63,961 nucleotides of DNA, filler included, from Octopus bimaculoides (GCF_001194135.2; 7 parts of 7 records of this genome joined end to end with filler, not necessarily neighbours in it), one strand, 5' to 3'. Positions 1-63,961 are shown, counted from the whole stretch's first letter. Notes: a model not told the origin generated them from the sequence alone. Numbers and translations are program-made.

Positions 1-2
1 TG

Positions 3-295
3 TGGAATCTAAAAACAGAAACAATTCCTATCATAGTAGGTGCCTTAGGTATAATAAAAAAATATTCAGACAAATACATAACAAAAACACCAGGACTTAC
101 AAATATATATAACATACAGAAAATTGCACTACTGGGTACTGCACACATTCTACGCAAAACACTTTCAATACAGTAAACATAAGAGCACCACAGCAAACCA
201 CAGCACATACCCAAGGCGCACAGAGCTGCGCTCGGTAGTGAAGTGAAAGTACGTTATAAAAATAAAACTACTGAATAATAATAATAATAATAATC
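3..295 (+). mobile_element. 3' end of R4/Dong-type (RLE) non-LTR retrotransposon with (TAA)n tail
   Basis: Frame from nt 3 reads WNLKTETIPIIVGALGIIKK...KIALLGTAHILRKTLSIQ* (stop 174-176), typical of the C-terminus of R4/Dong-clade ORFs. A ~95-nt 3' UTR and a TAA run follow. A near-identical copy lies on the minus strand at 16424-16780. Confidence 0.8.
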
Positions 296-349
296 ACGAC
301 GACACAAACTGCGAAAATAGTGCAGCAGTTAATCTCTGCTACGAGCCAG

Positions 350-900
350 GAACATCTATACTTTCAGTCATCAACTCCTACAATAACAGTACAAATGATT
401 GAAAACAATGAAGAGGCTGGGAGCGGATTGGAAGGAACTACCTTAAACTATGATGCACCTTCTAATCTTGCGTTCTCCAATTCACAAAGCAGAAAAACTT
501 CTAAACCAAGTAGATCCAATTGCAACTTCAAAGTTGGGAATAAATGCCCGTTACAAGCTCACTGCAGGAGGTTTAATGTGATCAACAAGTGCGCGGTCCT
601 TAATAAACTTCAAAACTTTACCAATATTTATACTGGAGCAACTGTTAATTTTAAACAAAGATATTCTGCACATTTAAACTCCTTTAAATATGAAAAACAG
701 AAAATCTACTTCTTTCACAGAGCATATCCCCTACCTTATGAAAAGGAATATGCCACATAACATAGCTTGGTCCATCATTGACCCAGATCCTCCATACCAA
801 GGCCAGCATCCCCCTTGTTGAATGTGTTTGAGGGAATCCTTACAAATTCTGCCACATAATCCTGCACAATTATTAAATAAGCAACATGAAACCTTTCTCT
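350..900 (+). mobile_element. Penelope-like element remnant, GIY-YIG endonuclease region
   Basis: ORF 320-760 contains NCNFKVGNKCPLQAHC...NVINKCAV...IYTGAT-NFKQRYSAHLNSF. Downstream in another frame is IAWSIIDPDPPY...C*MCLRES. This matches the degenerate CNC-CPL-C linker, GIY-YIG motif and C-terminal WSI/CxxC pattern of PLE endonucleases. Confidence 0.75.
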
Positions 901-1206
901 ACGTGTGCTCACATATTTACAAGTCATTCGTGTTTTATCTCAAGTCTAATTGTAGTAAAGCTTCTGCTTCTCACTAACAAATAGTCTAGGCATTATATGA
1001 GCTCACTTCATTTAATTTATATATCCACAGAGTCATCATATCCTTTGATCCTTTCTTTTATAGATCCTAATTCTCTCCTTTATTTCATATTTAACGCATC
1101 TCACCTAGACTATAACTAATAGAATATCTTCTCAGTTACACACACTCACTAAATTAATAGAACAACACTAGGCCTTTTCGGATCTCGTTTCTTTCATTCG
1201 CAAAAT

Positions 1207-1542
1207 GAAGATCCCTTCGGTCATGAATGACCATGGGATTACATCTAGAAAGTTGCCCTCCGAGGTACAAGTCCGGGCAAGGTTGCTTGGGGAAGGCCAG
1301 CAGTCGCCCATGCATACCAGCTTCCTCTCTCCACACCATTGATGTTATCCAAGGGAAAAGCAAAGGCCGATACAGCTTGGCACCAGTGATGTCGCAACTC
1401 ATTTCTACAGCTGAGTTAACTAGAGCAACGTGAAATAAAGTGCCTTGCTCAAGAACACAACACGAAGCCTGGTCCGGGAATCGAACTCTCAACCCCACGA
1501 TCGTAAGCTCGACGCTCCAAGCACTGAGCCGCGCGCCTTCAC
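1207..1542 (-). mobile_element. tRNA-derived SINE with CORE-like segment
   Basis: Minus-strand head GTGAAGGCGCGCGGCTCAGTG has an A box, then B box GTTCGATTCC, followed by TGTGTTCTTGAGCAAGGCACTT resembling the CORE domain. Confidence 0.8.
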
Positions 1543-2475
1543 TTTCGCAAAATATGCATTGTTTAAAAGGAAGTAAAAAATCTGAAAATCGACTATAATA
1601 ATGTAGCCTTCCAGTTTCATTGCTTTGAAGGTTTGATGTTGTGGAGAAAAAAATCGGAGACAAAAGTTACAGAGGTTTAAAAATGAAAGAAACTGGGTAT
1701 TTTTAGCCAATAGCGAGACAGAAATTCTCTGCGTTTGGTGGAGCGGTGTCAACTTTAAGGTTGTACCCTGTAAAATTTATAGTTTAGCGTCTGACTTGTT
1801 CATTGTAGGTCTCTAAAAAAACAGAAATACCTAATAAAATCAACATGTATCATCTTACTGTTTCTTTTCTTTCTTCATTGATTCTATGTTTTTATACTTT
1901 TTAAAAATTTATTATATTAATACATTTCTCTGCATGTGTTTACTGTATGTGTACTACAGTATTATGTATACCTGCCATGTATTTATGTACATCATTAATA
2001 TATAAGTGCATATGTATGTGTGTGAAAAGGGGACGTCTGTCTTCAAAACTCCAGCGTTGAGTAACGTTTTCATGTTTGGATTTGTAAACTACGATAAGAA
2101 TAACACTGGTCAACAAAGAATTTGTTCCAAGGAAACGAATACCTGGATCTTATATGTTTTTGCGTGCAGAATTCAAAAATAATGTCAAATTATTTGTATC
2201 ACCCACAATTTCTCTGTTCCACGATATCCCTCTCAGTTCCCGTTACGTGTGCTAAATTTCAGTTAAGCTGTTGAAATGTGAAGCTAATGGTTAAAGAAAT
2301 ACCCCTAATTAAAATTTTTATGAATAGAATTAACGTAGTCAAATCATAAATCCCGCTATCTGAGTCAATGAGTCCCAAAAATATATGAAATGAAAAATAT
2401 GTAAAAATACTAAGTGTGAAAAATCAACATAGACAACAGCGGCACAGACAATAGTGAACCACAATACAGCATGCG

Positions 2476-2489
2476 GTTGTCATAGTAAC
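2476..2489. promoter_or_regulatory. RFX X-box-like motif
   Basis: GTTGTCATAGTAAC fits GTHNYY-AT-RRNAAC. Motif match only; may lie inside a repeat. Confidence 0.3.
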
Positions 2490-3514
2490 AAACTGCTAAT
2501 GCCAAATAGTAACAAGCTGCTAATTACCTAAATTTCCCAAATTTAATTCCAAACAAGATCAAGTTCTTTAATTTACGAGATAAAGTAATTCTTTGGTCGT
2601 AATCAAAATTCAGAGTCGCATCGATACACCAAAATTGAAAGCAATCTGCAAAATTAATGAGAAAGACTAGATCCGCTTTTTCTTCTTTTGTTATTCACGG
2701 ATACATATAACAGTACATAAAATTAATCTAACTTTCCATTTCCTAACTTTAATTTATTTACTTATATGATATCAAGTTTCTATTGTTCTTTAGCAGTATT
2801 TATTTCCTTCATTCCTGAGCCCTATAATTTCTTTATAGGGCTCAGGGATTATCTTTAGCTTAATTTTTATTTGTCATATTTAAATCTTTATTTTTTCCCC
2901 TCTATTACCAGCGAGCATACACCTTCATTAACATTACAAATCTTTAAATTTAATATTACGGACATCTATTTCTAGTACTACTATAACCAAGTGAGCTCTA
3001 AATCTCCCCTTCCTTCTAGTAGTATCTGGCTCCCCTTAGTTTTAGTTCATCATTATATTTTACAACCGTTTTATTACCATCACAGCACCCTTTCCCCCAA
3101 TTTTGCCAACTCTGGCCAGTGGTTGTGGTCACTTAAAGGATGACAATCTCTACAATCTGTTATTCTTCGTCCATTATCTATGTGTCTATATATATGCACA
3201 CCCTTGCCTGTTCTGACAATTCACAATACTAACTAGTATATATCTACTCTGCTGCTTCTACCTGTCTCTCTTTCCTCCACTTATATTTCTATCTAACCCT
3301 CATTCACTCTCTATTCAAAATTGGAACTGATTACATCCTCTGTTCTTTGGCATCGATTATTATTGAACATTGTAAAATTGCAAATTAGCCACCCATATTA
3401 TTTATAATTTTCACTTTTACCGTTTATGAAATCAGCGTGTGATTTCAACGGAAATCTTACAAACTGACAAGGCGAGCTGACTGAGAGCCACTGGCACGGT
3501 GAGANNNNNNNNNN

Positions 3515-3845
3515 ATATATATATATATATATATACATGTACATTTATCTCCGGTATAATTTAAAACAAACAGTAAAAGGTTGTCATTATATTACTCGGG
3601 GTTTCAAATGTCGGAGCGAAGAGCTACATACATTCTCATCGGCTATTAATAGAAACAAACGCTATGAAAAACCGTTGAATAAAAGGGAAGTTACTCTGTG
3701 TAGACAAAGAAAAAAGAAGAGAGTTGAAAAAATACACGCAGTCATATTCTCACAATACATAAGCATAAACCTCCTGCGTTCACAACATCTACATACGTAC
3801 ACACTCACACAAACATGTATACGTACATGCACACACGTATATATA

Positions 3846-3888
<43 letters not shown>

Positions 3889-4150
3889 GTGTATGCAACC
3901 TCATCATTATATACACATAGGTGCTTATATGCATACACGTAACATAATACATATATATTTAGACGTTTATACGTATAAATATACGTATATATATATATAG
4001 ACATACATTCACACTCCCGCATATATATATAAATCAAAGGGTGTATGCATGAAAGTCGCACATATGCACTGGACACAGTCTTACACTCATATATATACAT
4101 ATACACATACACACGCACACACATATACATATAATACATACACATATACA
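3515..4150. repeat. Compound (AT)n/(GT)n/(AC)n microsatellite field
   Basis: Directly visible dinucleotide runs flanking N gaps. Confidence 0.9.
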
Positions 4151-4419
4151 CGCACACACACGTACACNNNNNNNNNNNNNNNNNNNNNNNNNNNNNNNNN
4201 NNNNNNNNNNNNNNNNNNNNNNNNNNNNNNNNNNNNNNNNNNNNNNNNNNNNNNNNNNNNNNNNNNNNNNNNNNNNNNNNNNNNNNNNNNNNNNNNNNNN
4301 NNNNNNNNNNNNNNNNNNNNNNNNNNNNNNNNNNNNACACACACAATTAAAAAGGGAAAAGGAAAAAGGAAAATATATATAAAAAAATATAAAAAATAAT
4401 GGAAGTTAAAACATATGGG

Positions 4420-4960
4420 GAAGCTTGTGCTTTCAGCCGTGATCTTGGGTGATTACAGCCTTGATTTTGGGTGGGGCTGGGGGTGGGGCAAAATCATAAC
4501 AGGTATTTTGTGACATGTGAACATGATCCAAAAAGTTCAGTTCTTGAATTTGAACATGTAGCAGGGTTGGCAAATTCATGGATAAAAGTGAGTATAGATC
4601 GGCGGAAGAAACGGGTAGTGAGTTCGAAACTACTGATAAGCGAGATAGCTTACGAAAAGTCGAAGGTTTTCTTTACCATGTATCTTTGAATAAAGATTAG
4701 GCGTGTATGTGTTCGGTAAAGTGGGGAATGTTGAGACCAAATGTTTTCTTATCGTCTGTCATTTCATAAGGTATTAGGATGTGTGTCTGCAATGGTTCAA
4801 GACATCAGTCTTATGGTTAGGGCAGGTTTATCCTGGAATAGAATTTAGACCTTTTCAAGTAAGTATAAATAGCATCTCATTAAGGCTCTAAACGACACGT
4901 GCTGTATGAGGCACCTTTTTTCAAAACAGACCAGAAGATTTTAAATAGTGGGCACCCTGC
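4420..4960 (-). mobile_element. Decayed Penelope-like reverse transcriptase fragment
   Basis: Minus translation LPNTYTPNLYSKIHGKENLRLFVS resembles the PLE RT motif P-LY-LPKIHK...PLRPIVS. An upstream KKGA..Y segment resembles DKG. Many stops. Confidence 0.45.
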
Positions 4961-5519
4961 TTCTTTAAAATCCCATATGTGTTTGGCCAGGCTCGTCGCA
5001 GTTCTATTTTCCGGGTACTTAAAAGAATTTCTATGTAGATATAGCTTCGTTTTGAAAGAATTTCCTATAGCCCTCTATATGTTTTGCATGTATCCGTGTT
5101 ATCCATCTGGAATTACACTGATTTGTTATGATAATCAGCCACCAAATTGATTTCAAATGCTTATTCTTTGATTTAAATTACATTACATCACATTATAGTA
5201 CATGTACAATTACGATTTTAATTCAGTATTCAGAACAACTATGCGACAAACGGGAATGTGAAACATTGCGTAACACATTTGTGATGATTTTGCAGTATTA
5301 ATGAACGCACATTAATCTACCTTTCGTATTCAAGTTCTGTCTTCTTCCGCTTTGTGTGCTTACTTGCGTGTGTATCTGTGTATGTATGTATGTATGTATG
5401 TATGTATACGTACACACACATATATATATACATATGTGTGTGTGTAAAAGTTTATATATATGTGTGTTTGTGTTTATATAATAATCCTTATTCTGACTAT
5501 TTATGTTTTGTTGATCCTT

Positions 5520-5534
5520 ATATTTTCATTATAG
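5520..5534 (+). promoter_or_regulatory. 3' splice acceptor immediately before the start codon of the propeller gene
   Basis: ttatattttcattatAG ends at 5534, followed by attaaccATGG (ATG at 5542, good Kozak context). Implies an upstream non-coding exon. Confidence 0.55.
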
Positions 5535-5541
5535 ATTAACC

Positions 5542-8500
5542 ATGGAGGACAATGCAGGAAATATTTCGAAAAAACTTATACCTCTGAAAACAGCTTTCTG
5601 TGACACAACAAGTGACAGTAATCATGCAGTCTGCAATAGAAAGTGTAACTATTGGAGAAATAATGGCTCAAGAACGGAAATGTTACAGAAACAAACTTCC
5701 AGTCAATTAACAACAAAGCAAAAAGGACACAAAGGAAGGCATAATATAATTAGAAGACGAGATGTTTTAGACAAACGCATATATTACACAAAAGTTTATG
5801 CATATGAAGACAAAATTAATATGTTGATAAATACTCGGAAGAAGATATGTACTTTTCTAAAACGTGTAGGATTGGATAAAAATATTTTTATGCAAGATTT
5901 TACACAGAGAATAGAATTTCTGCAGCAAAGAATTAAGAAATACGATTACAGGCAAGATTTTATTATTTTTGGAAAAATTAAAATGTTTCTGGAACAATAT
6001 TTGAAAAAACATATTTTACAACATAAACACAAGACCGTTGAGGCACCAAAAATTAAAAACGCATTCCGTCCTGTTTCTCCGGTTGTGTCCAAGCAAGCAG
6101 ACATCGAACAATTTGATGAAAACTCATGTAATTTAATATCTAGTATCGTTGTCATTCAAGGTGGGATACTAACTTATTCTCGTCATGGCAAGAGAATATG
6201 TTGTGTAGGAATAGATGGTGACAGAAATGATATCAATTGTCCATCTTCTGTCACTGATTTCACCAGAATCGGTGAAGAAACTGTTCTAGCCACCCTTCCT
6301 TTCCGTCAAATCATTCTTATTATCAGCCCGTCAAGTTGTNNNNNNNNNNNNNNNNNNNNNNNNNNNNNNNNNNNNNNNNNNNNNNNNNNNNNNNNNNNNN
6401 NNNNNNNNNNNNNNNNNNNNNNNNNNNNNNNNNNNNNNNNNNNNNNNNNNNNNNNNNNNNNNNNNNNNNNNNNNNNNNNNNNNNNNNNNNNNNNNNNNNN
6501 NNNNNNNNACAACATTTTAATATCGTTTGCCAATATTAATAGGGTCACTTCATACAATCTGGGTGGCCAGCAGTTATTTGAGGTATACACCAATTCGCTG
6601 GACATCCCAACGCACATCACCGTGTACCACAACCATTTTTATGTCTTCCAGGGACATATTATTTATAGGATTTCCTGTACAGGTGGTGTGTCACAGAGGG
6701 AAATTGGAACGAAATGTCAGCATATTTGGTGCAAATACCATATTTTTGATTGATTACTTTGGTGTTCCTCGTACTATTAGAATGACCAAAGACTTTTGGC
6801 CCAGATTATCTTCCTGCCGCCAATTACGCACCCCTACTTTGGATGACTGTATTTATACTGAGGATTTCCGCTATATTACAAATATTCTACCTATGTCGTC
6901 ATCATCGTTATTAATATTCTACAGGAATACAAAAGCCATACTTTTCACTGATGTTGGAGAACAAATTAGCCAAAATTATTTAACTTTTCCTTTCGTTCCT
7001 TCACTCTGTTGTCGATTGAAGTCAAACACATTTCTGGTGTTTTATCCTGAAATTGAAAATCTTCAGGTTATTAAATGTCCTGAACTAACCAAGGGCCATT
7101 TACTCAAGGTCCACACTGATTACATTAAATTATGTAATATTGTATCAAATAAGTGTTTAGCTCTGACCAACAGTGAAAACAAAGTAGGGGTACAAATCCT
7201 ATTGGTTAAGGAGGATAAAGTTGACGTCATTAACAGAATACCATTAGAACATGGCTATGTTACCATTGCTGCAACTCCAATAAATTTTGTCGTTGTAGAC
7301 GGAAGGAAACATAAACTGGCATTTTATTCCACTTCTGGTGAGGAGCTTTTTGAAAAATACCTTCAGTTCTACGGCTATCCCCATCATATCTACTCTGACA
7401 ATGTATATTACTATGTTCTGTTCAAGAGAGAGTCTTTTGTAATATGTTACGATATATACGGAGAGATTAAATGGCAGTGGAAACTACCTTTGACTGTTTG
7501 CCCTCACATTACTGTTTTCCAAGGAACTGTTTATATGGTGGACATTGTACACAATAGAATTCTTCTTTACAAGTATCATAACTGGTCTGACTGTTATTTG
7601 CGCATCAAAAATCCTTATATCAGAAATCTAGATATAAGATTGAAGGGAAATGCAAACAACAAAGTACTCATTGCTGAAACAATTCATCTTTCAACTGGAC
7701 AGTTGGTCATGTCTGACACAAACAATGATTGCTTGTTATATATTTCTAATGAAGGAGACATTCTGTCTACACTAACCCTGCCGTCTACAGCGACGGATAT
7801 ATGTCGATGGAACTGCAATCAAATAGGCATCACTCTACCCTTAGAAAAACAATTACGGGTTATTGGAAACTTATCACAGAGATTTCGAACTGTATCATTA
7901 AGCTACCCTTACGTACGGGTGCGTAACTTAGGTATGGGTCATATTGTTTGTTATTGTGATAAACCATCTCATCATATAGATATCGTATCAATGAAAAATG
8001 ATAAGCAATTCGAAATATTTTGGGCATTTAAAATTCCTTTTGTAGTAAAGTCTTTAACAATAGAAAATGAAACTGTATTAATTGTCACTAAAAAGAAAGT
8101 ATTTAAGTACACAAATGATCGTCGTCGTATTTATATTCAGCGTCGCTACCATCGTCGTATTTGTGGCCATAAGATGAAGCCCACTGTTTTACTGTCCCAA
8201 ATGAAACCTTCACCCAATCTCTACGGTGGATGTATTGATGAAATGTATGTTTATCTGATAGACAACAGCCGCATGTTTGCTATAAAGGACAATAGCTTTG
8301 TGGTGAAAGATCACGTTAGAAATAATCAACTTAACATGCACGCTGACTGCGTAGATGTATTTTCTAGAAACATTTGTATCAGTGAAATGTTGTCCTCTGC
8401 AATATATCTACAGGATCTGACAGTTTCTGATGAAGCTCGACATCTTGATGTTGTCTATCCGTGTTTGGAAGACAAATTACTAGTGGAATTTAATTGTTTG

Positions 8501-10942
8501 GTTATTACTGACAATAACCTGATTGCAGGATTTGACATGCATAATCAATATATTAAGATACTAACATTTGATGGTCAATTAATGGACTCTGTCAAATTGA
8601 GTGTTTGTGCTATCAGCATGTGTCGATGGCAGTCCAACACACTGGTTATTGCGACGCATGAAGAAAAAAAACGACTATTGACATTAAAAGTGGAATTTCC
8701 ACTATCGTTGATAACTTACCAAACGAGAAATAAGTATGCGCATGTCGCTTGTTTGTCAGGTAATTTATTGGTGTGTTGTACGGAAGACGAAAATCGCACG
8801 TTGCATATCGTTGATATTGATGAAATACATTCGATTGTGAATGTACTAAAACGAAGGACAATAGCTTTGTGGTGAAAGATCACGTTAGAAATAATCATTC
8901 GATTGTGAATGTACTAAAACGTGAGGCATTAACAAGAAACAGACGTACTGATAGTAACTCCTTGGGTATCATCTGTGCTATTACAGTTGCTGCTAATGAT
9001 GATATCATTGTCAGTGATGAATATTTCATACATTTCTTGAACTGCAATGGTCAGTACTTACATTCACTTAGACACGGCATGTGGCATCTCAGGATATTTA
9101 ACTCCATGACAGCTGATAACTGTTATTTGTACATTCATGGTCCGTGGGAGAGGTATATAAACTGCTGTAACTATGATAAAGTTGTGCGTTTGACTCTGAC
9201 TGGTGAATATAATAGAATATTTTTAAATAAAAGTACTTGTAAAGTTATAGTAGATTTCAGCTGTATAAACTGTAAAGGACCAAGGTTTGTTGGATACCAC
9301 TACCTCAATCGTAAATTGCACATCGAAGGCTTGTTTAACCATAATCGGGAAAGGTTTACCGTTTCTCGATTACAAACAAACAACTCTCCTGTTCAAGTAA
9401 AAGATATCGATATCTCTGACGAGGGACACACTGTGGTGAGTGAAAAAATTAACAATGGCAATGTTAAAATATTAGATAGAGACGGGGATCTGCTACATCA
9501 CAAAGATCTTGGAACTTTAGTTGGTGGTGTGTGTTTTACAAAAGAAAGAGATATAATGGTCACAGTTCCTAATAGACGAGAAATATTTCAACTGAAGAAG
9601 CAAGATTTAGTAAAATACAAAGTCTGGCAAAGCCGAGAGCCTTACGGTGTAATATGTAGAATAGTGGGAAACATTTACTGGTGTGTACATATTAACTTGA
9701 CTGAATACCATTGCATAAAGATTGATGGTGACCAGCTGAATGTTCTTGAATCTATGTCGTTATTAAAAGTTGATTCTCGCCTTCATTTCCCTTCCATTAC
9801 GTCTCAAACGAACAAAGAAATATTCAGCAATGAATTAATTAAATTGAAACACAATGCAGAAGATGGAGGAGAAAGAAGTANNNNNNNNNNNNNNNNNNNN
9901 NNNNNNNNNNNNNNNNNNNNNNNNNNNNNNNNNNNNNNNNNNNNNNNNNNNNNNNNNNNNNNNNNNNNNNNNNNNNNNNNNNNNNNNNNNNNNNNNNNNN
10001 NNNNNNNNNNNNNNNNNNNNNNNNNAATGGCGATGGTTCCTCTTTCAATTCCTACATGGGATGAACCAGTAAATTATGATGACAATAACAGTAGAGACTA
10101 CAGCAGCAAACTAATTAAGTTAGATGACAATGTCAGTGTGTTTATGTTTAGAGACACAGTCACAGTGATCACCACAGCTACAGGTGGTATACTTCAACAT
10201 AAACTACTACTACAACAACCACTAGATATATGTCGGTGGACAGATGAAAGTTTCATAGTCGTCGTTGGTACAAAACTGATGTTCTTCAAACGGGATCTCT
10301 CTCATTTAAAAACCATCAATACTGAAAAATATTACAACAGGGTTTATAAAAACAACGACAATCAGCTCGTGTGTGGTGGTCATTTTGTTGGCGACATAGC
10401 TGAAGGTGGAGGCTATCATTACTATGTGGATGTCATTGATATCGATGGTGGGACATGTAAATACAGTCGTGAAGTTTGTTCTGGGGTAGCGGAGTTAGAT
10501 GCGTGGTTTGTGAAGTTTGGTGTAGTGTGTGATATAGTAGTGACATCTGGTGGTGATATCGCTGTTGTTAAGTGGGAGAAGGGAAGATGGTCGTATCCTG
10601 TATGAATTCTGTTGGTATAGGGAACATTTGTTCAGGAGTATAAAACTACCAATAATCTTGAAGAATTGGATATACAAACCTTATCTAACCACACATGGTG
10701 AATATTTTTATATAACAGATGAACATAACAATATTTACCAAATACCTAGATATAATGAACACCAAACATCCGAAGATATTGAAAACCTAACAACTGAAGA
10801 TGTTTCACAATATTTACTCCTCAGTGGTGATGATAATGAAGTATCCACAGTTCTTGGTTTTGATATTTCAAACAATTCTTTCTTGGTGTTTGGAATTATT
10901 CCAGGACATCGATCTTTTGGTTTTATTCATTATGAGAAATAA
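5542..10942 (+). CDS. Large single-exon protein with degenerate B-box/coiled-coil-like N-terminus and ~6 tandem NHL/WD-like beta-propeller units (mollusc TRIM-NHL-like); disrupted as assembled (possible recent pseudogene)
   Basis: ORFs 5542-6753, 6527-8875, 8869-10605 and 10550-10942 join into one ~1770-aa reading frame if frameshifts near 6718 and 10585 and the 68-bp insert 8854-8921 are corrected. A blade motif recurs at ~6241, 6990, 7781, 8600, 9511 and 10211 (DICRWNCNQIGITLP, SMCRWQSNTLVIAT, DICRWTDESFIVVV, SLCCRLKSNTFLVFYP, DFTRIGEETVLATLP, GVCFTKERDIMVTVP). AATAAA overlaps the stop at 10938-10943. Two N gaps lie inside. Confidence 0.75.
8828..8921 (+). repeat. 26-bp direct duplication enclosing a 44-bp copy of 8285-8328
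   Basis: CATTCGATTGTGAATGTACTAAAACG occurs at 8828-8853 and 8896-8921. Segment 8854-8897 is identical to 8285-8328. Confidence 0.9.
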
Positions 10943-11235
10943 ATATTTTCCTAAATATTAGAGTTAGAGTTTGTTGTTCGTTTTATTATTGTTATTGGGT
11001 TCAAAACTGAACGTACATCAGTTAAATTTCATTCTACATATTATTAAAAATTATTATGGTAACATTTTTTAGCATACATAGTCTCTCCTTATCTCTTATA
11101 TAACATAGACCTGTGTGAATGTATTCACTTTTCATGCGAAAACGGCTGCGCGAATTGCTTTCCATACTTGGAATGCATGAATAATTTGAGCTCGGGTACA
11201 TAATAGGGTCTTCAGTCTATCTTTTTAATAAAAAC

Positions 11236-11275
11236 TATGACTATCAGAAATACTCGGCGTTGCTCGGGTTAAAGA
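11236..11275 (+). mobile_element. Helitron/Helentron-type terminus remnant
   Basis: ACTATCAGAAATACTCGGCGTTGCTCGGG resembles the ACTAG...CCCGGCGTTGCCCGGG terminal hairpin of non-autonomous rolling-circle elements. Confidence 0.45.
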
Positions 11276-12230
11276 AAACCGTCGTCTAGATTATGCAGCT
11301 CTCAACTGCTAGTAACTGAGATACCAACTTCCTACGTAACTCTGCAACCCATACCAGCATGGAACATAGACGTTAAGTGAAATGTGAAAAGAAAGTTTTC
11401 GATTCATATACGTATATAAAGTAAATACACGTTTGTCTAACTTATTTCGTAACCAAAAAAAAACATGTACAGATTATAAACAATGAAAGGCCGTACATAG
11501 TGTACACACACAGACACACAGACACAGACACACACACACACACAGACACATACAGACACACAGACACACACACACACNNNNNNNNNNNNNNNNNNNNNNN
11601 NNNNNNNNNNNNNNNNNNNNNNNNNNNNNNNNNNNNNNNNNNNNNNNNNNNNNNNNNNNNNNNNNNNNNNNNNNNNNNNNNNNNNNNNNNNNNNNNNNNN
11701 NNNNNNNNNNNNNNNNNNNNNNNNNNNNNNNNNNNNNNNNNNNNNNNNNNNNNNNNNNNNNNNNNNNNNNNNNNNNNNNNNNNNNNNNNNNNNNNNNNNN
11801 NNNNNNNNNNNNNNNNNNNNNNNNNNNNNNNNNNNNNNNNNNNNNNNNNNNNNNNNNNNNNNNNNNNNNNNNNNNNNNNNNNNNNNNNNNNNNNNNNNNN
11901 NNNNNNNNNNNNNNNNNNNNNNNNNNNNNNNNNNNNNNNNNNNNNNNNNNNNNNNNNNNNNNNNNNNNNNNNNNNNNNNNNNNNNNNNNNNNNNNNNNNN
12001 NNNNNNNNNNNNNNNNNNNNNNNNNNNNNNNNNNNNNNNNNNNNNNNNNNNNNNNNNNNNNNNNNNNNNNNNNNNNNNNNNNNNNNNNNNNNNNNNNNNN
12101 NNNNNNNNNNNNNNNNNNNNNNNNNNNNNNNNNNNNNNNNNNNNNNNNNNNNNNNNNNNNNNNNNNNNNNNNNNNNNNNNNNNNNNNNNNNNNNNNNNNN
12201 NNNNNNNNNNNNNNNNNNNNNNNNNNNNNN

Positions 12231-15084
12231 NCTAGCTATTTTAACAACCAACCTTGTCCCATTGCAGAGTCTGGGTGCATCAAGGTTCTCAATAGCATTG
12301 TGGGAGCTCCTGTTTTCGTGATCAGAATGTGTGGTGGAAATCCTGGTGGGTGAAGTGAATTGAGGAACTTAACTGGGTAATGTGTTGCCTGTTCTTGATC
12401 AAGGACAGAGTCAATTCATCTGTATGAACATTCAGGTCCTGGGAGCTGAGGCAACAAATTTAGATTCAGCTTGTCTTCAGCATCATTCCTTGGTGCCAGA
12501 ATTGTCCTTTCAGATAACCACTTGTGACTTTTATAGTTTGTGGCAATGTTTGGAAACACCTTGCTCTTCAGTTCTTCAAGGGAGGCAGTCATATTGCCGC
12601 ATGGGAGGTGGTGCAGACTATCTTCTGGATCTTGTGGAAGTTTGCCATTTCTAATGTCAAGTAACTTGTTGGAGAACTGTGCGGCTAACAGGTTACCACG
12701 AATGTGAACCCTCATGCTGGTTATCAGAGTAAGCTGCTTGACATGTTGCCAGATACATGAGGACCTGATTTAAGCTCTCAGCTCATCTGCCCTTGTTCCT
12801 CTGGGAATGACAGGCAGCGTTTACCTGAAGTCACCAGCTATGAAGAGGGTGACACAATCCATGATCTTATTGTTTCTGAAGTCTTGTAGTGTTGTATGTA
12901 GCTCTTCAAAGGCTGCCTTATGGGACATTGTTGCCTCATCCCAGACAATGAATTTGGCATCTGTAAGGAGCTTTGCTAACGCTGTATTCATGGATATGTT
13001 GCATAAAGGGGATTCATTTTGGATGAGGTTCAAAGGCAGCTTGAATGCTGAATGGACTGTTCCTCCACCTATTTGGAGTGTGGCTGCAATTCCAGAGGAT
13101 TCAACAGCCCAAGCAATCTTCTGTCTCACCTTGGCAAGGAGCAGGTTGATCAATAATGTCTTTCCTGTGCCTCCAGGAGCATCTAAGAGGAACCCACCTG
13201 TGTTATTGTCCACAGAATTGGTTCCTTTTTATTGACGACTGCTTGCAAACTTTCATTAGAGAGCCAACCCGATGATAAATCTGACCTTGGACCTTGGAAG
13301 TTTGCACGAATCCTGGTTCAGTCATATTTCTTGTGACTCCAAATGATGTCATCTGTAGTGCAACATTGTACTGTCTAATTTTGCTTTGGAAGCGCTTGGA
13401 ATCTTGCTCAGTTGATGGTAACAGTTTCTTTAATGGCTCTGGAAGTTTAACCTTTCCACCACTGCAGCACATTGCAGGTGTCTCTGCAGACTACTTTTTG
13501 CTTTACAATGTATGAACTCAGTTATCATTGCACCAATGGAAACTCTAGTGTCATCTGCATAATGAACTGCTGGATCATAATTGAAATCTCCTTCATAGAA
13601 GTTGCTTCTCTGAGTTGTTACAACTGCTCTTCTTTCTGCAGTGGATATCCTATTCTTGTCAGCCGTGCATACCTCTGTTCATCACTTTGAGATGCTCTGA
13701 CTTTTGTAGTGTACAGTCTGTTCATTTCTTGGCGTGCTTCCCTTTCTGCAGCTACCTCTCTTTGTCTGGACAAAGACATTCTTTTGGCTGACCTTGATAT
13801 TGTAGACACAGTTGACACTTTCCTCCTAGGCATGGTTATATTCGTATACAGAAATACACGAGTGCAGAAAAGAGTAAACAATGAAAATAACTTGGTAAAG
13901 GAAATTATGTTTCTTAATACGACGGGTAGAAAGTAAATAAAAAATTTTAGCGGAAAATAAAGTATTGTACGGGTTGAAGCAAAATTTGTCACTCAGTGAA
14001 CCACAGAGCCAGTATCGAAGGAATTAGAAAAAAACCGTCAACAAAAGAAAAACACAAAACCGTACGGATTGAAGTGAAATTTACGGAAATACTTCGGTCA
14101 GTAAATTATGAAATTACTTACATTATTAATTGTGAACTTTCTGTCAGTAATTTGAAAACTTAAACTTACAGTGAAAACAACAGCGATATATTAACAAATT
14201 TGACACTTCGTTCTGTTTCTGTGTGATTATGGCAGCAAGCTCCAGTAACTTCGCTTCAATTATGGAAACATTGAAAACAGAGAAGCATATTTTAAAAATT
14301 AAAACCGAAAGTTAAATGTTTGTTTTATAGGCATATTTAAATTGTAATTAAACATATTTTAATTATTTGTTTAATGTTTGTTTCTTTTTGTCATTCAGCA
14401 TTGAAGTGGTTGTGAGGCGAGCTAAAAATAACAGCTAAATAAATTGTTTTGGATAAATCTTTTAAATTTAAGTTTATATGCCAACATCTCGCTCAGAGAT
14501 ATAAAACTAGTTTTCTCTTTTGAATTAACATAAACATTTATTTACATGAAAGAAAATTACCGGAGAACTTTCATCTAATTCTTCTAAATCTTTCTCTTAA
14601 CAATTGTAATGTGGTTATCGCATTCGCATTAAACACTGGCGGTTGTGAGGTGTGCTAAAAATAACAGCTAAATAAGATTTAATTACATGAAAGAAAATTA
14701 CCGGAAACATAACACGTATTGTTTACAAATATTGACAACACGTGCTATTTTCAGGATATTGACGACAAAATGTGCAGTCACGCACAAAATGACAGCTTCC
14801 AAATTCTGCTTCCTGATTAGGTGAGAATGATCAATCTTTAAACCGCTATAACTTTTTCAAAACATTTTTCTGGAAAAAAAGGAATAACTCCCGCAGTTCA
14901 GTTTGGGCAAGTGTATTATTGTGCCAAATTTAAAAAAATTCGGTAAACTTTAATTTTTAGAGCCGCTGGCCACCAAACAGAAAAGATCCTACATATCTAT
15001 ATGTATGCATGTATGTATGCATGTATGTATGTATGTATGTATGTATGTATGTATGTATGTATGTATGTATGTGTGTGTGTATGT
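12231..15084 (-). mobile_element. Helitron, defective, with Rep (HUH) domain deleted
   Basis: ATG at 13833 (MPRRKVS...REARQE...SQSDEQRYARL), then CCSGGKVKL...IRQYNVALQMTSFG...QGQIYHRVGSL. This joins at ~13255 to PIF1-type helicase motifs DAPGGTGKT, SSGIAAT, IVWDEATM, GDFR and RTILAPRND. The 5' non-coding part has the typical AAATTTGGCAC motif and an (ATGT)n microsatellite running into a gap. Confidence 0.9.
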
Positions 15085-15329
15085 NNNNNNNNNNNNNNNN
15101 NNNNNNNNNNNNNNNNNNNNNNNNNNNNTTAATTAATTAANNNNNNNNNNNNNNNNNNNNNNNNNNNNNNNNNNNNNNNNNNNNATTCACTTGAACAAAA
15201 CTGTACAAATACAAATATATGGTACCCTAGGCATAACACCTACATGAACTTCTAACTTGTTGTCTCTTGAGGTCTCTGGGTGAGACTTGGATCCAACTTG
15301 TACAAATGCAAAACAAAAGTCAAACATAA

Positions 15330-15412
<83 letters not shown>

Positions 15413-15500
15413 TGATGAGAAGAAGAAGAAGAAGAAGAAGAAGAAGAAGAACAACAACAACAACAACAACAACAGCAACAACAACAACAACAACAACAAC
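15330..15500. repeat. Compound (TAA)n-(GAA)n-(CAA)n trinucleotide repeat
   Basis: Directly visible. Confidence 0.95.
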
Positions 15501-15502
15501 AA

Positions 15503-16150
15503 TCTATATATGCATAAAATCCATTGTCTCTCTGTTCTCAATTCATTCTGAAACGGCTCAACTAAATCATATCAAATTTTACATGGTAATACTATCAGAC
15601 CCCGCGAGTGTCAACATGTAAGTTTTTTTAATTAAATCAATGCAATATTGATACTGGTTCCGTATTACGTGTCAAAACTCGAAGAATAAAATTGAAAGAA
15701 TAACATCTATATTGTAATAAAGGTGAAAGAATAACATTTATATTATAATAAAAGTGAAAGAATATCTATATCGTAACAAAAGTGAAAGAATAACATCTAT
15801 ATTGTAGTTTGATATAATGTTTTACTTTTAAACGTTTATTTTTAATTCTTTCCACAACAACGACGACAGCGTAACATTTGTATGTTTCTGTGTATCTGTC
15901 TGTGAATGTATGTGTGTGAATGTATGAGTGCGTATATGACTCATAGTGTGCGAGTTTTTCCACGTTAGATACGTTATCAAACATACTGTTTCACCTTTAT
16001 ACTTTACTTTTAGCTCTAATCATAACGACGACGTGTGTGAGTGTATGGGAGTGTATATGACTCAGTGTGTGTCCTTCCGTGTTCGGTACGTTATTGTAGA
16101 AGGTATGTTGTTCCTTCGGTCAGCCAGGCAGGTATTTTCTCTGGGTTCTA
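15503..16150 (+). mobile_element. Non-autonomous Helitron-like element with internal ~30-34-bp tandem repeat
   Basis: Starts A|TCTATATATGCATAAAA followed by GAAACGGCTCAAC...AAATTT. Four copies of AAAGTGAAAGAATAACATCTATATTGTA at ~15690-15810. A possible CTAG end lies near 16150; the right boundary is uncertain. Confidence 0.45.
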
Positions 16151-16366
16151 GATGAGATCAGTTAGGGTGGCAGCAAAATTTTGGAGTTCTTCTGTCAAAC
16201 GATTCAGCCAGAATTTAGGGATCCGTTCCACTCATGTTGTTCTCCATTTGTGAATATTTCTAAGAACGCATTTTAACTCATTTACATTTACTATATTGTC
16301 TCCCATTTCTTCTCTTCAACTTCATCCGGTTTCAATTTTACATGTGCTAGCCAGCGAGCTTCAGTA

Positions 16367-16794
16367 GTATTATTATTATTATTATTATTATGATTATTAT
16401 TATTATTATTATTATTATTGTTGTTCAGTAGTTTTATTTTTATAACGTGCTTCCACTTCACTACCGAGCGCAGCTCTGTGCGCCTTGGGTATGTGCTGTT
16501 GTTTGCTGTGGTGCTCTTATGGTTACTGTATTGAACGTGCTTTGCGTAGGATGTGTGCAGTGCCCAGTAGTGCAATTTTCTGTATGTTATATATATTTGT
16601 AAGTCCTGGTGTTTTTGTTACGTATTTGTCAATATTTTTTTATTATACCTAAGGCACCTACTATGATAGGAATTGTTTCTGTTTTTAGATGCCACATTCG
16701 AGTTACCTCTATTTCCAGGTCTTTGCATTTTGAAAGTTTTTTCCATTTCTTTTAGAGAAACGTTGTCATCTGCTGGTATCATTATTATTATTAT
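16367..16794 (-). mobile_element. 5'-truncated young R4/Dong-type LINE copy between (TAA)n runs
   Basis: Body 16424-16780 translates IPADDNVSLKEMEK-LSKCKDLEIEVTRMWHLKTETIPIIVGALG (RLE E..K..K motif, one extra A). Near-identical to 3-276. TAA repeats on both sides (16367-16420, 16781-16794). Confidence 0.8.
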
Positions 16795-16898
16795 GTTAAG
16801 GAAAATGTTCGTGTGCCAAAATTCGTAGACTAATCTTTTGCTGCTAGTAACAAACTTCCTCTCTCCTTCATTTCTGCAACCACAACCACGTCTACTTA

Positions 16899-17113
16899 CG
16901 AAGGAGTACTGAAACGGCCTGACCTTAAGGGTATCATGAAATGTCTGGGCTGAGGCCCAATTTCCGAGTTCTTTTACAAGACTTAGAAAAACTGAAGGAC
17001 CGCTGCAATAAGTGTGTGAACCTGAGTGGGGAATATCTTGAATAAAATCATAATTAAGTGATCCTCCTGTATTTTCTTTTACCCGAAGCCAGGAACTATT
17101 CAGCGCACCCTCG
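16899..17113 (+). mobile_element. mariner-derived non-autonomous element (TA-flanked)
   Basis: TA|CGAAGGAGTACTGAA at left and TTCAGCGCACCCTCG|TA at right form imperfect TIRs. Internal EFFYK-LEKLKDRCNKCVNLSGEYLE* is a mariner transposase C-terminus. Confidence 0.8.
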
Positions 17114-17119
17114 TATCAC

Positions 17120-19560
17120 TAATTTCAGCAAATACCTTTGAAAATCCGCCAGTCAGAAAATTTTGCTTCTTTTTTGGTCTTTAACTACATTTAGCTTTGG
17201 ATTCCCTCTCTCGAACTGTTACACTAGTAACGCATAGTAAAATTTCCTATATTTAGTCTAGCTAACTCTACACAGTATTCTGTTGATATCAAACCACTAC
17301 TACCTTCATTTCTAGGTAGATACAATCTGCTATTCCTCTCAGCTAATATTGAATTTCTTACTAGTGCTCCTGTTTAGATTTACTAATTCAGATTCTGTCT
17401 AATTTCGAAAAACTGCTGAACTTTTAAGTAACTAGATTCGAACCATTTAGCTTTCAAATGACTAATTTACTCATTCTTCTAGTGTATTTTTTCTCAACGT
17501 TCTCTTTCATTTCTATAGTTTGTAATCTGTCGGATTATAATACTCCTAGATACTTATATATTTCTCCTTCTTTCAGTGACTTTAATGCCTGACCGTCTGG
17601 TAACTTAATGCCTTCACTGCTGTCTACCTAACCCTGTGATTAATATTGTGCACTTATCTATGCCAAATTTCATATTTATATCGTTGCTAAAGTGTCTTAC
17701 AGTTCATATAGAAGAATATATCTCTTTTTTATTCTTCCTAAAGAGCTCCAGATCTTCCTTGTTGCGCAAATGATCACCTTTTCACCTACTGTCACTTAAC
17801 TAGTATCCTGCATTTGCCCTTCTCAGTACTAAACCAAATACTGAAAGATTACTAAAATATTAAATGAGATAACGAGTTTCCTCTGAAAATAACTTTGAAA
17901 ATAACTTTCTCTAAGATTATGTCATCCGAATAGAAATCTAGTTTTCATTTCTTGATGCTATAGCTAATTAAATCTCTCATGTTGTCTGCATGAGTGTGGT
18001 ATCATATGATAGGCGTCCTTATAATCTATCCATGGCATTGCTAAATTAAAAAAGAATTCTTCCTAGATTTTACATCTTTTCAAAGCACTTTGTTTATGTA
18101 AAATACATTATGCGTACTTGTAGCCAACTTTCTCTTCTTCTGGCTCATAAATGTTTCCTGGGAGTATTCCTGTTAACACAGTTCTTGCTAACGGTTAGTA
18201 AGTTACTAGCTTTATTGCTCTTGATTTTAACTTTTATAATGAGTACAGTCGGCCCTCTAGTCACCCATTGTGGTAGAACTCCTCCATTCAGGCAATCCTG
18301 AAACTATTTTGTTAGTCTCCCATGTAAGATTCTAAATTTCTTTAACCGCCCTGGAACTCAAATATGGCCATGGGCAGTTTCAATTCGGCATTCTTCCTAG
18401 CACTTTACTCATTAATCCACTCCTTAGTTTTAAATCTGGCTGCTTCTCCCTAACTATCTTTTCCATTACCTTCTTTAACCATGATGCATCCTCATTATGA
18501 TTAACTTGCTTATCTCACATATAACTTCAGAACGTTCTAGCTTCTTCTTCTCTTCTTTAGTATTTTCTTCTACACTAAGTATTTGAAGATAAAAATGTCC
18601 GCTGGCATGTCTCGAGCAAACAATCTAATTCGTTGATATTAATGTATTCTTTTCTTATATCTAGAAAGCTTTCCTACTATTTCTACGACACGCTGTTTCA
18701 GGTCTTCCATTACTGTCCCAAATACCTTTTCTTTGACTAAGTAATTTATCTCAAGAGGAGATTTAAATCTTGAGTTTCCTAACTTGTCTTATTTCAAAGC
18801 TTCTATTCTACTCAGATCTTAAGTCTTAAGATCTTCATTTTATTTTTCTTATTTCCCCTTCCACATTTACTCCTTCCTATTCTTTCCTTTTGGAATCCCC
18901 GGTCTGGTAGTAACTACTACCTCTACTGCATACATCAATAAGTTAGTGTCCCCTATATTTCTAGTATCATTCCTTTTGATAACAGTATCGACTTTCCCAC
19001 TAATTTCGAGCAACGCCTTACTATTATCATCTTTTAATGCAGGCAATTTATTCCTTCTTCCTTACTCATTATTCCCTTCAGCTCCACTAAAATCTGATTT
19101 TCATCATTTAAATCACTAGTGTCAGTTTTCCTTCCCTGATTGGTAGTACGATTATTTTCTTGTGAGCTCTTCCTTGGCTTGGACTACATCACTTATGCAT
19201 ATTGTTCTATCCTGGTTTGTGTTGTTGGGCTGTTATAATTTTGGTCTTTCTATTTTAATTATCTTGTGATATCTTCTGCATCTAATTCTGTCATCCACTT
19301 ATTTCTCCTAACAGTATTATCCTGGATCACTAGTCTCTGCTCTGTTACATCAAACATGTTTTTCTTTAACCAAAGGAGTTTCCTTTAATCATTTAGGGTT
19401 AGGGTTAGAGTTTAATTTAGGTTCAATTTTCAAGCAGCATTGCATCACTACTCTGTTCTCTTCATTTTTCCATTTCCTCCTCATCACCCTACTGCGTACG
19501 GATGCTGTCTGAGAATAACAATTGAGGTCAATCTGCATTTGTACTAAACTATTTCTCAGC
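17120..19560 (-). mobile_element. Old, heavily decayed near-full-length R4/Dong-type LINE
   Basis: In order on the minus strand: RRKWKNEENRVVMQC, MFDVTEQRLVIQ...RRNKWMTELD, MPN(W)K, PQWVTRGPTVLI, DYKDAYHMIPHS, LRRANAGY...DLELFRK. These are N-terminal and RT motifs of RLE LINEs, with many stops and frameshifts. Confidence 0.7.
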
Positions 19561-19640
19561 AAGAGACTTTTCCTGAATGGCCCAGCTCCATTTAAACTCT
19601 TACCACTAGGAAAACTCATTCTCTCATAAACTGAGGTAAG

Positions 19641-19855
19641 ATGATGCTTATGTCTTTATTGTGGGAGCCTCACCATGTATCTGATATTGATTTTCCCCTC
19701 CCTTTTCCTGGTAAACTTAATCTTAGTTTCGAGATTCTAACTGATCAATTTTATATGCTACTTGGTCTTACTTTCTCACCTGATAAATCTTGGGATTCTT
19801 ACATGCAGTCAAAGTGTAGGTCTGCTTCAAAAAAAATCTCAGCCACTTTTTGAAG
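19641..19855 (+). mobile_element. CR1/Jockey-like LINE RT C-terminal fragment
   Basis: LLGLTFSPDKSWDSYMQSKCRSASKKI resembles the LG(V)T(I)S.DL.W..HI..I...A.K motif. Confidence 0.55.
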
Positions 19856-21168
19856 ACACAAATAGTCTTTGAAAAAATAGAAGGACCCATTTGTCAAGTT
19901 TGTACTGTTTTATGTGCGCCATCAATGGAAGAATTGCCCTCTGAAAAATCCGTAGCTTATAGCTAATTACTGAGCATTAAAATAAGCATTGGTTAAATTA
20001 GTTTGGTAAATGACCAACACAGTAGATGGGCTGACAACTTGAATTCTTGAATTCATTCCTAGTGTACCATACGGCACTTTTAGCTTATTTAGATTGTAAG
20101 TTATATACATTTCAATAACTTACACAGTTAGACTAGATTATATAATGTTCAATTGTAACAGCGTAACCAAATTTAAAATATATTATTAAAAAGTGTATAT
20201 GTATAAAAAATTATGTACGTACATTTGTATAGCTATGCGTGTGCTAAATAATAGTGCGCTAAACTTATTCTTTCGTTTTCAACCTTTGGATTAACATTCA
20301 GTTTTAGCTTCACTTACAGAAATATAAATGCTGTGATGTAAGAAAATATTTACTTTACAGAGAAGCTAAAATTGTCTATTTATAACAAAAGATGTATATC
20401 CTATAATTGAAACGTTCTACAACAGCTGCTTATTGTTCAATGCATTTATTGATATGCACTGTCAGCATATTAGACACTCCAGAGGCAATTTCTGTCCCAG
20501 TACATATTATATTTAATATGGTATTAGCTGCTCTGATTAAATTTAATATTTTCCAGATAACCTCCACCTTTACCTTTTTGAAAACTTTTGTGAGATTAAT
20601 GATGCATATTTTCTGTTTTCTCCCTCCTACTGTTTATGCAAACGGCTTAAATATGCATACCATACAGGTGATCGACAGGCCCAACCTAGTCACGTTGGGA
20701 TTGATATTCAATATTCCTTACGTTCATTCTCTTCAATATGTGATGAACCAAAATTTTACTGACAATATTGAAGAAAATTCTACGACAAAATAATTAGGTA
20801 CAATTTGTTTTTGAAAGAAAATTTGATGGAGGCTTCATTAAGTTTGTGAGAAACAAGTCTGTTAATCTAAATTAACAAATTGAGACACAAATTTAAACGT
20901 GTTTACAAAGCAATTTCCAGCCATATAATTGAAGTCGACGGGAAATATGCCATCCGGACCAATGGACATCGTTAACGAAATTCATGTGATTGCAGTGTGA
21001 ACTACATGCATCTTAAGTTTATTAGGAAATTGTGCATATTCTGGCTTTTGTCAGACTACTACAATTTATCATCTTCAGTAGTTGTGTCGGCATTCAGTAA
21101 AGATTAAGTTTGTTCTTCTATAGCACAAGTACACGCAAGCATAAAAATCTCATTCATATATATAGAGA

Positions 21169-21251
21169 TATTAATATTTAGCAGAAGCAACAGAGTGACT
21201 GACAATCCGAGAGTTTCGTGCGTACTCTGTTGCTTCTGCTAAATATTAATA
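21169..21251. repeat. Perfect 28-bp inverted repeat with 27-nt loop
   Basis: TATTAATATTTAGCAGAAGCAACAGAGT (21169-21196) is the exact reverse complement of 21224-21251. Confidence 0.9.
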
Positions 21252-21345
21252 AGAATATGCATATTCTCATATTTTGAGTTCTATTTTTTATATTTACATC
21301 AACGTACATACATAAGTATATATATATATATATATNNNNNNNNNN

Positions 21346-21382
<37 letters not shown>

Positions 21383-22594
21383 GCATACATACATACGTAC
21401 ATATATATATATATGTATAAATATAAGTGTGTATGTATATATTATCAATCCATTTCAACAATCCTCTCCCTCTCTATCATTTCATGTGTATATAGATATG
21501 TGTGTGTTTGTGTGCGTGTGTAAAGAGAGGGGGAGAGGGCGAGAGAGAGTGAAAGAAAATATAATAACTGGTGGTAAAAGATTCAAGTGCTATTCATCAT
21601 TCGGATTCAACTGACTGGCAGATCACATTGATTATACAGTTCTAATCCAATATCAATATCAAAAATAATAATACGGAATTTAGAGAGGTTATTACCTGGT
21701 AGGGTCCGTGTATAATGATAGAATTGCTAATGTTTAACAGACTGCACGGTTTATTATGTTAAGAATCCTTTGAAATATTATGAAAGAAATATGGTTAGCT
21801 TTAATTCAGAAACCAATAAATATACGTTGTGTAAGTAGTAGAACGGTTTTAGATTTCAACTCGGAAAGTGAATGCAAAATCCTTTCTCTTTCAAAAATAT
21901 CCAGACTTAATACTAGAGAAAAAAATGTGATGTTTTTATATTCAACAAATTTTAGTGAGTGTACAGGAAAAAGAATAATAAAGGAGTGAAATTTTTATAT
22001 GTTCTCCCTAACAGGACAATATTTCTTCGATATAATTCAACGATTTATAACTGCAAAGTTATGGGTTTTACTAGAAAATTGTGGGTGCCAATCCATTTAA
22101 AATATCATACCGGGTACATTTTTTATGATATTTCGTGCACAACTAGCCATTGCATACATCTAACAGCACATAAACTTACTTCCCGCGAATATAATTTAGA
22201 ACGAATCAGTGAGGAATATTTCTGTATCGAATACCATCGTTGGATAATGTCTGTTAAAGACAGGGTGGTCATCGTTAGAGTAGCATTGTTTGATCAGTGC
22301 TGAATTGCCACTAAGCCACATCAATGACGCACTAGTATTGGAATGACAGGTAATCCAATATCGTATTCGTTTTTTTCCTTTGCATCTGCAATTTCAACTA
22401 ATAAAATATTTACTAGAGAATATTCTTCATTTCTTTTTCTCTATTCCCGTCTCTTTCTCAATCTTTTACTCCCCACACGCGTTTCTTCCTTTCACCCTTT
22501 CACCAAGTATTCCGCATTTCTCACAACACAAACAACACACAGACACACATATTTATACATATACAGACATATATACACCATATATATACATACA

Positions 22595-22689
<95 letters not shown>

Positions 22690-23290
22690 GTGTGTGTTTG
22701 TGTGTATTTGTATTTATGGATGAATGTATGTGTGTGTATCACAAGCAGAAAGATGCGTATACACGTATACATCTGCCACAGATGCAAGTCAACACTCGGA
22801 AGCACGCACAAATTTCAGGCACACAACCACTTACATTCATTTTCTTTCTACCTCTCACTCCTTTTTCTCGAGAAAATAAATTAGCTCTGTGCATGCAGTA
22901 ATTTTTACTTTGGAAAAGCTTCTATAGCCATGCTATGTTTATTTATTAACTAGCAATCTAATGCAAGTAGAATCACGCTGACCCTGAGGTTCTGCCACTT
23001 ACACATAGGTCATGAATTGAAATCTATTATAGGGCACATCGAAACGCAGCTGTCGTACTATGTCAAGTGACAGTTATGCAATGTGTTGTCACAAGGCACC
23101 AAGAGCTCCCGCCAACATACAAATGCATATATCAATCTACTACCACTTGAAGGAGATGGTTAATGAAATAAAGTAATTAATGCTTGCTAAATGTACCTCA
23201 CCATAATTACTCATAAATTTACTGATTATTGTTGTGAACAATTGGCACACATGTGCTGCTACACAATCACTCAATATGTGTGTGTTTGTA

Positions 23291-23460
23291 AGGTGACGAG
23301 CTGGCATAATCGTTAGCACGCCGGGTAAAATGTGTTGTGTCATTTCTTTCACTTTTACGCTCTATGTTGAAATTTGGCGAGTGTTAATTTTCATCCTTTC
23401 ATTCGTTCAGGGTCAGTAAAATAAGTGCCTGTTGAGCACTGGCGGCGATGTAATCAACTT
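23291..23460 (+). mobile_element. tRNA-derived SINE (GGCGAGCTGGCAGAATCGTTAG family), diverged
   Basis: Colinear with the better-preserved copy at 29822-30049. Confidence 0.7.
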
Positions 23461-23559
23461 ATACCCACACCTGTAACTATTACTAAAACTTCAGGATTCT
23501 ATTTTAATCATTCTTTTTCAAATGGTGTACAGCCATTGTTGTTGAGAATTGATCCCGAC

Positions 23560-24295
23560 AACGACCGCCTTACCGTTTCGGTCATCCGGCCTTTGGAAGC
23601 TTTGCGTGGTGGGAGCGAAGCATTCAGCTTCCAGTAATGTGTTCCCTGCTTCCGGAACCTAGTCAACTGTAAAGATCCAACATTTGTGGTCTGTTTAGCC
23701 GACTATTTTGAATAGTGGATAATCTACACTGCATCACCTACTGATATAGAAGATACGTTATCTAAATGATTTTGGGATGACCTAATGCAATTTTTCCACG
23801 TTCACATTCGAGAAATCCACTCGGTACGAATTTCGAAAGGTCTCAGCATATTTCTTGATCGCCTTTCTTGAAAGACTTTTTACACCTCTTTTCTACCCTC
23901 AAAATCCAGGCGCTCATTTAAGATACCGTTACAATTTTCGCACTAAGGAGAACGATTTCCATAGAAACACTACTGACACCTAAAGTAAAATGGTCTTTTT
24001 CTTCGGGAGCAGATAGACGCTACGAGTGTCTAAAGGCATGTCCATCCCTGCTGGCCAAGTCTAGTCCCACCAACGTACATTCGGCTTCTTTTATGGTCCG
24101 TATGTTGAGAGCCTTTCCGAAACAACGCAGCGACGCGTAAATCTCGCTTGAAACTAAATGGTGCGCGAGGTTCGTGGATAGGAAATCCTAGTTTTACTGA
24201 TGGCCAACACATCTATATCTAATAATGTAAGGTCGTTGTGTAGGTAGCGCTGCTTCCAAGGCACCACTGAAGCTACATTCTTTTATACTGCCGAT
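23560..24295 (-). mobile_element. L1/Tx1-clade LINE apurinic endonuclease fragment
   Basis: Minus translation gives LLDIDVLAISKTR, VAALFRKG, TDHK and YWKLNASL, which are APE motifs plus the Tx1-like WKLNxSL signature. Frameshifted. Confidence 0.65.
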
Positions 24296-25124
24296 TCTCG
24301 GCGAGAAAATGTTAATCAACAAGAAAGAAATGAAAGAGGAAATTGTTTATTCAGCTTAAATTTGTGGAGAAGTAGGGGATAGATATTCCGTTCCTTTGGT
24401 ATAACATAGACGTTTCCAGAAACAAGTCCATCTAGAAGTATGTTGTCAATGTCCCTTAGAAGTCTTCTCCTTCAGGCTATATGCTTTTTTTTCTTTTTTC
24501 TTAGGATGATTTTATGGGTGTTGTTTTGTTGTTTATTTGTATAGTGAAATATCTCTGTGTGACGTCTCTGAGCTTCTGCATGTTCCGATCTGTTCCAACA
24601 GTATTTTATTGTTTGTGTTTATAGCTGTAAAGTTGGTATTTCTTTACTGTTGTCCTTTTTGGTTTGTGGGAAAGATGAGATTTGGTGTGGATTGTGAGTT
24701 AGAATGTTAAAACTAATGCTTATGCACTGCAACTTTGAAGGTCAATGTGTGCCAAGCGACTTCACACTGCAAGCCTTAGCTTCGTTATATGTCAACGGTC
24801 CGGATACTTATTGATCAGACCACATATATATTATTTTACTTATTTCGTATGTTTTTAGGCCCAAAGTTTGTGGCCGGCAGTTAGTGGAGAAAAACAATAA
24901 CATAATAGGTTTTCCAAGAACTAATTCCTTCCTTGATTTCGGAAGCCACAATATATTTTTCTGAATATATGCTTTTTAGAACTGAAAATCCAAAATTTTG
25001 ACTGAAAGGGGTGCACACTTAATAATGTCATCTTTACTTAGTGGACGCTATTTGGCATAATACAAATAATTATCTTTAAATGAACAAAGTTCAACAATAC
25101 CTCCCGAGCTACACAAAGAGACGT

Positions 25125-25177
<53 letters not shown>

Positions 25178-25599
25178 TAGTCAAAGCGGAGAATGCGATT
25201 CGATTGTAATAGATATTTTATTGGTCGAATGATATTTCAAATGTAAGTCTGTCTTTATCAAATTCAAAATAGGAAGTGATAAAAATTCAAAATTATAGAA
25301 ATTTAAATGTAATATATGAACGAGAGCAACCAGCTTCTACACGTTGATGGAATGGCATCATGAGTTTTTATGGTTCAATTTTATAACAGGTGAAAAGAAA
25401 AAAAAACAGAGAAAAAAGACACAAAAAAGCAGAAAAAAAACAGGAACGAAAAAAGAGAAAAAGAATAATATTTAATCAAACAGATTTGTATAAGTTTTAT
25501 GATATTCGCCTGTCATTTTATATTTTCCTTCAGGGCGTGATGTTAATAACCCGCAAACATTTTTCTCCTCATGCATTCTGAGAAGTGAAATTGAAGCAG

Positions 25600-26560
25600 A
25601 TTCTGAAAATTTTCTGAGAATATGCACTAGTCTTTTTCAAAATTGCAGCAGTTTGAAATGAAATGTTCTGCAAGATCTGTCCAACTACTGTTATTGTGCC
25701 TGACGTCGAATATGTGCCCATTAAACCTTTTGTTTAATTGTTCTTTTGTACAACCAACATAAATCAAGTTGTGTTTCGTGCATTCTGCCGCATACACCAA
25801 ATGGTACATAACTCCTGATGGAATTCACTTAACTCATCTTGCTGTACAACGAACAGGGCCTACCTCTCTTGCGGCTACTTTTCAAGATACAGCGTGCAGA
25901 TTCTCCAATGTTCTTTTTGTTGGAGTCAGAAAAAGAGGACAATAATTCTCTTGTATTCTTATTCCGTCTAAAGGCTACAATAGACGGCTGAGGAAATATC
26001 TGATTGAAACGAGGATACTTTTTCGCCACATGCTGAAAACTTTCATGCAACACTTTTAAAATGCCAGCGAAATTTCGGTGCCAGTTAAGCATTAAAAGAA
26101 TTCTGTCATCTATTGTACTGTATTTGGTAACATTATGCGTGAAGGTTTGACTATCTTTGCTAATCTTAGCTATTTCATTTGCTATTTCCTTTAATCGTGA
26201 TTCACTGTAACCGTGTTTAACATAATGATGTACCAAAGCATTTGCATGTTTCCAGTAATCTCCTATGTCAATACAAATCTGTTTTATCCTCAAAAATTGA
26301 GATTTTAGATTTGAACGAATAATATGATATGGATGATTGGAGCGGCAGTGGAGATAAATGTGTGTGACATGTGCTTGCAAAATAAATCTGTCACTATTCT
26401 GCTTCCAGAAAATTTGACTTTTGTGTCCAAAACTTCAAAGCTAGTTTTTGAAAAACTAGACGAAAATTTTATGTTGGACTTAAATCCATAGTTTTCAGCA
26501 TAGCAGTCACAGAAATGCAAAAAGTCCATTAAAATATCCTGTGATCCTTCCCAGACAAAA
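25600..26560 (-). mobile_element. Penelope-like element remnant (Neptune-like): RT C-terminus, Zn-linker, GIY-YIG
   Basis: NIKFSSSFSKTSFEVLD, YLHCRSNHPYHIIRSNLKSQFLRIKQIC, linker C...RGRPC and LVYAAECTKHNLIYVGCTKEQLNKRFNGH in consecutive frameshifted ORFs. Confidence 0.85.
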
Positions 26561-26852
26561 AAAGGTCATCAAGTAACCATAACATGAGCATTGGTTCATG
26601 ACCATGAAGGGATAGAAAAGCAGTCAAACAAAAGATTACCATCAAAAGTCTACAGAGAAAATTGGATACTGTGCGATATTGGATATTGTACGACGTCTTC
26701 AATACTACTACTACTACTACTACTACAACTACTACTACTATTACTACTACTANNNNNNNNNNNNNNNNNNNNNNNNNNNNNNNNNNNNNNNNNNNNTTAA
26801 TTAATTAANNNNNNNNNNNNNNNNNNNNNNNNNNNNNNNNNNNNNNNNNNNN

Positions 26853-26909
<57 letters not shown>

Positions 26910-27989
26910 TCAATCATCATCATTCTGATTTCCCTGCTTGTGTGCAGTCATGCAAACAGCTCGGCTTGAATGAATCAACTGCCAATAAATAAACAAACTC
27001 TACTACAAGTGGTTTTTGTTCCCAGTGGTATGATTAAAACATATATATTCATTTACTGGTTTCAGTCATTGGACTGTGGCCAAGAAGGAGCACGGCATTC
27101 AAGAGTTTGAGATGATTATTTCAACCCAAGTAACAAGCCTTTTATAAACTATAGTGACCCAAGATGCAAACTTGATGACACACTGTACACAAGTAAACAT
27201 AAACACAGACATGGACAGAGACAACTACACATACAGGAGAGTGTATACGGAGTTGGGGAGAGGGTTCTGTCTATGAAATATGCAAATGGATCTCATGGAA
27301 AAGGCCTATCCATAAACAGAGATTATTGGTTTAAGGAACGATCTTTATGAGCAACAGCTTGGGCAAGTCCCTTCCACTGAAGACAAAATCAGATACATAT
27401 CTGACTTTGGTAGTTTCCATTCTCAAGGACCAACCTGAGGCTTTAGTAGAATAGACTTGCCCAAGCTGTTGCTAATAGGGATAAAACTTGACATAGATAG
27501 GTCATTTCTATGATGTCCACTTGCAGGCAATTTCAAGAACTAAAGACTAATCTTATTATCATGGTTGGTCACCTTAATAATGATCATGTTAGGCAACACC
27601 ATGATAATAGCTCCAATGCATGTAAAAGCAATAGAGAAGGAACAAAGAATAAAGCAGAATCAAGATTCTTGAAGTTCGATACACAGAACCAGCTATTCAC
27701 ATGAACATCCATGGATCAGACAAACATTCAAGTGAAATAGACTTCAGGAGATAGAATACATGGATGGATGTTGTGAACATAGTCTTTCCCCAGTGAAGAA
27801 ATGGGATAGATAGATGGTTGTAAACACTTAGTCTTTCTCCAGTGAAGAATGTACCATTCAAGAAAGAGAAGCAATCAGCAACTTCAAGAAAAGAGATAGG
27901 ACTCCAAAGACAATACAATCTGGAGGCAAGTACAGAAGCTGAAAGATTCCTTAGCCATATAGAGTTTCAAAGAATACTACTTAATGCAT

Positions 27990-28690
27990 AACAAGAAAGA
28001 GAACAGATTTCTAAGAGTCAACCTTCTGAAAAGCTACACACCATGTCTGTGGATGTAGTAAGGTTCTAGTCAAATGGAAGGTGACATGGTGGAACAGTAC
28101 AATAGAAAGGATCGCAAAAGACTAAAAGACAGGCTTATAAAGATTAGAAGGAAAGTGGGAGCAAGGAACAATATCAGGTAGCTAAAAAGAGATACTAGAC
28201 ATCAGGTATATGTTGCTATGCGAAGGTCATATATTTAAAACGATTCTGTATTGCAAAACAGTATGTCAGTGTAAATCAAGATATCACAGGAGAAAGTATA
28301 GAAATAATAGTGGCACACCTGACCTTGCTGGCACAAAAAAAAGAAGCATGGAACTGTTACTGTCAGGAGAATGTATGTGAGAAAGTGATGATTCATGTAT
28401 ACTAGCAGAGGCCTGCTAATGGAAGGTGACAACTATACAGTCAAAAGTGAGATTAAAGATATAAAGGGGAGCAAAAGAGCTGCACTATCAGGGACAGTTG
28501 ACAAGATACTAAAAATATCCAGCAAATTAAAGACACCACTAATCACCGACATAACCAATCAGGTACCTAACTTGGAAACAGGTGAAGGCTGGCAACAGGA
28601 AAGGCATCCAGTCATAGAAAATCTGCCTCTACAAATTCTATGCAACCCATGCAAGCATGGAAAAGTGGACATTATATGATGATGATGTAA
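27990..28690 (+). mobile_element. Decayed RTE LINE fragments ending in (ATG)n tail
   Basis: KRQAYKD*KESGSKEQYQVAK resembles the RTE linker. The tail CCCATGCAAGCATGGAAAAGTGGAC..ATGATGATG at ~28645-28690 is shared by many copies in the window. Confidence 0.55.
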
Positions 28691-29420
28691 TACAGGGAGC
28701 CGACATATGCAATAAATGACAGCAGCAGCAGCAGCATCTATTGTTATAAGAAGACATTCAAGAAAGAAACAACTACAAAGGCATTAAACTGATCGATAAG
28801 ATTACATTAGTGAAAAAGAGTTTGAGGGACAATTGATAAATAAAAGAATTGGCTTAGAGGTGATGCAGTTCAAATTGGAGCCAGGACAGTGAACACTGAT
28901 GTCCATCTTCCATGTAGAACAAGCCTTTGAGCCAACAGCAACTTGCTATACCTAGCCTTCACTACCAGGAGAAAACCTTTGACAGAGTAACACAGTGTGC
29001 AGTCTGGAAATCACCAAAAAAAGTTAGATGTAGATGGATGGTTTGTGAGAACCATGCAGCCCATGTACAGAGAAATGGTGTCAACAGTGAGAATTATCAA
29101 AGAGTTCAAGCACCTGTGTTGCCATCACATAAAAGGCAACTGAGCTAGTTCCACATAAAAAATACCCAGTACACACTGTAAAGGGGCTGGCAGTAAGAAG
29201 GCCATTTAGAAGGGAGCTTGGTGCAGCTCTTTGACTTGTCAACTCCAATCAAATAGTCCAACCCATGCCAGCATGGAAAACAGGCATTAAATGATTGTGA
29301 CAACGATGTGTCTATTATGGCTTGGTTCTTAGCCCAGTATTTTTTTATTATAGTTTTCTAAACCATTTTAGAGAAGTTTAAGACTGAAACTTCTATATAT
29401 CTACAACCTAATTTTAACAG

Positions 29421-29490
29421 TTGAATTCATTGAAGAATCAAAATCTTCCAAACATGGAACCAAAACCTCAAATCAAGAACCTTCTCAGTA
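29421..29490 (+). CDS. Candidate short internal exon, unidentified
   Basis: ctaattttaacAG acceptor at 29420, then open frames (EFIEESKSSKHGTKTSNQEPS). Weak donor; speculative. Confidence 0.2.
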
Positions 29491-29821
29491 AACCTGAAAA
29501 CAAATGTTTTAATAAAGTGCAAAGACAGCACTCTACAGCCATAAGTGAGGTGGCCATTCTCAATATCATCATATTAACATCTACAGTTCCATGCTTGCAT
29601 TGGATGGACAAATTTGTTGAGATAGATCTTCTACAGTAGGATGCCCTCCGTGTCACCAACTCTAACCTGTATCCATAGAAAGTAATAGTTCCTCATGACC
29701 CAGATATCGAAGGTTTGAAACAAAGGACAACACTTGTATGACAGTGACACTCGTTTACAATGATCACATCATGTCTTGTTAAGGAGAGACAGACATACAC
29801 ATTCTTTTACTAGTTTCATAG

Positions 29822-30049
29822 TTCTTTATTGCCCACAAGGGGCTAAACATAGAGGGGACAAACAAGGACAGACAAACGGATTAAGTCGATTATATCGACC
29901 CCAGTGCGTAACTGGTACTTAATTTATCGACCCTGAAAGGATGAAAGGTAAAGTCAACTCCGGCGGAATTTGAACTCAGAACGTAACGGCAGACGAAATA
30001 CCGCTAAGCATTTCGCCCGGCGTGCTAACGTTTCTGCCAGATCGACGCC
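29822..30049 (-). mobile_element. tRNA-derived SINE, well preserved
   Basis: Minus head GGCGTCGATCTGGCAGAAACGTTAGC, B-box-like GAGTTCAAATTCC, then GGGTCGATAAATTAAGTACCAG. Related copies at 23291 and 42815-42899. Confidence 0.8.
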
Positions 30050-30246
30050 TTTTACTAGTTTCAGTCATTTCACTGTGGTCATGCTGGAGCACCACCTTGA
30101 AGTATTTTTGTCAAACAACTTTACCCTTGGGCATATTTTTCAAGCCTAGTACTTATTCTATCGGTCTCTTTGCCGAACCACTAAGTTATGGGTACATAAA
30201 CACCGGTTTTCAAGCAACGATGGTGGGGACAAACACAGACACAAAG

Positions 30247-30293
<47 letters not shown>

Positions 30294-30295
30294 GG

Positions 30296-30625
30296 ACAGG
30301 TTTCTTTCAGTTTACATCTACCAAATCCACTCACAAGGCTTTGGTCGGCCTGAAGCTATAGAAGACATCTGTCCAAGGTCCCTTGCAGTGGGACTGAACC
30401 TGGAACCATGTCATGGGGAAGCAAGCTTCTTACCACACAGCCTCATATGCACAATATATACATACTGCGAGCTTCTTTCAGTTAGCATCTTCCAAATCCA
30501 CTTACAAGGCTTAGTTTGGCCTAAAGCTATAGAAGGTATTTGTCTGAAGTGCCATACAGCGAAACTGAACCATAACCCCATGAGATTGGGAACTAAACCT
30601 CTTACTATACAGTCATGCTGCCTGC
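30296..30625 (-). mobile_element. Two adjacent copies of an abundant SINE family (GGTTCAGTCCCACTG...GGTAGA.GGAAACTGAAAGAAG)
   Basis: Colinear with copies at 33576-33703, 45462-45580, 49533-49691, 51651-51713 and 55172-55327. Confidence 0.75.
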
Positions 30626-30760
30626 ATGACTGTATAGAAGAGAAATTTGGTAGGAACTCTGCACTGTGTATCACGTGAATTACAGGTACACAAGAAATGC
30701 TGTAGAATTAGATGGTTTACAAGAGAAGACTGTTTGTAACAGATGCACAGGCATCATTAA

Positions 30761-30932
30761 CCCTTCAACATTTAAACTAGCTAAATCTGGCACATCACAC
30801 CAACCCTACAATATCACTCTAAAAATTAACAGTTACCTCATCAAAATTCAAACCAATAAAATGCCTGATTCATTGAAAACGATGTGAATAAATAAGTATT
30901 ACTTTTGACAGAGTAACATGAATGCTAAAGGG
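30761..30932. mobile_element. piggyBac-type MITE
   Basis: TTAA|CCCTTCAACATTTA ... TGAATGCTAAAGGG|TTAA: imperfect TIRs with TTAA duplication. Confidence 0.7.
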
Positions 30933-31039
30933 TTAAACGTAAGAGTACCTATGAAATGAATCTTCTCTATTGCCCTGAGGGCTCTGTATACACAGGGCTG
31001 GTAAGTAGCAGTTTGTTATCTAAGCAACCTTATCAATAG

Positions 31040-31420
31040 AGGAAAAGAGAGTTCCAAGAGCAACAGTAATATTGGGGCGGGAAAATCTCAGAGGGCTAAA
31101 CCTCTATAAGCAATGAAGCAATTCTCGCACTGAAGGATAGAATGTATGATAATGCTTGTTAGTGTTAGTGATGATAGAAAACAGACATGAATAAAGATTT
31201 GCAAGAACAAATACTGGTTGCACTAGTATGGACTTGTGCATATGGAAAATGATAATTGGGTAAAGTGCCAAGCAATCCAAACTTGTAGAAGAGGGAAGTC
31301 AGGAGAAGAGTTAGTGAAAGCTCATCTCAGGAAGCTGAGACTCACAAAAGAGACAATACAGGATCACAACAGGCAAGAAATTAGGATAAAGACTTGTCCA
31401 ACCAGGGAAAAGCAGGCTTA
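31040..31420 (+). mobile_element. RTE LINE 3' ORF fragment
   Basis: HMENDNWVKC...CRRGK...LVKAHLRKLRLT resembles the RTE C-terminus. Confidence 0.5.
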
Positions 31421-31524
31421 GAACTAAATCAGCAGATCAAGAAAGAGAATCATTAGATCATTACAACCAACCAAAGAACACAGGATCTTACAGCAACGAA
31501 AGGCCAATGTATTGTCCACCAATG

Positions 31525-31745
31525 GAATCATCATCATCGTTTAACGTCCACTTTCCATGCTAGCATGGGTTGGACGATTTCACTGAGGACTGGTGAAACC
31601 AGATGGCTACACCAGGCTCCAATCTGATTTGGCAGAGTTTCTACAGCTGGATGCCCTTCTTAACGCCAACCACTCCGAGAGTGTAGTGGGTGCTTTTACG
31701 TGCCAGCGGCACGAAGGCCAGTCAAGCGGTATTGGCAACGGCCAT
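31525..31745 (-). mobile_element. RTE-type 3' UTR / SINE tail with (ATG)n end
   Basis: CATCATCATCGTTTAACGTCCACTTTCCATGCTAGCATGGG...GGATGCCCTTCTTAACGCCAAC. Same family at 29260, 29560-29690, 33040, 44680-45180, 55440-55610 and 62620-62855. Confidence 0.75.
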
Positions 31746-32727
31746 GCTCATGGTGACAAGGACAGCATATCTCATCACTACAAGATCTTTATAAGACCAT
31801 GTCAGCGGTTCATAATATTTTCATTACCAAGGGAACTTGATATTTAGATGTATTTTCCCATGGACCCCAAAGCTTTCGAAGATCCATCTACTCAGCGAAT
31901 TTTGAATTTGGCTTATGGCTATTAAGTGCTTCCTTTAAGGACCCCAAGCAGAGAACTCTCTTGTTATATCTGTATGTTTGTAATGTATAATTTATGAAGG
32001 ACATACTGGATAATGTAGACCTACATAATACACAACTAAATGAAACGAAAAAGTTCATGACTTAGATGCCTTTCTAAATAGGTCTGCCTGATTGACGCTA
32101 ACAACCTTGGGTTCAACAACATTATCAATTACATTGGTCATATACAGGGAAAACATGATAATAGTTGCTTAATGCAGGAATTCCCCAACTAGTCACTGCT
32201 GTCTCCTAAAAAAGCTTTTAACTTTATATAGTTATGTAAAATCATATTTAATGCCACTCAGATGAAGAAAGACAATATGCTGCAAAATTTGTCTCTAAAA
32301 GAAATCCTCCATTTAGACAAAATGGGTGTAAACATACCACTAAACCATGAACAACATAATCAGAATGTAGGACACATGCGTTTCTGCACTGTTATGCTTC
32401 ATCAGCTACATATATCAAACCATCATTCATGCACCAACAGATGGTTGCACTTATATCAAAACAGCAAATGGTACATTTGCAGATGTGCAAAAAGCTTCTT
32501 CAAGATGGAATTAATTAGAGGAGCACAAGGCAGTAATGAATGAGACATACGTACAATAAATAACATTCAGCATGTTCATGCATATTTGGACATGGAAAGA
32601 CATACACTGCAGAAATTGTCACAAGAGAAGAACCTCTTCTTATGGACAATATGGGTGTAATTAAATGTCACTGAGAAACCCTTTAAGCACCAGAGTGTGT
32701 GATAAATACAACAGTTTTTCCAGATAA

Positions 32728-32812
32728 GAAATATCTGGGATAGATTGACATTAAGTGTATGAGAGCCAAACACCATTTCCAAGAGAGAATGCCAATCTAT
32801 CCCAGATATTTC
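32728..32812. repeat. Inverted repeat, 20-bp perfect core extending to ~25 bp, 35-nt loop
   Basis: GAAATATCTGGGATAGATTG (32728-32747) pairs with CAATCTATCCCAGATATTTC (32793-32812); CATT/AATG pair inside. Confidence 0.85.
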
Positions 32813-33514
32813 CTAATCAATCTCTGGCAGAAAAGTTACTTTTATTATTCAACCTGCTAGAAAGAGCAACCAGACATTTCCCTACCATCTTAGGTAAAAA
32901 GAAACAAAAGAGGAATGCCGCAACAAACAATGGTCTTATATACCTTTCAACAAACTAGAAAATTTATGATTATGTTTGCCCTATCAGGGTTGACCAAGAG
33001 CTGAAAAAAACACCCTTATCATAATCTAGCATTTACTTACTCATGCTTGCATGGGTCAGACAGAATTTGCTGAGGCAGATTTTTTTATGGCCGATGCCCT
33101 TCCTGTCATGAACCCACACCCGTTTCCAAGCAAAATAATAATTCCCATGGCCAGACAAGCTATTCCATGGAAGTCTGATAATGAACAACATCACCTGTGT
33201 GAGTGATACACATTTACAACTGTCACATGATGTTAGGACAACACTACACACACACACACATATGATGAGTTTCTTTCAGTTTCTGTCTACCAAATCCACT
33301 CACGAGGTTTTAGTCAACCCAGCGATATAATGAAAGTCATGGCCACAAGGTAAGCAGTCATGTCTGTGATATGGAATTTTAGTTGAATAAACCAACCTCA
33401 GTACTTCTTTTCTTTAAGCTTCATACTTATATCCTACCATTTTTTTTGCTGAACCACTAAGTTACAAGGATATAAAGACACCAACATTAGTTGCCAAGTG
33501 ATGGTGGGGGACAT

Positions 33515-33559
<45 letters not shown>

Positions 33560-33575
33560 CACTCATACATACAAT

Positions 33576-33703
33576 GGGCTTCTTCCAGTTACCATCTACC
33601 AAATCCACTACAAGGCTTTGATTGCCCAAGGTGCAATGCAGTACGACTGAATCTGGAATCATGCGGCTGGGAAGCAAACTTCTTACCACACGGCCATCCT
33701 TGC
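33576..33703 (-). mobile_element. Abundant SINE family copy
   Basis: Colinear with 30296-30445. Confidence 0.7.
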
Positions 33704-35579
33704 ACGCAAATACACTGAGTTTTCTAAGTACACACTAGGTACATAGCTGACACTACACAAATCAACTGGTATGCTTAATCGAACAGGCTTCCAACCAAAA
33801 CATAGTCCAGCCTTCACTATCCCTCTCTTTTCTGTATCAGAGACTACATTATCCAATATTTTCATCCTCATTTCAAGTCGGTAATGTGCGATTTGAGGTG
33901 ACACTTTATTATTTCCTATCTCTAGTAACTCGAGTAAGAGGTGAGGCTCCCTTGATAACAAAGATTGAAGCCAGTTGCACACACAAGCAAAGGTCCAGTC
34001 AGACAACACTTGGTTCCACTCAATGAAATGGATCCTTGATTGCATACATTACTAACAACCATCAATCCACTTACTTCAGTAATCGTATGGACTAACATTA
34101 AGCAGATCAACCCTTATATTTACCAGCCTTTGTGGTGAATGTATATGCATGTGTGTGTGTGTTTAATTTTTGACAGCTTTCCAGGTAATTTCAGAAACGT
34201 ACATAATATCCACGTCTTTGTATAGGTGATCCAGGAATTTTTAGCAAATTTAAACCTATAAGCCTTTACAAAATAGAAAAGAAAGAGTTGAAATGAGCAG
34301 CCCATACTTAATAAACATTTGAAAACAAAACAAAACACTGTTCTATTTATTGAAGATAAGACAACAAAATAGAATAAAATTCAGCAGTAAATTAATAACT
34401 AATAACAAAGCTTAGCTAAGATGAATTCTACAGAATATTTTGACTTCAAACTAACGGTGGAATTAGCAATGAGTTTTGCTTATGTCTTCAGCAAGCAGCT
34501 CAAAACGAAGGGTATAAGCGAAAAGAAATCTTGCATTTGATCAACGATTTCTTCGGCTTAAGTCTCCAAATCTTTCCGATTCTTAATTCGATGACCAAAG
34601 CCTTTTTTCTTTGACACGCTGCTGTGTTCAATATTTCAAACACTTTTGAGCCAAGTAAAAACAAATACCAAGAATAGAAGCTCACTATTTACTTGTATTT
34701 GTCTACTGCCTCTCCGGACTTATTATCGACTAGTTAGGCCTATCAGTCCGTTCAAATATCATTATTATATACATACATATATATATATATATATAAGCTT
34801 AGTCATAAGGGGTATATATATATATACATATAATATCATACTTTATTTAAATGTTCTTTATCTTACAGTTCTTATATAATAAATTTAAATTTCTATACGA
34901 AACTAACACCACCCGTCCTTCTTCAGTTTCTCTATCCTTGTTTTGTTGTAATTTTTCAGTTTTTGTGTTCTTTTTTCTTTTTGTTTACTTTTGAGACCCA
35001 CTCCATTGCCGAATTGCAAAATCCTAACGATTTTATAATTTTTAAAATGGGTTTTACAATTGAGCATGGTTTTTAAAAATCCTATTAAAAAATGTTTCTA
35101 ATTATTTTAATTACTTCGATATAGAAAAGAGAAAATTAAATAAATTCTCACATAAACATAATTTATGCAAGACGGACGAAAAATAGCGAAAATACAAATT
35201 AAGGGAGCGAAAATTAAGAGAATAATTTAAGACCTCCCCCCCCTTNNNNNNNNNNNNNNNNNNNNNNNNNNNNNNNNNNNNNNNNNNNNNNNNNNNNNNN
35301 NNNNNNNNNNNNNNNNNNNNNNNNNNNNNNNNNNNNNNNNNNNNNNNNNNNNNNNNNNNNNNNNNNNNNNNNNNNNNNNNNNNNNNNNNNNNNNNNNNNN
35401 NNNNNNNNNNNNNNNNNNNNNNNNNNNNNNNNNNNNNNNNNNNNNNNNNNNNNNNNNNNNNNNNNNNNNNNNNNNNNNNNNNNNNATATATATTGGGATG
35501 TCGTTAATCAGAGCAATGGATCAATTCAATATTATTACCGTTAAGAACTCGCCTCGATAAAGGTGTGTGTATATATAAA

Positions 35580-35619
<40 letters not shown>

Positions 35620-36287
35620 CCGATTAGTCGATTGATTAGCTTAATAATCACCCCTAATACACCTTTTATCTGCATCTAACAAACATGCAGAAAGGCAGAT
35701 GCTTGTATCTGGTAGATGAAATGTGCAATCAAAGGGTGAAGCCGTGTAGCGGGGAAGGAGAAAAAGGCGCTGTTCCCCCATTATTGACAAAAATGTCTAT
35801 TATTTATTTGTAAATATATATTATTCATCAATGTATATTCGATGCTATTATATTTAATAAAATATAATTGCTATTCATTAAAAGACTTCCTTAATTAATG
35901 GCGTAGAAGATACCACGAAATGAAACTGATAAGAATAATAATGATAATAATAATACTGAACACAAAATAATTGTAGTTTTTAATTGCTACAACTGTTAAT
36001 TATAATACCACTACGGAGAACTACGAAGAGGACGGAAGTGTGTATATGTGTGTAATAATATATATATATATATATAATCCTTTCGCGATCGGTGTTTTAA
36101 TTTTATATAAACTCGAATTTACGTTTTGTGTTTACCGTTCTGCATATATATATACATACCCTCATATACACACAAAGATTCGTATAATGAATTTAGATTA
36201 TTAAAAGGAAAAAATAAAATAAAACCGGCACGAGCGATACCTGTCTTCTACTAATCTATCTATATATTTGTGATTGTGATACGAGTG

Positions 36288-36349
<62 letters not shown>

Positions 36350-37093
36350 TAGATTCCCCCGATCCTGTTGGTGCGAATCGCGTAGGAAGGAATGACCCTA
36401 AATTTTTATTTAAATGGAGAAAAAAACCGCGAAGCCACGAATGCTATTTTCGGCTTATACACATGTATAATAAAGATGTGCATATAAACACACACATATA
36501 CATTCATGTATATATGCTCTTCTTCATATACACATTGGTGTGGTTTCGTTTAGCACTTCGTTATTTAAACATAAATGCGTATATATTTATATGCATTTTC
36601 CCTCCTTTCCAGTTGCACATGTATATTTTGGCTTTCTTCATTTCTTAATGTAGTTACACATGCATTTTCATTATATATATATAGAATATACTCGACTATA
36701 TATTCTAATTGCATATTATATTTATAAAAATATATACACATAAATATCCTTTCTATTATACAGCATGTATCTGCATTTTCCCTCTTCTCTCTGTATACAT
36801 AAATAAACCAGAATCTATGTATAAACACCCTCATTTTATTACTGTCTTAAGACTATTTTATATACACAAACACGAATTTATCTTTCCTCATCCACATACT
36901 CACGACATTCATCTATTCATACTATACACACGATTTTCGTTTCTGTATACATACATAGCTGCATTTTCCCTCCTTTACGGATATGAATACAACTACACTT
37001 TTACAGTATGTATACATATATACACGCTCATACATATTTTCATCCTCACCTATACATACATATGTATGTATATTATTAGCATTATTCTCATCA

Positions 37094-37122
<29 letters not shown>

Positions 37123-37125
<3 letters not shown>

Positions 37126-37162
37126 ATGTTCAATCAAATGATGAAGCTAGGATATATATCAC

Positions 37163-37201
<39 letters not shown>

Positions 37202-37680
37202 ATACATAGGTACTACATACATGTGTAATGTACATATATATGCATGTGTGTATATATATATATAATATTCAATTAAATGATGAAGCCAGGATATATATCA
37301 CATGAATATATATATAGATCTAAAACATANNNNNNNNNNTATATATATATATATAATGTTCAATTAAATGATGAAGCTAGGATATATATCACATAAATAT
37401 ATATATAGATCTAAAACATACATAGGTACATACATGTGTAATGTACATATATATGCATGTGTGTATATATATATATAATATTCAATTAAATGATGAAGCC
37501 AGGATATATATCACATGAATATATATATAGATCTAAAACATATACATAGGTACATACATGTGTAATGTACATATATATGCATGTGTATATAATGTTCAAT
37601 TAAATGATGAAGCTAGGATATATATCACATGAATATATATATAGATCTAAAACATACATGTGTAATGTACATATATATTG
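37123..37680. repeat. ~5-unit tandem array of 90-140-bp AT-rich monomers
   Basis: TTCAATTAAATGATGAAGC(T/C)AGGATATATATCACAT recurs about five times. It spans a 10-N gap, so copy number may be partly artefactual. Confidence 0.8.
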
Positions 37681-37801
37681 CATGTGTATATGTATATAAA
37701 TATATCCATATTTTCAATAGCATAATTTACTGTAGTTTTTTTTCATGGGGGGGGATCAGGTTGAAGAGTGGAAAACAACTTGTTAGTAGCGAGAATGTTA
37801 C

Positions 37802-37938
37802 CTTTGATACTGTGCGATTCGATTTTCATGTTCTTCCTCAGTCTCGGAATCGCGCCGCATCAGAACGCTCACCTCCTCCATGAGCATCTCAGCCTGGCTA
37901 CGTCTCTTCTGTCTTGGCATTGTTCTCTCAGAAAACTC
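37802..37938 (-). CDS. Probable first coding exon of an unidentified host gene (ATG at 37920)
   Basis: Acceptor tttttggttgtAG ends at 37939, 18-nt UTR, then MPRQKRRSQAEMLMEEVSVLMRRDSETEEEHENRIAQYQ. Donors AG|GTGAGC (exon end 37873) and AG|GTAACA (exon end 37802). GC/CpG-rich island in AT-rich DNA. Confidence 0.55.
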
Positions 37939-38398
37939 CTACAACCAAAAACCACTACGGCGGCGGGTCTTTTTTTTTTTTTTTCCTTTTTTTTACTTTT
38001 CCTTTTTGTATGTCCTTTTTTTCTTTTTTTACTTATTTCTTCTTTCTGTTCTCCTTTTCTTTCTTTTTTCTTCCTTTCTTCTTTTTCTTACCACTCTGTC
38101 GGTATAACCCCCACCTTTTTTTCTTCCTTTCTTTCTTATTATTCTTTTTCTTCTACTTCATCTTCCTTGTTTTGCTTTGCTTTGTTTTGTATTGTTTTTG
38201 CTTTAGCCCAATTTAACCGCGGGTACATGAACATTCAAAGAGTATATACATACCATATATTTATCTGTATATGTGTACATACATATACATTGATTTAAAT
38301 TAATATATTTTCTAAGTATGTATATATATATATTTATATCTATATAGATATAAATATCTGTTTTCTATGTGTATGTATGTATGTATGTATAAATGTGA

Positions 38399-38435
<37 letters not shown>

Positions 38436-38639
38436 TATAACTGTATATCGTTATACAGAATGAAGAGGATGGGGGAGAGAGAGAAAGAGAGGGAGAGTTA
38501 AATAAAATAATAGATATATAGAGAGATAGAAAGACACAAAGAGATAGAGAGAGACAGAAAGAAATAAGGAAAGAGACAGAGAAAGAAAGAGAGAAGTATT
38601 TAAAGAGCAAAGCCAGAAGCGAGCACACAACCCATTATA

Positions 38640-38704
38640 ACAGGAAGTGGCAGCCATACATGCTTGTCTCGCACTTCCTGTCAGTTCAGCAACCACATGG
38701 CAGC
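38640..38704. promoter_or_regulatory. Inverted pair of ETS motifs plus YY1-like motif
   Basis: ACAGGAAGTG (38640-38649) and CACTTCCTGT (38672-38681); ACATGGCAGC at 38695-38704. Confidence 0.4.
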
Positions 38705-38718
38705 GAGCTGTTTACACG

Positions 38719-63723: not shown

Positions 63724-63928
63724 CTGCCGAGAATGGGACCAGAACGAGACGAGGGACAAAACAATAAACAGAATAAAGGTTTCTGGCCACATGAAGACAA
63801 TAATTAAAATGATAATAATAGATATACAGCAGAAAACAAAATCTTAGGGCTGCAAGACAAGAGAGAAATGGGTAACGCGAAGGAGAAATGAAAACTGTCC
63901 TAAAGTACTATAATATACATACATACAT

Positions 63929-63961
<33 letters not shown>

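What the first reader, a model, noticed from the sequence alone, without database searches (positions are those of the whole stretch)
5542..10942. Giant single-exon protein built from six tandem diverged beta-propellers
Seen: one blade motif recurs six times at ~700-840-nt spacing (6241, 6990, 7781, 8600, 9511, 10211), each preceded by a similar first blade. This defines ~250-280-aa units, the size of a six-bladed propeller. The N-terminal ~190 aa has a few Cys/His and a charged helical stretch. Established: molluscs carry expanded TRIM-like families with B-box/coiled-coil plus usually one NHL-type propeller, often discussed in immunity. Inference: this is a lineage-specific concatemer of six such domains. 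The units are so diverged that the expansion is old, and the protein could be a multivalent recognition or scaffold protein not described as such.
Basis: partly seen in the sequence, partly recalled or inferred. Interest (0 to 1): 0.75.

Follow-up and report, generated by a model that had tools for sequence, protein, structure and literature searches.

The report
Broken copy of octopus six-propeller gene
The region is a frame-broken, probably recently inactivated copy of an uncharacterised, intron-less gene family found only in octopuses and argonauts, whose roughly 1,700-residue proteins are a short helical head followed by six very diverged NHL-type beta-propeller-like units.

Summary
The six-fold repeat is real. 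Profile comparison of the six units gives in-register matches (best E 3e-13). Single units match single-propeller NHL-like proteins, one of which matches the TRIM2 NHL domain at E 2e-14. AlphaFold2 models of two relatives show consecutive all-beta units of four-stranded blades. Their best fold matches are chains of six-bladed propellers (LRP2/megalin, LRP4).

The window does not hold one open reading frame. The coding line is split into four frame pieces by three lesions:
- a 5-nt deletion after 6726;
- a 68-nt templated insertion at 8854-8921;
- a shift within 10575-10600.

Both N gaps sit inside collinear homology and keep the nominal frame.

Intact single-exon relatives of 1662-1925 aa exist in Octopus bimaculoides, O. 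vulgaris, O. sinensis and Argonauta hians. All are labelled "uncharacterized" and none has a Pfam domain. No RING or B-box is present, so the family is not a TRIM. Units 3 and 5 are not confidently complete propellers. An exhaustive search of 1.84 billion representative proteins found only 30 matches. Function is unknown. The best guess is an intracellular multivalent binding scaffold, in a family that gains and loses copies.

The parts
5542..5736 (+). Start codon and basic, lysine-rich N-terminal stretch, variable in length among relatives and predicted disordered
   Evidence: Relatives P0016, P0024 and P0025 start at 5542. AF2 pLDDT is below 35 for the equivalent residues 1-65 of P0003. The region has pI 9-10 and no conserved Cys/His.
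5737..6087 (+). Conserved helical N-terminal region (about 95 aa of helices plus a linker). It is not a zinc finger and is unrelated to the repeat units.
   Evidence: AF2 helices 66-159 of P0003 map to 5737-6012. hhalign of this region against every unit gives probability of 1% or less. No Pfam hit.
6088..6781 (+). Unit 1 (propeller-like, 23-24 strands in the model of P0003). It is interrupted by assembly gap 6340-6508 and by frameshift 1.
   Evidence: (unit 1 vs 2, 94.7%). About 59 aa are missing in the gap.
6727..6727 (+). Frameshift 1: a 5-nt deletion relative to all six paralogous loci examined, switching frame 1 to frame 2
   Evidence: Nucleotide alignment with L001-L004, L006 and L007. 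Protein alignments change frame here.
6836..7573 (+). Unit 2 (propeller-like, 23 strands in six groups of four)
7670..8437 (+). Unit 3, the best conserved unit of the family. About 19 strands are modelled, followed by a conserved but low-confidence segment.
   Evidence: Invariant columns cluster here. Mean pairwise identity is 0.50, the highest of all units. Model and mapping.
8438..9327 (+). Unit 4 (24 strands in the model of P0019), carrying the 68-nt insertion
   Evidence: unit 4 vs 6, E 3e-13; vs the single-propeller protein P0048, E 7e-13
8854..8921 (+). A 68-nt frame-breaking insertion: a 42-nt copy of 8285-8326 followed by a second copy of the 26 nt at 8828-8853. Removing it restores the frame. 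It is absent from all relatives.
   Evidence: Relatives align across it, skipping it.
9397..10100 (+). Unit 5, shorter than the others (about 218 aa in relatives). Three blades are confidently modelled (9397-9759), then a low-confidence, variable linker that contains assembly gap 9881-10025.
   Evidence: (unit 4 vs 5, 91.9% over the first 119 columns)
10108..10939 (+). Unit 6 (about 23 strands), acidic, containing frameshift 3. The stop codon follows at 10940-10942.
   Evidence: Five relatives end exactly at 10939.
10575..10600 (+). Frameshift 3 (frame 1 to frame 2), within a purine-rich run in a stretch of variable length. Its exact position cannot be fixed.

Best explanation
The region 5542-10942 is one member of an Octopoda-restricted family of intron-less genes.

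Shown:
- The encoded proteins run to about 1,660-1,925 aa. They have a basic disordered start, a helical region of about 100 aa, and then six tandem, anciently duplicated units.
- The units are highly diverged relatives of the NHL-type six-bladed beta-propeller.
- The copy in this window is not intact as assembled. A 5-nt deletion, a 68-nt templated insertion and a third shift break the frame. Two assembly gaps remove about 59 and about 35-50 codons.

Inferred:
- The copy is most likely a recently inactivated pseudogene in a family that gains and loses copies. Less likely, it is an intact gene damaged by assembly.
- Intact members are soluble intracellular proteins, with no signal peptide or membrane segment. 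Each propeller would offer a binding face, so the chain could act as a multivalent platform for proteins or RNA, as single NHL domains do in TRIM-NHL proteins.
- Unit 3 is the conserved core. The C-terminal units 5 and 6 are the fast-evolving part.
For: Frame structure and lesions.
Gaps collinear with relatives.

Family and its range:
- 30 Octopus hits.
- An exhaustive profile search gave only 30 hits in 1.84e9 proteins.
- Names and species. Argonauta belongs to Octopoda.

Intact single-exon members: P0032 (5139 nt), P0034 (5025 nt) and P0063 (5154 nt).

Purifying selection:
- Orthologue pair P0032/P0063 has dN/dS 0.40 overall, 0.28-0.37 from the N-terminus to unit 4, and 0.73-0.87 in units 5-6.
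- The window against paralogues gives 0.46-0.53.

Repeat homology.
Link to NHL.
Fold: AF2 models with regular four-strand blades and pLDDT around 80 inside units. Foldseek puts LRP2/LRP4 six-bladed propeller arrays on top.

Other copies also broken: L001 has 1 frame change, L002 has 2, L003 has 2, and L004 has many plus deletions.

Recent inactivation:
- There are no in-frame stops in about 1,670 read codons.
- The window deviates at 9.7% of invariant family sites, against 8.6% for the intact singleton P0066.

No signal peptide or clear membrane segment.
Against: - Whether the three lesions are real cannot be decided without reads. The locus has two gaps, and the 68-nt insertion with duplicated flanks could be a gap-closing artefact.
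- The models are of relatives (55-62% identical), not of the window's own sequence. I could not inspect coordinates, so ring closure is not shown.
- Units 3 and 5 are incompletely modelled.
- No Pfam NHL match reaches threshold in the window or in the family.
- The proposed function rests only on analogy. No expression, localisation or binding data were available.
Confidence: 0.7

Rival explanations
1. The gene is intact and functional in the animal. The three frame breaks, like the two N gaps, are assembly or gap-closing errors in a region made difficult by many paralogues.
For: - No in-frame stop lies within any of the four frame pieces.
- Conservation at invariant family sites is no worse than in an intact singleton paralogue.
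- The 68-nt insertion has the look of a failed gap closure, with 26-nt flanks duplicated around foreign filler.
- Two real gaps lie in the same 5.4 kb.
Against: - Frameshift 1 is a clean 5-nt deletion in non-repetitive sequence, far from either gap. All six paralogues carry the 5 nt.
- Three independent lesions would all have to be errors.
- Paralogous loci from three other assemblies also carry frame breaks, and one (L004) is clearly decayed. Pseudogenes are therefore normal in this family.
Confidence: 0.3
2. The repeated 5.5-kb unit is the cargo or coding part of a mobile element, such as a large DNA transposon or a retro-copied element, rather than a host gene family.
For: - It is multi-copy, intron-less and often frame-broken.
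- Similarity between copies ends about 30 nt upstream and about 150 nt downstream of the ORF.
- Transposon debris lies nearby: a PIF1-like helicase fragment at 12821-13213 and a dispersed 335-bp repeat at 1207-1543.
Against: - No member has a transposase, reverse transcriptase, integrase or other mobile-element domain.
- Two subfamilies are conserved at over 90% protein identity as single genes on large chromosomes in three Octopus species.
- An orthologue pair shows dN/dS of 0.40.
- Many copies lie on one chromosome, in a cluster rather than dispersed.
- No terminal repeats flank the ORF.
Confidence: 0.04
3. The frame changes are biological signals (short introns or programmed frameshifts), and the locus makes a full-length protein.
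For: An existing annotation of this locus (P0033, 1478 aa) bridges the breaks with three 'introns'.
Against: - Those 'introns' simply skip gap 1 plus frameshift 1, the 68-nt insertion, and gap 2. The model then reads 6545-6727 in a frame that no relative uses, and it stops early at 10603.
- Intact relatives have no introns at these points.
- The breaks are a deletion and an insertion relative to paralogues.
Confidence: 0.02

Closest known systems
NHL-repeat six-bladed beta-propeller domains of TRIM-NHL proteins (TRIM2, TRIM3, TRIM71/LIN-41, Brat, Thin) and the expanded single-propeller TRIM-like proteins of bivalves
   Same: - Each unit is about 250-280 aa of four-stranded blades.
- Units 3 and 4 match single-propeller NHL-like proteins by profile (E 9e-9 and 7e-13). 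One of these matches the TRIM2 NHL domain at E 2e-14.
- The only PDB sequence hits of the family profile, though not significant (E about 1), are TRIM2/TRIM3 NHL domains.
- The weak outside hits include a RING plus B-box protein of a freshwater mussel and a Mytilus NHL-like protein.
   Different: - Six units sit in one chain instead of one.
- There is no RING, no B-box and no detectable TRIM coiled coil.
- The Pfam NHL model does not reach threshold.
- Whether RNA or protein is bound is unknown.
LDL-receptor-related proteins with arrays of YWTD six-bladed propellers (LRP2/megalin, LRP4, LRP5/6)
   Same: These are the best fold matches of both models (E 1e-23 to 1e-18). They too are several six-bladed propellers of the same structural superfamily strung along one chain.
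   Different: - LRPs are secreted or membrane receptors with EGF and LDL-A modules between propellers, a signal peptide and a membrane anchor.
- Here the units follow each other directly. There are no EGF or LDL-A domains, no signal peptide and no clear membrane segment.
- There is no sequence-level YWTD match.
Intracellular multi-propeller scaffolds (DDB1, SF3B3, CPSF160, IFT-A and UTP WD40 tandem propellers)
   Same: They are the next best fold matches. They are soluble intracellular proteins in which two or three propellers form a docking platform.
   Different: They are seven-bladed WD40-like propellers in twos or threes, unrelated in sequence and conserved across eukaryotes. The present family has six NHL-type units and is confined to octopods.
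RefSeq/UniProt 'uncharacterized protein' entries of octopods (e.g. XP_014776406.1 LOC106873529, XP_014786156.1 LOC106880634 and XP_014788575.1 LOC106882419 of O. bimaculoides; GAB1597371.1 of Argonauta hians)
   Same: They share the architecture and are collinear with the window from start to stop, at 30-65% identity per unit.
   Different: Those entries are intact ORFs, whereas the window's copy is frame-broken and gapped. None carries any functional or domain annotation.

Membership tests
NHL-repeat beta-propeller superfamily (Pfam PF01436, six-bladed propeller clan) | Sequence match to the Pfam NHL repeat model at or above its gathering score | tested here: not met
   No Pfam hit at E of 1 or below in any window piece. 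The best in the family is P0036 at 18.5 bits against a cut-off of 20.
NHL-repeat beta-propeller superfamily (Pfam PF01436, six-bladed propeller clan) | Demonstrable homology of a whole unit to a bona fide NHL propeller domain | tested here: met
   Unit 4 matches P0048 (282 aa, NHL 22.1 bits) at 97.8%, E 7e-13, over 207 columns. Unit 3 matches P0052 at 95.7%, E 9e-9. P0052 has NHL at 31.2 bits and matches the TRIM2 NHL domain at E 2e-14. The link is transitive, not direct.
NHL-repeat beta-propeller superfamily (Pfam PF01436, six-bladed propeller clan) | Six four-stranded antiparallel blades per domain | tested here: inconclusive
   In the AF2 models of relatives, units 1, 2, 4 and 6 have 23-24 strands in groups of four. 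Unit 3 has about 19 strands. Unit 5 has 12 confident strands.
NHL-repeat beta-propeller superfamily (Pfam PF01436, six-bladed propeller clan) | Closed ring (first and last blades in contact) | not testable with these tools
   Model coordinates could not be inspected. Only secondary structure, pLDDT and Foldseek matches were returned.
TRIM (tripartite motif) proteins | N-terminal RING finger | tested here: not met
   No RING hit in the window pieces or in full-length members. No conserved Cys/His in the N-terminal alignment.
TRIM (tripartite motif) proteins | B-box zinc finger | tested here: not met
TRIM (tripartite motif) proteins | Coiled coil between the B-box and the C-terminal domain | tested here: inconclusive
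   Helices 66-159 are predicted at pLDDT 50-60. There is no profile similarity to the helical parts of P0049 or P0051.
LRP-type YWTD propeller arrays | YWTD (Ldl_recept_b) repeats with EGF spacers, a signal peptide and a membrane anchor | tested here: not met
   No such Pfam hits. No hydrophobic N-terminus or clear membrane segment. The resemblance is in fold only.
Octopod six-unit family (LOC106873529-like uncharacterized proteins) | Collinear similarity from the N-terminal helical region through all six units to the shared stop | tested here: met
   Per-unit identity to P0032 and P0064 is 45-69%.
Octopod six-unit family (LOC106873529-like uncharacterized proteins) | Uninterrupted single-exon ORF of about 5 kb | tested here: not met
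   The window has three frame breaks and two gaps. P0032, P0034 and P0063 are uninterrupted.

The most novel reading that the evidence does not exclude
Octopods evolved, before argonauts and octopuses split, a protein type not seen elsewhere: a head-to-tail chain of six NHL-type propellers on a helical stalk. A few members stay conserved. A chromosomal cluster of copies duplicates, diverges fastest in the C-terminal units and decays. That is the pattern expected of an intracellular recognition or restriction system (against viruses or transposons) built on a new multivalent scaffold.
Probability: 0.15. Interest if true: 0.75.

Novelty: new variant of a known kind. Interest (0 to 1): 0.45.

Why it matters
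Octopus genomes are known for lineage-specific gene expansions, yet this family has no name, no Pfam domain and no paper that I could find. It can now be described as a six-fold array of NHL-type propeller-like units, an architecture otherwise seen only loosely in extracellular LRP receptors. That gives a concrete starting point for structural and binding studies. It also gives a candidate for octopod-specific cell biology or immunity. For genome annotation, the existing gene model of this locus is an artefact that splices around gaps and frameshifts, and many family members are split or fused in current annotations.

Tried and rejected
- Self-BLASTP of the stitched 1776-aa conceptual protein gave no off-diagonal hit. 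Shallow unit profiles gave only weak signals. Only deeper full-length profiles worked.
- Pfam on the six window pieces found nothing credible. Two sub-threshold chance hits, TEN_TERT and Conotoxin O, were discarded.
- A PDB sequence search with the family profile gave only E of about 1.
- The second and third word-indexed protein searches returned few proteins: 12 and 2.
- No genomic record was found for P0019 or for the window's own model P0033, so neither the species nor the wider context of the window was obtained.
- Literature searches for NHL or propeller expansions in octopus or cephalopods, and for six LOC identifiers, found nothing relevant.
- The N-terminal profile has no similarity to the helical parts of TRIM-like mussel proteins.
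- The C-terminal half of unit 5 could not be matched to blades 4-6 of the other units.
- Rfam and tRNA scans of the window were empty.
- Mobile-element, intron and programmed-frameshift readings were considered and rejected, as set out under the rival explanations.
- Horizontal transfer from bacteria was considered and rejected. The two nearest outside hits that carry a name are both from bivalves.
Full report
**What is in the window**

The sequence is AT-rich animal DNA with CA/TG microsatellites and five N runs within the piece (1-15084). Between 5542 and 10942 there is no single open reading frame. ORF listing and three-frame translation show four long stop-free pieces:
- frame 1 from 5542 to 6726;
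- frame 2 from 6728 to 8853;
- frame 1 from 8923 to about 10590;
- frame 2 from about 10589 to 10939, with the stop at 10940-10942.

No stop codon lies inside any piece.

**The gaps, tested first**

Gap 1 (6340-6508) and gap 2 (9881-10025) both lie inside collinear protein similarity to every relative. In both cases the two flanks are in the same nominal frame.
- Gap 1: 32 relatives have 58-60 residues where the window has 57 codon-equivalents.
- Gap 2: nine relatives have 34-39 residues against 49 codon-equivalents, in a linker of variable length.

The flanks are therefore continuous in order and orientation. Gap lengths are only estimates, so the frame across them cannot be proven.

**The three frame breaks**

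1. After 6726 the window lacks 5 nt that all six paralogous loci examined possess.
2. At 8854-8921 there is a 68-nt insertion. It consists of a 42-nt copy of 8285-8326 followed by a second copy of the 26 nt at 8828-8853. Deleting it rejoins the two frames through an Arg codon, and no relative has it.
3. Between 10575 and 10600, in a purine-rich stretch of variable length, the frame shifts again. The exact position cannot be fixed.

An annotated protein for this very locus exists (P0033, 1478 aa). It matches the window at 97-100% in four blocks. Its three 'introns' merely skip gap 1 with frameshift 1, the insertion, and gap 2. It reads 6545-6727 in the wrong frame and ends early at 10603. It is an annotation artefact.

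**Relatives**

- A search with the longest piece found 30 proteins, all from Octopus bimaculoides, O. vulgaris or O. sinensis. All were 'uncharacterized' or 'hypothetical', and only one carried Pfam domains (a model with C2H2 zinc-finger hits). All were collinear fragments of the same layout.
- An exhaustive profile search of 1.84 billion representative proteins found only 30 hits.
- The hits include intact full-length members of 1662-1925 aa:
  - XP_014776406.1 (1712 aa) and an 85% identical O. sinensis protein, taken here as its orthologue;
  - two subfamilies that each fall into one 90%-identity cluster across the three Octopus species;
  - two proteins of Argonauta hians.
- Argonauta is an incirrate octopod.
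- The genes for P0032, P0034 and P0063 are uninterrupted single exons of 5139, 5025 and 5154 nt.
- Four other paralogous loci are collinear with the window at 72-78% nucleotide identity. They carry one, two, two and many frame changes. Some of those assemblies may, from my own knowledge rather than any tool result, be long-read based and so prone to indel errors.
- Similarity between copies is confined to the ORF plus about 30 nt upstream and about 150 nt downstream.

**The repeat**

I cut a 13-row alignment (12 full-length members plus the stitched window protein) into an N-terminal part and six units. Profile-profile comparison then gave in-register matches between units:

| Unit pair | Probability | E-value |
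|---|---|---|
| 4 vs 6 | 97.9% | 3e-13 |
| 2 vs 4 | 95.6% | 1.1e-8 |
| 3 vs 6 | 95.3% | 2e-8 |
| 1 vs 2 | 94.7% | 5.7e-8 |
| 4 vs 5 | 91.9% | 7e-7 |
| 3 vs 4 | 87% | 3.7e-6 |
| 2 vs 3 | 86% | 4.7e-6 |

The N-terminal part matches nothing. Typical unit lengths across the 12 full-length members are about 252, 262, 257-290, 266-349, 218 and 250 aa. Some members add C-terminal extensions.

All six units are present in Argonauta as well. The concatenation therefore predates the split of these lineages.

**What the units are**

- Pfam finds nothing in the window and only a sub-threshold NHL hit in one relative.
- The weakest hits of the exhaustive search are single-propeller proteins with NHL signatures. 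They include a RING plus B-box protein of the mussel Potamilus and a Mytilus protein.
- Unit 4 matches one of them (P0048, 282 aa) at E 7e-13 over 207 columns. Unit 3 matches P0052 at E 9e-9.
- P0052 matches the solved NHL domains of TRIM2 and TRIM3 at E 2e-14, and also Thin, TRIM71 and Brat.

The units are thus very diverged members of the NHL-type six-bladed propeller superfamily, by a transitive argument.

**Fold**

AlphaFold2 was run on two relatives that together cover the whole layout.
- P0003 covers the N-terminus to unit 4 and is 55-58% identical to the window.
- P0019 covers units 3-6 and is 55-62% identical.
- Mean pLDDT was 67 and 69, with about 80 inside the units and low values in the linkers.

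The models show a disordered start, helices at residues 66-159, and then all-beta units of regularly spaced four-strand groups:
- units 1, 2, 4 and 6 have 23-24 strands;
- unit 3 has about 19 strands plus a conserved low-confidence segment;
- unit 5 has only 12 confident strands, followed by a low-confidence linker. That linker is where the window's gap 2 lies.

Foldseek against the PDB puts LRP2/megalin and LRP4 first (E 1e-23 to 1e-18). These are chains of six-bladed YWTD propellers. DDB1, SF3B3, IFT-A and UTP multi-propeller proteins follow.

I could not inspect coordinates, so ring closure is not shown. 'Six complete six-bladed propellers' is supported for four units and open for units 3 and 5. 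The second half of unit 5 did not match blades 4-6 of the other units.

**The head**

The N-terminus is basic and variable, followed by a conserved helical region. It has no conserved Cys/His, no RING or B-box hit, and no similarity to the helical parts of TRIM-like mussel proteins. The family is therefore not a TRIM. No member has a hydrophobic N-terminus or a convincing membrane segment, so an intracellular soluble protein is inferred.

**Selection and state of this copy**

- The intact orthologue pair P0032/P0063 has dN/dS of 0.40. It is 0.28-0.37 from the N-terminus to unit 4 and 0.73-0.87 in units 5-6.
- The window against four paralogous loci gives 0.46-0.53.
- The window's copy departs from residues invariant in the other 12 members at 9.7% of such sites. 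The intact singleton P0066 departs at 8.6%.
- There are no in-frame stops.

The copy therefore evolved under constraint until recently. A clean 5-nt deletion away from any gap is hard to attribute to assembly. The 68-nt insertion could be either a templated insertion or a gap-closing artefact. I put a real, young pseudogene at about 0.6-0.65 and assembly damage to an intact gene at about 0.3.

**Mechanism (inferred)**

Single NHL propellers bind RNA or proteins on one face. This is established for Brat, LIN-41 and TRIM2/3, from my own knowledge. Six such modules on one chain, possibly paired through the helical head, would make a multivalent docking platform.

Three features are typical of recognition families under changing pressure:
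- a conserved core around unit 3;
- fast-evolving C-terminal units;
- a chromosomal cluster with many decayed copies.

None of this was tested.

**Comparison and novelty**

The nearest known kinds are TRIM-NHL propellers (homology of the unit), LRP-type propeller arrays (same idea of a chain, in an extracellular context) and DDB1-like scaffolds (intracellular multi-propeller platforms). The family fails the defining tests for TRIM and LRP membership.

The proteins are already in public databases, but without name, domain or literature. I rate the finding as a new variant of a known kind. The particular locus is an ordinary broken family member.

Noticed in passing
window 12821-13213 (minus strand); neighbouring minus-strand ORFs 12416-12715, 13203-13472, 13618-13992: A fragment of a PIF1-like helicase (Pfam PF05970, E 1e-28), as carried by Helitron-type transposons. 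The adjacent short ORFs gave no Pfam hit and may be frame-broken parts of the same element.
   Followed up: partly
window 1207-1543: A dispersed repeat of about 335 bp, found at 84-89% identity in unrelated positions of the O. sinensis and O. vulgaris loci (L001 twice, L003 once). Probably a short interspersed element. No tRNA or Rfam match.
   Followed up: partly
window 320-760 (+): An ORF with a weak, sub-threshold GIY-YIG nuclease hit (E 0.006, 17.4 bits against a cut-off of 22.6). It is possibly debris of a Penelope-like element.
   Followed up: no
window 8854-8921, source 8285-8326: The 68-nt insertion is a 42-nt copy of sequence 569 nt upstream, bracketed by a 26-nt duplication with a 2-nt overlap (CA) at the right junction. 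This looks like either template-switch repair or a gap-closing artefact.
   Followed up: partly
window 5542-10605 (protein P0033): The existing 1478-aa gene model of this locus invents three introns to bypass the gaps, a frameshift and the insertion. It translates about 60 codons in the wrong frame.
   Followed up: yes
L006 and L008 (P0032 / P0063), codons 1254-1712: In an intact orthologue pair the last third of the protein (units 5-6) has dN/dS of 0.73-0.87, against 0.28-0.37 for the rest. This could be relaxed constraint or positive selection at the C-terminal units.
   Followed up: partly
proteins P0064, P0065 (O. bimaculoides, O. sinensis), unit 6 region: Two members carry a long, extremely acidic extension in the unit 6 region (net charge -71 and -62).
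   Followed up: no
protein P0030 (O. vulgaris, 414 aa): A gene model that joins a fragment of this family to C2H2 zinc-finger domains. It is probably a fusion of neighbouring genes by the annotation pipeline.
   Followed up: no
window 3780-4400, 5300-5480, 11500-11577: CA/TG-type microsatellite tracts border the N gaps at 4168-4336 and 11578-12231 and lie just upstream of the gene. Their placement next to these two gaps suggests they may have stopped the assembly there.
   Followed up: no
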